This document shows positions 1 to 64,000 of a DNA stretch of 64,000 nt, piece after piece. The DNA is taken from assembly GCA_965205855.1 (NCBI GenBank), contig OZ242184.1:959454-1023453 (forward strand). Direction: 5' to 3'. A program made the position numbers and the translations under genes. Position 1 is the stretch's first letter, and every line of letters begins with the position of its first letter. This DNA is from Thermodesulfobacteriota bacterium (GTDB lineage: Bacteria; Desulfobacterota_D; UBA1144; Nemesobacterales; Mycalebacteriaceae). A model generated the notes under the pieces. It made no database searches, was not told where the DNA came from, and worked only from the letters and a program-made list of their open reading frames with translations.

Positions 1-2557
<2,557 letters not shown>

Positions 2558-2559
2558 AA

Positions 2560-4248
2560 TCATTCACTCAAGACCGCCCCTTCGCGCCTCGGGTCAGCAC
2601 CACCGCGAATGCCCGCGTCCGTGAACTCAATGCCGTGAAGCCCACTTCTCAGTTCAGTTATTTTCACCTCATGACCGAGTTTTCTCAATCCGCTAGCGAG
2701 GTTCTCCGCCTGCGTGCCGAGTTCCAGTTCGGTTTTTCCGTTACGGTTTGCGTAATGCGGAAGGCTGACGGCGGACTGAACATCAAGCCCCCAATCCAGA
2801 ACCGCCACAATCGCGCGGGCAACATAGTTAATTATCCGGCTTCCACCGGGAGACCCTATTATAAGACGCAAATTCCCTTCAAGGTCAAAAACAACCATTG
2901 GAGACATCGAACTTCTCGGTCTTTTTCCCGGCTCCACGCGGTTTGGAATCAGACAATCGTTTTTACCAAACGTGGAAAAAGAGAAATCGGTGAGCTGGTT
3001 GTTGAGCAGAAAACCTCCCGTCATTAGAGTCGAACCGAAGGCGTTCTCTATGCTCGCGGTCATTGAGACCGCGTTGCCCCGCCGGTCAACGGCCGAAATA
3101 TGGGTTGTTGAGGGAAATTCAAAAACTCCGCCGTTTTGCGCGTAACAACCTCCTTTGATTCCCGTGGATGCTTTTCCCATGTCCGCTCCCGGGTCTATCA
3201 GAGCCGAGCGTTTTTTCAGATACTCCGCGTCTGTCAGTTTTTCCGCCGGAACCGGATAGAAATCAGAGTCCGCCATATGGGAATTCCTGTCGGCGTAGGC
3301 GAGTTTTGCCGCCTGTGTAAAAAGGTGCGCCGCTTCAACGGACATGGGACGCAAGGAGGCCACGTCAAATCGCTCAAGAAGTTTCAGTATTTGAATAACG
3401 GTCATCCCCCCGGAAGTCGGGGGACCCATACCGCACACAAGATACGAGCGATATAAAGAACATACGGGTTCGCGCGAGACGGCACGGTAGCCGCGAAGGT
3501 CCCGTATGGAAAGAATCCCTCCGGCGTTTTCAACCACGCCAACTATCCGGTGCGCCATTGCTCCATCGTAGAAAACGCTCGCACCACCGTTTGCCAGTTC
3601 CTCAAAAGTTTTTGCCAGTTGGGGATTTTTCAAAATTGAATTCACTGCGACGGGCTCTCCCGAAGGGGCAAAAAAATACAAACGCGCCTGCGCATATTTT
3701 CCAAGTCCGCGGCTTTGAAACTTTCCAATCAACCCGTTCAAAAGTGGGGAGACTCTGAAACCTTCTTTCGAAAGTTTGATTGCGGGTTGAAAAAGCTCCT
3801 TCCACTTGAGTTTTCCGTGCTTTTTATGAGCCTTACGGAGCATCGCAATCAAACCCGGGGTTCCCACCGAACGCCCGCCGACAACCGCGTCTTCCCATCG
3901 CATCGGCTTTCCGCCCGAAGCGAACAGGTTGCCGTCCGCAAATAGTGAAGCGGTTTCCCTACCATCAAAAGTTGTGAGATTGCGCGCGGGAGCGTCCCAG
4001 TGGAGAAGAAAACCCCCTCCTCCTATTCCGGCGGACTGCGGTTCCACAAGATTGAGAACCATCTGCGCCGCTATGACTGCATCCAGAGCGGAACCGCCTT
4101 TGCGGAGAATTTCGACCCCCGCGCGCGCGGCGCGTGGGTCCGCTGCACTTACCATGCCTTGATGATCGCCGGAACGCGCGGCAACGGCGTGAGAAAGAAA
4201 AAGGGCAAAAACGGAGACCGTTAACAAAAGGCACAAGTCAAACTTCAT
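2560..4248 (-). CDS. ggt: Gamma-glutamyltranspeptidase
   Basis: Signal peptide MKFDLCLLLTVSVFALFLSHAVA. Autoprocessing Thr context FEFPSTTHISAVD. About 560 aa, typical of Ggt. Start moved to Met10 of the tracked ORF. Confidence 0.9.
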   Translation of the reverse strand: MKFDLCLLLTVSVFALFLSHAVAARSGDHQGMVSAADPRAARAGVEILRKGGSALDAVIAAQMVLNLVEPQSAGIGGGGFLLHWDAPARNLTTFDGRETASLFADGNLFASGGKPMRWEDAVVGGRSVGTPGLIAMLRKAHKKHGKLKWKELFQPAIKLSKEGFRVSPLLNGLIGKFQSRGLGKYAQARLYFFAPSGEPVAVNSILKNPQLAKTFEELANGGASVFYDGAMAHRIVGVVENAGGILSIRDLRGYRAVSREPVCSLYRSYLVCGMGPPTSGGMTVIQILKLLERFDVASLRPMSVEAAHLFTQAAKLAYADRNSHMADSDFYPVPAEKLTDAEYLKKRSALIDPGADMGKASTGIKGGCYAQNGGVFEFPSTTHISAVDRRGNAVSMTASIENAFGSTLMTGGFLLNNQLTDFSFSTFGKNDCLIPNRVEPGKRPRSSMSPMVVFDLEGNLRLIIGSPGGSRIINYVARAIVAVLDWGLDVQSAVSLPHYANRNGKTELELGTQAENLASGLRKLGHEVKITELRSGLHGIEFTDAGIRGGADPRREGAVLSE

Positions 4249-4522
4249 AATCAACCACATTTCTGTCAGTAGCAATTTTTTTGAGAAAATCCGCCACTTT
4301 TACATGGTCGGGATGTTTCTGGTAGGCGGCAAGCGAATCCGTGTCATCAAATACCGAATACAGAACGACATCGGCTGCGGCCGGCGAAGGATTGAAGTTG
4401 ATTCCGACTTCAATCTCTTTTATTTGCGGTATCTTCCCGGAAAGCCCCTCAAGCATTACCTTCAGCGCCAGAGCGTTGCTTTCCTTGTCTTTCAGCTTCC
4501 ACATAACAATGTGCTTTATCAT
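4238..4522 (-). CDS. Stress-responsive A/B-barrel (Dabb) domain protein
   Basis: 94 aa starting MIKHIVMWKLKD and containing AYQKHPDHVKV, which matches the Dabb family pattern. Confidence 0.7.
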   Translation of the reverse strand: MIKHIVMWKLKDKESNALALKVMLEGLSGKIPQIKEIEVGINFNPSPAAADVVLYSVFDDTDSLAAYQKHPDHVKVADFLKKIATDRNVVDYEV

Positions 4523-4532
4523 TTTTTTCCTC

Positions 4533-4895
4533 CTATGCTTCTTTGAGTGATTTCACAAAAAACCAAAGCCTCCTTCTTGTGTTCCTTCCCCATGACGGAA
4601 GTATAAAAACAAAATTACCTCTAATAAAACGTCCCGAACCTCCGCTGACCGTAAAATCAACTTTGCCTTTGCTCTCTATGTTTATAAGGACATTGCCGCT
4701 TTCAACCAAATCCGGAGAGGAGCACAACGGGCGGGTTTTTACATCCGCGTCGGGACAAATTTCCACAGCGAGCCGTTTTTCCCTCGGTTTAAAAGGGTCA
4801 AGAAACGGTATTATCCAAGCCCTTTCCCCGACAAAAAGGACAAGATGAGGTTTTTCCGTTTCTTTTTTATAGAGGAAGAATTTCGTCATTTTCAC
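4533..4895 (-). CDS. Hypothetical protein
   Basis: 120-aa ORF co-directional with its neighbours. No recognisable motif. Confidence 0.35.
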   Translation of the reverse strand: MKMTKFFLYKKETEKPHLVLFVGERAWIIPFLDPFKPREKRLAVEICPDADVKTRPLCSSPDLVESGNVLINIESKGKVDFTVSGGSGRFIRGNFVFILPSWGRNTRRRLWFFVKSLKEA

Positions 4896-5733
4896 GCAAA
4901 ATTATCAAAAGCCCTTTCAAAGTGAGCAGACTGTCAACTTGTGAGACAGTTTCACATTCACCTGCAATAACGGACGCGAAACCACCCGTTACGACAACAC
5001 AAGGAGCTTCGTCTCCCATCTCGAAGGAGAGAGAGCGAACCATTCCGTCAACCATCCGTGCGTAACCGAGCATTGTTCCGGATTTTATGCAGTCTTCAGT
5101 GTTTCTTCCGATAACCGAGGGAGGAAATTCAAGAGGCGTTTGCGGAAGTGCGGGAGCACCTCGCGCAAGCGCGTCACGGAACAATTCCAAACCCGCCGTT
5201 ATTGCGCCGCCGACGTAACAGCCATCGTGAGAAACACAGTCAAAAGTCGTCGCGGTCCCAAGGTCAACCGCGATACAGGACCGTCGGCACAGGGCAAACA
5301 GAGCGGCGGCGTTTGCAAGCCGGTCAATTCCAAGCATACGCGGATTTTGGTATGAAACTTCAATTCCCGCTTTCATTCCGCAATCGGCGACAAAAGGCGC
5401 GATTCCGAAAGCGTCTTCAACAGCGCACGCGGCGGTTTGCGAAAAACCGCCGGCGACCGACCCTATAACCGCCTTCGCCGGAGCGGAATGAAACTCCCCG
5501 GACAGCATACCGGCGAGTTCCGCCGCCGTGCAGGAAAGCGGGCACTCAACATGCCCCTCGGCTTCCCAATGTTCCAACGACACTTCGCAGTTGCGGAAAA
5601 CCGCCGCGTCAACACTCGTATTACCGATATCAACCGCCAGAAAAGTATGTTTGTTGCTTTTATCCGTGTGCAAAACCGTATATATTTTAACACCATCACA
5701 GAATTGGCAAGAGCGGTATCCGCAATTTGTCAA
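4867..5733 (-). CDS. coaX: Type III pantothenate kinase
   Basis: FLAVDIGNTSVDAAVF phosphate-1 motif and AVDLGTATTFD motif. The true start may lie downstream of the tracked start. Confidence 0.85.
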   Translation of the reverse strand: MTNCGYRSCQFCDGVKIYTVLHTDKSNKHTFLAVDIGNTSVDAAVFRNCEVSLEHWEAEGHVECPLSCTAAELAGMLSGEFHSAPAKAVIGSVAGGFSQTAACAVEDAFGIAPFVADCGMKAGIEVSYQNPRMLGIDRLANAAALFALCRRSCIAVDLGTATTFDCVSHDGCYVGGAITAGLELFRDALARGAPALPQTPLEFPPSVIGRNTEDCIKSGTMLGYARMVDGMVRSLSFEMGDEAPCVVVTGGFASVIAGECETVSQVDSLLTLKGLLIILRENDEILPL

Positions 5734-5751
5734 ATACCGGGAGACATTTAA

Positions 5752-5940
5752 ATGGTTAACGACAAGGCGATTTTTGATGTGCGGATAGTGAAAAGAAACA
5801 TTTCTGAGGGCGCTACCTCAGAAAAAAATTATCAAAAAAAACTCAGTGAACTGAAAGACTCAAGCGACAACGCGGAGTTTTTCTCGATTGAAGAAGAATC
5901 GGTTGAAGAACCGGAAACACCGGAGAAAGAGACAGAATGA
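5752..5940 (+). CDS. Small acidic hypothetical protein
   Basis: 62-aa ORF whose stop overlaps the start of the next ORF (ATGA at 5937). Confidence 0.3.
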   Translation: MVNDKAIFDVRIVKRNISEGATSEKNYQKKLSELKDSSDNAEFFSIEEESVEEPETPEKETE

Positions 5941-6146
5941 GAAAGTGGCAGTATAAAATTGTGCCTCTAAAGAGTATTTTTGAGAACTCATCCGACCACA
6001 ACATAGACGTATCGATTGAGGAAGGAAAAACGAAATCGGAAAAGACAAGAAGCGGAATGGAGAAAAAACTGAATGAACTAGGAAACGAGGGCTGGGAACT
6101 TACCTGCGCGTTCGGAGAGTTTGTTCTTTTGAAGAAAGAAGAATAG
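5937..6146 (+). CDS. DUF4177-like small protein
   Basis: Starts MRKWQYKIVPLK and ends GNEGWELTCAFGEFVLLKKEE. Assignment to the DUF4177 pattern is from memory. Confidence 0.55.
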   Translation: MRKWQYKIVPLKSIFENSSDHNIDVSIEEGKTKSEKTRSGMEKKLNELGNEGWELTCAFGEFVLLKKEE

Positions 6147-6388
6147 AAACGGAAATAACAGACTTCACGCCAATTCAATCAATTTGAATGGCGGAGTTTT
6201 GCCAGCCTGACACGCTTCTCTTCAGCCATAAGAAAAACCTTACTCCCACTCAACTGTCTATCTGGCGTAACACACTGTAAACATTACGCTTTATTTTTAC
6301 TTGGTAACAAAACAAGCCTTTCTCAATATAATCAATGGACTGCCAGTAAACACCTATTGCTCTATTCCGATGCTTTTGAGTTCCTTCC

Positions 6389-6865
6389 TCAAACAGTCCC
6401 AAACGTGTTGTCTTTTTTGAAATGAAGAACAGTGCCAGACTCGATGCCTAATATCTGGAAGTTGAAACGCTCTTCTCCCCTCTTTGCACTGTCTAATGCT
6501 TGGGAGTCTTGAGGTGTTTCTACGATTTCACCTGTCGGAGTAATATTCTTTCCGTCCATTACCTCTGCAATCTCAAGAAGTGATTTTGCTCTTTCTGGGG
6601 TGGTGTTGAAAAACTCTCTATTCTGTCTAATGCGGCAGTCGTCCAAACCTTGATGCATTTTTTTCTAAATGACAGATGCGTCTGGAACTTCCACTGCGTA
6701 AAAACACTCAAATGGAAGCGCTACGCTAGTGTTGTTCAGTTGTTTGATGCGCTGTTCAAGATTGTCAGTAATTTCAATCTTTATTGTGTCAGGCATACAT
6801 TCACTAGTGAGTATGCAAACGATTGGCGTCTTCCAACGCCCCGACTGGAAAAAGTTTGTTACCAA
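6389..6865 (-). pseudogene. Accessory ORF interrupted by one in-frame TAG (66 aa + stop + 2 codons + 89 aa)
   Basis: ORFs 6665..6865 and 6389..6658 are in the same frame (6865-6658=207). They are separated only by TAG (complement of 6665-6667) followed by AAA AAA ATG. The region looks AT-rich by eye. No family recognised. Confidence 0.35.
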
Positions 6866-7073
6866 GTGCTTAGCAGTATATTTAAAATACTAAAGAACTG
6901 ATTTAACTACGTTTTTAAGATAATACATCATTCTACAGAGTAGCCTGTCTACTTGGCAAAAAGGTTAACAACTGAGAAAATTAAGTTATTGAATTTATTA
7001 CATAAAAAATACAGAAAATTAAATCGTCTACCAATTTAACTATTTGTTTTTATTGTATTTTTATGACCGTGGG

Positions 7074-8621
7074 TCATTCCCACTCAATAGTCCCCGGCGG
7101 TTTTGTGGAAATGTCATAAACCACCCTTCCCACTCCTTCAATCTCGTTGATTATGCGCGTTGAGGTTTTTTCAAGAACCCCGGAAGGGATCTTCGCCCAG
7201 TCCGCGGTCATTCCATCTGTGCTTGTTACGGCTCTGAGCGCGATAACATTGTCGTAGGTTCGTTTGTCTCCCATAACCCCGACAGTGCGCACCGGAAGAA
7301 AAACCGCAAAAGCCTGCCAGATGTCGCCGTATATTCTGGCATTGCGTATCTCTTCAATAAATATGGCGTCCGCGCGTTTGAGCACGTCAAGAGAATCAGG
7401 CGTAACCTCTCCGAGAATTCTTATCGCAAGCCCCGGCCCCGGAAACGGATGACGGTCAAGGATGATGGACGGAAGGCCAAGATGCCGTCCCACATCCCTC
7501 ACTTCGTCCTTGAAAAGCTCGCGCAGTGGCTCAACAAGCCGCAGATTCATCTTTTCCGGCAATCCACCCACGTTGTGATGGCTTTTGATGGTAACGGCGG
7601 AACCGTGCGCGCTCGCGCTTTCTATCACATCCGGATAAAGCGTTCCTTGAGCGAGAAAATCGGCGTTTTCTATGTTTTTCGCCTCGCGCTCAAAAACCGA
7701 TATGAACTCACGCCCGATAATTTTCCTCTTTGCCTCCGGATCTGAGACGCCCTTGAGCTTTTCAAGAAAACGCTCGCGCTCATTGACGCGCACAACTTCA
7801 ATTCCCGCTTTGTCAAACATCTCAACAACCTCGTCGCCCTCATTAAGACGCAAAAGCCCGGTGTCAACAAAAATACAGACAAGCGATTTACCCACCGCTT
7901 TGCGCACAAGCGCCGCTGTTACGGAAGAATCAACCCCGCCCGAAAGCCCACATATCACGCGCGACGGGCTAATTTGCTTGCGAATTGCGGCAACAGACTG
8001 CTCAATAAACGCCTCGGATGTCCATAACTTGTCGCAACCGGAGATTTTGAACAGGAAGTTGGAAAGCATCTTCATTCCCTCGCGAGTATGCACCACTTCG
8101 GGATGAAATTGAGTTCCAAATATCTTCCTTGCCGGGTATTTGATGGCCGCCGCGGGAGTATTGGAACTTCTTGCGGTAACAACAAAACCTTCAGGCAATT
8201 GCGCAACCTTGTCTCCGTGAGACATCCATACATCGGAAGAGCCGGAAAAACCGGAAAACAACCCGTCCGTATCGGTTATGTCTATGGATGCGGGGCCAAA
8301 CTCTCTTTTGTAAGAACTCTCAATCTCTCCTCCAAACATACGGACGAGAATCTGCATCCCATAGCATATTCCGAGAAACGGAACCGGAATCTCAACAATC
8401 CCACCGTCAAGCTCCGCCGCACCCGTATCCCATACGCTTGAGGGGCCGCCCGAAAGAACTATCGCGCGGGGGGATATTTTACGGACTTCATCCGCCGTAA
8501 TTGTATGAGGTTTTATCTCCGAGAAAACGCCTTGCTCGCGGATGCGGCGGGCTATCAGTTGTGTATATTGAGACCCGAAATCAATTACCAGAACGGTTTG
8601 TTTCATATTATTGTCCACCAA
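7074..8621 (-). CDS. guaA: GMP synthase (glutamine-hydrolysing)
   Basis: GATase motif GICYGMQ, ATP-PPase P-loop GLSGGVDSSV, C-terminal GTIEWE. Confidence 0.95.
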   Translation of the reverse strand: MVDNNMKQTVLVIDFGSQYTQLIARRIREQGVFSEIKPHTITADEVRKISPRAIVLSGGPSSVWDTGAAELDGGIVEIPVPFLGICYGMQILVRMFGGEIESSYKREFGPASIDITDTDGLFSGFSGSSDVWMSHGDKVAQLPEGFVVTARSSNTPAAAIKYPARKIFGTQFHPEVVHTREGMKMLSNFLFKISGCDKLWTSEAFIEQSVAAIRKQISPSRVICGLSGGVDSSVTAALVRKAVGKSLVCIFVDTGLLRLNEGDEVVEMFDKAGIEVVRVNERERFLEKLKGVSDPEAKRKIIGREFISVFEREAKNIENADFLAQGTLYPDVIESASAHGSAVTIKSHHNVGGLPEKMNLRLVEPLRELFKDEVRDVGRHLGLPSIILDRHPFPGPGLAIRILGEVTPDSLDVLKRADAIFIEEIRNARIYGDIWQAFAVFLPVRTVGVMGDKRTYDNVIALRAVTSTDGMTADWAKIPSGVLEKTSTRIINEIEGVGRVVYDISTKPPGTIEWE

Positions 8622-8687
8622 ACTCCCTTGTCCGGAAAAGATTGGAGATTATAGCAGACTGCCGAGCCATTCTCATTCGATCGGGTT

Positions 8688-9266
8688 TCACTTGCACATT
8701 TTATGGCGAAAACAGTCCGTAATGTGGTCGTTCACAAGACCCGCAGACTGCATATAAGCGTAGATTATTGTAGTTCCGACAAAGGACATTCCGCGTTTTT
8801 TCAAATCGCTTGAAAGGGCATCGGACTCTCTTGTGCGCGTGGGAAGTTGAGACTGTGTCTTCCACTTGTTGACTTTGGGTTTTCCGCCCGTAAAACGCCA
8901 TACATAAGAGTCAAAAGAGCCAAACTCTTTTTGAATCTCAAGAAAAATACGGGCGTTTTTGATTGCGGAGCAAATTTTCAGCCGGTTGCGGACAATGCCC
9001 GAATCCGCAAGAAGTTTGTTTATCTCGGCATCTGTGTAGTGGGCTATTTTTTCCGGGTCAAAACCGTCAAAAGCGGCGCGGTAGTTTTCGCGTTTCTTCA
9101 AAATAGTCTGCCAGCTCAGCCCCGCCTGTGCGCCGTCAAGAAGAAGAAACTCAAAATGGCGACAGTCATCATGAAGAGGAGTTCCCCATTCGCTGTCATG
9201 ATAGCGGGCAAGCAAGTCGCTTTTTGACGCCCATGGACACCGTTTTCTTCCGTCCGGGCTTTCCAC
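8688..9266 (-). CDS. tag: DNA-3-methyladenine glycosylase I
   Basis: CPWASKSDLLARYHDSEWGTPLHDD, which is the Tag signature. Confidence 0.9.
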   Translation of the reverse strand: MESPDGRKRCPWASKSDLLARYHDSEWGTPLHDDCRHFEFLLLDGAQAGLSWQTILKKRENYRAAFDGFDPEKIAHYTDAEINKLLADSGIVRNRLKICSAIKNARIFLEIQKEFGSFDSYVWRFTGGKPKVNKWKTQSQLPTRTRESDALSSDLKKRGMSFVGTTIIYAYMQSAGLVNDHITDCFRHKMCK

Positions 9267-9270
9267 TCTT

Positions 9271-10761
9271 TTACTCTATCCTGTAGTTCGGCGCTTCGCG
9301 GGTGATTATCACATCATGGACATGTCCTTCTCTCTGCCCCGCACCTGTTACTTGGACAAATTTTGAATGTTTTTTGAGCTTCTCTATATCCGTACAACCG
9401 ACATATCCCATGCCCGACCTTAATCCGCCGACTATCTGATATACAATCGCTCCGAGACTGCCCCTGTATGGGACTCTGCCCTCTATGCCTTCGGGAACAA
9501 GTTTTCCCGTTTCCACCACTTTTTCCTGAGAGTATCTGTCGCGGCTTTGCCCTCCGCGCATTGACTCAATCGAGCCCATTCCCCTGTAAACTTTGTAGGT
9601 TCTCCCCTGAAACAGAACCACCTCTCCGGGCGCCTCATCGGTTCCCGCGAAAATATTTCCCATCATCACAGATGACGCACCGAATGCAATTGCCTTTACC
9701 ACATCCCCGGAAAACTTCACCCCACCGTCCGCTATGACCGGAATCCCACGGCGACGCGCGACTGAATACACATCCGAAACCGCCGTTATTTGAGGCATTC
9801 CCACGCCCGCGACAACTCTTGTCGTGCAGATTGAGCCGGGACCGACACCCACCTTCAGAGCGTCCGCGCCGGCTTCCATAAGAACCTTCGCGGCTTCTGC
9901 GGTCGCTATATTGCCCGCCACAACCTCAATACCGGAAAAGTTGGATTTAATCTCTCTAACACTTTCAATAACTCTTTGTGAATGCGCGTGCGCCGTATCA
10001 ACAAAAATCACATCACAACCGGCGGCTTTGACCTTCTCAACCCTTTCATCCCTGTCAGAACTGACTCCGACTGCCGCCGCGCACCTAAGCCTTCCCAAAC
10101 CGTCCTTTGACGCGGTGGGAAACTTTCTTATCTTCTCTATGTCCTTCATTGTTATCATTCCCTTGAGGCGGAACTTTGAATCTACCACGGGTAGTTTCTC
10201 AATGCGGAATTTATGAAGCAAAGCGGTCGCTTTGTCGGTTGTAATCTTCCCCTCTCTTACGGTAACAAGTTTGTCCTTCGGCGTCATTATCTCTTTGACC
10301 AAACGGGAGACACGTTTCTCAAACCTTAAATCCCGATTGGTTATGATGCCGACAAGAACTCCGTCATTCTCGGTTACCGGAAGACCGGTTATGGAGTTTG
10401 AGTTCATGATTTCCAGAGCGTTCTTAGCCGTATGGGAGGGGCGGACGGTAAGCGGGTTGACTATCATTCCGCTTTCGTATTTTTTTACTTTTTCCACCTC
10501 CGCCGCCTGGGAATCCACGGCAAGATTTCTGTGAATTACGCCAATCCCGCCCTCCTGAGCCATAGATATGGCGGTTTTGGATTCGGTAACGGTGTCCATC
10601 GCCGCGCTGATAAGCGGAATATTCAGTTTTATTGATTTTGTAAGCGAGGTTGAAACATCAACCTCGTCAGGGAGAACCGCAGAATAAGACGGAACAAGCA
10701 GTATGTCGTCAAATGTGAGGGTTTGTTCAACTTTTTTGTCCGGCATCTTCAAACTCCGCAT
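9271..10761 (-). CDS. guaB: IMP dehydrogenase
   Basis: Catalytic loop [16 protein letters not shown], an inserted CBS pair, and GGLRSGMGY near the C-terminus. Confidence 0.95.
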
Positions 10762-10778
10762 AGGAATATGAACGGCTG

Positions 10779-11315
10779 TTATTTCTTCCCCGCCGCTTTC
10801 CGGTTGGTTTTTCTCGCGGTTGCGGAAGAGGTTTTTGGGGTTACGGATTTCTCGGATGATTTCTTTGCGGCGGGGAGGTTCTTTTTCGCAGATGCAGACT
10901 TCACCGGAGTCTTGGTCTTATTTGAAGAGGTTGCTTTTTGAGACAGTTTTTTCGGAGCTGTCTTTTTCGGAGACGGTTTCTTGGAAGGCGATTTTTTCGG
11001 CGCCGTAACGGCGAGTTTGGAATTGGTATCGCCAGACGGCTTTTGAGTGAAGATATCCACCACCTTTTCCCGCAACTCCGAATGAGCAACGGTAAGTTCT
11101 ATCTCAATCTCCTGAGTCTTTTCGCCAACCACTACAAAAACCGGCATTATGCCTATAAAAGTTGTTCTTTTTTTGTCGCTGTCAACCTTCTCAAAATCAA
11201 GCGCCGTCATCAGTTTCTTCGGAAGTCCCTGCAATATGGTTTCGCCAAGATGAATGCTCTGTTGAGGAAGGAGCCCGTCCTGACTTATACTGAGTTTTAT
11301 AACAGTAGGTTTCAT
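10779..11315 (-). CDS. Hypothetical protein with a Lys/Ser/Pro/Ala-rich histone-H1-like C-terminal tail
   Basis: An N-terminal module of about 100 aa is followed by [74 protein letters not shown]. Confidence 0.55.
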
Positions 11316-11464
11316 AAGCGAAATTAAGAAGATAGAACCTTAACAAAAACCGGATTCCAAATCAAGAAGAAATACGGCGCCTGTTTTAAACGGTTGACAG
11401 GAATGTGGTAAGAACTTGCGAAAAAAATACTGACATATAGTATGATGAACGGAAACATCACGGA

Positions 11465-12415
11465 ATGAATAACAAACTGTTTCAAAAAATTCAGAAAGAG
11501 CTTGACAAGCACATAATCGGTCACAAGGAAGTAAAAACCGCTTTGTTGCTTGGCATTCTATCAAGAGAGCACATCTATATTGAGGGCCCCCCCGGAACCG
11601 CGAAGACTATGCTTTCCGAGATTATAGCGTCCTGCGCTCAACTGAAGTTTTTCTTTTACCAGCTTCACAGAGACACAAGGCTTTCCGAGCTTGTGGGAGA
11701 CATGGTCATTTCAAAGGAAACAAATGATGACGAGGAGATAATCCGGCAGAAGATAGTCAAAGGGGGAATCCTGACCGCGGAAATATGCCTCCTTGACGAC
11801 ATATCAAGGGCCCCCGGAGAATCCCTGAATGTGCTTCTCCGAATCCTGAATGAGAGGAAATTCTTTGAAGACCCGCTGCCGCTTATGACGGCGATAGCAA
11901 CAAGCAATCCAACCGCCGATGAATACTACAACGAACCGCTTGACCCGGCCAATCTGGACAGATTTGTGTTGCAGATAAAATCTGTCGGCACATCTTATAA
12001 ACGCGACTGGAAAACCGCAGACAACATTATTTCCCTCTACTCGGACAAGGATGAGAAGACGGAAGTCGCAAGGATACTAGACAGGCGTATGCTTGACGAA
12101 CTGCACGACAGGGTCAAAGCGACGCCGATATCCAAAAAGGTACAACAGGGGCTCAGAGAATTCATCCGCATTCTTGTTGAGGAATACGGGCTGAATGAGA
12201 CTAACTCGCTTATTTCGGACAGAACCTTCCTTGTAAAAGCGCTTAAAATAATAAAGGCGCATGCGGTTTTAAACGGAAGAAAATCATGCGTGATGCAAGA
12301 CCTTGAAGTATTGAAATACATTACCGTTTTCCGCATTCCACCTGAAGTCTACGAGCAGATTGACGCCATTTTGGAACAGATTAACAGTAAAAAAAAAAGC
12401 CAGAAGAACGGCTGA
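11465..12415 (+). CDS. MoxR-family AAA+ ATPase
   Basis: Walker A GPPGTAKT, Walker B LLDDISRA. About 316 aa, typical of MoxR/CoxD-like ATPases. Confidence 0.85.
   Translation: MNNKLFQKIQKELDKHIIGHKEVKTALLLGILSREHIYIEGPPGTAKTMLSEIIASCAQLKFFFYQLHRDTRLSELVGDMVISKETNDDEEIIRQKIVKGGILTAEICLLDDISRAPGESLNVLLRILNERKFFEDPLPLMTAIATSNPTADEYYNEPLDPANLDRFVLQIKSVGTSYKRDWKTADNIISLYSDKDEKTEVARILDRRMLDELHDRVKATPISKKVQQGLREFIRILVEEYGLNETNSLISDRTFLVKALKIIKAHAVLNGRKSCVMQDLEVLKYITVFRIPPEVYEQIDAILEQINSKKKSQKNG
12389..12398 (+). other. A10 homopolymer at the MoxR 3' end; candidate -1 slippage site
   Basis: The sequence AGT AAA AAA AAA AGC is read directly. The -1 frame is open from 12391 through the VWA gene. Confidence 0.4.
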
Positions 12416-12585
12416 ACCAACCTCAGGAACAAGAACCGGAACCACAGTCCGAATTTGACAAAGATATCCAAGACAAGGAAAAAGAGGAAATTCCCGACGA
12501 AGACTCCGAGAAGGAGGGGGAAGAACAACATGAAGACGCCCGCGAGACATTTTTTCAGGTTCTGAAAGACCTTAGGGAAGAGAAG

Positions 12586-13731
12586 ATGCAGCCGCCCGAA
12601 GGAATGGACATTCCATCCGACCCCAAAGGGCAACCGGACCAAGATGCGGGAGAGGACAAGCAGAAAGAACTGTCAGAAAAAACCACTTCAAGCAAATCCC
12701 TCCGTCCCGGAGATACGGACGAGAACGCGGCGGCGGCTTACAGAAACTACGAAACCGCCAAAAATATCAAACTGATAATGAGAGTGCTTGAGGGGAGTTT
12801 TCAGCGAAACACCGCCACAAAAAGGAGCCACCCTGGCGGAATGCCGAGGAAGTGGAAAAGGATGAACGCCTTTGATCTTGATGACTCCGACCCTCTGGAG
12901 CTTTTCCTCTGGTCAGACCACACATCGCCCTCTCTGCCACGCATTCAATTCAGGGAAAAAGAGACAACCGGTGGCGAGGTTGCAATCTTGCGCGATGTCA
13001 GCACTTCAATGATGGGAATTTACAGCGAATGGGCTTCATCGGTTGTCCGGGGCGTGGTGGAACTCGCCCGAACAAAAAACATGAGAGTGGGCTACCTTGA
13101 ATTCAACCACAAAGCCGACCCTTACGGACGGAAGAAAAACCGGCCAAGTTTTTTCACAAGAGAATACAGATGGCTTATGAACCTTGCCGAGTCAACCGAC
13201 TGTTCCGGCAATACGAACTATGAGGAAGCCCTCAAAAATGTGGTTATGGAGTTTAAAGGGCGCGGGCTGAGAAACAAACACATCCTTTTTATAACGGACG
13301 GCATTCCGACTTCGGGAGACATCTCATTCGGAGACGACGAAATGCCAACCCGTCATTCCCTTCCTCGCAAAAATGAAAAACATTTGCTGGAATACCTAAA
13401 CGCCGGCGCCCCTCACCGCGCTCAACAGGACTGGACGCAACCCCGCCCCCTGCGGGAGACGGTGCACAAAACGCAACGACTCGGCATTTTCATACACTCC
13501 ATTTTTATCGGCTCAAAAAACTATCCGAAAATTCTTCAGAAAATCTCCGAGGAAACAGATGGCACACAGTTTGTCGCCTTCAAAAACGATGAGAGCATCA
13601 TGCAGGTTGAGCGCAGAGACAAGTTCATCAACGACTACAAACTGAGACATCAGGAAATGGACGACAGTTTTGATCCCATCAAAGCCGCTTTTTCCCGACG
13701 CAGGATTCACACCGTAACGGGAAAACTTTAG
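12586..13731 (+). CDS. VWA (von Willebrand factor A) domain protein, MoxR partner
   Basis: MIDAS-like LRDVSTSM (DxSxS) and ILFITDG. The frame is also open for 65 codons upstream (12391-12585) with no ATG, GTG or TTG. Confidence 0.8.
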   Translation: MQPPEGMDIPSDPKGQPDQDAGEDKQKELSEKTTSSKSLRPGDTDENAAAAYRNYETAKNIKLIMRVLEGSFQRNTATKRSHPGGMPRKWKRMNAFDLDDSDPLELFLWSDHTSPSLPRIQFREKETTGGEVAILRDVSTSMMGIYSEWASSVVRGVVELARTKNMRVGYLEFNHKADPYGRKKNRPSFFTREYRWLMNLAESTDCSGNTNYEEALKNVVMEFKGRGLRNKHILFITDGIPTSGDISFGDDEMPTRHSLPRKNEKHLLEYLNAGAPHRAQQDWTQPRPLRETVHKTQRLGIFIHSIFIGSKNYPKILQKISEETDGTQFVAFKNDESIMQVERRDKFINDYKLRHQEMDDSFDPIKAAFSRRRIHTVTGKL

Positions 13732-13737
13732 TCCCGT

Positions 13738-14877
13738 CTATTTAACCAAAACTACAAGGTTGTTACGGTGTATAACCTCATCGCCGTATTTGTAGCCGAG
13801 TATTTTTTCAATGCCGGAGCCCTTTGAGCCAGCGATTCGCCTTGTTTCATCGGATGAATAAGAGACAAGACCGTGGGCAATTTCTTTTCCGTTTTCATCA
13901 ATGCACAGAACCGGTTCTCCTCTGCCGAAATCTCCGCCGACCGCCGTTATCCCCGAAGGAAGCAGGCTTCTGCCGGATTTGCCGACCGCTTCCGCGGCTC
14001 CCGTGTCTATTGTTATCTCACCTTTCGGCTTGAGCGTATGCGCTATCCAGTGCTTGCGCGCGCCGAGTTTTTCACCGGTTGAGGGAATAAGCGTCCCGAT
14101 ATTCACGCCAGAAAAGATTCTCATTATGTTTTCGGGATCTCTGCCATCCGCTATAATGGAGCGGATACCGAAGGCGGAAACCTTTTGTGCCGCTTGAAGT
14201 TTCGTTTTCATTCCCCCGGTTGTGGTCGCTCCCGAAGTGTCACCGCAGCTTTTCTCAAGCGCGCTATGCGTGTCTTCTATTACGGACAGGAGCTTCGCGT
14301 TTTTGTCTTCGCCGGGGTCTGAGTCATAAACACCCGCCGTGTCGGTGAGCATAAGAAGCAAGTCCGCCTCAATAAGGGTCGCGACAATTGCCGCAAGGTT
14401 GTCGTTGTCACCGAACATGATTTCCTCAACGGCGACCGTATCATTCTCATTCACAACGGGCACCGCTCCCATCTCCAGAAGCTCGTTTAGAGTGCCGCGC
14501 GCGTTTAGGAAGTAACGTCTGTCTGAAACTCCGTCCTGAGTGAGAAGCACCTGCGCGACGGTAAAGCGGCTTTGGGAAAAGGCGTTTTCGTAGTTCTTCA
14601 TAAGGCGAGTCTGCCCGCAAGCCGCGACCGCCTGTTTCCGCCGTATGGAATCCGGCTTTGTGTCAATGCCGAGGGTTTTCATCCCGGCGGCAATCGCCCC
14701 TGAAGACACAAGAACCACTCTAATCCCCTTCTCGCGCAGAATCGACACTTGCCGGGCGAGCGGGGCGAAAAAGGACTCGTCAAAACCGGACTTCGAAACA
14801 AGTATGCTGCTTCCCGTCTTGATAACGGCGGTTTTCACACCCGATATAAAATTTCTGTCATTCGTATTCGTTGACAT
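13738..14877 (-). CDS. proB: Glutamate 5-kinase with C-terminal PUA domain
   Basis: VIKTGSSIL kinase N-terminus, VVNENDTVAVEE, and a PUA-like C-terminus. Start placed at the internal Met (MSTNTNDR). Confidence 0.9.
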   Translation of the reverse strand: MSTNTNDRNFISGVKTAVIKTGSSILVSKSGFDESFFAPLARQVSILREKGIRVVLVSSGAIAAGMKTLGIDTKPDSIRRKQAVAACGQTRLMKNYENAFSQSRFTVAQVLLTQDGVSDRRYFLNARGTLNELLEMGAVPVVNENDTVAVEEIMFGDNDNLAAIVATLIEADLLLMLTDTAGVYDSDPGEDKNAKLLSVIEDTHSALEKSCGDTSGATTTGGMKTKLQAAQKVSAFGIRSIIADGRDPENIMRIFSGVNIGTLIPSTGEKLGARKHWIAHTLKPKGEITIDTGAAEAVGKSGRSLLPSGITAVGGDFGRGEPVLCIDENGKEIAHGLVSYSSDETRRIAGSKGSGIEKILGYKYGDEVIHRNNLVVLVK

Positions 14878-14962
14878 AAAAGGTTCCCGTGGCTCGGCAA
14901 GTTGTGATTGACAGCTCGAAACACGGGTGATAGTTTCCACTTTTGCTGTCAAAAGTAAAACT

Positions 14963-15036
14963 GCGGGAGTAGCTCAGTTGGCCAGAGCATTTGCTTCCCA
15001 AGCAAAGGGTCGCGGGTTCGAGCCCCGTCTCCCGCT
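14963..15036 (+). tRNA. tRNA-Gly(CCC)
   Basis: Hand-folded cloverleaf: acceptor gcgggag/ctcccgc, anticodon loop ttCCCaa, T-loop ttcgagc. Confidence 0.9.
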
Positions 15037-15086
15037 GGTGCTGTTGACAACGCAAGACGTGAAGGATAGCCTCAGTGTCCTTAAAT

Positions 15087-15163
15087 GCGGGAGTAGCTCA
15101 GTTGGCTAGAGCGTTTCCTTGCCAAGGAAAAGGTCGCGGGTTCGAATCCCGTCTCCCGCTCCA
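15087..15163 (+). tRNA. tRNA-Gly(GCC), CCA encoded
   Basis: Acceptor gcgggag/ctcccgc, anticodon loop ttGCCaa, T-loop ttcgaat, terminal tcca. Confidence 0.9.
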
Positions 15164-15176
15164 TTCTGAAAGACCG

Positions 15177-15779
15177 TCAGATTCTCATTTGTGTAAAACC
15201 GGGTTGAGATTCAACCGTTTTTACCCAGTTTGAAACTTCCGGATATTGTGAAATATCAATCTCACCCTCATGGGCGAGCGAGACATAAGGGTAGCAGGCA
15301 ATATCGGCTATTGTATAAGTGTCTGCGAGAAATTCGCGATTTTTCAAACCCTCGTTCAAAATTTCCAGTGCTACTCTTCCTTCCACACGCTTTTGCGCAA
15401 CCGCTTTCGCATCAACCTTTTCCGACGGAAGATACTTTGTCCAGAAACGCACGAGTGCGAGTGGCGGATCCAAAGTTGTTTTCCCGAAAATGACCCACTG
15501 AGCCATCTTACCAAATGCTTCGGGGTCTTCGGGAAGATAGGGACTCGGAGCAAACTTGCGCGCGATATAAAACAGAAGCGCGTTTGATTCCCAGATAACA
15601 AAATCACCGTCAACAAGAACCGGAATTTTGCGGTTGGGATTCAGTTTTGTAAATTCTCCGGTCTGATGCTCACCTTTGAATATGTCAACGTTGACCTTCT
15701 CAAACTCCACGCCGAGGTGGGAAAGCAGAAGTTCGGCTTTGTATGCGTTGCCAGAAAGCGGATGGGTGTACAGTTTCAT
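15177..15779 (-). CDS. Glutathione S-transferase
   Basis: MKLYTHPLSGNAYKAELLL...NPNRKIPVLVDGDFVIWESNALL, a GST N-terminal thioredoxin-like fold. Start placed at the internal Met. Confidence 0.85.
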   Translation of the reverse strand: MKLYTHPLSGNAYKAELLLSHLGVEFEKVNVDIFKGEHQTGEFTKLNPNRKIPVLVDGDFVIWESNALLFYIARKFAPSPYLPEDPEAFGKMAQWVIFGKTTLDPPLALVRFWTKYLPSEKVDAKAVAQKRVEGRVALEILNEGLKNREFLADTYTIADIACYPYVSLAHEGEIDISQYPEVSNWVKTVESQPGFTQMRI

Positions 15780-15832
15780 TTTCTGATCTCCTTGTTTTTT
15801 GGGGTTTTTATCCATTGTTCTATCTCTTTTTT

Positions 15833-16390
15833 TCACTCCTCAAGATACCTCTCAAACTTCCCCTTCAGGGTTTCCTCTCCAAGTATAGCGTTCAATGTTT
15901 TTCTGTCCGGCAGAGAGTATGTTACGACAGCTTTTGCCGAGTTTTTTCCACCTTCGCCCTTTATCGCGGCTGAAACGCGAACGACCCTGCCCTCATGCTC
16001 CAGCACTTTTGCGCGCGCCTCAACCGGCGCATCAAAACCGACAGGCGAAAGATAACGCAAGTCTATGCGCGTTGTAACACCAATCCTGCCCACTTTGTCA
16101 AACATCGCCCAGAAGGCGAGCTCATCAATAACCGCGCACTGTATTCCACCGTGAAGAATTCCGGGAAATCCGTTGAAATGTCTTTGCGGGTTGAGAGTTG
16201 TAATCACTTCGCCGGTTTCGTCATCGGCAAAAAACCTGAGTTTCAAGCCGAATTCATTGTTCGGATGACAGGCAAAACAGTTGTTACCCGGAAGATTTTT
16301 GAAAACATTTTCTATCTCACGGAGCAAGGATGGGTTACTCTTCTCCTGTTCCGCCCTCTGCAGGAGCGTCTTCAGAAATATCTTCATCAT
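15833..16390 (-). CDS. Hotdog-fold (PaaI-like) thioesterase
   Basis: [16 protein letters not shown] followed by [14 protein letters not shown], the PaaI/thioesterase pattern. The tracked start overlaps the gyrA 3' end by 56 nt. Confidence 0.7.
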
Positions 16391-18830
16391 CGGTGTCTTC
16401 CCTTTCTACAACCCTTGCCGCAGCGGCAATAATTTCACCTTCTTGAAGACGCACTATCCTCACGCCCTGAGCCACGCGTCCGGTGTTTCTGATTTCACTG
16501 ACATTAACCCTGATTACTTTGCCCGCCGGGGTCGTGATAAGAATAAGTTGAGTCGCGTCTGTAACATGGAAAGAGCCGATAACTTTGCCATTCTTCTCCG
16601 TTATGGCCACAGTTTTGACTCCCTTGCCGCCGCGATTTGTCTGGCGGTAATCCGCAATGCGCGTCCTTTTGCCAAAACCTTTCTCGGTAACCGTAAGTAT
16701 CTGAGCTTCGGAGTCTTCCACCGATTCAAGACTGACAAGACAGTCGTCCGAATCCAGATTCAGACCCTTGACACCGGCGGCTCCCCTCCCCATCGCGCGA
16801 ACCTTTGTCTCTTCAAAACGAATCGCCTTGCCGTTATGAGAGGACAGGAAAATCTCACTGTTTCCATTGGTTATGCGAGCCGCGACCAGTTCGTCGCCGT
16901 TTTTTATGTTCAGGGCGATTATCCCGCCCGAACGCGGACGCGAATACGCCATCAAACTTGTTTTCTTCACAATGCCGTGCCGGGTCGCCATGAGGATAAA
17001 TTTGCCTTCTTCAAACTTTTTCACCGGAAGCACGGCGGCAACTTTCTCGTCTTCGCCGAGGTTCAGCAAGTTCACCATCGCCCTGCCTTTCGCAGTTCGT
17101 CCCGCTTCGGGAATTTCATAAACTTTCAACCAATGACACCTGCCATGGTTTGTAAAGAAAAGAACATGGTTGTGATTTGAAGCCGTAAAAAGATCTTCAA
17201 CAAAATCGCTCGCACGGGTTGTCATTCCCTTCTTCCCTTTGCCACCGCGCCTCTGGCTTCTATAAATGCTGAGAGGAGTGGTTTTTATATATCCCTCATG
17301 TGAGATTGTTACGACCATATCCTCATCCGAGATAAGGTCTTCAATTGAAATTTCCTCAACATTATCAAGTATCTCGGTTCTTCTTTTGTCGGAGTATTTT
17401 CCTTTTATCTCAACTAATTCATCACTTACAATTTTGAAAATAAGTTCCTCATTGGCAAGTATTTTTTTGAGTTCTTCCACGGTTTTCAAAATCTCATTTC
17501 TTTCCTCAAAAATTTTGTCTCTCTCAAGGGCGGTGAGCCTCTGAAGCCTCATGTCAAGTATTGCCTGCGCCTGAATATCGGAAAGCGAGAGGTTTTTCAC
17601 AAGACCGTTTTTGGCTTCCATGGGGCTTTTAGACCCTCTTATGAGTTTGATAACCGTATCAAGGTTGTCCAACGCTATCTTGAGCCCTTCAAGAATGTGC
17701 AACCGCGCTTGGGCTTTTTCAAGATCAAAGATTGTTCTACGTATAACAACTTCTTTGCGGTGCTCAATAAACTGGCCAAGTGCCTGTTTAAGGCTGAGTA
17801 TCTGCGGCTGGTTGCCGACAAGCGCGAGCATTATCACACCGAAAGATGTATCCATCTGGCTGTTTTTATAAAGCTGGTTGAGAATCACTTCCGCGTTCTC
17901 TCCTCTTTTGAGTTCCACCACAATGCGTATTCCGTCCCTGTCGGATTCATCGCGAATGTCGCTTATTCCCTTGATTCTCTCTTCTTTGACGAGTTCGGCT
18001 ATGCGTTCTATAAGTTTGACTTTGTTGATCTGATAGGGAATCTCGTTTATCACAACAAGGCTTTTGTCGCCCTTTTTCTGCTTCTCTATGGAGGCTTTCG
18101 CCCTGATTTTGATTATCCCTCTTCCCGTTTCGTATATCTGCCTTATGGGAGCGCTTCCGCAGATAAACCCCCCGGTCGGAAAATCCGGCCCCGGAATGTA
18201 CTTCATCAGTTCGCTGACTTTGATATCAGGGTTTTTAATCTGTGCGACAATCGCGTCAACAAGTTCGCCGAGGTTATGAGGCGGTATGTTTGTGGACATT
18301 CCCACCGCTATTCCGGCCGAACCGTTCAGAAGGAGGTTTGGAATTTTCGACGGCAGAACAACGGGCTCATTCTCGCCACCGTCATAGTTCGGAACAAAAT
18401 CAACGGTGTTTTTGTCAAGGTTATCGAGAAGTTCGCCCGCTATTCTGTCAAGACGGACTTCGGTGTAACGCATTGCCGCCGGGGGGTCTCCGTCCATTGA
18501 GCCGAAATTCCCCTGCCCGTCAACAAGCGGGTAGCGCATTGAAAAATCCTGCGCCATTCGCACAAGCGTGTCGTATATCGCCGAGTCGCCGTGGGGGTGG
18601 AATTTACCCATGACGTCACCGACAATTCTCGCGGACTTTTTATACGGTCTGTTCCATGCGTTTCCGACTTCATGCATTCCGTAGAGAATGCGCCTGTGAA
18701 CGGGTTTCATTCCGTCTCTGGCGTCGGGCAGCGCCCTGCCCACAATCACGCTCATTGAGTAGGAAAGATAAGAATCTTTCATCTCATCTTCTATACTTAC
18801 GGGAAGAAAACGGGTCGGGTTATCTGACAT
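16335..18830 (-). CDS. gyrA: DNA gyrase subunit A
   Basis: [14 protein letters not shown], active-site [10 protein letters not shown], a GyrA-box beta-pinwheel C-terminal domain, and an acidic tail [20 protein letters not shown]. Confidence 0.97.
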
Positions 18831-19028
18831 ATAAATTAGGTTCCTTGAAACTCAGCCTTGAAGGCTGAAATAAAGACTGAAATTGCCTGCAAGTATATTA
18901 TGAATGAGGGTGATAATCAATCGGTTTGCGAAGACATAACATGAGCGGAATCAGAAGCTGCAAAATAAGCCGTTTCAGATGCCTTTCCGTCTTGCGGCTA
19001 CTTCTTCCTTCGGTATGCTTCTCCGGCT

Positions 19029-19580
19029 ATGAAAGTAATAACCGGCTCTGCAAAGGGCAGAAAAATCAAAACCGCGCAAAACGGAGTGCGTCCGATGGCG
19101 GCGCGGGTCAAAAAATCCGTGTTTGACACACTTGGCGACATAACCGACGCGCGGGTTCTGGATGTTTTTGCCGGCTCGGGCGCGCTCGGAATAGAATCAA
19201 TGAGCAGAGGGGCGGTCTCGGTCGTGTTTGTTGAAAAAAGCGCGCATGTGGCTGACATTCTCGCAGGCAATATAAAGGAATGCGGTTTTGAATACGGTTG
19301 CGAAGTGATTTGTGCGGACTACGCCAAAGCCGCAAGCCGCCTGCTTGACCGCGGGGAAAAGTTTGACCTCGTATTCATCGCCCCACCCTACAAGTTTTAC
19401 GAGCGGGTTTCGGGGGAAAAACTGACGTACTGCTTTTCCCCTCTGCTGTCGCAAAACGGCAGAATTGTAATAGAGTATGAGACTGTCGGAGAAACGAAGC
19501 ATAAAGACTTTGGCGAAAACTGCCGGACAAAAAAATATGGAGGAACAACCGTCAGCATAATCTCCCCGAAAACCGGCTGA
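19029..19580 (+). CDS. rsmD: 16S rRNA (guanine966-N2)-methyltransferase RsmD
   Basis: VLDVFAGSGALGIES SAM motif, FIAPPY, 183 aa. Confidence 0.85.
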   Translation: MKVITGSAKGRKIKTAQNGVRPMAARVKKSVFDTLGDITDARVLDVFAGSGALGIESMSRGAVSVVFVEKSAHVADILAGNIKECGFEYGCEVICADYAKAASRLLDRGEKFDLVFIAPPYKFYERVSGEKLTYCFSPLLSQNGRIVIEYETVGETKHKDFGENCRTKKYGGTTVSIISPKTG

Positions 19581-19598
19581 AAACGGTAAAATACTGAA

Positions 19599-20111
19599 AT
19601 GAAAAGAGCGGCAATATATCCGGGGTCCTTCGATCCCATTACTCTTGGACATATCAATGTGGTGGAGCGCGGGGCGAGGGTTTTTGATGAAATAACAGTC
19701 GCGGTGGCGAGAGACATATCAAAAAACGCGACTTTCTCACCCGAAGAAAGAATGGAAATGGTAATGCGAGCGGTTGGAAATAAAAAAAATATCAAAGTGG
19801 AATGCTTTAACGGACTGCTTGTGGAATACGTCTCTTCAAAGAAGATAAACACAATACTGAGGGGAATGAGAAGCGTGTCCGATTTTGAGTACGAGCTTCA
19901 GATGGCCGGAGCAAACACGGCTCTCAACCCCGATGTGGAAACGGTGTTTATGGTTACGGACTCAAAATATTCACATATCAGCTCGTCTCTCATAAAAGAG
20001 ATTGTAGCCCTTGGCGGTTCGGCGCGCGGACTTATTCCCAAGTTCATCGAGAAACGCCTGCGGACGAAACTTCTTGAGAAAAAAGCGGCTTCGGAAGGTC
20101 AAACCGAATGA
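19599..20111 (+). CDS. coaD: Phosphopantetheine adenylyltransferase
   Basis: AIYPGSFDPITLGHINVVERG (the T/HxGH motif), 170 aa. Confidence 0.95.
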   Translation: MKRAAIYPGSFDPITLGHINVVERGARVFDEITVAVARDISKNATFSPEERMEMVMRAVGNKKNIKVECFNGLLVEYVSSKKINTILRGMRSVSDFEYELQMAGANTALNPDVETVFMVTDSKYSHISSSLIKEIVALGGSARGLIPKFIEKRLRTKLLEKKAASEGQTE

Positions 20112-21304
20112 GCATAGAAATTTCCCGAAAAGCCTCCGGCATCAAGCAGTCGGCAACTTTAGCCATTACCGGTCGCGTAAAGGAATTAAGGTCCAAAGGA
20201 GTGGACATCATAGGATTTGGAGCCGGAGAACCGGATTTTGACACTCCGGAGAATGTAAAAAACTCCGGCATTGAGGCGATAAAAAACGGCTTCAACAAAT
20301 ACACACCCGTCGGCGGAATACCGGAGCTCAAAGAGGCGATAATAGAAAGGATAAAAAATGATTACGGAATTGAGTATTCACAGCAGGAAATCATAGTCTC
20401 ATGCGGAGCAAAGCACTCGCTCTACAACGTGGCGCACGCAGTGTTAAACCCCGGAGACGAAGTGATTGTTCCGTCTCCGTACTGGGTTTCATATCCCGCG
20501 CAGATTGAGCTTGCCGGAGCAATCTCCGTTATTGCCGAGACATCATTTAAAGACGGATTCAAACTGAACCCCGAAATTCTCAAAGAGAAAATCTCCTCAA
20601 AAACAAGAGCCCTAATACTCAACTATCCGTCAAACCCTACGGGAGCAACATACGACCGCAAAGAGTTGGAAGCCATTGTGGAAGTTGCCATGGAAGCGGG
20701 GATTGTAATAATATCGGATGAAATATACGACAAAATCCTTTACGGTAGCCGCACTCATACGCCCATCGCCGCGCTGGGCGAGGATGTGAAGAAAAACTCC
20801 ATTCTTGTAAACGGAGTTTCAAAAACCTACTCAATGACAGGGTGGAGAATAGGATATGTCGCGTGCGAGAAAGACGTTGTGTCCGCGATGTCAAGAATAC
20901 AAGGACAATGCACATCCAATCCGATGTCTATAGCTCAAATCGGAACAATTGAAGCGCTTTCGGGCAATCAGGAGATAGTAACCAAAAGAACCGAAGAATT
21001 TGAACGCAGAAAAGACTTTATTATTTCTCGCATTGAAGAGATGGAACTGAGATGTCTCAAACCTCAGGGAGCATTCTACATATTCCCTTCAATAGAAAAC
21101 CTGATTGGCGCGAAGTTCGGCGACAGAACAATAGAAAACAGTATGGACTTTACGGATTTTCTGCTGAGTCAGGCGAAGGTGGCGGTTGTTCCGGGCGTAG
21201 AGTTTGGAAAAGAAAACCACATCAGAATCTCTTATGCGACCTCAATGGAAAACATTGAACAGGGAATGGACAGAATGGAAAAAGTTCTTTCCCTTCTTTC
21301 TTGA
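20108..21304 (+). CDS. PLP-dependent aminotransferase (aspartate aminotransferase class I)
   Basis: GEPDFDTP, NYPSNPTG, and the PLP-lysine context SKTYSMTGWRIGY. Confidence 0.9.
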   Translation: MSIEISRKASGIKQSATLAITGRVKELRSKGVDIIGFGAGEPDFDTPENVKNSGIEAIKNGFNKYTPVGGIPELKEAIIERIKNDYGIEYSQQEIIVSCGAKHSLYNVAHAVLNPGDEVIVPSPYWVSYPAQIELAGAISVIAETSFKDGFKLNPEILKEKISSKTRALILNYPSNPTGATYDRKELEAIVEVAMEAGIVIISDEIYDKILYGSRTHTPIAALGEDVKKNSILVNGVSKTYSMTGWRIGYVACEKDVVSAMSRIQGQCTSNPMSIAQIGTIEALSGNQEIVTKRTEEFERRKDFIISRIEEMELRCLKPQGAFYIFPSIENLIGAKFGDRTIENSMDFTDFLLSQAKVAVVPGVEFGKENHIRISYATSMENIEQGMDRMEKVLSLLS

Positions 21305-22404
<1,100 letters not shown>

Positions 22405-22421
22405 CGAAACAACAACCGGAA

Positions 22422-22494
22422 TGGAGGTGAGCGGGTTCGAACCGCCGACCTCCGGCTTGCAAAGCCGGCGCTCTCCCAACTGAGCTACACCCCC
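22422..22494 (-). tRNA. tRNA-Ala(UGC)
   Basis: Reverse complement gggggtgtagctcagttgggagagcgccggctttTGCaagccggaggtcggcggttcgaacccgctcacctcca. G3:U70 pair present. Confidence 0.9.
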
Positions 22495-22514
22495 GTGGTG
22501 CCTTCAAAATTCAA

Positions 22515-22589
<75 letters not shown>

Positions 22590-22642
22590 CGCAAAGGGCA
22601 AAGTGTATAAACAATCGGGTGGAGTGTCAAAAGAAAACGGTG

Positions 22643-23167
22643 TCATGCAAAACTGTTGATTGAGCGTCCCGTGTATTCACACGCTTTCAAAACAACATGA
22701 GCGCACGCCTTCGCGTCTTCAAGCGCGTCGTGATGGTTGAATAAAATGCCAAGGTTTGAGCATAAGAATTTAAGAGACGCCCCGCTGTTCAAAATACGGC
22801 TTCCCGCAAATGCGCTACGGGCAATCTGAACGCTGTGCATCCATTTGCCGCAGATTGATGCAACCCCATATTTCTGCTTTGCCTGGTTGACTGCTTGGAA
22901 GTCAAAAAGTGTATGGCTGATTACAATGCGGTTTTGAAGTTTAGAACGGAGGGCACCGGAAATTTCCGCAAAGGTCGGATAGTCCTCAACATCTTCGGGA
23001 CAGATGCCATGAATTCCAATATTGCCCTCTTCAAAATGTTCTTCGGGATTTATAAGCGTTGACCATTCGTCCGCAAAAACACCGTTGCGAACCTCAACAC
23101 CGATTTGGCAAATGCTCCCTCGGCTGTGGTTGGCGGTTTCAACTTCTATGGCGGTGAAATTGCTCAC
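22643..23167 (-). CDS. DnaQ-like 3'-5' exonuclease domain protein (DEDDh type)
   Basis: ExoI-like IEVETAN (Glu in place of the usual first Asp), ExoII-like VISHTLFDF, ExoIII HHDALEDAKA. 174 aa. Confidence 0.7.
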   Translation of the reverse strand: MSNFTAIEVETANHSRGSICQIGVEVRNGVFADEWSTLINPEEHFEEGNIGIHGICPEDVEDYPTFAEISGALRSKLQNRIVISHTLFDFQAVNQAKQKYGVASICGKWMHSVQIARSAFAGSRILNSGASLKFLCSNLGILFNHHDALEDAKACAHVVLKACEYTGRSINSFA

Positions 23168-23234
23168 GGAAGAGAATTATACACGACAGCAATTTGACAT
23201 CATAACGCTATGACACTTTCCGGAGGCATGGAAA

Positions 23235-23462
23235 ATGGAAAAAAGAACTGTCTATTTTGACGCAAAACTTGCGCGTGAGCTTCGCCTGATAGCCGCCGGA
23301 AATGACACATCGGTTTCCGTCATTATCAATAATGTCTTAAAAGACAGACTTGCCAAGGATGCGGAGAATTATACGATTGTTGAACAACGCAAGAATGAGC
23401 CCACAGTTCCGCTCGAAAAAATTCTGAAAGACTTCAAAAAAAAGTGGCAATTTTTGAAATGA
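23235..23462 (+). CDS. Small ribbon-helix-helix-like (CopG/antitoxin-like) protein
   Basis: MEKRTVYFDAKLARELRLIAAGNDTSVSVIINNVLKDRL has a beta-strand-then-helix RHH-like pattern. No partner toxin gene is adjacent. Confidence 0.4.
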   Translation: MEKRTVYFDAKLARELRLIAAGNDTSVSVIINNVLKDRLAKDAENYTIVEQRKNEPTVPLEKILKDFKKKWQFLK

Positions 23463-23497
23463 CGGGCGGACAAATCCAACAGAAAAGCCTTTGCCAA

Positions 23498-23517
23498 CTG
23501 AAAAGCACATACGACAG
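23498..23517 (-). promoter_or_regulatory. 3' half of the pre-16S processing stem
   Basis: ctgaaaagcacatacgacag is the reverse complement (19 of 20 positions) of 25196-25215 on the other side of the 16S gene. Confidence 0.6.
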
Positions 23518-23598
23518 ACGAACCACAAAACCGTTTCATTCAAACGATTGAATTGTCTTACTTGTTTACTCTTTATGAGTAAAAATTTACTCCGTGAG

Positions 23599-25156
<1,558 letters not shown>

Positions 25157-25195
25157 AAAATTGTAATCGTCTGGAAACGACTCTACATTTGTCCG

Positions 25196-25215
25196 CTGTC
25201 GTATGTGCTATTCAG
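25196..25215 (-). promoter_or_regulatory. 5' half of the pre-16S processing stem
   Basis: ctgtcgtatgtgctattcag (plus strand) is complementary to 23498-23517 in the minus-strand transcript. Confidence 0.6.
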
Positions 25216-25264
25216 TTTTCAAAGAACTCGCAACGTTCAAGAACAAGAACCGTTGGGAGCGGTA

Positions 25265-25293
25265 AAACTAACGAAGACAATTTGCATTGTCAA
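25265..25293 (-). promoter_or_regulatory. Candidate 16S promoter (-35 TTGACA, 17-nt spacer, -10 TAGTTT) with an A/T-rich upstream element
   Basis: Minus strand reads ttttatttattttcccttccactctaTTGACAatgcaaattgtcttcgtTAGTTT. The -10 is weak. Confidence 0.3.
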
Positions 25294-25304
25294 TAGAGTG
25301 GAAG

Positions 25305-25350
25305 GGAAAATAAATAAAAAACGCCGAACACACTCATGTGAGTCCGGCGC
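25305..25350 (-). terminator. Intrinsic terminator downstream of the barrel-protein gene
   Basis: Minus strand: cgccggac...gttcggcg stem followed by tttttttatttatttt. Confidence 0.6.
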
Positions 25351-25372
25351 TTGTTAAAAACCACAGAGATTG

Positions 25373-26089
25373 TCAGAACAGAAAAGAGACCCTTGCGGTA
25401 CCTGAAGCTCCCCACAAACTGTCAATGGGGCCATCCGGATTGTTGAGAACGTAGTGGAATCTTCCCTCAACACCCATTTTCACCTTGGGGCTTTTTATAT
25501 AGTCAAAAGAAAGCGTGCCTATAACCGGTAGGAATTTTTTATTGTCAATCTGGTCTCCCAAATCATAAATCAGCAATCCGGTTCCCGCGCCCACAGACAC
25601 TTCCACCGGAGCCGCCGGCATCAACCAACTGGCTTCCACAATAGCCGGCACAAAGAGGTGACTTAAAGAGTTATCTCTGCTACTCGTGACCCCAACCATA
25701 ATCTCAGGCTCAACCCTGACTCTTGAATTGACCATTACTCCAAAGACGTCGACTTTAAAAAAAGAACGGGTCATTCCGGCACTCATGGTAAAGCCTTGTT
25801 CGCTGATGTCTTGTTCGCCGGTCAGAGAGGCCTTTTGGTAGAAGTACCCGCTTTTGAGGGTAATTTCCTTGTTTCTGTCACTGTAAACATTTGCCTCCAT
25901 ACTCTCCATAATGTCACCATCGTCTTCCATAACTCCCGCTCCCGCATTGGAAACAAAGAAAAACGCGACGGCGGCCACAATAATCACAAAAAAGATAGAT
26001 TTTTGATTACTCACTTGCAAGTCCTCCTGCATATTATAAAACATTAAAGCCACACTTAAGAAATGTTTAGATATTGTATTCCGTGCCAT
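25373..26089 (-). CDS. Outer-membrane beta-barrel protein
   Basis: Hydrophobic signal-like segment IFFVIIVAAVAFFFVSNAGAG, alternating beta-strand pattern, and a C-terminal ARVSFLF with terminal Phe. Confidence 0.6.
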   Translation of the reverse strand: MARNTISKHFLSVALMFYNMQEDLQVSNQKSIFFVIIVAAVAFFFVSNAGAGVMEDDGDIMESMEANVYSDRNKEITLKSGYFYQKASLTGEQDISEQGFTMSAGMTRSFFKVDVFGVMVNSRVRVEPEIMVGVTSSRDNSLSHLFVPAIVEASWLMPAAPVEVSVGAGTGLLIYDLGDQIDNKKFLPVIGTLSFDYIKSPKVKMGVEGRFHYVLNNPDGPIDSLWGASGTARVSFLF

Positions 26090-26227
26090 TTTACAACCTT
26101 CAACCGGAGTTTGTCAATATGCGATTATAAAAAACAGCGCAATTTGAATTTTTCCGTCATTGCTGTGAATATATGTTTTTGCGGTCTGTTTCCGACCGTA
26201 AATTTCACTTGGAAGGTGGGTTTTTAT

Positions 26228-27010
26228 ATGAAAGAAAACATGAAAGGCAAATGGGCGGTTGTTCTTGGAGCTTCAAGCGGTTTCGGCGAAGCCGCCTGTA
26301 TTGAATTGGCGAGAAACGGCATGAACATCTGCGGCGTCCATTTGGACAGAAGGGCGGGAATGGAAAATGTTGAGAAAATTAAAGACAAAATTCAGTCCGA
26401 AGGGGTAGAAGCCGTTTTCTCCAATGTTAACGCCGCCGATCCTGAAAAGCGCAAAGAGGTGCTGGACGGATTGGAGGGGGAAGGCTCTGTCAAAGTTCTT
26501 CTGCACTCTCTCGCATTCGGAACCTTGAAACACTACATATCGGATGACCCCGCGCAGATGCTGACAAACAAGAACATTGATATGACGCTTGATGTTATGG
26601 CTCACAGCCTCGTCTACTGGTCTCAGGGTATCGTAACAAGAAAACTCATGACCGAAGGCGGAAGAATCTTTGCGATGACAAGCTCCGGGAGCCACCGAGT
26701 CTGGCCCACTTACGGAGCCGTTTCCGCTGCGAAAGCAGCGCTTGAGCACCACATTCGTCAACTTGCCGTTGAGCTTGCTCCGAAAAAAATTACCGCCAAC
26801 TCAATAAGGGCGGGTGTAACTGACACTCCTGCGCTCAGGAAAATTCCTGGAAACAAAGCGCTTGTTGAAAACGCAATCAGAGTCAACCCTTCGGGACGAT
26901 TGACAACAACCGAAGATGTGGCAAAAGCAATCGCCCTACTCTGCCGTGACGAAGCAAACTGGATTACCGGCAATATCATAGGAGTTGACGGCGGAGAGGA
27001 TTTAATATGA
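26228..27010 (+). CDS. SDR-family oxidoreductase, FabL-like enoyl-ACP reductase candidate
   Basis: VVLGASSGFGEA dinucleotide motif and YGAVSAAKAALE (YxxxK). Start moved to MKENMKGKW at 26228. Confidence 0.75.
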   Translation: MKENMKGKWAVVLGASSGFGEAACIELARNGMNICGVHLDRRAGMENVEKIKDKIQSEGVEAVFSNVNAADPEKRKEVLDGLEGEGSVKVLLHSLAFGTLKHYISDDPAQMLTNKNIDMTLDVMAHSLVYWSQGIVTRKLMTEGGRIFAMTSSGSHRVWPTYGAVSAAKAALEHHIRQLAVELAPKKITANSIRAGVTDTPALRKIPGNKALVENAIRVNPSGRLTTTEDVAKAIALLCRDEANWITGNIIGVDGGEDLI

Positions 27011-27260
27011 AAAACCCAGTGCTTGAGAACTATTCGCCGTTCCTTTAGAGACAAGCAAACTTTCCCTCTCTTTGTGACAGCCGACACATGGTAAATTTCT
27101 TTCACGGAAAACCCCTTCCAAGTCCGCAAAATCCTCTTCCTCTCGAACGCAAATCTAAAGGGCGGAGAGTTATCCCTTTCCGATAAAATGGCAAATAGTA
27201 TATGATGTATCTTCTGATTGACGAGAGGCGGCGCGGGGTTAACACAGGACACAGGCGGAA

Positions 27261-28712
27261 ATGAGCAAACTTCCCGACATCAAACTCTACAATACCCTTT
27301 TGCACAAGAAAGAGACGCTTGAACCGAAAAACTCCGGCAAGGTCGGCATATATGCGTGCGGCCCCACGGTTTATGACTCCGCCCACCTTGGGCATGCGCG
27401 CTCGGCGGTATCGTTTGATGTTATAAGGCGTTTTCTTGTCCACGCGGGATACGAAGTAACCTTCGTACGCAACTACACCGATGTTGATGATAAAATCATC
27501 AACCGCGCAAATGAAACCGGAAAAACTGCGGAAGAAATATCTGAGATTTACATAAAAGACTACAGCGAGGACATGGAAGCCCTTGGCGTTCTGACCCCCG
27601 ATGTTGAGCCGAGAGTTACAACCCACATTGCGCAAATCATCTCTCTTGTTAAGCAAATTATCAAAAGCGGTATCGCCTATGAGTCCGGTGGCGATGTATT
27701 CTTTTCCGTAAGAAAATTTGAGAAATACGGGGAACTGTCGCGCAGAAGCGTTGACTCAATGTTTGAAGCGGTGCGCATAGACCTGAATGAAAAAAAGGAT
27801 GACGCTCTTGATTTTGCTCTGTGGAAAGCAGCAAAGCCCGGAGAGCCAAGCTGGGAAAGCCCATGGGGAAAAGGCAGGCCAGGATGGCATATAGAATGTA
27901 GCGCGATGAGCATGGAGTATCTCGGAAGCGACTTTGACATACACGGCGGCGGAAAGGATTTGATTTTTCCTCACCATGAGAATGAAATCGCCCAGTCCCG
28001 CGCGGCAGGAGGCGGATTTGCCAAATACTGGATGCACAATGGGCTTATACAGATAAACAGGGAAAAGATGTCAAAATCGCTTGACAACTTTCTGACCGTA
28101 AAACAGGCGCTTGAAATCTGGTCTCCCGAAGCCATACGGCTTTTCTTTTTGCTTCACCACTACCGCAATCCGGCGGATTTTTCAGAGAAAGCTCTGAACG
28201 AGGCGGAGGTGTCTCTGGAACGTCTTTATAAAACAGTCGGACGCGCAAAGATGGCGGAAACGGACGGGGGAGAAGATTCCGGACTCGCTCGGGCGACAAA
28301 AAATTTCAGAGAAAAAAGTTTCAGCGCCATGTGCGATGACTTCAATTCCGCAAGCGCCCTCGGACACCTGTTTGACCTGATAAGAGAGATAAACCGCTCG
28401 CTTGATTCTCAAGGCGGCTCTAAACAGGTCGCCGAAGCCATTGAAGCCATAGAGGAGTTTTCGGGCGTTATAGGTATTCTGTCAAACAATCCCGAGGAAT
28501 ACTTGAAAAGCCCCGCGCCGTCATCGGAAGATGCAATTCCCGAAAGCGAGATTGCAAAACTGATAGAGGAAAGAGAAACGGCGAGAGAAGAAAAAAACTG
28601 GGACAAAGCCGATGAAATCAGAAATATGCTTGCGGACAAAGGCGTTGTTCTTGAAGACGGAGCGCAAGGAACGGTCTGGAGCGTGAAGAAAAAAATTAAC
28701 CCGTCCCTTTAG
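27261..28712 (+). CDS. cysS: Cysteine--tRNA ligase
   Basis: HLGHARS (HIGH) and KMSKS motifs, zinc-site WHIECS. Confidence 0.95.
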   Translation: MSKLPDIKLYNTLLHKKETLEPKNSGKVGIYACGPTVYDSAHLGHARSAVSFDVIRRFLVHAGYEVTFVRNYTDVDDKIINRANETGKTAEEISEIYIKDYSEDMEALGVLTPDVEPRVTTHIAQIISLVKQIIKSGIAYESGGDVFFSVRKFEKYGELSRRSVDSMFEAVRIDLNEKKDDALDFALWKAAKPGEPSWESPWGKGRPGWHIECSAMSMEYLGSDFDIHGGGKDLIFPHHENEIAQSRAAGGGFAKYWMHNGLIQINREKMSKSLDNFLTVKQALEIWSPEAIRLFFLLHHYRNPADFSEKALNEAEVSLERLYKTVGRAKMAETDGGEDSGLARATKNFREKSFSAMCDDFNSASALGHLFDLIREINRSLDSQGGSKQVAEAIEAIEEFSGVIGILSNNPEEYLKSPAPSSEDAIPESEIAKLIEERETAREEKNWDKADEIRNMLADKGVVLEDGAQGTVWSVKKKINPSL

Positions 28713-28750
28713 TATTCAGCAAGCAGACCTAATTTACTGAAAAAAATAAA

Positions 28751-29719
28751 TCAGAGCCAGACGCCCATATACTCAAGCGCTCTTTTTACGGTTTGCGGAG
28801 CCTGCGTTTCACCCCGGCAGCTGAACCAGCACGCTTCGCATTTTGTCTTTTGAAAAAGATCGGGCTTGTATTCGGACCAGTGCGCCACAACAGGCATTTC
28901 ACTACATCTTTTTATATGACCGCTTGGAGTTATCTGTATATGCTCAATCCCCGCCGTGCAGTCGGCCACTCCGCCACGTTCAAAGTAGGCCGGAATCTTG
29001 TTCAGATAGTATTCACTTGAAAGAATTGTCCCCTTCCATTTCCGGCGGCGCTCAACGATTGAATCAACAACACTGCGCACGCGCCCGATGTGTTTGGGGT
29101 CAATAAAATGCGACTCATTATTTGTCTTCATAACCGAGTAGGAACTAAAGGAGACACCGATTCCCCACTCTCTCGCCATGTCCGCTATGCTCAAAATCTC
29201 GTCCAGATTGTCCTCCATGATGACCGTGTTCACAATTATGCTTTTGCCCGGAAACTCCTTTGCCATAGCCGGCATAAGTTCGGAGATGTGTTTCCAGAGC
29301 CCCTGTATACCCCTGTACTGGTCGTGCCTTTCCCCCGGAAAATCAAGAGAAATCGCAATCTGATCCATGCCGGAGTCAAAAAGTTCACGCGCTTTGGCAA
29401 TGTCGAGAAGGTCGCCCTTTGTAACCATTGAGGTGAAAATATACATTGAAGACTCTTTTATCTGGCTAAATATGTCGGGAAGATCTTTGCGTATCATCGG
29501 CTCTCCACCGGTTACGACCGTGACAAGCGGGTTGATTTTTTTTATAACGGGGCTGTAGTCATCAAGGCGAACTTCGTGGCGCGTTTGCCAGTAATCGCAA
29601 AAATCGCATTTTGCGTTGCAAAGTTTTGTAACTTCAAGGTTTGCAAGTATCGGTCTTCCTGCGGCTCTGGAATAGGCGTATTTGGCAATGCCCGCCGCGC
29701 CTTCTCTTATTGAAAGCAT
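28751..29719 (-). CDS. Radical SAM protein with a Cys-rich (SPASM-like) C-terminus
   Basis: CNAKCDFCDYW (CxxxCxxC) and the C-terminal Cys cluster CTAG...RCSE...KCEACWFSC. Confidence 0.85.
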   Translation of the reverse strand: MLSIREGAAGIAKYAYSRAAGRPILANLEVTKLCNAKCDFCDYWQTRHEVRLDDYSPVIKKINPLVTVVTGGEPMIRKDLPDIFSQIKESSMYIFTSMVTKGDLLDIAKARELFDSGMDQIAISLDFPGERHDQYRGIQGLWKHISELMPAMAKEFPGKSIIVNTVIMEDNLDEILSIADMAREWGIGVSFSSYSVMKTNNESHFIDPKHIGRVRSVVDSIVERRRKWKGTILSSEYYLNKIPAYFERGGVADCTAGIEHIQITPSGHIKRCSEMPVVAHWSEYKPDLFQKTKCEACWFSCRGETQAPQTVKRALEYMGVWL

Positions 29720-29836
29720 TCGGGCATTTTATCACGGGCACAGCGCCGTTTCAATCAATAACTTCACCTCAAAACACCTCCGCTCCGCGTCCCGTCCGCT
29801 TGCGGGCAATCGCGTCCGCCTGTTAACATTACCCAA

Positions 29837-31381
29837 ATGAAAGCCGCCACAAGGGAAGAGATTCGTGAGATTGACCGCGCTTCGGTTGAAGACTACGGCA
29901 TCTCGGTAAATGTGCTTATGGAAAACGCCGGACGCGCCGTCTGCACCGCAGTGGTCGGGAAATTCCCTAAAGCGCAAAAAATCGCCGTGATCTGCGGAGG
30001 CGGCAACAACGGCGGAGACGGCTTTGTCGCTGCGCGCCATCTGGCCGGAAAGAAAAAAAAAGTCACAGTTTACACATCAAGAAAAATCGCAAAATACTCC
30101 AAACAACCGCTGGAAAACCTGAATTCCGCCGATAAAAGCGGGATTCCAATCGTTGAAATTGACGCAAATCCGTCCAAAATTTCCCCTTGTGATTTGATAG
30201 TGGACGCTCTGCTTGGCACCGGGCTTGAGTCCGAAGTGAGGAAATCCGATGCCGACTTGATAGACTTCATCAACAACTCAAAATGTCCTCGTCTTTCCGT
30301 GGATATCCCCTCGGGAATAGACGCAAACACCGGAGCCCTTCTCGGGAAAGCGGTCAAAGCGGACGCGACCGTAACATTTGTTGTGCCGAAAATCGGCATA
30401 TCGGTTCATCCGGGAGTTGAGTATGCGGGAGAGATTTTTGTTGCGGGAATCACGACCCCTCACCACCTTGAGGAAAAAATAGACTGCGAAATCACAACTT
30501 ACGCCACTTGCGCGAAAATTTTAAATCCGCGCGCGGTGGATTCTCACAAAGGGACTTACGGACACACTGTTATCCTCGCGGGTAGCGTGGGAAAATCCGG
30601 CGCGGCGATTCTTGCAACCGAAGCGGCGGTCCATTCGGGCTCTGGCCTTGTAACGCTCTGTGTTCCGAAAAGCGTTCACCCTTCCGCCGAGCAAAAAGTT
30701 GTTGAAGCAATGACAGAACCATTGGAAGAATCCGCCGGATGTTTCGGCAAACCATCCGTGGCAAAAGCCAAAGAAATCCTTTCAGGCAAAAGCGCTCTTG
30801 TAATCGGTCCCGGCATATCAACTTCGGAAGAAACCGCCTTTTTTCTCTCTGAAATTGTCTCCGCAGTATCCCGTCCCATTGTGATAGACGCAGACGGGTT
30901 GAACATTCTCGCCGACAATCCCGGCATATTTGAGAAAATCGGAGCGGAGATAATTTTAACGCCTCACCCTGCTGAAATGGCGCGGCTCTGCGGAAAAAGT
31001 ACGGCGGAAATTCAGACAGACAGAGTTGGAGAGGCGCGCAAACTCGCTGAAAAAACGGGATGCTTTGTCGTCCTCAAAGGAGCACGGACAATAATCGCGT
31101 CTCCGCGCGGAAAAGTGTTCATTAATCCAACGGGCAATCCCGCAATGGCTTCGGGCGGAATGGGTGATGTGCTAGCGGGAATTATCGGCGGGCTGCTTGC
31201 TCAAGGTTACAAGCCCGAACAGGCGTGCGTTTTCGGCGTTTTTGCTCACGGGCTTTCGGGGGATATAGCGGCGGAAAAATCCGGCGGCATGGCGGTTCGC
31301 GCAAGCAAGGTTTCAGCCGCCCTTCCCGCCGCATTTGCGAAAATCAGAACTTCGGACGAGGGGTTTTTTAAGGTCATTTGA
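29837..31381 (+). CDS. nnr: Bifunctional NAD(P)H-hydrate epimerase/dehydratase
   Basis: YjeF_N motif ICGGGNNGGDGFVAAR and a C-terminal kinase-like GGMGDVLAGIIGGLLAQG. Confidence 0.9.
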   Translation: MKAATREEIREIDRASVEDYGISVNVLMENAGRAVCTAVVGKFPKAQKIAVICGGGNNGGDGFVAARHLAGKKKKVTVYTSRKIAKYSKQPLENLNSADKSGIPIVEIDANPSKISPCDLIVDALLGTGLESEVRKSDADLIDFINNSKCPRLSVDIPSGIDANTGALLGKAVKADATVTFVVPKIGISVHPGVEYAGEIFVAGITTPHHLEEKIDCEITTYATCAKILNPRAVDSHKGTYGHTVILAGSVGKSGAAILATEAAVHSGSGLVTLCVPKSVHPSAEQKVVEAMTEPLEESAGCFGKPSVAKAKEILSGKSALVIGPGISTSEETAFFLSEIVSAVSRPIVIDADGLNILADNPGIFEKIGAEIILTPHPAEMARLCGKSTAEIQTDRVGEARKLAEKTGCFVVLKGARTIIASPRGKVFINPTGNPAMASGGMGDVLAGIIGGLLAQGYKPEQACVFGVFAHGLSGDIAAEKSGGMAVRASKVSAALPAAFAKIRTSDEGFFKVI

Positions 31382-31893
31382 GCAGACAATTAAAAGTTAC
31401 CACTGCAAGCGAGAAGGGAACCGAAAAACTCGGCGAAAAACTCGCGGCAGTTTTGAAGCCGGGAAACACAATCCTGCTCTACGGCAACCTCGGAGCGGGC
31501 AAAACTGTCATCGCAAGAGGGATAGCACGCGGGCTTGGAATAGAAGAAATAATAACAAGCCCGACTTTTGTCATAATGAACCGCTACAAATGCCCGCCGC
31601 CTCGCTCTGCTCCGCTTTACCATTTTGACCTTTACAGAAACCCGTCCGCCATGGAGTTTGAACAGTTGGGGTTTGCGGAAATTCTGAACGGAAACGGGTT
31701 TTGCGTGATTGAATGGGCGGAAAATCTTCCGGCGGAGTTTGTCGGAAATTCAATCGGAATTGAGATAAAACTATCAAAAGAAAACAAAAACAAGAGGGAA
31801 ATCACAATAATAGCAAATAAAGAAAAAGCCACCCATATAGAAACCGAAATGGAGAAAGGTTTCCGGCTTAAAGAGATTCAAGAAACCGTATGA
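31378..31893 (+). CDS. tsaE: tRNA t6A biosynthesis ATPase TsaE
   Basis: LYGNLGAGKT P-loop, SPTFVIMN, HFDLYR. Confidence 0.85.
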   Translation: MSRQLKVTTASEKGTEKLGEKLAAVLKPGNTILLYGNLGAGKTVIARGIARGLGIEEIITSPTFVIMNRYKCPPPRSAPLYHFDLYRNPSAMEFEQLGFAEILNGNGFCVIEWAENLPAEFVGNSIGIEIKLSKENKNKREITIIANKEKATHIETEMEKGFRLKEIQETV

Positions 31894-33427
31894 GCACCCG
31901 CCTTTGTTCGGGAGTCATTGAAACAACACGGTCTCGCGCGGCTTGCGCCTCGCCCCCATGCCAGAGTACCGCCTCAAGAAGAGTTTGAGCCCGCCCGTCG
32001 TGCAGATAGCCGGCATTTGGATTCACGGTTTTCACCAAGCCGATTCCCCAAAGCGGAGAAGTGCGCCATTCCGAACCCGAAGCATCTCCCGAAGGACGTC
32101 CGTCTGCAAGCCCCCTGCCCATATCGTGAAGTAAAAAGTCCGTATAGGGCCAGATAAGCTGAAAGCCTCTCTCTTTTTCAATATCCTTGCGGGTAACATA
32201 TTTTGGAGTGTGGCAGGAGGCGCATTGCGATTCGTAAAACAGTTTTTTGCCTTGAAGAACTTCCCTGTCGCTGACATTTCGACGTGCCGGTACGGCGAGA
32301 TTTTTTGAGTAAAACTCAACAAACTCAAGAACGGGATCGGGTGCCTCGGTATCTCCGAGGTGTTTTTGCGCTCCGTGCGGAGCGTTGCGGCAGTCCGTCT
32401 GCCGTTTTGTGCATTCGCCCCAATCGGAACCTTCAAGCGGATTGGAAATTCCAATATCATTCACAAACGCTTTTGCCACTTGCATCAAAATGGAACCGGA
32501 TGATGCTTTGAACCCGAAACGCCCGATGGTTATCTCTCCGGTCTTTGTGTCGCGGACAAAATTCGGTTTGCCTGAAATGCCGTCCCCGTCCCGGTCTTCG
32601 GGGTCAGACTTCGCCATTATATCATCGGGATGAACGGCTTCAAGCAAGCCCAATCCGGTCATCTGCGGAGTTGAGCGCGGAGAAGTCATCACTGAACCGC
32701 TCATGGCACCGTAGGAAAGGTTTTCAACCGAATAAATGGGATGCCGCAGAAAGACCGTTTTCCCGCCGTTCAGAAAAACCGGAAATTTCTTGTAAATAAC
32801 CTTCACACGCCCTTCGGGTCTGACCGGAGAAATGGACAAACTCTGTATCTGTCCGCCGTAAACCGGCTCGGGAATACTCAAAATCTCTTTGTTTTCAAAC
32901 GCTTTTATCTCGTATTTCCCATCAGGTGGGACGGACAGAAAAAACAGCATGGATTTGGTTAAAAAACCCGAACTTTGCGGCACTGAGCCGCGTCCGTCCT
33001 TCAAGTGGCAGCTTTGACATGACCTCGCGTTGAAAAGAGGTCCCAATCCGTCCGAGGCGAGAGTTGAAGACGGCGAAGCGACCCACATCTTACGGAAAAA
33101 CGCGTCTCCCACTTGAAACTTTCCCTGCTGTTCAAAAGTCAGGTTTTGTAAATGATGTGAAAAAGAGTCGCGATTGACAAACTTCAGAGAGGTTCCAGCC
33201 CCGCCTTGCATCATCTCAAAACGTTCCGCCCTGTCAAAACTGACTGCCGGACGCGTCAGTTTATAAACGCGGATGCGCTCGGCTTCAGTCAGATCGTAGC
33301 GAAATGGCTCCGCGGACAAAGCGACGTGACAAAATGCCATCAGCGCCGGAAGAAACACCGCAATGAGGGTTCTACTGAAAAACCGCAGCTGGATTGTCAA
33401 GACTGTCTGAGCCCTCAAATTGAACAA
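31868..33427 (-). CDS. DUF1111-family di-haem protein (cytochrome c peroxidase-like)
   Basis: Two CxxCH motifs (CQSCH, CASCH), a signal peptide, about 500 aa. Confidence 0.8.
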   Translation of the reverse strand: MFNLRAQTVLTIQLRFFSRTLIAVFLPALMAFCHVALSAEPFRYDLTEAERIRVYKLTRPAVSFDRAERFEMMQGGAGTSLKFVNRDSFSHHLQNLTFEQQGKFQVGDAFFRKMWVASPSSTLASDGLGPLFNARSCQSCHLKDGRGSVPQSSGFLTKSMLFFLSVPPDGKYEIKAFENKEILSIPEPVYGGQIQSLSISPVRPEGRVKVIYKKFPVFLNGGKTVFLRHPIYSVENLSYGAMSGSVMTSPRSTPQMTGLGLLEAVHPDDIMAKSDPEDRDGDGISGKPNFVRDTKTGEITIGRFGFKASSGSILMQVAKAFVNDIGISNPLEGSDWGECTKRQTDCRNAPHGAQKHLGDTEAPDPVLEFVEFYSKNLAVPARRNVSDREVLQGKKLFYESQCASCHTPKYVTRKDIEKERGFQLIWPYTDFLLHDMGRGLADGRPSGDASGSEWRTSPLWGIGLVKTVNPNAGYLHDGRAQTLLEAVLWHGGEAQAARDRVVSMTPEQRRVLIRFLESL

Positions 33428-34670
33428 CTCCGAGTTTTAGAATTGAGGCAATTCTTTCAATTGAATGTGACTGCTCAACAAGAGCGTCAATGGCATATTG
33501 CACGACCTTGTTTCCTTCAACATTACCATCTCCTATCATCTGGTCGTAGGATTCAATACTCTCGGCGCGTGAGCGCAGTTTTGCCATCACCACCACGGTT
33601 TTGTTAAGGGCGGCAATCGTTTTGTTGTTTGCATCTTCGGACACTCTACGCACCAAATCCGAAACTGAAGCTCCCTCCACAACGGAACCGTCTGTCCGCT
33701 TGTAACGCCCCGTATAGACATTGCGAATTCCTATCTGGTCAAAGTAGTGAGAGTTGTGAGTGTTGTCCGAAAAACAGTCGTGCTCCTCTTCGGGGTCATG
33801 CAGGAGAAGACCCAATTTCATCCTCTCTCCGGCAAGTTCTCCATATGAAAGCGATCCCATTCCGGTAATAATCGCTGCAATACTCGCGCCCGGGTCGTTC
33901 AAAAGATTTTCCCGTGCCGCGCCGCCTTCTTTCCAGTTTGTGACCATCTCCTCCAAATCCGAGACAAGAAGCGCAGTTGCCGCCTTGAGATATTGAACGC
34001 GCCGTTTGCAGTTATCTCCCGTGCATCTGCGTCTGTGGGTGTCAAAATCGGTCGCCGGACGGTTTCCTGCCCCGGGAACGGTTCTGTTCAAATCCTGCCC
34101 CCACAACAGAAACTCAATGGCGTGGTATCCCGTCGCCACATTGTCTTCTTTGTTTTCAGCCTCGTGCAGAAGGTCACGGAGAAGTTCCGGGGTAATTTTC
34201 CTGGCGTCCACCCTCTTGCCTCCCACCGTTATTATTTTGTTGGCAATGACATTAACGGGGCGAAACTCTCCACCGAAACCGCTCCCATATGACGGGTCAA
34301 CATAGTCAATCAGACTTTCGTCAAGAGGCCACGCATTCACCCTTCCCTCCCAGTCATCCACTATGGGATTGCCGAATCTGAAAACCTCGCTCTGCATATA
34401 CGGCACGCGAGATTCGGTCCACGCCGCACGGGCGGCTAAAAGGGTCGCCTCCGAAGGCGAATCAACCAGGGCGAGAACCGACGCTTCAAGAGCACGGGCA
34501 AGGGCAATGGAGTCCTCGTAAGTTGCTTGAGCTACGTCGGCGTAGGTTTTCAGAACCTCAATTTTCTCCGGTTCCGCGGCTTGTGCCACGGGAATACGCA
34601 TGAATACGGCGGACATTGCAAAAAACAGAACCGGCATTAATAATCTTCTCATTTCTCCTCTTTTAAGCAA
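33372..34670 (-). CDS. Imelysin-like (Peptidase_M75 / IrpA-like) periplasmic protein
   Basis: Signal peptide LLMPVLFFAMSAVFMRIPVAQA. The fit of size and position next to a DUF1111 gene is from recollection of imelysin clusters. Confidence 0.65.
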   Translation of the reverse strand: MLKRGEMRRLLMPVLFFAMSAVFMRIPVAQAAEPEKIEVLKTYADVAQATYEDSIALARALEASVLALVDSPSEATLLAARAAWTESRVPYMQSEVFRFGNPIVDDWEGRVNAWPLDESLIDYVDPSYGSGFGGEFRPVNVIANKIITVGGKRVDARKITPELLRDLLHEAENKEDNVATGYHAIEFLLWGQDLNRTVPGAGNRPATDFDTHRRRCTGDNCKRRVQYLKAATALLVSDLEEMVTNWKEGGAARENLLNDPGASIAAIITGMGSLSYGELAGERMKLGLLLHDPEEEHDCFSDNTHNSHYFDQIGIRNVYTGRYKRTDGSVVEGASVSDLVRRVSEDANNKTIAALNKTVVVMAKLRSRAESIESYDQMIGDGNVEGNKVVQYAIDALVEQSHSIERIASILKLGVVQFEGSDSLDNPAAVFQ

Positions 34671-34676
34671 AGATTT

Positions 34677-35435
34677 CTACAAAGCGAGGACGATTTGGAC
34701 ACCGCCCCATGTTCCCGCAGCTTCAACGCTATTGTCCGCTTTTATTTCTTCCTTAATGTCACTCTGTTCAAAACTGTGGTTCAGATGAAAAACAAGAGCC
34801 GCTTTATCCCAAATCGCGACATCCACCTCAACGCCTATCTGAAAATTGTTTGCTCCGTCATGTTCAGGGGTTATGTAACCAAAATCAAATGATTGAAGAA
34901 CATACGGAAAAACGGTTATAGACCCGAAGAACTGAGGAATATCAACCGAAGCCCCTATTTCCACAAAAGAACCGTCCTCTTCGGTTGAATAGACATATCC
35001 AACCGATCCGGAAACAAAAGGCAGACCACCGTAACCCGCTTCCGCGAAAAATTCATTATCTTTGGTGTTGTCGTGAGTGAACTCAAGGCGCGTATATCCG
35101 ACCGATAACTCAACCTCGTGAAACTCAACCCCGTAGCCGACTCCAATATTAACCTCGCTATACTGCTCCTTATCGCCAGCAAGGTGGTCAAAAGCGACTG
35201 AAAGACCCTTATAACCCAGGGAAGTTCCAAAAGTGTAAACACCGCCGCTGGAAAGTTCGTTACGTCCTTCCGACGCGTATTTTGAATCCCAACCGCCGTA
35301 AAACTCAACCTCAACATCCTTGAAAACCGCAAGCCCCGAAGATTCCTCCGCAAACGCAAAACGCCCTCCGGAGAAAACGGTAAACAGAAAAAGCACCGTA
35401 AAAAATGCTGATTTTTTGAGTGAATATTTATTCAT
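34677..35435 (-). CDS. Outer-membrane beta-barrel protein
   Basis: Signal peptide MNKYSLKKSAFFTVLFLFTVFSGGRFAFA and an alternating aromatic/Gly strand pattern. Start placed at the internal Met. Confidence 0.5.
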   Translation of the reverse strand: MNKYSLKKSAFFTVLFLFTVFSGGRFAFAEESSGLAVFKDVEVEFYGGWDSKYASEGRNELSSGGVYTFGTSLGYKGLSVAFDHLAGDKEQYSEVNIGVGYGVEFHEVELSVGYTRLEFTHDNTKDNEFFAEAGYGGLPFVSGSVGYVYSTEEDGSFVEIGASVDIPQFFGSITVFPYVLQSFDFGYITPEHDGANNFQIGVEVDVAIWDKAALVFHLNHSFEQSDIKEEIKADNSVEAAGTWGGVQIVLAL

Positions 35436-35597
35436 TATGGCCTGCTTAATTGAAAAATTTCCACTCAAGATACTATTGTTGACACAGTATATCAAGAATA
35501 TATTTTCGTCATACAAAAAAATTCAACGTTCTGTAATTCACCCTCGCTCTCGGACACTGTTATAATAGACCTCTTAAATCACCACGGCGGAAAAAGA

Positions 35598-36833
35598 ATG
35601 AGTCTCATAGTTCAAAAATACGGCGGAGCCAGCGTTTCAGACATTGACTGCATCGGGCGCGTTGCGGAAAACATCATCAGGTGCGCGAAGAAAGAAAACG
35701 GCATTGTGGCGGTTGTATCCGCGATGGCAGGTGAAACAGACCGCCTTACAAACCTCGCGCGCTTGGTTATGAACCCTCCAGACAAACGCGAGCTTGATGT
35801 GATTATTTCAAGCGGAGAACAGGTTTCATCGGGACTTCTGTGCATGAAAATTAAATCGCTCGGACACGATGCGGTTTCTTTTCAGGGACATCAAGTGCGC
35901 GTAATGACTGACAACTCCTTTGCCGGAGCAAAAATAAAAACCATTGACGACAGTAAAATCAAGGACGCGCTGACAGCCGGCAAGGTTGTGGTCGTGGCGG
36001 GATTTCAGGGAGTGGATGACGAAGGGAATGTTACCACTCTAGGCAGAGGCGGGTCGGATTTAACCGCTGTGGCAATCGCTTCTGTTCTCAAAGCGGACAG
36101 TTGCGAGCTGTATAAGGATGTTAACGGTATCTTTTCAGCCGATCCTTCTGTGTGCGAAGGCGCGGCAAAGTTGGACAAAGTTTGCTATGAAGAGATGCTT
36201 GAAATGGCAAGTGCGGGTTCAAAAGTTCTCCAGGCGAGAGCCGTGGAATACGCAAGCAAATTCTCAATACCTCTTCATGTGCGCCCCGTGAACGCTCCTG
36301 AGAAAGAGGGAACATGGGTTATGGAGGAAAACGTTATGGAATCAATGGAAGAGGCAATAATTTCGGGTGTAAGTTCCGACAAGAATCAGGCGAAACTCAC
36401 GATAACCGGAGTTCCCGACCAACCGGGGGTCGCGGCAAATATCTTTTCAGCCCTTGCCCGGCAAGACATATCGGTTGATATGATTGTTCAAAACATCAGC
36501 CGTGACGGATTCAATGATGTTACCTTCACAGTGCCGCGCGCGGAGTTTGCAAGAGCGGCGGAAATAACTCGCGAGGTGTCGGAAAAACTGGGCTCAAAAC
36601 ATATGGAGTCCGAAGAAAGCATCTCAAAAGTGTCACTTGTGGGAATAGGGATGAGGTCTCATTCCGGCGTGGCAGCGCGAATGTTTGAAACCCTGGCGCG
36701 GGAAAAGATAAACATAATGATGATAAGCACGTCTGAAATTAAAATCTCCTGCTTGGTGCGTGAAGACCAGACCGAGCCGGCCGTACGCGCTTTACACAAA
36801 GAATTTTTTAAAGAAACCACAGGTGGAAAATGA
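35598..36833 (+). CDS. lysC: Aspartate kinase
   Basis: IVQKYGGASV N-terminus and two C-terminal ACT domains. Confidence 0.95.
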   Translation: MSLIVQKYGGASVSDIDCIGRVAENIIRCAKKENGIVAVVSAMAGETDRLTNLARLVMNPPDKRELDVIISSGEQVSSGLLCMKIKSLGHDAVSFQGHQVRVMTDNSFAGAKIKTIDDSKIKDALTAGKVVVVAGFQGVDDEGNVTTLGRGGSDLTAVAIASVLKADSCELYKDVNGIFSADPSVCEGAAKLDKVCYEEMLEMASAGSKVLQARAVEYASKFSIPLHVRPVNAPEKEGTWVMEENVMESMEEAIISGVSSDKNQAKLTITGVPDQPGVAANIFSALARQDISVDMIVQNISRDGFNDVTFTVPRAEFARAAEITREVSEKLGSKHMESEESISKVSLVGIGMRSHSGVAARMFETLAREKINIMMISTSEIKISCLVREDQTEPAVRALHKEFFKETTGGK

Positions 36834-38407
36834 GCGACAAGGTTGAGATATACGACGTAACACTGCGGGACGGAACACAGGGCGAGGACATATCCTTTTC
36901 TGTTGAAGAGAAAATCCTGATAACCGAAAAAATCGCCGATCTTGGAGTAAGTTACATAGAAGGCGGATGGCCCGGCTCAAACAACCGCGACAGGGAATAC
37001 TTTGGGCGCGCCCTCTCTCTGAATACGGGCGATTGCACGGTCAGTGCGTTTTCAAGCACTCGGCGCGCGGGAGGTTCGTGCGACAAAGACGCCAACCTTC
37101 AGACGCTTCTTAAAACCGGTGTCTCGACTGCTGCTATTGTCGGCAAGAGTTGGGATTTTCATGTTGACAAGGTGCTTGGAACAACACTTGAGGAAAACCT
37201 CGCGATGATAAGCGAGTCGGTAAGCTATCTGAAAAACCGGATGGAAAACGTGTTTTTTGACGCAGAGCATTTCTTTGACGGATTCAAGGCAAACCGCAGC
37301 TACGCACTGTCTGCGGCGCGTACGGCTCTTGATTCCGGAGCGAATGCGGTTGTCCTTTGCGATACAAACGGCGGCTCAATGCCGTGGGAAGTGGAACAGA
37401 CGATTGCCGAAACAATCAAACACCTCGGAGGCAGTGCGCCGCTTGGAATTCACACCCATAATGACACAGAACAGGGAGTGGCAAACACCCTTTATGCCGT
37501 CAGAGCGGGCGCAAGACATGTGCAGGGCACAATCAACGGCTACGGGGAAAGGTGCGGCAACGCGAACCTCTGCTCAATAATACCAAACATATCTCTTAAA
37601 CTGGGGATGAAATGCATTGACGATGAAAAAATGAAAAAACTTTATGAAACCGCAAATTTCATAAATGAGATTGCAAACCTTAACCCTTTGAAAAAGAAGG
37701 CTTTTGTTGGAGAAAGCGCTTTCGCACACAAAGGCGGAATCCACGTAAGCGCGGTAGTCAAGGACCCGGAAACATATGAGCACATAAACCCCGAACTTGT
37801 CGGGAACCACAGAAGGGTTCTGGTGTCAGACCTTTCCGGCAGGGCAAACATAATAGCAAAGGCGGCGGAGTTCGGTGTGAAGATTGACCCTCAAGATGAA
37901 AAGGTACCCGGTATATTGAGCGAACTGAAAAAACTGGAAAACCAAGGATACGAGTTTGAAAGAGCCGCCGCGTCCTTTGAACTTCTTGTGAGAAAACATC
38001 TGGGACTTTACAAAAAACATTTCTTTGTGCAAGACATCTCAACGGAAGTGAAACGCGAGGGACGGGACAACAAACCGGTTTCATCGGCGAGGGTATCGGT
38101 GACCGTTAACGGACAGGTTGAGAGCTCCCAAGCTTCGGGAAACGGTCCCGTAAACGCGCTTGACAAAGCGCTCAGACAATCCCTTGAACGGTTTTTCCCT
38201 GGTATCCGTGAGCTCAGACTTAAAGACTATAAAGTCCGCGTGGTGTCGTCCTCAAAGGGAACGGACTCGATTGTTCGAGTTCTCGTCGGGTCGGGAGACG
38301 GCAGGGACTTGTGGAACACTGTCGGAGTATCGGAAAACATAGTTGAAGCAAGTTGGAAAGCGCTGATAGACAGTATTGATTACAAACTTCTCAAAGACAA
38401 AGCCTGA
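36830..38407 (+). CDS. cimA: Citramalate synthase / 2-isopropylmalate synthase family
   Basis: VEIYDVTLRDGTQGE, HTHND, and a C-terminal LeuA-type regulatory domain. 525 aa fits CimA. Confidence 0.8.
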   Translation: MSDKVEIYDVTLRDGTQGEDISFSVEEKILITEKIADLGVSYIEGGWPGSNNRDREYFGRALSLNTGDCTVSAFSSTRRAGGSCDKDANLQTLLKTGVSTAAIVGKSWDFHVDKVLGTTLEENLAMISESVSYLKNRMENVFFDAEHFFDGFKANRSYALSAARTALDSGANAVVLCDTNGGSMPWEVEQTIAETIKHLGGSAPLGIHTHNDTEQGVANTLYAVRAGARHVQGTINGYGERCGNANLCSIIPNISLKLGMKCIDDEKMKKLYETANFINEIANLNPLKKKAFVGESAFAHKGGIHVSAVVKDPETYEHINPELVGNHRRVLVSDLSGRANIIAKAAEFGVKIDPQDEKVPGILSELKKLENQGYEFERAAASFELLVRKHLGLYKKHFFVQDISTEVKREGRDNKPVSSARVSVTVNGQVESSQASGNGPVNALDKALRQSLERFFPGIRELRLKDYKVRVVSSSKGTDSIVRVLVGSGDGRDLWNTVGVSENIVEASWKALIDSIDYKLLKDKA

Positions 38408-38415
38408 CCCGTTTT

Positions 38416-39267
38416 TTATCTTCCGAAAATTCCGGAGAGCCTGTTCCACTCTTTAATGTACCGCTCAAGATGGCTTCGTCCCAAAGCGGCTTCGGTTGCT
38501 ATCATCTCCCTGACAAGTTCCTGCTCTTTTTCATATTCCCCACTGTCAAGAAAGCCGCCGAAATGAGCAAAACGCAACCAGAGAAGATAGGTTGTGAGAG
38601 CGTCAAATTCGTTGTATCTGACTATGTCGTCAGTCCCGCCCTCAAGCCACATCGGGGCGACTTCATTTCCGTCAAAGCCCATTTTACCGGGTATCCCGGA
38701 CAATCTTGCAAGTTCGTTAAGCGACGGAGTTGATCTGTTCCCGCCCACTATTGTCATCATGTCAACATTCCAATCGCTTGCGGCAGAAAAATAGTCCGCC
38801 CCTTCCCAGGGTTTGTCGGGCCTGCGCGCAAAGGACGGAACGGAAAGACCGTTTGTAACAGCACGCTGCACAAGAATTCTCAAATCCGCGCGCACGGAGT
38901 TGTAGCCAACCACCTGAGGTTTGTCCCTGCCAACCGCCTCAAGAAACGTGCCTACTATGTGAGTCTCCAGTTTTTTCTCTTCAGAACTCTCCCCTACCTG
39001 AGGAAGTGAAAGCAACCTGACCGTAGCACCGTCGTCTTGAGAGAAAGTCCTCGCAACCATTGAAATGGAAACAACCCTACACAGAACGGTCTTCAAAAAA
39101 GGTCTGGGGTCTTGTTCGGTCGCCCCGCCCTTTTTCCACATCTCTTCCATAACATCGGCATCGGTCATGTCTTCGGGCAGGTCATAAACAAGCCTCCCCG
39201 CAACAGGGTCGGGAACCCACTCAACATCAAACGCCCACACTTTGTGGTGAACTGATTTAAACATCAA
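38416..39267 (-). CDS. PolB-exonuclease-like 3'-5' exonuclease (DEDDy)
   Basis: ExoI FDVEW, ExoII GYNSVRADLRIL, ExoIII YNEFDALTTY. Confidence 0.65.
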   Translation of the reverse strand: MMFKSVHHKVWAFDVEWVPDPVAGRLVYDLPEDMTDADVMEEMWKKGGATEQDPRPFLKTVLCRVVSISMVARTFSQDDGATVRLLSLPQVGESSEEKKLETHIVGTFLEAVGRDKPQVVGYNSVRADLRILVQRAVTNGLSVPSFARRPDKPWEGADYFSAASDWNVDMMTIVGGNRSTPSLNELARLSGIPGKMGFDGNEVAPMWLEGGTDDIVRYNEFDALTTYLLWLRFAHFGGFLDSGEYEKEQELVREMIATEAALGRSHLERYIKEWNRLSGIFGR

Positions 39268-39273
39268 AATTTT

Positions 39274-39504
39274 TCAGCCTTTCATACCGTTGTCTTTTGC
39301 CATATGGCGCAGGCAGGTTGAGAGCGCAAGCATTGTGGGAGACCAAAGTCCCACAAAGATACCGAGCCGCTCCGCGGCCGCGCGCATTATCATGTCATCT
39401 CCCATTCCGCCCCACAAAAACCAGGCTCCAAGAGAAAGAGCCACTGAGGTAAGCCCTCCAAGAAAGAACAGTTTGCTGAGAAACATATAGGTTGAGTTTT
39501 TCAT
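39274..39504 (-). CDS. Small two-TM membrane protein
   Basis: Two hydrophobic segments: LFFLGGLTSVALSLGAWFLW and LGIFVGLWSPTMLAL. Confidence 0.4.
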   Translation of the reverse strand: MKNSTYMFLSKLFFLGGLTSVALSLGAWFLWGGMGDDMIMRAAAERLGIFVGLWSPTMLALSTCLRHMAKDNGMKG

Positions 39505-39669
39505 TGATACACACCTCCGTATTTGAGTATAAAGACAAAACCGTTAACAGCAAAAGCAACAAATCCCTTTCGCAATCCCTTACATTCTTGACTTGTTTTG
39601 ATAAACCCTTAGTTTTTTAAGCAACAGGGATGCCAAGTAGGCAATACCAAGACCTGTTATGGAGGAAAA

Positions 39670-40866
39670 ATGAAAAAGAACATCTTTCTAATAGGTGGAA
39701 ATGCTCTCTTTGCGGCTTTTCTTGCCTTGACAATAGTGTTTGCCTCACCCGTCATGGCGGATGAGGATGACGATGTCGCACCCTCGCCTCCTTCAATAGG
39801 AGCGGATATTCCGCTGACATACTTCGGTCCCGCGCCATCGGATGTCAAACCCGAATTGATAGGCCCCTATCAACTTATGAAATCCGGAAAACTGGATTTG
39901 GAAACGGGAACCATCACGCTTCCGCTTTACAGAGGAGTGATGGGAAAAAGAGATGTCTGGTATATCGTTACCGACACCACCGACAAGTCCAATGCCGAGG
40001 CGCTCGGAATCAACCATTCACCGAAGTTGCACTACTCAAACGTTGGTAATGCGGTCCGGACGGCGACTCTTATAACCGACAAAAACAACAAAGCCATGCT
40101 GAGTTTCAAATCCGGAAGAGTGGACTTTTCACCGAAACGCAGTGTTGTTCCGGGCAAAGCCCCAAATTTCTTCCCACCTGCGAAGGCAAATCCCGGTTCC
40201 GTTGGAGACAAAGACTATACGCCTTTGGTAAGGGTTGAAAATGCCGGGGGACACATCTACAACGCCCCGGTTCTGGCGTTTGGAGTCAGCGCGGACAAGT
40301 TGAACAAATTTTGCGATGAGAAACCCGATCACTCTGTTGTTCACGACAAAGTTAAAAGTATTTGCCCGCGCGAGGGAACCGTAACCGTGGAGCTGACCGC
40401 CGGATTCAGTTTTTCGCGTCCGGTTTTGTATATTTCCACAGAAGGCGCGGACCCGGTGGTCGCCACGCTTGAAGGAGCGACTTACACACCTGCGCTTAAA
40501 GACATTCCCACCGGCGGAGACGACAGTCTGTTCAGCGCAGTGGAGCGTATCTTCGTCGCAGTCAACGGACCGACAGGAAAAAACAATCCTCAGCGGCAGG
40601 GGCTCAACAGCGCCCTTTCAGACGGACGCACACCGCTTAATGTTCTTGGTGGCATTCCGACAATCGCCACGGACTACAGTCCACTGTGGGACTTGAATCC
40701 TTTTGTCTGGACAGAAAAAGCCATAAAAAAAGGATACCGCTCCAGACTGACGGAGGAGTTTGACATCCTCGGAAAAGTGGAAAACGGACATCTGGTTGGA
40801 CCCGGAGAAAAGTTCGGCTCCATCGGAGTTGTTGTCAACTGTCCTATTGTTTTCCGTTTTCTGTAG
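39670..40866 (+). CDS. Secreted hypothetical protein
   Basis: Signal peptide MKKNIFLIGGNALFAAFLALTIVFASPVMA. 398 aa, no recognised domain. Confidence 0.55.
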   Translation: MKKNIFLIGGNALFAAFLALTIVFASPVMADEDDDVAPSPPSIGADIPLTYFGPAPSDVKPELIGPYQLMKSGKLDLETGTITLPLYRGVMGKRDVWYIVTDTTDKSNAEALGINHSPKLHYSNVGNAVRTATLITDKNNKAMLSFKSGRVDFSPKRSVVPGKAPNFFPPAKANPGSVGDKDYTPLVRVENAGGHIYNAPVLAFGVSADKLNKFCDEKPDHSVVHDKVKSICPREGTVTVELTAGFSFSRPVLYISTEGADPVVATLEGATYTPALKDIPTGGDDSLFSAVERIFVAVNGPTGKNNPQRQGLNSALSDGRTPLNVLGGIPTIATDYSPLWDLNPFVWTEKAIKKGYRSRLTEEFDILGKVENGHLVGPGEKFGSIGVVVNCPIVFRFL

Positions 40867-40900
40867 GATAAGACAGCCGTTACAACGGTTGACAGAAAAG

Positions 40901-40946
40901 GCAAAAAAAAAACGGCTTGCAAGCATACCGCAAGCCGTTTTTTTTG
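40901..40946 (+). terminator. Intrinsic (potentially bidirectional) terminator
   Basis: 10-bp stem aacggcttgc/gcaagccgtt with a 9-nt loop, an A-run before it and a T8 run after it. Confidence 0.75.
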
Positions 40947-41201
40947 GAGATTTGTTGTTTTCACACTTCGTTTGAGTTGACAGATTATTGGCGGTGTATT
41001 GAACCCCTTTGAGTTCGAATCCCCTATACTTACCAGTATGTTGCCACAAATAATCGCCCTGAAAACAACGAAAAGCAAAATTTACGTTGCTACGCCTTGT
41101 TTTTATTTGATTTCCATTCTCTGCATAATTTCAATCATGGCTAGGAAAGTACGGTACTAATCGTACGTTCGAATCCCTGTTTGGGATTCATTGGAAACGT
41201 A

Positions 41202-42311
41202 TTATTCTTCGCGGTCTGGCAGCCTGTAGCTGGTGCTTCGTCCACCACCGGGGTTCTGAATAAAGATGCCTCGTTCTTTCAGTTCTTGAATATCACGAAG
41301 CGCCGTATCATTTGAACACTTGGCCAGCTTGGCGTATTTCGAGGTATTCATAAAGCCTTCAAAATCATCTTCAAGCATACGGTTGATGATCTGCCGCTGC
41401 CGATCATTAACAGGCTTTTGATTGATTATATCCCAGAGCTGCGCCTTGAACAGCACATTGCCAAGCGTCGTTTCAGCATTGCTAATGGCCCGGCCAAGGC
41501 AATCCAAGAACCATGACAGCCACTCCGTAATATCAGGTGTAGCGCGTTGTTGCGCTTCAAGTTGATTGTAATATTGTTTGCGCTCGGCTTCGATTTGGGA
41601 TGAAAGACTGTAAAAACGATCTGGCGTGCCATCTGCGCGAGCAAGTGCCATGTCACCAATGGCTCTGGCAATCCGTCCATTCCCATCTTCAAACGGATGG
41701 ATTGTCACAAACCATAGGTGGGCAATACCTGCTCTGATAACAGGATCAGTATCATCTTCACTTTCCAGCCATGTTAGAAATGCACCCATTTCCTTTTTAA
41801 GGCGCTCTGCACTTGGGGCTTCAAAATGGACCTTTTTTTTGCCAATAGGGCCGGAAATAACCTGTATGGGACCAGCGTCAATAGTGCGCCAGCCACCAAC
41901 GGTGATTTTGTGCATACCGCTGCGTCCTGTTGGGAATAATGCCGCATGCCAGTCAAACAAACGATATTTTGTCAGCGGCTTAGAGAATTGTTGCGTAGCA
42001 TCCAGCATCATCTCCACAATACCTTCAACGTCGTGGCTTGCAGGGATAAATCCGGCAATATCAATTCCGAGCCTACGGGCAATGGAAGAGCGCACTTCTT
42101 CTGGGTTTAGGTTCTCACCTTCAATGGCCGATGATTTAACCACGTCATTGGTTAGCGTGCTAAGAGAAGCCTCACGTTTAAGCTCAAAGCCAAGCCCCTC
42201 CATGCGCCCCAGCAAACGACCTTGGTGATGACGTATATCAGCCAGCTTGGACGCAAGGGTTTCTGCATCCCATATAAAGCTTGGCCAGTTTTGATGTTCA
42301 TGAATCCACAT
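41202..42311 (-). CDS. Fic-family protein (class II; DUF4172-type N-terminus, C-terminal wHTH)
   Basis: Fic motif HPFEDGNGRIARA, intramolecular inhibitory motif SSAIEGE ([ST]xxxE[GN]), N-terminus MWIHEHQNWPSFIWD. Start placed at ATG 42311; the tracked start 42320 is a GTG. Confidence 0.9.
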   Translation of the reverse strand: MWIHEHQNWPSFIWDAETLASKLADIRHHQGRLLGRMEGLGFELKREASLSTLTNDVVKSSAIEGENLNPEEVRSSIARRLGIDIAGFIPASHDVEGIVEMMLDATQQFSKPLTKYRLFDWHAALFPTGRSGMHKITVGGWRTIDAGPIQVISGPIGKKKVHFEAPSAERLKKEMGAFLTWLESEDDTDPVIRAGIAHLWFVTIHPFEDGNGRIARAIGDMALARADGTPDRFYSLSSQIEAERKQYYNQLEAQQRATPDITEWLSWFLDCLGRAISNAETTLGNVLFKAQLWDIINQKPVNDRQRQIINRMLEDDFEGFMNTSKYAKLAKCSNDTALRDIQELKERGIFIQNPGGGRSTSYRLPDREE

Positions 42312-42312
42312 A

Positions 42313-42413
42313 TTAATCACCGCATTATTTAAGGTGATTATAAGACTTATTCACCCCACGGTCAAAGCAATACCTGCACAATATGCGGTGATTAACGCTG
42401 CTATTCACCGCAT
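42313..42413. repeat. Three copies of the 9-mer TCACCGCAT (two direct, one inverted), including a 13-bp perfect inverted repeat
   Basis: ttaatcaccgcat at 42313-42325, atgcggtgattaa at 42383-42395, tcaccgcat at 42405-42413. Located at and just upstream of the Fic start. Confidence 0.8.
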
Positions 42414-42487
42414 CAATAATTGAATGACCATTTTGCCGAGGTCAGCAATATGGTCAGGCAGATGCTTGAGCATATTCATCCAGCCAG

Positions 42488-42514
42488 CAGAATGTGCAGA
42501 ATGTGCGGAATGTG
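42488..42514. repeat. 3 x 9-bp tandem repeat (cagaatgtg / cagaatgtg / cggaatgtg)
   Basis: Read directly in the intergenic region between Fic and the HTH gene. Confidence 0.85.
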
Positions 42515-42534
42515 TTGACCAGTTTCATCTGCTC

Positions 42535-42560
42535 GACTGTGCCGCATGACTGTGCCGCAT
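42535..42560. repeat. 2 x 13-bp perfect tandem repeat (gactgtgccgcat)
   Basis: Read directly. It shares the CCGCAT core with the 9-mers at 42313-42413. Confidence 0.85.
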
Positions 42561-42728
42561 AGTGACACCCCGAAAAGGTGACCAGCTCCGATGGCGAATA
42601 GAGAACCTGATAGTTTCCGTATAGCTGCATGACCTGTCTTATAACCTGGTTTCCTCGATAACTGACTTGATTATTCATCCATTCTCCTCTATTTTCAATC
42701 CATATATCCAGAGAAGGACATTAAAACT

Positions 42729-42920
42729 ATGCCCAATGATGACATTATGACCGTTAAAGAACTCGCCGATTATTTGAAGATTGCGGAGAAAACGGCCTAT
42801 CGATTCGCATCTGAGGGCAAGGTTCCGGGCTTCAAGGTGGGTAGCGCATGGCGGTTTCGAAAGAGCGAGGTAGATCGCTGGATCAGTGAGCAAGAACAAA
42901 ACAAAGAGGATAAAACATGA
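42729..42920 (+). CDS. Excisionase/MerR-type helix-turn-helix (HTH_17) DNA-binding protein
   Basis: [46 protein letters not shown]. Its stop overlaps the hsdM start (ATGA at 42917-42920). Confidence 0.75.
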
Positions 42921-44488
42921 CAGGAAACCAACAACGCGCTGCTCTACAAGGCCAAATCTGGAAGATCGCCAATGATGTTCGCGGTGCGGTCGATGGCTGG
43001 GACTTCAAGCAATATGTTCTCGGCACACTTTTCTACCGTTTTGTCAGTGAAAACTTTGCCAGCTATATTGAAGCCGATGATGACAGCATCGATTACGCCC
43101 GGCTTGCCGATGACGTGATTACGCCAGCAATCAAAGATGACGCCATCAAAACCAAGGGCTATTTTATCTACCCAGGTCAGCTCTTCGTCAATGTTGCCAA
43201 AACCGCCAACACCAATGAAAGCCTGAATACGGATATGGCTGACATTTTCGCTAAAATTGAGGCCTCGGCCAATGGCTACCCTTCTGAAGGCGACATCAAA
43301 GGCCTGTTTGCCGATTTTGACACCACCAGCAACCGCCTTGGCAATACGGTAACAGCGAAGAACGCACGACTCGCGGCTGTACTCAAAGGTGTGGCGGGGC
43401 TGGAATTTGGCGATTTTCACGGCAGCCAGATTGATCTGTTCGGTGATGCCTATGAATATCTCATACACAAGTACGCTGCCAATGCCGGAAAATCAGGCGG
43501 CGAATTCTTTACGCCGCAACATGTCTCCAAACTCATTGCCCAGCTTGCCATGCACAAGCAAACCAGCGTGAATAAAATTTATGACCCCGCCTGCGGTTCT
43601 GGCTCCTTGCTGTTACAAGCCAAAAAACATTTTGATGCCCATATTGTTGAAGAAGGTTTCTTCGGGCAAGAGCTCAACCACACTACCTACAATCTGGCGC
43701 GGATGAATATGTTTCTGCACAATATCAATTACGACAAGTTCAATATGCAGCTAGGCGATACGCTTATCAATCCGCACTTTGGCGAGGATAAACCCTTTGA
43801 TGCGATTGTTTCCAACCCGCCCTATTCGCTGAAATGGATTGGCTCGGACGATCCGACACTGATCAACGATGACCGTTTTGCGCCTGCGGGTGTGCTTGCC
43901 CCCAAATCCAAGGCCGACTTTGGCTTTGTTCTTCATGCCTTGAGTTATCTTTCCGGCAAGGGCCGTGCGGCGATTGTTTGCTTTCCCGGCATTTTTTACC
44001 GTGGGGGCGCAGAACAAAAAATCAGAAAATATCTGGTTGATAACAACTATGTGGAAACCGTGATTTCACTCGCGCCCAACCTGTTTTACGGCACCACCAT
44101 TGCCGTGACGATTTTGGTGCTGGCGAAAAACAAGCCTGACACCAACATCCAGTTTATTGATGCCAGCGGTGAAGAATTCTTTAAAAAAGAGACCAACAAT
44201 AACCTGATGGTTGATGCGCATATTCAAAAGATTATGCAGATGTTCGACAGCAAGCTGAAGGTCGGTCACGTGGCCGAAACCGCGCCCTATGAAAAGATTG
44301 TTGCCAATGATTACAATCTGTCGGTCAGCTCCTACGTAGAAGCGAAAGACACAAGAGAGGTGATTGATATCACTGAACTCAATGCAGCAATCAAAACCAC
44401 CGTTAGTAAGATTGACCAACTGCGTTCCGATATCGATGCCATCGTTGTGGAGATTGACCTGCCTGCCGGCAGGCAGGAGCATGAGTGA
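42917..44488 (+). CDS. hsdM: Type I restriction-modification system, methyltransferase subunit
   Basis: HsdM_N-like N-terminus [32 protein letters not shown] motif DPACGSG, catalytic NPPY ([10 protein letters not shown]). 523 aa. Confidence 0.95.
44458..44477 (+). repeat. Perfect 20-bp GC-rich palindrome (cctgcctgcc|ggcaggcagg) overlapping the GIY-YIG Shine-Dalgarno
   Basis: Read directly. The 3' arm runs into AGGAG (44475-44479), 8 nt upstream of ATG 44488. Confidence 0.85.
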
Positions 44489-44739
44489 TGTTTTACACAT
44501 ATATTTTACTATGCAGTAATGGTTCTTATTACAAAGGTTTCACAAATGACCTTGAGAAGCGCTATCAGCAACATTTAAACGGCACTGGTGCAAAACATAC
44601 AGCAAAGCATAGGCCCATAAAAATAGCTTACTATGAAACCTATAAAACAGAACAAGAAGCAGTTGCGCGTGAAAAGTATTTTAAGTCTGGTTCTGGTCGT
44701 GAATGGTTAAAGCAACATATTGAAGGGCTAGAATCATGA
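44488..44739 (+). CDS. GIY-YIG nuclease-family protein (UPF0213/YhbQ-like)
   Basis: [29 protein letters not shown]...REKYFKSGSGREWL. Its ATG shares a base with the hsdM TGA (TGATG). Confidence 0.85.
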   Translation: MFYTYILLCSNGSYYKGFTNDLEKRYQQHLNGTGAKHTAKHRPIKIAYYETYKTEQEAVAREKYFKSGSGREWLKQHIEGLES

Positions 44740-44879
44740 GCAATGTGAGTTACATGGAGAAACTGCTGGATGGTGCCGAGGTGGACTGGAACGCAGTGGA
44801 TAAAGATGAGCATCTTTCTGCCATGCAGCGCATCTGGCTGGATCTGATTCTTAAAGCAGAAAGGGAACTATATACTTGA
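44736..44879 (+). pseudogene. 47-codon ORF whose first 18 residues resemble a type IC HsdS N-terminus (hsdS 5' remnant)
   Basis: MSNVSYMEKLLDGAEVDW followed by unrelated sequence and a stop. Its ATG overlaps the GIY-YIG TGA (ATGA). A hairpin gctcccc/ggggagc follows directly at 44881-44905. Confidence 0.4.
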
Positions 44880-45034
44880 CGCTCCCCCAGCTAAAGCAGG
44901 GGAGCTCCTGAAAGAACGGAGTTTCTCGCGGATAAAGCTGGTCAGACTTTTGATGTAACGCCCTTCACGTTTTTTCTATAGATATCTTTGATAATTACAT
45001 GATAAAGTACGGCTTTGCCGTATATAATTAACCC

Positions 45035-45343
45035 ATGAACACAATCATCGAAACCAGGGGATTCAGCGCAAAGGCAACTAAAATTTGGACATCAGTACAA
45101 TATGAAAATTTTGTTTTGTACATTGCCGAAAACCCTGACGCTGGTAAAGTGGTTTCCGGTTCTGGTGGAGTAAGAAAGATTCGCTGGGATAAAGAAGGCG
45201 GAGGAAAACAAGGTGGGGTACGAGTCATTTATTTTAATAGTTCTGACCAAAAAACATGGCTTCTTACCCTGTACGCAAAAAATGAACGTGAAAATATTCC
45301 GGCTCATGAATTAAAGAGAATTAAGGAGGCTATCAATGGCTAA
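45035..45343 (+). CDS. higB: HigB-2-type (RelE-superfamily) toxin
   Basis: GSGGVRKIRWDKEGGGKQGGVRVIYFNSSDQKTWLLTLYAKNERENI parallels Vibrio HigB-2 (GTGGLRKIRV...GKRGGSRIIYY...LLTIYGKNE) as recalled. Confidence 0.75.
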   Translation: MNTIIETRGFSAKATKIWTSVQYENFVLYIAENPDAGKVVSGSGGVRKIRWDKEGGGKQGGVRVIYFNSSDQKTWLLTLYAKNERENIPAHELKRIKEAING

Positions 45344-45623
45344 GGCTAAGAAAATGAGTAAAGCTGGACAAGAACTACTTGATGATGTGCGAGCTATCAA
45401 AGCTGGCGCACCGGCTAAAGTCTGGACACCAGAAAAGTTGCTTGTTATTTCTGTTAGAAAGCAGCTAAAAAAATCACAGCTATCCTTTTCAAAATTGTTG
45501 GGTGTCCCTTTAGGCACAATCAGAGATTGGGAACAAGGACGTAAGCAGCCTGACAGTGCTGCGGTAACTCTCATTAAGGTCGCTCAAAAAAACCCTAAAG
45601 TATTAGAGGAAGTCTCTGGTTAA
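45336..45623 (+). CDS. higA: HigA-2-type XRE-HTH antitoxin
   Basis: SQLSFSKLLGVPLGTIRDWEQGRKQPDSAAVTLIKVAQKNPKVL. Overlaps the higB 3' end by 8 nt. Confidence 0.75.
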   Translation: MAKAKKMSKAGQELLDDVRAIKAGAPAKVWTPEKLLVISVRKQLKKSQLSFSKLLGVPLGTIRDWEQGRKQPDSAAVTLIKVAQKNPKVLEEVSG

Positions 45624-45663
45624 TGTAACGACAAAAAAGTTAGCTAAGAAATTAAGACAAATT

Positions 45664-46851
45664 ATGAGCAAAATTGATGAATTGATAAACGAACATTGCC
45701 CGGATGGGGTGGAATATACAACTCTAGGAGGAATAGGTAAGTTATCAAGAGGACGCGTAATGTCAAAGGATTATCTGCGGGATAATGCTGGAGAATATCC
45801 CGTTTATTCTTCGCAAACAGCCAGCAATGGAGTGTTTGGTCGAATTAACACTTACGACCAAGATGGAACATTCATAACATGGACAACTGACGGTGCGAAT
45901 GCTGGTTCAATTTTTTTTCGTGAGAATGAAAAGTTTAGTATCACAAATGTTTGTGGTTTGATCAGCAATAGTTCGCCGGAAAAAATTGATCTCAAATTTC
46001 TTTATTATGTCTTATGTGTTACCGCAAAAAGTTATGTGTATAGCGGCATGGGCAACCCAAAGCTCATGAGTAATGTAATGTCCACGATTAAGGTTCCCCT
46101 CCCCCCCCTTCCGGTACAACAAGAAATCGTGCGGATTCTGGACGCATTTACCTCCCTTACAGCCGAGCTTACAGCCGAGCTTACAGCCGAGCTTACAGCC
46201 CGCAAAAAACAATACAACTATTATCGTGATCAACTGCTGAGTTTTGATGGGTCTGATATATTCGAAGATTTAGGAAAGGTTTGTCATGTCTCCTCGGGCG
46301 GCACTCCATCAAGATCTAAAAGAGAATTTTGGGAAAATGGTAATGTTCCTTGGCTCAAATCCGAGTCATGTAATAATGAGTCCGTTTATTATGCAGATAA
46401 TTTCATAACAGAGTTGGGATTAAAGAACTCTAGCGCCAAACTATTAGAAAAAGACACTGTTTTGATCGCCTTAGTTGGTGCCACCATTTTCAAAACTGCT
46501 TACCTAGAATTTGAAGGTACAACTAATCAAAATATTGCAAACATCAAATCAATAGATCACAACGTGCTAAATAATAAGTTTGTTTTTTATTACATAACAA
46601 ATTTGTACAGCGAACTAAAGTCCAAGATGCGTAATTATGGGATGCTAAATTTATCAACACTGAAACAGTTCAAAATCCCCATCCCGCCACTTCCGGTACA
46701 GGAAGAAATTGTTGCCATACTCGATAAATTTGATGCGCTGACAAACTCTATTAGCGAAGGTTTGCCGCGTGAAATTGAATTACGAAACAAGCAATATGAA
46801 TACTACCGCGACCTGCTTTTGAGCTTCCCCAAACCTGAGGCGGCAGCGTAG
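45664..46851 (+). CDS. hsdS: Type I restriction-modification system, specificity subunit (type IC-like)
   Basis: Two TRDs separated by the conserved IVRILDAFTSLTAELTAELTAELTARKKQYNYYRDQLLSF. Distal conserved region IVAILDKFDALTNSISEGLPREIELRNKQYEYYRDLLLSFPKPE. Confidence 0.95.
   Translation: MSKIDELINEHCPDGVEYTTLGGIGKLSRGRVMSKDYLRDNAGEYPVYSSQTASNGVFGRINTYDQDGTFITWTTDGANAGSIFFRENEKFSITNVCGLISNSSPEKIDLKFLYYVLCVTAKSYVYSGMGNPKLMSNVMSTIKVPLPPLPVQQEIVRILDAFTSLTAELTAELTAELTARKKQYNYYRDQLLSFDGSDIFEDLGKVCHVSSGGTPSRSKREFWENGNVPWLKSESCNNESVYYADNFITELGLKNSSAKLLEKDTVLIALVGATIFKTAYLEFEGTTNQNIANIKSIDHNVLNNKFVFYYITNLYSELKSKMRNYGMLNLSTLKQFKIPIPPLPVQEEIVAILDKFDALTNSISEGLPREIELRNKQYEYYRDLLLSFPKPEAAA
46156..46200 (+). 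repeat. 12-bp tandem repeat cttacagccgag x 3.75 (encodes LTAE/TAEL units) in the central conserved region of hsdS
   Basis: Read directly: units at 46156-67, 46168-79 and 46180-91, plus a partial unit at 46192-46200. Confidence 0.95.
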
Positions 46852-46852
46852 G

Positions 46853-46977
46853 ATGAGCCGGACACTATCTAATGAGACCGTTGCGGAGCCAACGCTGCAA
46901 GAAAAGCAAACCGTTGCTTTTCTTTTGAAGCACTTGCTTAAAGAATATAATATCAAACAGACTGGCGAACAGAAATA

Positions 46978-46978
<1 letters not shown>
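46853..46978 (+). CDS. 41-codon micro-ORF tightly packed between hsdS and hsdR
   Basis: [41 protein letters not shown]. Its ATG lies 1 nt after the hsdS TAG, and its TAA overlaps the hsdR ATG (TAATG at 46976-46980). Confidence 0.3.
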
Positions 46979-50079
<3,101 letters not shown>

Positions 50080-50418
50080 AAAAACGATGACCTAAAGCTG
50101 CTGAGCCTTGTAAAGAAGGGCCTCAGCCTCCCTACTCCGAACCAGCCCCCTGAGTTTGCGACCACCCGCCCGGACCCGGCGCATGAACTGCTCAGGCACC
50201 TCGCCATGTTCCTCGCGGTTGATTTTACGGCGCAGTGTTGAGCGCTGGAGTGCTCCGCCGCCGAGATATCCGCCAATGTTACCAAACAGGTGAAATATGT
50301 CAGTCCGATATGGGGTGTTTTTATAGAGAGCAAGTCAATTGCAAACAGCAAAGAAGCCCGCAAATGCTGGACTTTTCAGGTTAGTCATCAAACGACATAT
50401 GAGGGTTTGTTTGTAGTC

Positions 50419-50511
<93 letters not shown>

Positions 50512-50566
50512 GTCTGAAGCGATTAATATTAACCTAATCGGGCAAATCCTGAAACCGGCGGTGACT

Positions 50567-51973
50567 TTAATTCTTCTCCTTGTTTTCAAAAGAGATTTGA
50601 AGCAGGCGAAGAACGGACTTTTCTCCGTTCTTAACTCGCAACGGGATATCACCGGGAATTTCAAGCAGGTCTCCCGCAGACAATGTTACGCTCTTATTGC
50701 CAAGCGTAGCTTCCGCGTGTCCTTCGAGAACAAACATATACCCGTCGGACACTTGCGGGGCGTATTCCATCTTCTCAAACACACGGACATTGCTGACCGA
50801 AAAAACCCGTCCCTTTTCCACAAAATCCCGCGAACCCCATATGTCCTCGGTGCGCGCGTGGTTAACGGTTTCGGTCCTTCCCGAGCGTATCAAACCGTCA
50901 ACAACGGTTTTGATTTCCGTACTGCGTTTTATGTCGGATACAAGAAGAGCGTCTCCCTCATCAACAATCGCAATCCCCTTGAGCCCGTTGGCGACAACCA
51001 GCCTGCCGCCCGCCGCGCGCACCAGACAGTCTTCACAATCTTCAAGCACCGCATCACCCGTGGCGACATTGCCACCCTTCTTCTTTTTTGAGAATTTATG
51101 GACCGCTTCCCACGAGCCTATATCGCTCCATAGAAAACTTGCCGGAACAACCGCTCCGAGATCCGTTTTCTCCATAACAGCAAAGTCCATTGATATATCC
51201 GGAGCGCGCGCATAGCTGTCCGCATCCGGAACACCAGAGGCGTTTTCTTTTGAAAGCGACTTCCGCACGGCGGAAAAAACCTGCGGGGCATGCTGCTTCA
51301 ATTGCTCAATCATAACGCGCCCCTTGAAAACAAAGATTCCACAGTTCCACAGAAAAGAGTCTTTTACATATTTTTTCGCCTTCCGAAGATCGGGCTTTTC
51401 CGCAAAGTGCTTTATTGAAAAAACATTGCCTCCGCATTCGGGCAGAGTTTCTCCTTTCTGGATATAGCCGTATCCGGTATCGGGAAATGCCGGCTCAACT
51501 CCAATAGTTGCTATAAAACCTTTTCTCGCCGCGGCGATGGAGGTTGTCAGCGCTTTCCAGAAAAGATCGCTCTCGCCGATTAAATGGTCAGAGGGGGAAA
51601 CCACAAAAACAGCGTCTTCGTCTTCCGGCAATTCACCCATGGCCCGCATAACTCCCAAGGCTATTGCCGGCGCGGTGTTTCTTGAAAGCGGTTCCGGAAC
51701 AAGGCTGACCCTCGCGCCTCCAAAGTCCATTCTGTCCAAATGGGAACGGAAAACCTCTCTGTGGGAAGCGCCAAGAAGCACCGATATCTCCGGTGATACA
51801 TCCCTGGAAGACAAAAGTTTGATTGCCGACCCCAGAAGAGACAAACCCTCTCCTGGCGAAAAAAGCGGTTTTGGATAAAGGCGACGGGACGAGGGCCAGA
51901 GTCTTTTGCCCGACCCTCCCGCCATAAGGAAGTATAATGTGCGAATGTTTTCCGAGTCGTTTGGGAGGGTCAT
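50567..51973 (-). CDS. manC: Mannose-1-phosphate guanylyltransferase / mannose-6-phosphate isomerase
   Basis: LMAGGSGKRLWPSSR N-terminal nucleotidyltransferase motif and a C-terminal cupin. 468 aa. Confidence 0.9.
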   Translation of the reverse strand: MTLPNDSENIRTLYFLMAGGSGKRLWPSSRRLYPKPLFSPGEGLSLLGSAIKLLSSRDVSPEISVLLGASHREVFRSHLDRMDFGGARVSLVPEPLSRNTAPAIALGVMRAMGELPEDEDAVFVVSPSDHLIGESDLFWKALTTSIAAARKGFIATIGVEPAFPDTGYGYIQKGETLPECGGNVFSIKHFAEKPDLRKAKKYVKDSFLWNCGIFVFKGRVMIEQLKQHAPQVFSAVRKSLSKENASGVPDADSYARAPDISMDFAVMEKTDLGAVVPASFLWSDIGSWEAVHKFSKKKKGGNVATGDAVLEDCEDCLVRAAGGRLVVANGLKGIAIVDEGDALLVSDIKRSTEIKTVVDGLIRSGRTETVNHARTEDIWGSRDFVEKGRVFSVSNVRVFEKMEYAPQVSDGYMFVLEGHAEATLGNKSVTLSAGDLLEIPGDIPLRVKNGEKSVLRLLQISFENKEKN

Positions 51974-53463
51974 TTTTCTACATCCTGATGGGAAGGACGC
52001 AACAAGTCAAAAACTTCCTTGACCGGATTGAAGTCCGAGTCCGGAATTTCCGCAAACACAGTGTTCCATCCGGACATTCCACCGTTCCAGAGTCCGGGCA
52101 ACTCAAGGGCTCTGACAGGACGCCCGGCGAACATCTTTTCCGTAATCATAAAAACTTTGTCGCCGTATTCACGGAGGTTGAACCGCTCGCCGTTGCGGGC
52201 TTTCATAAAGCAAATCATATCAACCGGATTGAAATGCGTTAAAGATTTGCTTATCCCGTCCTGAACCGAACAGTCCGAACGAATTTGAACTGACTCCACA
52301 ATCTGAGGGGATATTCGTCCGAAACCGTCTTTCGCCCAAAAAGGCCCGCCACCCGGCTCTCCGGTGTTCTTTACTACCCCACAGACTCTGAGAGGCCTGT
52401 CCAGAGCGTCTTTGAAAAAACTGAGAAGATCTTCCGGAGACTCATTCTCTCCGCGAGGTAAAAAGCCGAACTTCAAACAGAAACTCCGGGCTTTGCAAAT
52501 TGTATCACGCCCCGGACTTCCTTTTTCCAGTTCGGACAACAGAGCGCGTATACTGTCAGCGGTCTCAATAAGCAGACCGGCAAGCGCCTTTCTCCAAAAC
52601 GCGGGAGGTCGAGAAACCCGGCTGCCGTGGGCGATGTTATCTATATTGGAGATAAAAACCATGTCCGCACAGACGGCGCTTAAGTTGTCAAGAAGCGCCC
52701 CGTGTCCCGCGGGACGAAAGACAAGACCGCCGGACTCATCGGTAAGAAGATTTCCCGAAACATCAAGGGCAACAGTGTCAGTTTCAGGTTTCTGAAAAGA
52801 GAGAGAAACTTCCGTTTTTTCTCTGCTGCGCGTAGCGGCGCGGATATGCTCCTCCGCTACGTCGAGAAAATGCTGAGGAACCGTGAAGTGAACCCTGCAC
52901 ACGCCGTCCGGTCCGCGTGCATAGAAGTTTGCAAAGTCCATTTGCTCTTCAAAAGCAGTTTTGGAAAAGTCTCCGTAACGGTGGAACTTCACAAGCCCCT
53001 TGGGAATATCTTTATATCCAAGACCTTCGGGTGAAAGGACAAGATTCGCAATGTCGCCGTGACTGTGAAAATCGGCAATCGGCTCAATGCCGCCGCGTTT
53101 TGCCAAGACAGTTTTTAAGTCGTCAAAAAAAGCGAAGCGTTCAATGTTTCCGGCAAAACTCTCAAGGGATTTTCTATCTCCGGAAATCAGGCGCGAAAAC
53201 ATCCTGCTTGCCGCTCCCGAAGCGGGAATAAAAGCGACCGGAATCAGATCTTGAGCAACGCGCTTTTCATACAGCTCACAGTAGAGGCGGGTTTGCGGCG
53301 CAGACATTGCGACAATTCCGTCTCCGACAGCGCAGGCTCTGTCCAGATAAACAAAAGACAGCGGAGTTTTCAGGGTTTCCGCCATCGATAGAACGGCACT
53401 ACGTGAAACGCCTCTTTTTTCAAGCTGTTTTTCGGCCTTTTCGCCAAGGACTGGTTTGTTCAT
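51970..53463 (-). CDS. DUF4301-like protein (pyrophosphorylase-like fold)
   Basis: FIPASGAASRMF motif, about 500 aa, overlaps the manC start by 4 nt. Family assignment is from memory. Confidence 0.5.
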   Translation of the reverse strand: MNKPVLGEKAEKQLEKRGVSRSAVLSMAETLKTPLSFVYLDRACAVGDGIVAMSAPQTRLYCELYEKRVAQDLIPVAFIPASGAASRMFSRLISGDRKSLESFAGNIERFAFFDDLKTVLAKRGGIEPIADFHSHGDIANLVLSPEGLGYKDIPKGLVKFHRYGDFSKTAFEEQMDFANFYARGPDGVCRVHFTVPQHFLDVAEEHIRAATRSREKTEVSLSFQKPETDTVALDVSGNLLTDESGGLVFRPAGHGALLDNLSAVCADMVFISNIDNIAHGSRVSRPPAFWRKALAGLLIETADSIRALLSELEKGSPGRDTICKARSFCLKFGFLPRGENESPEDLLSFFKDALDRPLRVCGVVKNTGEPGGGPFWAKDGFGRISPQIVESVQIRSDCSVQDGISKSLTHFNPVDMICFMKARNGERFNLREYGDKVFMITEKMFAGRPVRALELPGLWNGGMSGWNTVFAEIPDSDFNPVKEVFDLLRPSHQDVEK

Positions 53464-53473
53464 AAATTATACA

Positions 53474-53552
53474 TGGCGGCGCCGACGGGACTTGAACCCG
53501 CGGCCTCTGCCTTGACAGGGCAGCGCTCTAAACCAAACTGAGCTACGGCGCC
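53474..53552 (-). tRNA. tRNA-Asp(GUC), CCA encoded
   Basis: Reverse complement ggcgccgtagctcagtttggtttagagcgctgccctGTCaaggcagaggccgcgggttcaagtcccgtcggcgccgcca. Confidence 0.9.
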
Positions 53553-53587
53553 ATTTTTAAATGCTGTCCACACCGGACGGACCCGCA

Positions 53588-53662
53588 TGGTGGGCGGTAC
53601 CGGATTTGAACCAGTGACATCCTGCTTGTAAGGCAGGCGCTCTCCCGCTGAGCTAACCGCCC
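53588..53662 (-). tRNA. tRNA-Val(UAC), CCA encoded
   Basis: Reverse complement gggcggttagctcagcgggagagcgcctgcctTACaagcaggatgtcactggttcaaatccggtaccgcccacca. Confidence 0.9.
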
Positions 53663-53792
53663 GCTCAAGTAAACGGGGTTTTACTTTAACTGAAAAGAAC
53701 AATAAGAAAAGAAGATTAATATTTGCCGCTAATTTTCTATTTTTACAAAGATCGTAGAAATTAAGGATGTTTACCATATTCTCCACTTAGAC

Positions 53793-54215
53793 CTATTTTC
53801 CGCTTGGATTGCTTTTGCCTTCCACTCTTCCGCTTCTTGTCTGGCTTGCGTCAGTGCCTTTTGTTGATTTTTTGTTAATCTCAAACCGTTCAGACCTTTG
53901 TTTTTGATTTTTTACCTGTGTTTCTGCTAATTTAGCCCGTTCTTTTTGAGATTCTAATTCAATATCCGGCCGCTCCAATTGTTTCTTTCATCTCTTCGCC
54001 GTTAATGTTTCCCACCATACTTCTTGTTTAACTTTTATAGGTTCTTGCTCTGCCTTTTCCGCTCTCGCTTTCCACTTTTCTGCTTCTACTATTGCCTCTC
54101 TTGCTATTTGTTTGATTTTTTGTATGTTTTTCACTACTCATCACACTTCATCTTTGTCCATTCCCTGCGTGAAATCTACCTGTCTTGTCCCATACTCCCG
54201 CACGGCAATACACAT
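53793..54215 (-). pseudogene. Decayed coiled-coil gene with internal repeats, broken by stops and a frameshift
   Basis: Minus-strand pieces are MCIAVREYGTRQVDFTQGMDKDEV*, VKNIQKIKQIAREAIVEAEKWKARAEKAEQEPIKVKQEVWWETLTAKR*, ...LERPDIELESQKERAKLAETQ..., and in another frame QARQEAEEWKAKAIQAENR. Confidence 0.3.
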
Positions 54216-54231
54216 TATATTATTGTGGAAA

Positions 54232-55539
54232 TTACGACCCGACTTTTTTGCGAAGGTTGTAGTGGAAAAGCGGTTTTCCCTCTCTTTTGACCACTTCTTC
54301 AGTTATCACGCAACGGTTCAAATCCTTGTCCGAAGGGACATCGTAGAGAATGTCCAGCATGATGGATTCAAGAATTGACCGCAACCCGCGCGCGCCGGTT
54401 TTCCTCTTTATGGACTCTTTCGCTATCAACTGGAGCGCTGAGTCTGTGAACTGGAGATCAACGCCCTCAAGGCTCATAAGTTTTGTATATTGCTTCACAA
54501 GGGCGTTGCGCGGCTGTGTGAGTATCCTGACGAGTGAATCCTCGCCCAACTCGTCAAGGGTCGCTATGACAGGAACTCTTCCCACAAATTCCGGTATCAA
54601 ACCGTACTCTATCTGGTCTTCCATCTGCACATCCTTTAACTCGTTCGAGCTGGTTACCGTTGTGGTTGTTCGCGCGGCATCTTCGGTGTTGAAACCTATT
54701 GACCTCTTTCCTTTTCTTCTTCTGACTATTTCCTCAAGACCGAAAAAGGCTCCGCCACATATAAACAGAATGTTTGCGGTATCCACCTGAACAAAATCCT
54801 GTTGCGGGTGCTTTCTCCCTCCCTTGGGTGGCACATTGGTTTTCGTGCCCTCCATTATTTTGAGAAGCGCCTGTTGCACGCCCTCGCCGGACACATCGCG
54901 CGTGATTGAAGGGCTGTCCCCGGTCTTGCGCGCCAGTTTGTCTATCTCGTCTATGTATATGATTCCCTTTGACGCTTTTTCAAGGTCGTAGTCCGCATCC
55001 TGAAGAAGGCTGACTATCATGTTCTCCACATCCTCGCCGACATACCCGGCTTCGGTGTAGCAGGTCGCGTCAACAATCGCAAAGGGAACCTTCAGCATTC
55101 TTGCAAGGGTTTGAGCAATAAGGGTTTTTCCCGACCCCGTCGGCCCGATAAGCATCACATTGCTTTTCTGTATCTCAACATCGTCCGCGTCGGTTTTGAA
55201 CCCGCCGGATTCAAACGTCTCGATGCGCCTGTAGTGGTTGTGCACCGCAACCGAAAGTACCCTTTTTGCGTAGTCCTGACCGATTACATATTCATCCAGA
55301 AAACTCTTGATTTCCGGAGGCGTCATAAGGGAAGTCACAGAATCCCCGGATTTTAAGTAACTGCCCGATTTGGAATGCCTCTCTTTCTCTTCCTCCTCTT
55401 TGATAATCTCATTGCAGAGCTCTATGCACTCATTGCAGATATAAACATCATTGGGACCGGCGATGAGTTTTGAAACATCGCTTTTTCCCTTACTGCAAAA
55501 TGAGCAGATTTGTCCCGCTTCTTTTCCGCCACGCCTCAT
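54232..55539 (-). CDS. clpX: ATP-dependent Clp protease ATP-binding subunit ClpX
   Basis: Zinc ribbon CSFCSKGK...CNECIELC, Walker [19 protein letters not shown]. Confidence 0.97.
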
Positions 55540-56159
55540 TTTTGCGCCGCCTTTTCGGATTCCTTAAGGGACTCTCCGCAATCCATTATGGAGTCCACTA
55601 TTCCGTATTTCATCGCCTCTCCGGCAGTCATGAAAAAATCCCTGTCGGTATCTTTCTCAATGTTTTCAAGCGTCTGACCGGTATGAGACTTCAGTACTCT
55701 GTTAAGCTCCTTGCGGACTCTCAATATCTCCTTTGCGTGTATCTCTATGTCGCTCGCCTGCCCCTGAACACCGCCGAGAACCTGATGTATCATAATCCTT
55801 GAATGCGGGAGCGCGTATCTGCGTCCCGAAGCTCCTCCGGCAAGCAAAACCGCCGCCATACTCGCCGCCTGTCCTATACACATAGTGGAAATTTCCGCTT
55901 TCACATGTTGCATGGTGTCATAAATCGCAAGACCCGAAGTAACATTTCCGCCCGGAGAATTTATATACAGATGCACAGGCTTGTCCGGTTCTTCGGACTC
56001 AAGAAACATCAACTGAGCAATGACAAGATTGGCAACCGTGTCGTCAATAACAGAGCCTATGAAAATTATCCTGTCTTTAAGAAGACGGGAAAAAATGTCA
56101 TAGGAACGCTCACCCCTTCCTGTTTGCTCCACAACAAATGGAACATAATTAGACATCAC
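55536..56159 (-). CDS. clpP: ATP-dependent Clp protease proteolytic subunit
   Basis: Catalytic Ser context [11 protein letters not shown] and His context IMIHQ. Confidence 0.97.
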
Positions 56160-56204
56160 CTTTAGAATTTTTATTCTATGTCTTTTCGGCTCGGAATGTC
56201 AATC

Positions 56205-57515
56205 TCAACTTTTCTTTACGGCGGGGTTTGCGGGCACGGCGGGTTTTTCAGTTTTTATGTTGGAATGTTCACGGATAAAAACCAGAACCTTGGCGCTTAC
56301 AATCTGTGAATTCAGACCGTTGAGAAGTCTGTTTTGTTCGTAGTATTCTTTCACTTGTGCAGAAGTAACTCCGGACTGTGCGGCGATATCGGAGAAACGT
56401 TTTTCAAGATCGCTTTCAAGCGCCTCAATGGACTCTGCGTCCGCTATCCTGCTTATAATTAAAGACAGTTTGACATTATCTCGCGCCCTTGTTCTCAAAG
56501 TCTCAGACGCCTTTTCGTCAATCGGGGGAACTTTGGCGCCACGGGATTCAAAATCTCTTTTCATCTCGGCTTCAAGCCTGCTTTTTTCCTCGGAGATAAG
56601 ACGTTCGGGAATTTCAAAATCCGAGTTTTCGCCCAGTTTGGAAAATATCTGTTCATCAAGACTCGCATTCCTCATCGCTTCAAGGCGTGCTTCCAAATCC
56701 TTTTCTATCTTGACCTTCAAATCGGCAATGCTGTCGCTTCCGACATTCTTTGCGAAACTGTCGTCGGGTGCGGGGACGGTTCTGTTAAAAACCTGATTTA
56801 CCTTCAAGTTGAATTTGACCGATTTCCCGGCCGCTTCTTTTATCTGAAAATTCTCAGGATATGAGACTTCAAAATCCTTTTCTTCTCCGGCGGACATGCC
56901 GACTATGTTTTTCTCAAAATTTTCTATCAACTGCCCCTTTCCGAGAAGAAATCTGACACCGCTTTTTTCAAGCCCTTCTATTGTTTTTCCGTCTATGGTT
57001 CCCTTGTAGTCAACTTCAACGACATCGCCCGCCGCAGACGGTTTTTTCTCTTCATACGGCTCCAGTTCCGCAGACCTCTCAACTATCTGCTCAAGGGCGC
57101 GTTCAACATCCTCCGCCGAGACGGAAATCGGGCTTTGAGACAGTTCAAGGTCTTTATAGGGAGGCAGTTCAAAATCCGGCAAGACATCAAACACCGCCGA
57201 GTAGAGAAACTCCTTTTCAAGACCGACATCGCCCGGAGTAATAGCGGGTCTGCTTACCGGAGAAAGTGAAACTTCCTTCAGTGCGTCCGGAAAACTGTTT
57301 GAAACAAGGTTTGAAACCAGTTCTTCTTTGATTTCTTTGCCGAAAAGTTTTTCTATCTGCTCGTTGGGAACCTTTCCCTTTCTGAACCCGTCCACTTTGG
57401 CGTCTCGCTTGAACCGTTTGAATATCTCATCCCGTTCACGGCGGACGGTATCTGTGGGAATAACCACATCAATCTTCTTTTCCGTGGCGCTACGGTCTTC
57501 TAAATTGACTTTCAT
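56205..57515 (-). CDS. tig: Trigger factor
   Basis: GFRKGKVP ribosome-binding motif, a central FKBP-like domain, 436 aa, upstream of clpP-clpX. Confidence 0.95.
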   Translation of the reverse strand: MKVNLEDRSATEKKIDVVIPTDTVRRERDEIFKRFKRDAKVDGFRKGKVPNEQIEKLFGKEIKEELVSNLVSNSFPDALKEVSLSPVSRPAITPGDVGLEKEFLYSAVFDVLPDFELPPYKDLELSQSPISVSAEDVERALEQIVERSAELEPYEEKKPSAAGDVVEVDYKGTIDGKTIEGLEKSGVRFLLGKGQLIENFEKNIVGMSAGEEKDFEVSYPENFQIKEAAGKSVKFNLKVNQVFNRTVPAPDDSFAKNVGSDSIADLKVKIEKDLEARLEAMRNASLDEQIFSKLGENSDFEIPERLISEEKSRLEAEMKRDFESRGAKVPPIDEKASETLRTRARDNVKLSLIISRIADAESIEALESDLEKRFSDIAAQSGVTSAQVKEYYEQNRLLNGLNSQIVSAKVLVFIREHSNIKTEKPAVPANPAVKKS

Positions 57516-57607
57516 AATAAAACCTCACCCTTAAAACAGGGGTGAAGGATACACGGGGAGCGGGAAAGTTCAAACTTTACAAGCATGATTTGCGTATAAT
57601 TGGCTTT

Positions 57608-57664
57608 ATGAAACTGAAAACTGTTCTTGAACATTCAGAAGAAGGTGGTTGGAATTATAACTGA
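57608..57664 (+). pseudogene. 18-codon stub resembling a HicB-antitoxin N-terminus
   Basis: MKLKTVLEHSEEGGWNYN* resembles the HicB N-terminal pattern (..EEGGY..) and then terminates. Confidence 0.25.
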
Positions 57665-57726
57665 TTTTACTTTTGTTCTATTAGACGGATTTCAGGGTAT
57701 TATAAGACTCTGATAATTAAGGGAAA

Positions 57727-58053
57727 ATGAAGTTTTTCGTACATCCATTTGTTGGACATCGTCCAGAGATTTCAGAAAACGAATACTCGTCCATAAAACA
57801 ATTTATCAGTAAGCGGTATAGAAGAGAAACCACTAATCGACGTATATACAAAATCACATATAGAAAAGATGACATTCCTTGGCTTAGACAAGTAGGAAAG
57901 AAATCCATCGATGATACAAGACATGTTATTGCAATTTTGTATTGCGAATCACCTGGAACATATTTTGTTTGCAAACTAAATCGTGACGATGAAGAATATT
58001 TTATAGAAGAAATTGAGGAAAGTAGAATCGAAGACTTTCAAGACTTTGAATGA
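57727..58053 (+). CDS. Orphan hypothetical protein in an AT-rich patch
   Basis: 108-aa ORF with an acidic C-terminus (DDEEYFIEEIEESRIEDFQDFE). No family recognised. Confidence 0.35.
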   Translation: MKFFVHPFVGHRPEISENEYSSIKQFISKRYRRETTNRRIYKITYRKDDIPWLRQVGKKSIDDTRHVIAILYCESPGTYFVCKLNRDDEEYFIEEIEESRIEDFQDFE

Positions 58054-58064
58054 TTATTAAAGTC

Positions 58065-59228
58065 TTACCGCCTCTTAACAACCCGATAAACCACACCGGC
58101 AAAATCATCACTAATCAACATCCCGCCATCTGTCAGAAAAATCACATCCACCGGACGCCCCGAAACAGAACCGTCTTTACTCAACCACCCTTCAACAAAA
58201 GGTTCGTAACCCGAAACCTCACCGCCATCCACTTTGGCACGATACACCGCATAGCCGGATTTTTCACTGCGGTTCCATGAGCCATGAAGGGCGATATAAA
58301 CATACTCTCCGGCGGGGTCAAAACTCATTCCCAAATTGGCGACATGCGCTCCTGTCAACAAAGCCGGCGGTTCGTAATCGGAACAGAGCTTTCCTTCACC
58401 GTATTCGGGGTCGGGATAATTCCCCTGATGACAGTAGGGGTAGCCAAAATGCATTCCCGCGCGCGGCGCGTAGTTTAATTCGTCGTGCGGCAAATCATCG
58501 CCGAGCCAGTCGCGCCCGTTATCGGTGAACCACAACTCGCCGGTCTTTGGATGGAAATCAAATCCCACCGAATTGCGCACGCCACGGGAATACACCTCGC
58601 CCTTTCCTCCGTTCAAATCATAACGGCTGATAACACCGGTCAAATCCGGCATGGGCGGTTCGCAAACATTGCACGGAGCTCCCAGAGAAACATAAAGCAT
58701 GCCGTCCGGGGAGATTTTAAGATGACGGGCTCCGTGATGAGCGCTTTCATACAATTCCGAAACAATACGCCGGAGCGTGATTTCGCCGCTTCCGGAGAGT
58801 TTTCCCATAATATCGACAACCTTGTAAACACCGTCTATGGCGCCGACATATAAATTGCCCCCTTGGAAAGCCACACCGTGCGGCCAGGACATTCCATCTG
58901 CGATAACCCGAGCCTCATCGGCACGTCCGTCCCGGTCTGAATCGCGCAGAGCGTAAACCTTTCCGGCGCTACTTCCGGCAAAAACCCAGCCGTCTTCACC
59001 TTCGGCAAGTTGACGGGGCGACTTAAGCCCCAAAGACGGCGGCGCGAAAAAGTTAATGCTGTAACCGGCGGGCAATTTTAACATCTCCAAACCATCTTCC
59101 GTTTGGTCAATTTGAGTGTGCGAAAACTCCGCGAAATCAACCTTTGTGGAAAACCAAAATGCCGGAAGAAACAATAAACCGAACGCTAATACAATAAAAA
59201 ATGACTTTCTGTTGAAAAAATCAGACAT
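58065..59228 (-). CDS. PQQ-dependent (sorbosone/glucose dehydrogenase-like) beta-propeller oxidoreductase
   Basis: HHGARHLKISPDG, GVRNSVGFDFHP, HFGYPYCHQG. An N-terminal membrane/signal segment is present. Confidence 0.75.
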   Translation of the reverse strand: MSDFFNRKSFFIVLAFGLLFLPAFWFSTKVDFAEFSHTQIDQTEDGLEMLKLPAGYSINFFAPPSLGLKSPRQLAEGEDGWVFAGSSAGKVYALRDSDRDGRADEARVIADGMSWPHGVAFQGGNLYVGAIDGVYKVVDIMGKLSGSGEITLRRIVSELYESAHHGARHLKISPDGMLYVSLGAPCNVCEPPMPDLTGVISRYDLNGGKGEVYSRGVRNSVGFDFHPKTGELWFTDNGRDWLGDDLPHDELNYAPRAGMHFGYPYCHQGNYPDPEYGEGKLCSDYEPPALLTGAHVANLGMSFDPAGEYVYIALHGSWNRSEKSGYAVYRAKVDGGEVSGYEPFVEGWLSKDGSVSGRPVDVIFLTDGGMLISDDFAGVVYRVVKRR

Positions 59229-59244
59229 TTTGACCGTTTTAAAA

Positions 59245-59329
59245 TGCGAGAGGAGGGATTTGAACCCACACGGGATGTAACTCCCACCGGATCCTAAATC
59301 CGGCGCGTCTGCCGTTTCGCCACTCTCGC
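59245..59329 (-). tRNA. tRNA-Leu(UAG)
   Basis: Reverse complement gcgagagtggcgaaacggcagacgcgccggatttTAGgatccgg, a long variable arm, then gtgggttcaaatccctcctctcgca. One U-U mismatch in the T-stem. Confidence 0.85.
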
Positions 59330-59337
59330 AAGCTGCG

Positions 59338-59410
59338 TGGGCCGCGAGGGATTCGAACCCCCGACCATTTGATTAAGAGTCAACTGCTCTACCAACTGAG
59401 CTAGCGGCCC
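59338..59410 (-). tRNA. tRNA-Lys(CUU)
   Basis: Reverse complement gggccgctagctcagttggtagagcagttgactCTTaatcaaatggtcgggggttcgaatccctcgcggccca. Confidence 0.9.
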
Positions 59411-59456
59411 GTCGCAATCAATAGATACATCCGATAAATGACAATGGCAAGTCCCG

Positions 59457-62108
59457 TCAGTTTACGGTTCCCCTCACTACCGATACCACACGGGAGTCAA
59501 GTTCTATGTATTTCCGCACCACCCGCAAAACATCACCTGCGGTAACTGCAAACACCTTGTCCGCAAACTCCTTGTGCTCGTCCCAACCGACCCCGTAGAG
59601 TTCGTCAAAACCCATAACGGACGCCTGCGCGGAATTTGTCTGTAACCCTATCTCAAAATTCCCCACCATTTTCCTCTGCGCCCTCTCAACTTCATCCTTG
59701 CCAACCCCGTCGTTCAAAAGAGATTTAAGTTGAGCGACAATCTCATCCAGAGCGCTTTTTTCTTTTTGTGGCGCGGTGCCGATATAGATGCCAAAATAAC
59801 CGGAATCCACCCGCGCGCCGTAGAAAGAGGAAACCGTGTAAGCAAGACTCATCTCATCCCTCAATTTCATGAAAAGCCGCCCTCCCTGACCCGAAAGAAC
59901 TGCATTCAACACCTGAAACGGATAGTAATCCGTGCTTGTGAGCTCGGGAGCCAAAAAACCGACCACTATGTGAGTCTGTTCCTTTCCCTCAATCTTTCTG
60001 GATGTCAGAACCGGTTTGTCGCCGGACTTGGAATGCGCGGAAGAAGCGCGGAACTTGCCTGTTTTACGCAATCCGGAAAAATCCCTCTCAATTCTTGACA
60101 GAACCTTTTCCGCCTCAACATCACCGGCGACAACTATGACCATATTTTCGGGATTGAGAAGTTTTTTGTAGAAAGTCGAAGCGTCTTTTCCCGAAAATCT
60201 CTTCACATTGGCGACGCTTCCCGTCACTTCGCGAGAATACGGAGAATCTTTGAAAAGAGCCGTGAAAAACCTGTCCATCGCGATGGATGCAGGCCTGTCT
60301 TTCTTGCGGTTTATTTCGGCAAATATCTCCCTTTTTGCACGTTGCACCTCATCATCGGGAAAAGACGGATTGAGCACCACATCGGAGAATATATCCATCG
60401 CCGGAACAAAGTTTGAGCTGAGAGATTCCATTGAAATCCCCGCGCTGTCTTTACCGGAAAATCCCTCTATATACCCAGCAAGAGATTCCATTTCCTCGGC
60501 TATCTCGGCGGCGGAACGGGTTGAAGTCCCGCGCGTCAGCATATTCGCGGTAAAGTTTGAAATCCCATTCGCTTTCCGGTCTTCAAACCTGAGACCTCCG
60601 GAAAAAAGCAACCGCATGGCAAAAAGCGGAACGGTATTGTTCTCTTTAATTATCACCCTGATTCCGTTTTTCAATCTGTGGACGCCGGTTTTGTATGTTC
60701 CGGTTTTGGAAGCAATGCGGGGTTTTGTCTTTGAAACCGTTTTCTTCAAACGTTTGCCTTCCGCTTGCAGGGATTCGGGAAAAAGTGCAACTGCGGAAAG
60801 GTTTGACGGAATAAAATACTTCGCGGCGACTCTGCGTATATCTTCGACCCTAACCGCACGGACTTTGTCCATGTAAGTTTTTTCAGCCCCGTAGTCTCCG
60901 GCAATTGTCTCATAGAAACCAAGCGCATGCGCCTTGCCTTGCATTGTTTCTTTTGAGCGAACATTTTCACTTTCAATGTTCAGTTTCGCCTTTTCAATCT
61001 CGGAAGGCTTAATCTGTCCTTCCGCAAGCCCGTAGAACATCCGGAGTATCTCCTCGTGGGCAACCGCGGCGTTTTCGGGCTTCAATGTTCCACCTACGGC
61101 AAAAATGCCTCCCTTCAGAGGAGTATAGGCGTAGGAATAAATACTGTTCACAATGCCTTTTTCTTCTTTCACAACCCTGAACAGCCTTGAACTTTCCCCT
61201 CCTCCCATCAACTCGTCTATGACATCAAGCGCCGGAATATCCTCTCCGCCAAAGCCGGGAATTCTGAACGCAAGCGCGAAATACCCTTCGTTGACATCTT
61301 TTGTGAGAACAGACACGGCGGGGGATTTACGCGCCGGGGACTTCCCCTCCGCCGCGCATGAGGGAACCGGTTGTGGCTTAAACAAGCCGAATGTTTTTTT
61401 CACCTTCGCAAGCACACGATCAGGTTCAAAATCTCCGGTGATTACAACAACCATGTTGCGGGGCGAATACCATTTCCGGTAGAAATTAAGAATCTTTGCA
61501 CGGGAAAAGGAGCGAACGCTTTTCTCCGTGCCGAGAATAGAATGTCCGTATGGGTGGCCTTTATATGCGGATGCGAAAAGGACGCGGCTTGTAACACTTG
61601 CCGGACTGTCTTTGTCTCTGCGTATCTCCTCAACAACAACTTCTGCCTCCTTTTTAAGTTCCGCCGGGGCAAAAACGGAGTTGCCCACGCTGTCGGCAAG
61701 CAAACCTATGTTCGTATCAAGCGACCTGCTCGCCGAGGTTATAAAATAGACCGTCTGGTCAAAAGATGTGTAGGCGTTTATATTTCCGCCAACCGATTCC
61801 ACACGATAGGCAAGCTCACCCACGCCCAGAGTGTCGGTTCCCTTGAAAAGCATATGCTCATGCAGGTGGGCAAGACCTCTCTCATCCCTGCTCTCACACC
61901 CGCTTCCAACCTTAACCCAGACGTTTATTGCGGCAACCGGAGCCGAACTGTCCGGCTCAAGAATTACGGTAAGCCCGTTTTTCAATTTTACTCTGGTAAC
62001 CGGAGAAATCTCTTTTGCCATTGGAACATCAACCTCCACATAAAAAAGCGCGCATAAGAAAATAAAAAAAGGGAAAAACCTCATTCGCAAAACAAAACCC
62101 GAGGACAA
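59457..62108 (-). CDS. M16-family (pitrilysin/insulinase-like) zinc peptidase, fused two-unit form
   Basis: Inverted zinc motif HLHEHMLFKG (HxxEH), a signal peptide, and 883 aa covering two M16 halves. Confidence 0.9.
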   Translation of the reverse strand: MSSGFVLRMRFFPFFIFLCALFYVEVDVPMAKEISPVTRVKLKNGLTVILEPDSSAPVAAINVWVKVGSGCESRDERGLAHLHEHMLFKGTDTLGVGELAYRVESVGGNINAYTSFDQTVYFITSASRSLDTNIGLLADSVGNSVFAPAELKKEAEVVVEEIRRDKDSPASVTSRVLFASAYKGHPYGHSILGTEKSVRSFSRAKILNFYRKWYSPRNMVVVITGDFEPDRVLAKVKKTFGLFKPQPVPSCAAEGKSPARKSPAVSVLTKDVNEGYFALAFRIPGFGGEDIPALDVIDELMGGGESSRLFRVVKEEKGIVNSIYSYAYTPLKGGIFAVGGTLKPENAAVAHEEILRMFYGLAEGQIKPSEIEKAKLNIESENVRSKETMQGKAHALGFYETIAGDYGAEKTYMDKVRAVRVEDIRRVAAKYFIPSNLSAVALFPESLQAEGKRLKKTVSKTKPRIASKTGTYKTGVHRLKNGIRVIIKENNTVPLFAMRLLFSGGLRFEDRKANGISNFTANMLTRGTSTRSAAEIAEEMESLAGYIEGFSGKDSAGISMESLSSNFVPAMDIFSDVVLNPSFPDDEVQRAKREIFAEINRKKDRPASIAMDRFFTALFKDSPYSREVTGSVANVKRFSGKDASTFYKKLLNPENMVIVVAGDVEAEKVLSRIERDFSGLRKTGKFRASSAHSKSGDKPVLTSRKIEGKEQTHIVVGFLAPELTSTDYYPFQVLNAVLSGQGGRLFMKLRDEMSLAYTVSSFYGARVDSGYFGIYIGTAPQKEKSALDEIVAQLKSLLNDGVGKDEVERAQRKMVGNFEIGLQTNSAQASVMGFDELYGVGWDEHKEFADKVFAVTAGDVLRVVRKYIELDSRVVSVVRGTVN

Positions 62109-62119
62109 AACGGTTTTTT

Positions 62120-62974
62120 TCAGATTCCGTCTTCCTTTTCCCCGTCTGTAGAACCGGAACTCCGCTCACTGTTTTTCATCCATCTACTGTAAAAACCAAA
62201 ACGGCTCAAAAGAAAAAACAGAAAAGGAGACACCAGATAAAGAACGGAAACAACCGCAACAGATACGCCCGGACTTATGACCACAACCGCCATAAGAACG
62301 GATGCCGTAACAAGAAAATCAAATTTCTTCCCGCCGCCAAGCCTGCCCGGACTTAAAAGCCCCATCCTGCGGTATCTGATGTTGCTTACCATGAAAAACC
62401 CCGTAAGAGGCGCCGCCACTGCATAAAAGGCGCCCATAACATCCGTGGACGGAACTATGTTCAATTCGCTTACAACAAGAATCGGGGAAATCATTACCCC
62501 CGCTGCCATAGGGCTTGGTAACCCCATAAAACTCTTCCTCTCCGCCGACAGAGACTGTATGTTGAATCTGGCAAGTCGCAGAGCGGCGCAGACCGCGTAG
62601 ACAAGAAGCCCAAGGTTGAAAACGGGATTTTCAAAGGATATTCCGAATACGGAATACACAAGCACAACCGGAGCGACTCCAAAACAGACAGTATCGGAAA
62701 GGGAGTCGTAAATAACCCCGAACCGGCTGTCAACTCCAAAAGCGCGTGCAACCTTTCCATCCAACAGGTCAAGCACCATGGCAACCCCAATAAAAGCGCC
62801 AGCACGCCACATAAGGTCGCTTGTGTTTCCGGAAGCACCAGAAGCGGCAATCTGAGATGAGATTCCCATGGAAAGCAACCCGAAGCACAAAGCCGCCGTT
62901 GTTATAATGCCGGGAAGAAAACCTGCCATTTTTTCAGGTTTTATTTTATGGCGAAGTTTTTTTCTTCCGTTCAT
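62120..62974 (-). CDS. pssA: CDP-diacylglycerol--serine O-phosphatidyltransferase
   Basis: CDP-alcohol phosphatidyltransferase motif DLLDGKVARAFGVDSRFGVIYDSLSD. Confidence 0.9.
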   Translation of the reverse strand: MNGRKKLRHKIKPEKMAGFLPGIITTAALCFGLLSMGISSQIAASGASGNTSDLMWRAGAFIGVAMVLDLLDGKVARAFGVDSRFGVIYDSLSDTVCFGVAPVVLVYSVFGISFENPVFNLGLLVYAVCAALRLARFNIQSLSAERKSFMGLPSPMAAGVMISPILVVSELNIVPSTDVMGAFYAVAAPLTGFFMVSNIRYRRMGLLSPGRLGGGKKFDFLVTASVLMAVVVISPGVSVAVVSVLYLVSPFLFFLLSRFGFYSRWMKNSERSSGSTDGEKEDGI

Positions 62975-63636
62975 TACCTGATACCGTCGCGAACAAGACG
63001 GGCAACCGCTGTTTCAGCTCCCCTGACCACATCGCCCTTAACAACTTTTACCTCGTAACCGTCAGGGAAAAACAGGTCTATCCGCGAACCGAATTTTATG
63101 ATACCAAACCTCTGTCCCCTCTTCAAATGCGCGCCTTTTGAAGCATGAGAAACTATTCTTCTGGCAATAAAACCCGCCACCTGCGCCATCAGAAACTCCG
63201 GCCCGCCGCCGTCCGGCTTTACAAGAGTCGCAACCCGCTCATTTTCTTTTGTGGCCGCGCTACTAAATCCCAGAGCGAATTTTCCCGCCCTACGACGCGA
63301 ATCCTTCACCTCTCCTGAAACGGGAAACCAGTTCACATGACAGTCAACAATGGAGAGAAATACGCTCACTCTTGTAACTTCGCAACGGAGAAAATTGTCT
63401 TCCCGTTCGGTTGTTACCTCAATTACCCTTCCATCGGAAGGCGCGAGAACCGACCCGTCATCGGGAGGAACTTCCCTTTGCGGGTCTCTGAAAAAAAACA
63501 GCGTAAAAACAAAAACGATAAAAAACAGAAAGGAAACCACATCCAAGCCCGTAAGGGAAAACAGCCAGCCCGCAACCGCGACCGCGAAAACCGTTGATAT
63601 GCCTTCCGGAGCGATTCTGAAAAACGGAGTTTTCAT
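62974..63636 (-). CDS. psd: Phosphatidylserine decarboxylase (short form)
   Basis: Self-cleavage context IIKFGSRIDLF. 220 aa, and overlaps the pssA start by 1 nt. Confidence 0.9.
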   Translation of the reverse strand: MKTPFFRIAPEGISTVFAVAVAGWLFSLTGLDVVSFLFFIVFVFTLFFFRDPQREVPPDDGSVLAPSDGRVIEVTTEREDNFLRCEVTRVSVFLSIVDCHVNWFPVSGEVKDSRRRAGKFALGFSSAATKENERVATLVKPDGGGPEFLMAQVAGFIARRIVSHASKGAHLKRGQRFGIIKFGSRIDLFFPDGYEVKVVKGDVVRGAETAVARLVRDGIR

Positions 63637-63651
63637 AAAGTCGGCGCCTTT

Positions 63652-64000
63652 TCAGTTTTTGGACTTGTCAACCAGTTTGTCCTTAAAGAGAGAACTCATC
63701 ATGCTTCGGAGCTCCGCGCCGGTTTTTTCTATCAAATGCCCCTCTCCCTCTTTGAGAAGACGGTTGTAGTTCGGCCTGCCCGCCTCATCCTCTTCAATCC
63801 ACTCCTTGGCGAAATCTCCGGACTGTATTTCGGATACGATTTTTTTCATCTCGTCCTTGACACCCCGGTTCACAACTCTCGGACCGCGGGTTATGTCACC
63901 GTATTTGGCGGTATCGCTGATTGAGTATCTCATGTTTGAAATTCCGTCCTGGTATATCAGGTCAACTATGAGTTTCACTTCATGGCAGCACTCAAAATAC
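63652..64000 (-). CDS. ilvC: Ketol-acid reductoisomerase (partial; N-terminus lies beyond the window end)
   Basis: C-terminal sequence [25 protein letters not shown]...[17 protein letters not shown]. The frame is open to position 64000. Confidence 0.9.

Follow-up and report, generated by a model that had tools for sequence, protein, structure and literature searches.

What is a small nuclease gene doing between the methylase and specificity genes of a type I restriction-modification (R-M) operon, in the company of a toxin-antitoxin (TA) module? This arrangement occurs in a 64-kb stretch of DNA from a Thermodesulfobacteriota bacterium, referred to here as the window. The original prediction read the interposed genes as candidate second-line effectors by analogy to prrC, which is embedded in the EcoprrI type IC locus (PMC12707154). 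It was right in what it observed and is supported in part in its interpretation: all four interposed elements lie where it placed them, but a perfect palindrome at 44458-44477 had been overlooked, and this palindrome turns out to be the key feature of the locus.

Organization of the hsd locus

The type IC locus comprises, in order, a small HTH gene and hsdM, a GIY-YIG gene, a 47-codon stub, higB-2/higA-2, hsdS and hsdR:

42729-42920, + strand: small HTH_17 gene, excisionase-like and MAD1-like (PF12728, E=1e-16), ATGA-coupled to hsdM
42917-44488, + strand: hsdM, type IC methylase (TIGR00497, E=1e-194)
44458-44477, no strand assigned: perfect 20-nt palindrome CCTGCCTGCCGGCAGGCAGG in the last hsdM codons, 10 nt before the GIY-YIG ATG
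44488-44739, + strand: minimal single-domain GIY-YIG nuclease of 83 aa, UPF0213/Slx1-like (PF01541, E=3e-17)
44736-44879, + strand: 47-codon relic ORF, ATGA-coupled to the GIY-YIG gene (PADLOC Specificity_I and PDC-S04; tblastn with the Fic proteins of loci L006 and L014)
44999-45028, + strand: weak sigma-70-like promoter match (10/12 positions) just upstream of higB-2, in a region that as a whole holds no more such matches than shuffled sequence
45035-45343, + strand: HigB-2-type toxin of the RelE superfamily (PF06296, E=1.5e-8; Vibrio HigB-2, PDB 5ja9, E=1.5e-14)
45336-45623, + strand: HigA-2-type HTH antitoxin (MqsA_antitoxin/HTH_3; Vibrio HigA-2, PDB 5jaa, E=2.2e-9)
45664-46851, + strand: full-length, mosaic hsdS (PF01420, E=7e-65)
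46978-50079, + strand: hsdR, type IC (TIGR00348, E=8e-205; EcoR124_C, PF12008, E=1.5e-68)

The hsdM, hsdS and hsdR genes are intact, and since HsdR carries the EcoR124_C domain, we assign the system to type IC (the EcoR124I family). HsdS proteins of this family are marked by a TAEL repeat in their central conserved region, and a threefold TAEL repeat is present here (46159-46194; TAELTAELTAEL, HsdS residues 166-177). Comparison of the N- and C-terminal parts of HsdS indicated the former (MSKIDELINEHCPDGVEY) to stem from the other type IC sublineage and the latter from that of hsdM and hsdR. The small HTH_17 gene scored 82.3 bits against NF047737 (cut-off, 80). An Rfam scan of 42500-47000 returned nothing relevant, and a search for an att-type repeat of the adjacent tRNA-Ser that would delimit an island found none of at least 13 nt.

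A palindrome and a minimal nuclease at the end of hsdM

The palindrome CCTGCCTGCCGGCAGGCAGG occurs once in the window, with 0 copies expected by chance, and is open in all six reading frames. It folds into a hairpin (stem 8 bp, loop 4 nt; z=-3.0 as DNA, -2.4 as RNA), and its 3' arm runs into AGGAG, the Shine-Dalgarno sequence located 8 nt before the GIY-YIG ATG. This ATG, at 44488, shares its A with the hsdM TGA (TGATG, 44486-44490). The final nine codons of hsdM (LPAGRQEHE) derive from the inserted cassette; alignments to plasmid HsdM homologues stop at residue 510-514 of HsdM, and hsdM tails at empty sites read ..AEIEG..* or ..AEIEA*. The nuclease ORF itself ends in ..IEGLES*, thereby recreating an ATGA junction to the next gene, and a short similarity (ATTGAAGG / IEG) is suggestive of a nuclease C-terminus that reuses the displaced hsdM tail.

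The AF2 model of the nuclease (pLDDT 93.8) forms a three-stranded sheet with helices that matches GIY-YIG structures, with 1zg2 and 1ywl as top Foldseek hits, followed by the Slx1 structures 7cq3 and 6seh, and UvrC far lower. A phmmer search against the PDB likewise returned 1ywl (E=7.5e-14) and 1zg2 (E=8e-11). Together with the alpha/beta fold, the conserved catalytic Tyr, Tyr, Arg, His and Glu place the protein in the GIY-YIG superfamily; in an alignment of 28 homologues, Y3/Y5, Y15-K16-G17, R25, H29 and E62 are invariant. Within the superfamily it fits the UPF0213 or prokaryotic Slx1-like minimal group (YhbQ, EF2693, BH0048), taken here as stand-alone proteins of ~80-110 aa that are closest to UPF0213 and lack the C-terminal Asn region of the UvrC lineage. 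No PADLOC defence model matched the nuclease, and a search for PrrC/RloC homology using Pfam, NCBIfam and PADLOC returned only GIY-YIG for this protein and RelE and HTH for the TA pair.

The nuclease recurs in type I hsd genes of many phyla

The association of the nuclease with hsdM recurs well beyond this contig: all homologues found in genomes that share at least 55% identity with it belong to type IC hsd loci, and these span many phyla. Close homologues are always found 3' of hsdM with a 1-nt overlap, and the same stop/start overlap is present in gamma-, alpha- and zeta-proteobacteria, Bacteroidota, Firmicutes and Fibrobacter. What comes next is a RhuM, Fic or hsdS gene, depending on the locus; candidate defence genes of the Fic-like PDC-S04 type are common in this position. 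In Flavobacteriales, hsdM and the GIY-YIG gene are joined in a single ORF, and loci L016-L018 encode read-through HsdM-GIY fusions.

In most of the nearest relatives, the GIY domain is embedded in frame inside HsdS. The 109 nearest cluster representatives (50% identity) conserve the equivalent catalytic columns to at least 90%; Methylase_S is part of the same protein in 68 of them, N6_Mtase in two and HSDR_N in two, and single fusions involve trigger factor, MGMT, TfoX and others. GIY insertions affect several hsd positions as well as unrelated genes. We rejected the idea that the domain replaces HsdR, as loci with HsdS-GIY fusions retain hsdR. Judged by these sequence comparisons, the nuclease represents a minimal UPF0213/Slx1-like lineage residing almost only in type I hsd genes of many phyla, with hsdS far ahead of hsdM or hsdR.

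This recurrent linkage supports the earlier proposal in so far as the association extends to many other loci. The tight coupling of the nuclease to hsdM, read there as suggesting co-regulation with the methylase, is explained by in-frame insertion into the hsdM tail. The widespread, palindrome-accompanied lineage has apparently gone undescribed: a literature search returned no description of the palindrome, the LPAGRQ peptide or a GIY-YIG-in-hsdM/hsdS arrangement, its sole trace being a GIY-YIG CDS that appears among hsd core genes, between two of them, in a row of one table.

Palindromes with and without a nuclease gene

The same palindrome sequence recurs upstream of GIY homologues at 29 distinct sites (18 perfect), where its core is >90% conserved and its flanks are not. 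GIY loci totalling 948 kb contain 42 copies, of which 26 are located 0-150 nt upstream of a GIY domain, and 25 of 97 GIY domains have a copy at this distance. Palindrome-encoded peptides are found on both sides of embedded GIY domains (upstream in 29/110, downstream in 42/110, against a background of 0.006 per 70 aa).

In addition, metagenomes contain >120 exact solo copies, compared with a chance expectation of ~1-2, a rough figure calculated from 4^20 for a collection whose total length was not stated. Viral contigs carry the palindrome as well, with up to six copies in one contig of 29.5 kb. Copies adjoin a GIY-YIG gene in 5 of ~125 metagenomic cases and 1 of 42 cases in viral contigs. The palindrome is thus far commoner than the nuclease gene and could therefore be an independent element. 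Even so, GIY-YIG is the most recurrent family near solo palindromes (five loci versus two for any other cluster); a separate search placed IS200-like (Y1 transposase) ORFs near or at four further solo copies.

Two ideas about solo copies were rejected. Insertion into the loops of pre-existing hairpins found no support in flank complementarity, which averaged 2.07 of 8 positions versus 2.05 in a shifted control. Interruption of functional tRNA genes was discarded as well: the interrupted pieces are tRNA fragments, because ARAGORN calls only intact tRNAs in their neighbourhood. A few solo palindromes do look as if placed in hairpin loops.

Filled and empty sites

Among hsdM genes of 84-90% identity, the cassette is present in some and absent from others, and filled and empty sites differ by exactly the palindrome plus the ORF. 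Four of the 119 nearest HsdM relatives carry the LPAGRQ tail, the cassette being missing from the other 115, and none of 2157 plasmid type IC loci searched for the GIY gene contains it. The phylogenies of nuclease and hsdM disagree in one locus (L008), where HsdM shares 79-83% identity with one sublineage and the GIY protein 84-86% with the other. Tandem copies and nested palindromes also occur. At the sequence level, the anatomy of the unit resembles that of a mobile cassette and not of a PrrC-like guard.

The stub and the HigBA-2 pair

The 47-codon ORF had been described as an hsdS-like stub, which holds for its coordinates, its ATGA coupling and roughly its first 18 codons (positions 1-23 of the PADLOC Specificity_I model). 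The remainder consists of Fic fragments in permuted order: following the hsdS 5' end (44736-44789), Fic residues 138-154 are encoded at 44781-44831 and residues 123-133 at 44829-44861, with 82% and 91% identity to the L014 Fic gene located 3' of GIY-YIG. Given this decayed hsdS-5'/Fic relic, the locus once had the common hsdM-GIY-Fic-hsdS order.

The TA genes form a type II module of the HigBA-2 kind, with a RelE-fold toxin encoded 5' of an HTH antitoxin, an 8-nt overlap and similarity to V. cholerae HigB-2/HigA-2. A role as hsd-linked effectors, as originally proposed, found no support: close homologues occur as a two-gene module in non-hsd contexts rich in mobile elements, and HigBA-2 is absent from all other GIY-containing hsd loci. 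The pair is an ordinary mobile guest. The same hsdM-hsdS interval contains TA modules of other families in L218, a close relative.

Discussion

We lean, modestly, towards the hsdM-hsdS interval being a hotspot occupied by three unrelated things, namely the palindrome plus GIY-YIG unit, an hsdS/Fic relic and a HigBA-2 cassette, with a homing-like role for the nuclease. The palindrome and nuclease unit would have inserted in frame into the final hsdM codons, such that hsdM is translated through the palindrome and then stops, and translation of the nuclease probably relies on termination-reinitiation at TGATG, where AGGAG overlaps the 3' arm of the hairpin. Beyond the anatomy, distribution, presence/absence polymorphism and palindrome-nuclease association observed here, we infer hairpin recognition, ssDNA cleavage and a mechanism of mobility: by analogy with SsnA and its NTS repeat, the nuclease would recognize its own palindrome as an ssDNA hairpin and nick beside it. 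Such nicking may help the cassette to spread and persist, in the manner of homing or by provoking recombination, with promotion of cassette insertion and hsdS mosaicism as a likely side effect. HigBA-2 would have arrived independently, together with or next to the recombinant hsdS.

By published description and repeat consensus, the closest known system appears to be the Ssn family (SsnA, cd10448), nucleases associated with NTS/SRM hairpin repeats whose NTS-ssnA-NTS layout resembles an insertion sequence (Chenal et al. 2025, PMC11893778). SsnA restricts ssDNA in Neisseria, NTS repeats are rarely intragenic (2%), and ssn is carried by 81% of genomes rich in the SRM repeat (PMC11893778). Both systems combine a single-domain GIY-YIG protein of ~85-95 aa, devoid of a DNA-binding domain, with a GC-rich inverted repeat on one or both sides of the gene; in both, the repeat is dispersed as many solo copies (here counted across metagenomes) and the layout recalls a small insertion sequence. 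In contrast to Ssn, the best sequence and structure matches of our nuclease are UPF0213 and Slx1 and no known Ssn, its palindrome is perfect and has no oriented flank, and the unit lies in frame within coding sequence, overwhelmingly in type I hsd genes. The palindrome also deviates from the published SRM pattern: the consensus HGTCWY..YYVSBRH..WNVSBRG..RNCYNB has no match within 1 kb of the gene and one in the window, versus 0.4 expected.

This departure from the SRM consensus counts against the homing-like reading, as do the greater abundance of the palindrome relative to the nuclease gene and the IS200-like Y1 transposase ORFs near some copies. Moreover, the extreme HsdS bias, the strict catalytic conservation and the in-frame HsdM and HsdS fusions would also fit a domesticated, functional partner of the methylase complex. 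We entertain, tentatively, a bolder version in which palindrome and minimal GIY-YIG constitute a previously unrecognized class of compact mobile element. This element would insert in frame at type I R-M linkers (in hsdM, the tail; in hsdS, the N-terminus, the centre or the C-terminus) and use a palindrome that is stop-free in six frames; nicking of ssDNA hairpins would drive its own spread, cassette insertion and the target-recognition-domain shuffling that diversifies R-M specificity, and solo palindromes in bacterial and viral contigs would be non-autonomous copies or targets.

Other systems share parts of this picture. Rickettsia palindromic elements and REP/RAYT are likewise short palindromic DNAs that insert into coding genes with the frame kept, or palindromic repeats linked to a single nuclease or transposase gene; the present repeat differs in its length of only 18-21 nt and its strong preference for R-M genes, and its partner is a GIY-YIG nuclease, not a HUH/Y1 transposase. 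Free-standing GIY-YIG homing endonucleases (Seg proteins, I-TevI) also occupy conserved gene junctions and show presence/absence polymorphism and phylogenetic discordance, whereas our unit has neither a DNA-binding domain nor an intron and brings its own palindrome. In Methylococcus capsulatus, the HsdR protein MCA0838 contains an inserted Slx1-like GIY-YIG domain (Dunin-Horkawicz et al. 2006, PMC1564403). Here, too, the same minimal domain type sits in frame in an Hsd subunit that has a near-identical homologue without the insertion; it was, however, reported as a single HsdR curiosity, and neither the palindrome nor the breadth of the phenomenon, with its HsdS and HsdM cases, was described.

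A rather unlikely alternative is a domesticated accessory nuclease, free or fused to HsdM or HsdS, that is carried by the M2S1 methylase complex and contributes an activity missing from HsdR, for example cutting single-stranded or hairpin DNA of palindrome-bearing plasmids, transforming DNA or ssDNA phages. A physical link of the nuclease to the Hsd complex may exist because HsdM-GIY and HsdS-GIY fusions exist, and these are in frame and part of complete hsdR-hsdM-hsdS operons in several phyla. Invariant catalytic residues, conserved translational coupling to hsdM, the restriction activity of SsnA and the multi-copy viral contigs point the same way. Yet ~96% of the nearest hsdM relatives lack the cassette, as do all plasmid type IC loci examined; the domain is also found fused to unrelated proteins, the nuclease matches no PADLOC model, and tandem copies and nested palindromes look selfish.

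That the GIY-YIG protein, HigBA-2 or both act as latent effectors of the PrrC kind, kept in check by the R-M complex until phage anti-restriction proteins inhibit it, is quite improbable. As with prrC, an additional nuclease gene lies within a type IC hsd cluster; here it is tightly coupled to hsdM, Fic-like candidate defence genes commonly follow it, and TA modules recur in the L218 interval. However, the nuclease is of an unrelated fold, lacks an NTPase, sensor or regulatory domain as well as PrrC similarity, and has as its defining companion a DNA palindrome rather than a partner protein; the unit sits at the hsdM tail or hsdS linkers, and its patchy presence, the L008 discordance and the occurrence of the domain in unrelated genes fit a mobile cassette, while HigBA-2 homologues lack hsd linkage. 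Finally, that the palindrome is purely an expression device for the nuclease (an mRNA hairpin occluding the Shine-Dalgarno sequence, or an RNase III site), with solo copies unrelated, is very improbable: the overlap of its 3' arm with AGGAG, its RNA fold and the presence of a hairpin upstream of the ORF in nearly all loci would agree, but sequence identity, not pairing alone, is kept across phyla and 43-89% protein identity, the spacing between palindrome and ORF ranges from 8 to 119 nt, copies also occur downstream of the domain, and exact solo copies vastly exceed the rough chance estimate.

If the cassette is mobile, it would represent a new way for selfish DNA to inhabit defence genes without destroying them, and could be an unrecognized source of type I R-M mosaicism and guest-gene turnover. 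For annotation, HsdS, HsdM or HsdR proteins of odd length, LPAGRQ or PACRQAG peptides and hsdS "stubs" are to be regarded as signatures of such insertions. If the cassette is functional, it would equip type I systems of many phyla with a second nuclease, possibly specific for ssDNA or hairpins, on the methylase/specificity complex. Either way, the phylum-spanning pairing of a nuclease with a 20-nt palindrome provides a directly testable enzyme-substrate pair, of practical interest following the Ssn work on site-specific ssDNA cutters.

Organisation of the hsd operon

An ORF listing and family scans bore out the gene order of the original prediction, in which hsdM is separated from hsdS by a GIY-YIG nuclease gene, a 47-codon ORF and a toxin-antitoxin (TA) pair.

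Features of the hsd operon (window positions)
42729-42920: small HTH_17 gene, ATGA-coupled to hsdM
42917-44488: hsdM
44488 (ATG): GIY-YIG ORF of 83 codons, the A of its ATG common to the hsdM TGA
44736-44879: 47-codon ORF, ATGA-coupled
45035-45343: toxin (HigB-2), 5′ of the antitoxin and overlapping it
45336-45623: antitoxin (HigA-2), overlapping the toxin
45664-46851: hsdS
46978-50079: hsdR

A family scan placed an EcoR124_C domain in HsdR, and the central conserved region of HsdS carries a TAELTAELTAEL repeat (residues 166-177), in which a 12-nt TAEL unit is present three times in tandem (46159-46194); this is the same spacer-length element as in EcoR124I, EcoR124II and EcoDXXI. The system is therefore of type IC, and from its sequence it looks intact. 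TAEL-repeat variants occur in related loci, for example TAELAAEL in L008 (L-numbers denote homologous or palindrome-bearing loci from other genomes, metagenomes or viral contigs).

The 63-aa HTH_17 protein (42729-42920), which probably regulates the operon as a controller-type protein, exceeded the NCBIfam cut-off for MADS MAD1 (82.3 vs 80 bits); the hsdM score fell far under the MAD2 cut-off. Upstream lies a divergent DUF4172-Fic gene (41202-42320, minus strand; PADLOC SoFic match, E=7e-46), and a tRNA-Ser(gct) gene is found at 50421-50511. The SoFic-type gene and the tRNA around the operon suggest a small defence island, for which a search for an att-like repeat returned none.

A 20-nt palindrome accompanies the nuclease gene

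The predicted hsdM-GIY-YIG junction was confirmed, but it contains an element that had been missed: a perfect 20-nt palindrome, CCTGCCTGCCGGCAGGCAGG, at 44458-44477, within the last hsdM codons and 10 nt 5′ of the GIY-YIG ATG. It is single-copy in the window (0 expected by chance), is predicted to fold into a hairpin (8-bp stem, 4-nt loop) and, on direct reading, is free of stop codons in all six frames. The same 20-mer precedes GIY-YIG homologues only 43-89% identical, where the upstream frame carrying it may be the hsdM tail, the hsdS N-terminus (MSKxExLIxxLCPD-LPAGRQ..), the end of an HsdS conserved helix (..GKLVxPACRQAG..) or non-hsd DNA. GIY-selected loci totalling 948 kb contained 42 copies (≤2 mismatches), of which 26 lay on the 5′ side of a GIY domain at a distance of 0-150 nt, a zone making up ~1.5% of the DNA searched. 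Across 29 distinct sites, 18 of them perfect, the 20 core positions were >90% conserved and the flanks unconserved. For embedded versions, palindrome-encoded peptides (PxxRQ, RQAG) occurred ≤70 aa upstream of 29/110 domains and ≤45 aa downstream of 42/110, against a background of 0.006 per 70 aa. Nested and tandem palindromes were seen in L006, L015 and L023, and palindrome-like insertions at other hsd-locus junctions (LLD[LSAEQAG]GVEVEW in the L013 hsdS; guest-gene boundaries in L014). The palindrome travels with the nuclease gene.

Association with type I restriction-modification genes

Genome and metagenome searches showed the hsdM-GIY-YIG association to be conserved beyond the window, and much more broadly than originally expected. 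Metagenome homologues at 75-85% identity all directly follow hsdM with the same 1-nt overlap, the gene 3′ of them being RhuM, Fic or hsdS (4-nt overlap). A scan with one genome per species yielded 80 GIY-YIG loci, among which every locus of ≥55% identity was set in a type IC hsd locus; the hosts were a Holosporales genome, Methylobacter, Methylococcaceae, Wenzhouxiangellaceae, Flavobacteriales, Oscillospiraceae, Pelotomaculum, Fibrobacter, Mariprofundus, Ruminococcus, Lachnospiraceae and Desulfobacteraceae. Three Flavobacteriales genomes have hsdM and GIY-YIG joined in a single continuous ORF.

In a nearest-relative search exhaustive over 1.84 billion cluster representatives, the majority of the nearest relatives were long proteins with an embedded GIY-YIG domain. 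Methylase_S shared the polypeptide in 68/109 nearest relatives, with GIY-YIG at either terminus or between the two target-recognition domains; N6_Mtase and HSDR_N fusions accounted for 2/109 each, and single fusions involved trigger factor, NDP-hexose dehydratase, the MGMT DNA-binding domain, TfoX, desulfoferrodoxin and DUF1156. Treponema, Fibrobacter, Leptospirales and Rubritalea have complete EcoEI-type hsdR-hsdM-hsdS[GIY] operons; as hsdR is present in them, the domain is not a replacement for HsdR.

Further arrangements comprise a 655-aa protein (P0222) with two GIY-YIG copies within one HsdS and an RQAG peptide after each, and three adjacent GIY-YIG ORFs (a tandem duplication) in a Chitinophagales genome (L070). 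A different small GIY-YIG gene type (YIMASKRNGTLYTGVT..NPEWKDL), which may be of the cd10448/Ssn type, lies 3′ of hsdS in L017 (~9433-9798) and L023 (~10946-11239). Another small guest family of type IC loci is represented by a 23S_rRNA_IVP (four-helix-bundle) gene between hsdS and hsdR (L008, 9501-9815).

Empty and filled sites

Empty sites are provided by type IC hsdM genes of plasmids (81-85% identity to the hsdM of the window), which align only to residue 510-514, end in ..AEIEG(x)n* and overlap hsdS through ATGA. At filled sites (the window and its relatives), the hsdM frame reads ..EID-LPAGRQ-xxx*, followed by a nuclease ORF that ends ..IEG(x)n* and restores the ATGA overlap, which is suggestive of the old hsdM tail having been reused as the nuclease C-terminus. 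None of 2157 plasmid records with type IC hsdM contained this nuclease. Of the HsdM clusters, the 119 nearest (84-90% identity) included only four with the LPAGRQ tail; the very nearest (89-90%) were all empty, and the filled ones lay at 86-87%. The nearest relative's genome has two operon copies in which Fic directly follows hsdM without GIY-YIG, and L008 is discordant, its HsdM being 79-83% identical to one sublineage and its nuclease 84-86% to the other. These comparisons are evidence for an inserted, mobile-like GIY-YIG cassette.

The palindrome is far commoner than the nuclease gene. Metagenome contigs held at least >120 exact copies, for a chance expectation of ~1-2 by our own 4^20 estimate, in which the collection size in bases is not given; viral contigs added 42 copies in 35 stretches. 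GIY-YIG adjoined only five metagenome copies (among the matches listed) and one viral copy, the latter with the palindrome again on the 5′ side, 28 nt upstream. Among the matches listed, 47/127 metagenome copies were inside long ORFs, and no protein family recurred as often as GIY-YIG ≤400 nt from solo copies (5 loci vs 2 for any other cluster). In a separate targeted search, IS200-like ORFs were near or at four solo copies.

Solo copies (L094-L213 metagenome, L222-L256 viral) occupy very diverse contexts, including long ORFs, fragments resembling tRNA (L166, L172, L128) and AT-rich repeats of short period. L153 contains four palindromes, and a single 29.5-kb viral contig (L242, L249, L250) contains six. 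ORFs for IS200-like/RAYT-like Y1 transposases, a possible alternative partner of the palindrome, were noted inside some GIY-bearing hsd loci and near some solo palindromes (L014, 11214-11741; L018, 10558-11088; L040; L104, L108, L114, L135), with the palindrome lying within the transposase-like ORF in L135. Of the distant GIY-YIG homologues (45-53% identity; L046, L048, L049, L054, L057, L075, L081, L086, L089), some begin right after tRNA gene 3′ ends and others have different GC-rich hairpins on their 5′ side (CCCGCCCGC.., CCCTGAGCGnAGnCGAAGGG), which suggests that further nuclease-hairpin pairs exist.

Other guests of the hsdM-hsdS interval

The 47-codon ORF had been described as an hsdS-like stub, which holds for its first ~18 residues (MSNVSYMEKLLDGAEVDW), resembling the type IC HsdS N-terminus (PADLOC Specificity_I model positions 1-23), but not for the remainder. 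Residues 16-32 correspond to residues 138-154 (82% identity to L014 Fic), and residues 32-42 to residues 123-133 (91%), of the Fic protein found 3′ of GIY-YIG in related loci; the Fic fragment order is therefore permuted. The ORF is a decayed remnant of a former hsdM-GIY-Fic-hsdS layout, still found in L006, L014 and L067. The relic holds the HsdS N-terminus normally paired with the window's hsdM type, and the intact hsdS is a mosaic whose N-terminus (MSKIDELINEHCPDGVEY) is of the other type IC sublineage. Directly 3′ of the relic is an inverted repeat, GCTCCCC-N12-GGGGAGC (44881-44906), without a T-run.

The HigB-2/HigA-2 label holds because the solved Vibrio proteins match (E=1.5e-14 for the toxin, 2.2e-9 for the antitoxin); a weak promoter-like site lies 5′ of higB-2. 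Close HigB-2 homologues (73-78% identity) have the same antitoxin, and their surroundings abound in transposases, integrases and further TA pairs. None was in an hsd locus, and no other GIY-bearing hsd locus had the pair, which argues against HigBA-2 as an hsd-linked effector. In one hsd copy of the nearest relative (L218, contig ctg24222_59x_c), a truncated Fic gene is followed by a HigB(PF05015)/HTH pair, a Gp49/HTH_37 pair and an hsdS fragment. With these two distinct HigBA-type pairs, TA modules of different families are thus seen to enter the hsdM-hsdS interval repeatedly. The L218 copy is directly upstream of a cas9-cas1-cas2 locus, and the second copy in that genome (L219) reads hsdM-Fic-split hsdS-hsdR.

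Relationship to known GIY-YIG systems

The 83-aa nuclease matches UPF0213 NMR structures, and the top fold matches of its confidently predicted model (pLDDT 93.8) are UPF0213, followed by Slx1. Its catalytic residues are invariant in an alignment of GIY-YIG homologues, and it has no DNA-binding domain. For the Slx1-like GIY-YIG domain inside HsdR MCA0838 of Methylococcus capsulatus, a near-identical homologue lacks the insertion (Dunin-Horkawicz et al. 2006, PMC1564403). PMC9881135 tabulates, without comment, a GIY-YIG CDS located between core genes of an hsd system; none of the papers searched described the palindrome, the embedding in HsdS or HsdM, or how widespread the association is.

Ssn nucleases (CDD cd10448), single-domain GIY-YIG proteins, were shown to cut ssDNA beside hairpin repeats that lie on the flanks of the nuclease's own gene as well as scattered through the genome, and NTS-ssnA-NTS was likened to an insertion sequence (Chenal et al., PMC11893778). 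The cassette, known here from sequence alone, resembles this nuclease-repeat pair on every sequence-addressable feature. In contrast, its palindrome does not fit the published SRM consensus, and its nuclease's best relatives are UPF0213 proteins.

That the nuclease is functionally tied to the methylase complex is still a serious rival, because HsdM/HsdS fusions with GIY-YIG exist. The cassette does not look like a guarded effector of the type of PrrC, the anticodon nuclease of the EcoprrI locus, as had been proposed. Hairpin recognition, ssDNA cleavage and mobility of the cassette are inferences from sequence-level evidence. The best-supported reading is that an Ssn-like nuclease-hairpin cassette has colonised type I restriction-modification genes in frame and that its neighbours in the window are an ordinary mobile TA module and the decayed remains of Fic and hsdS.
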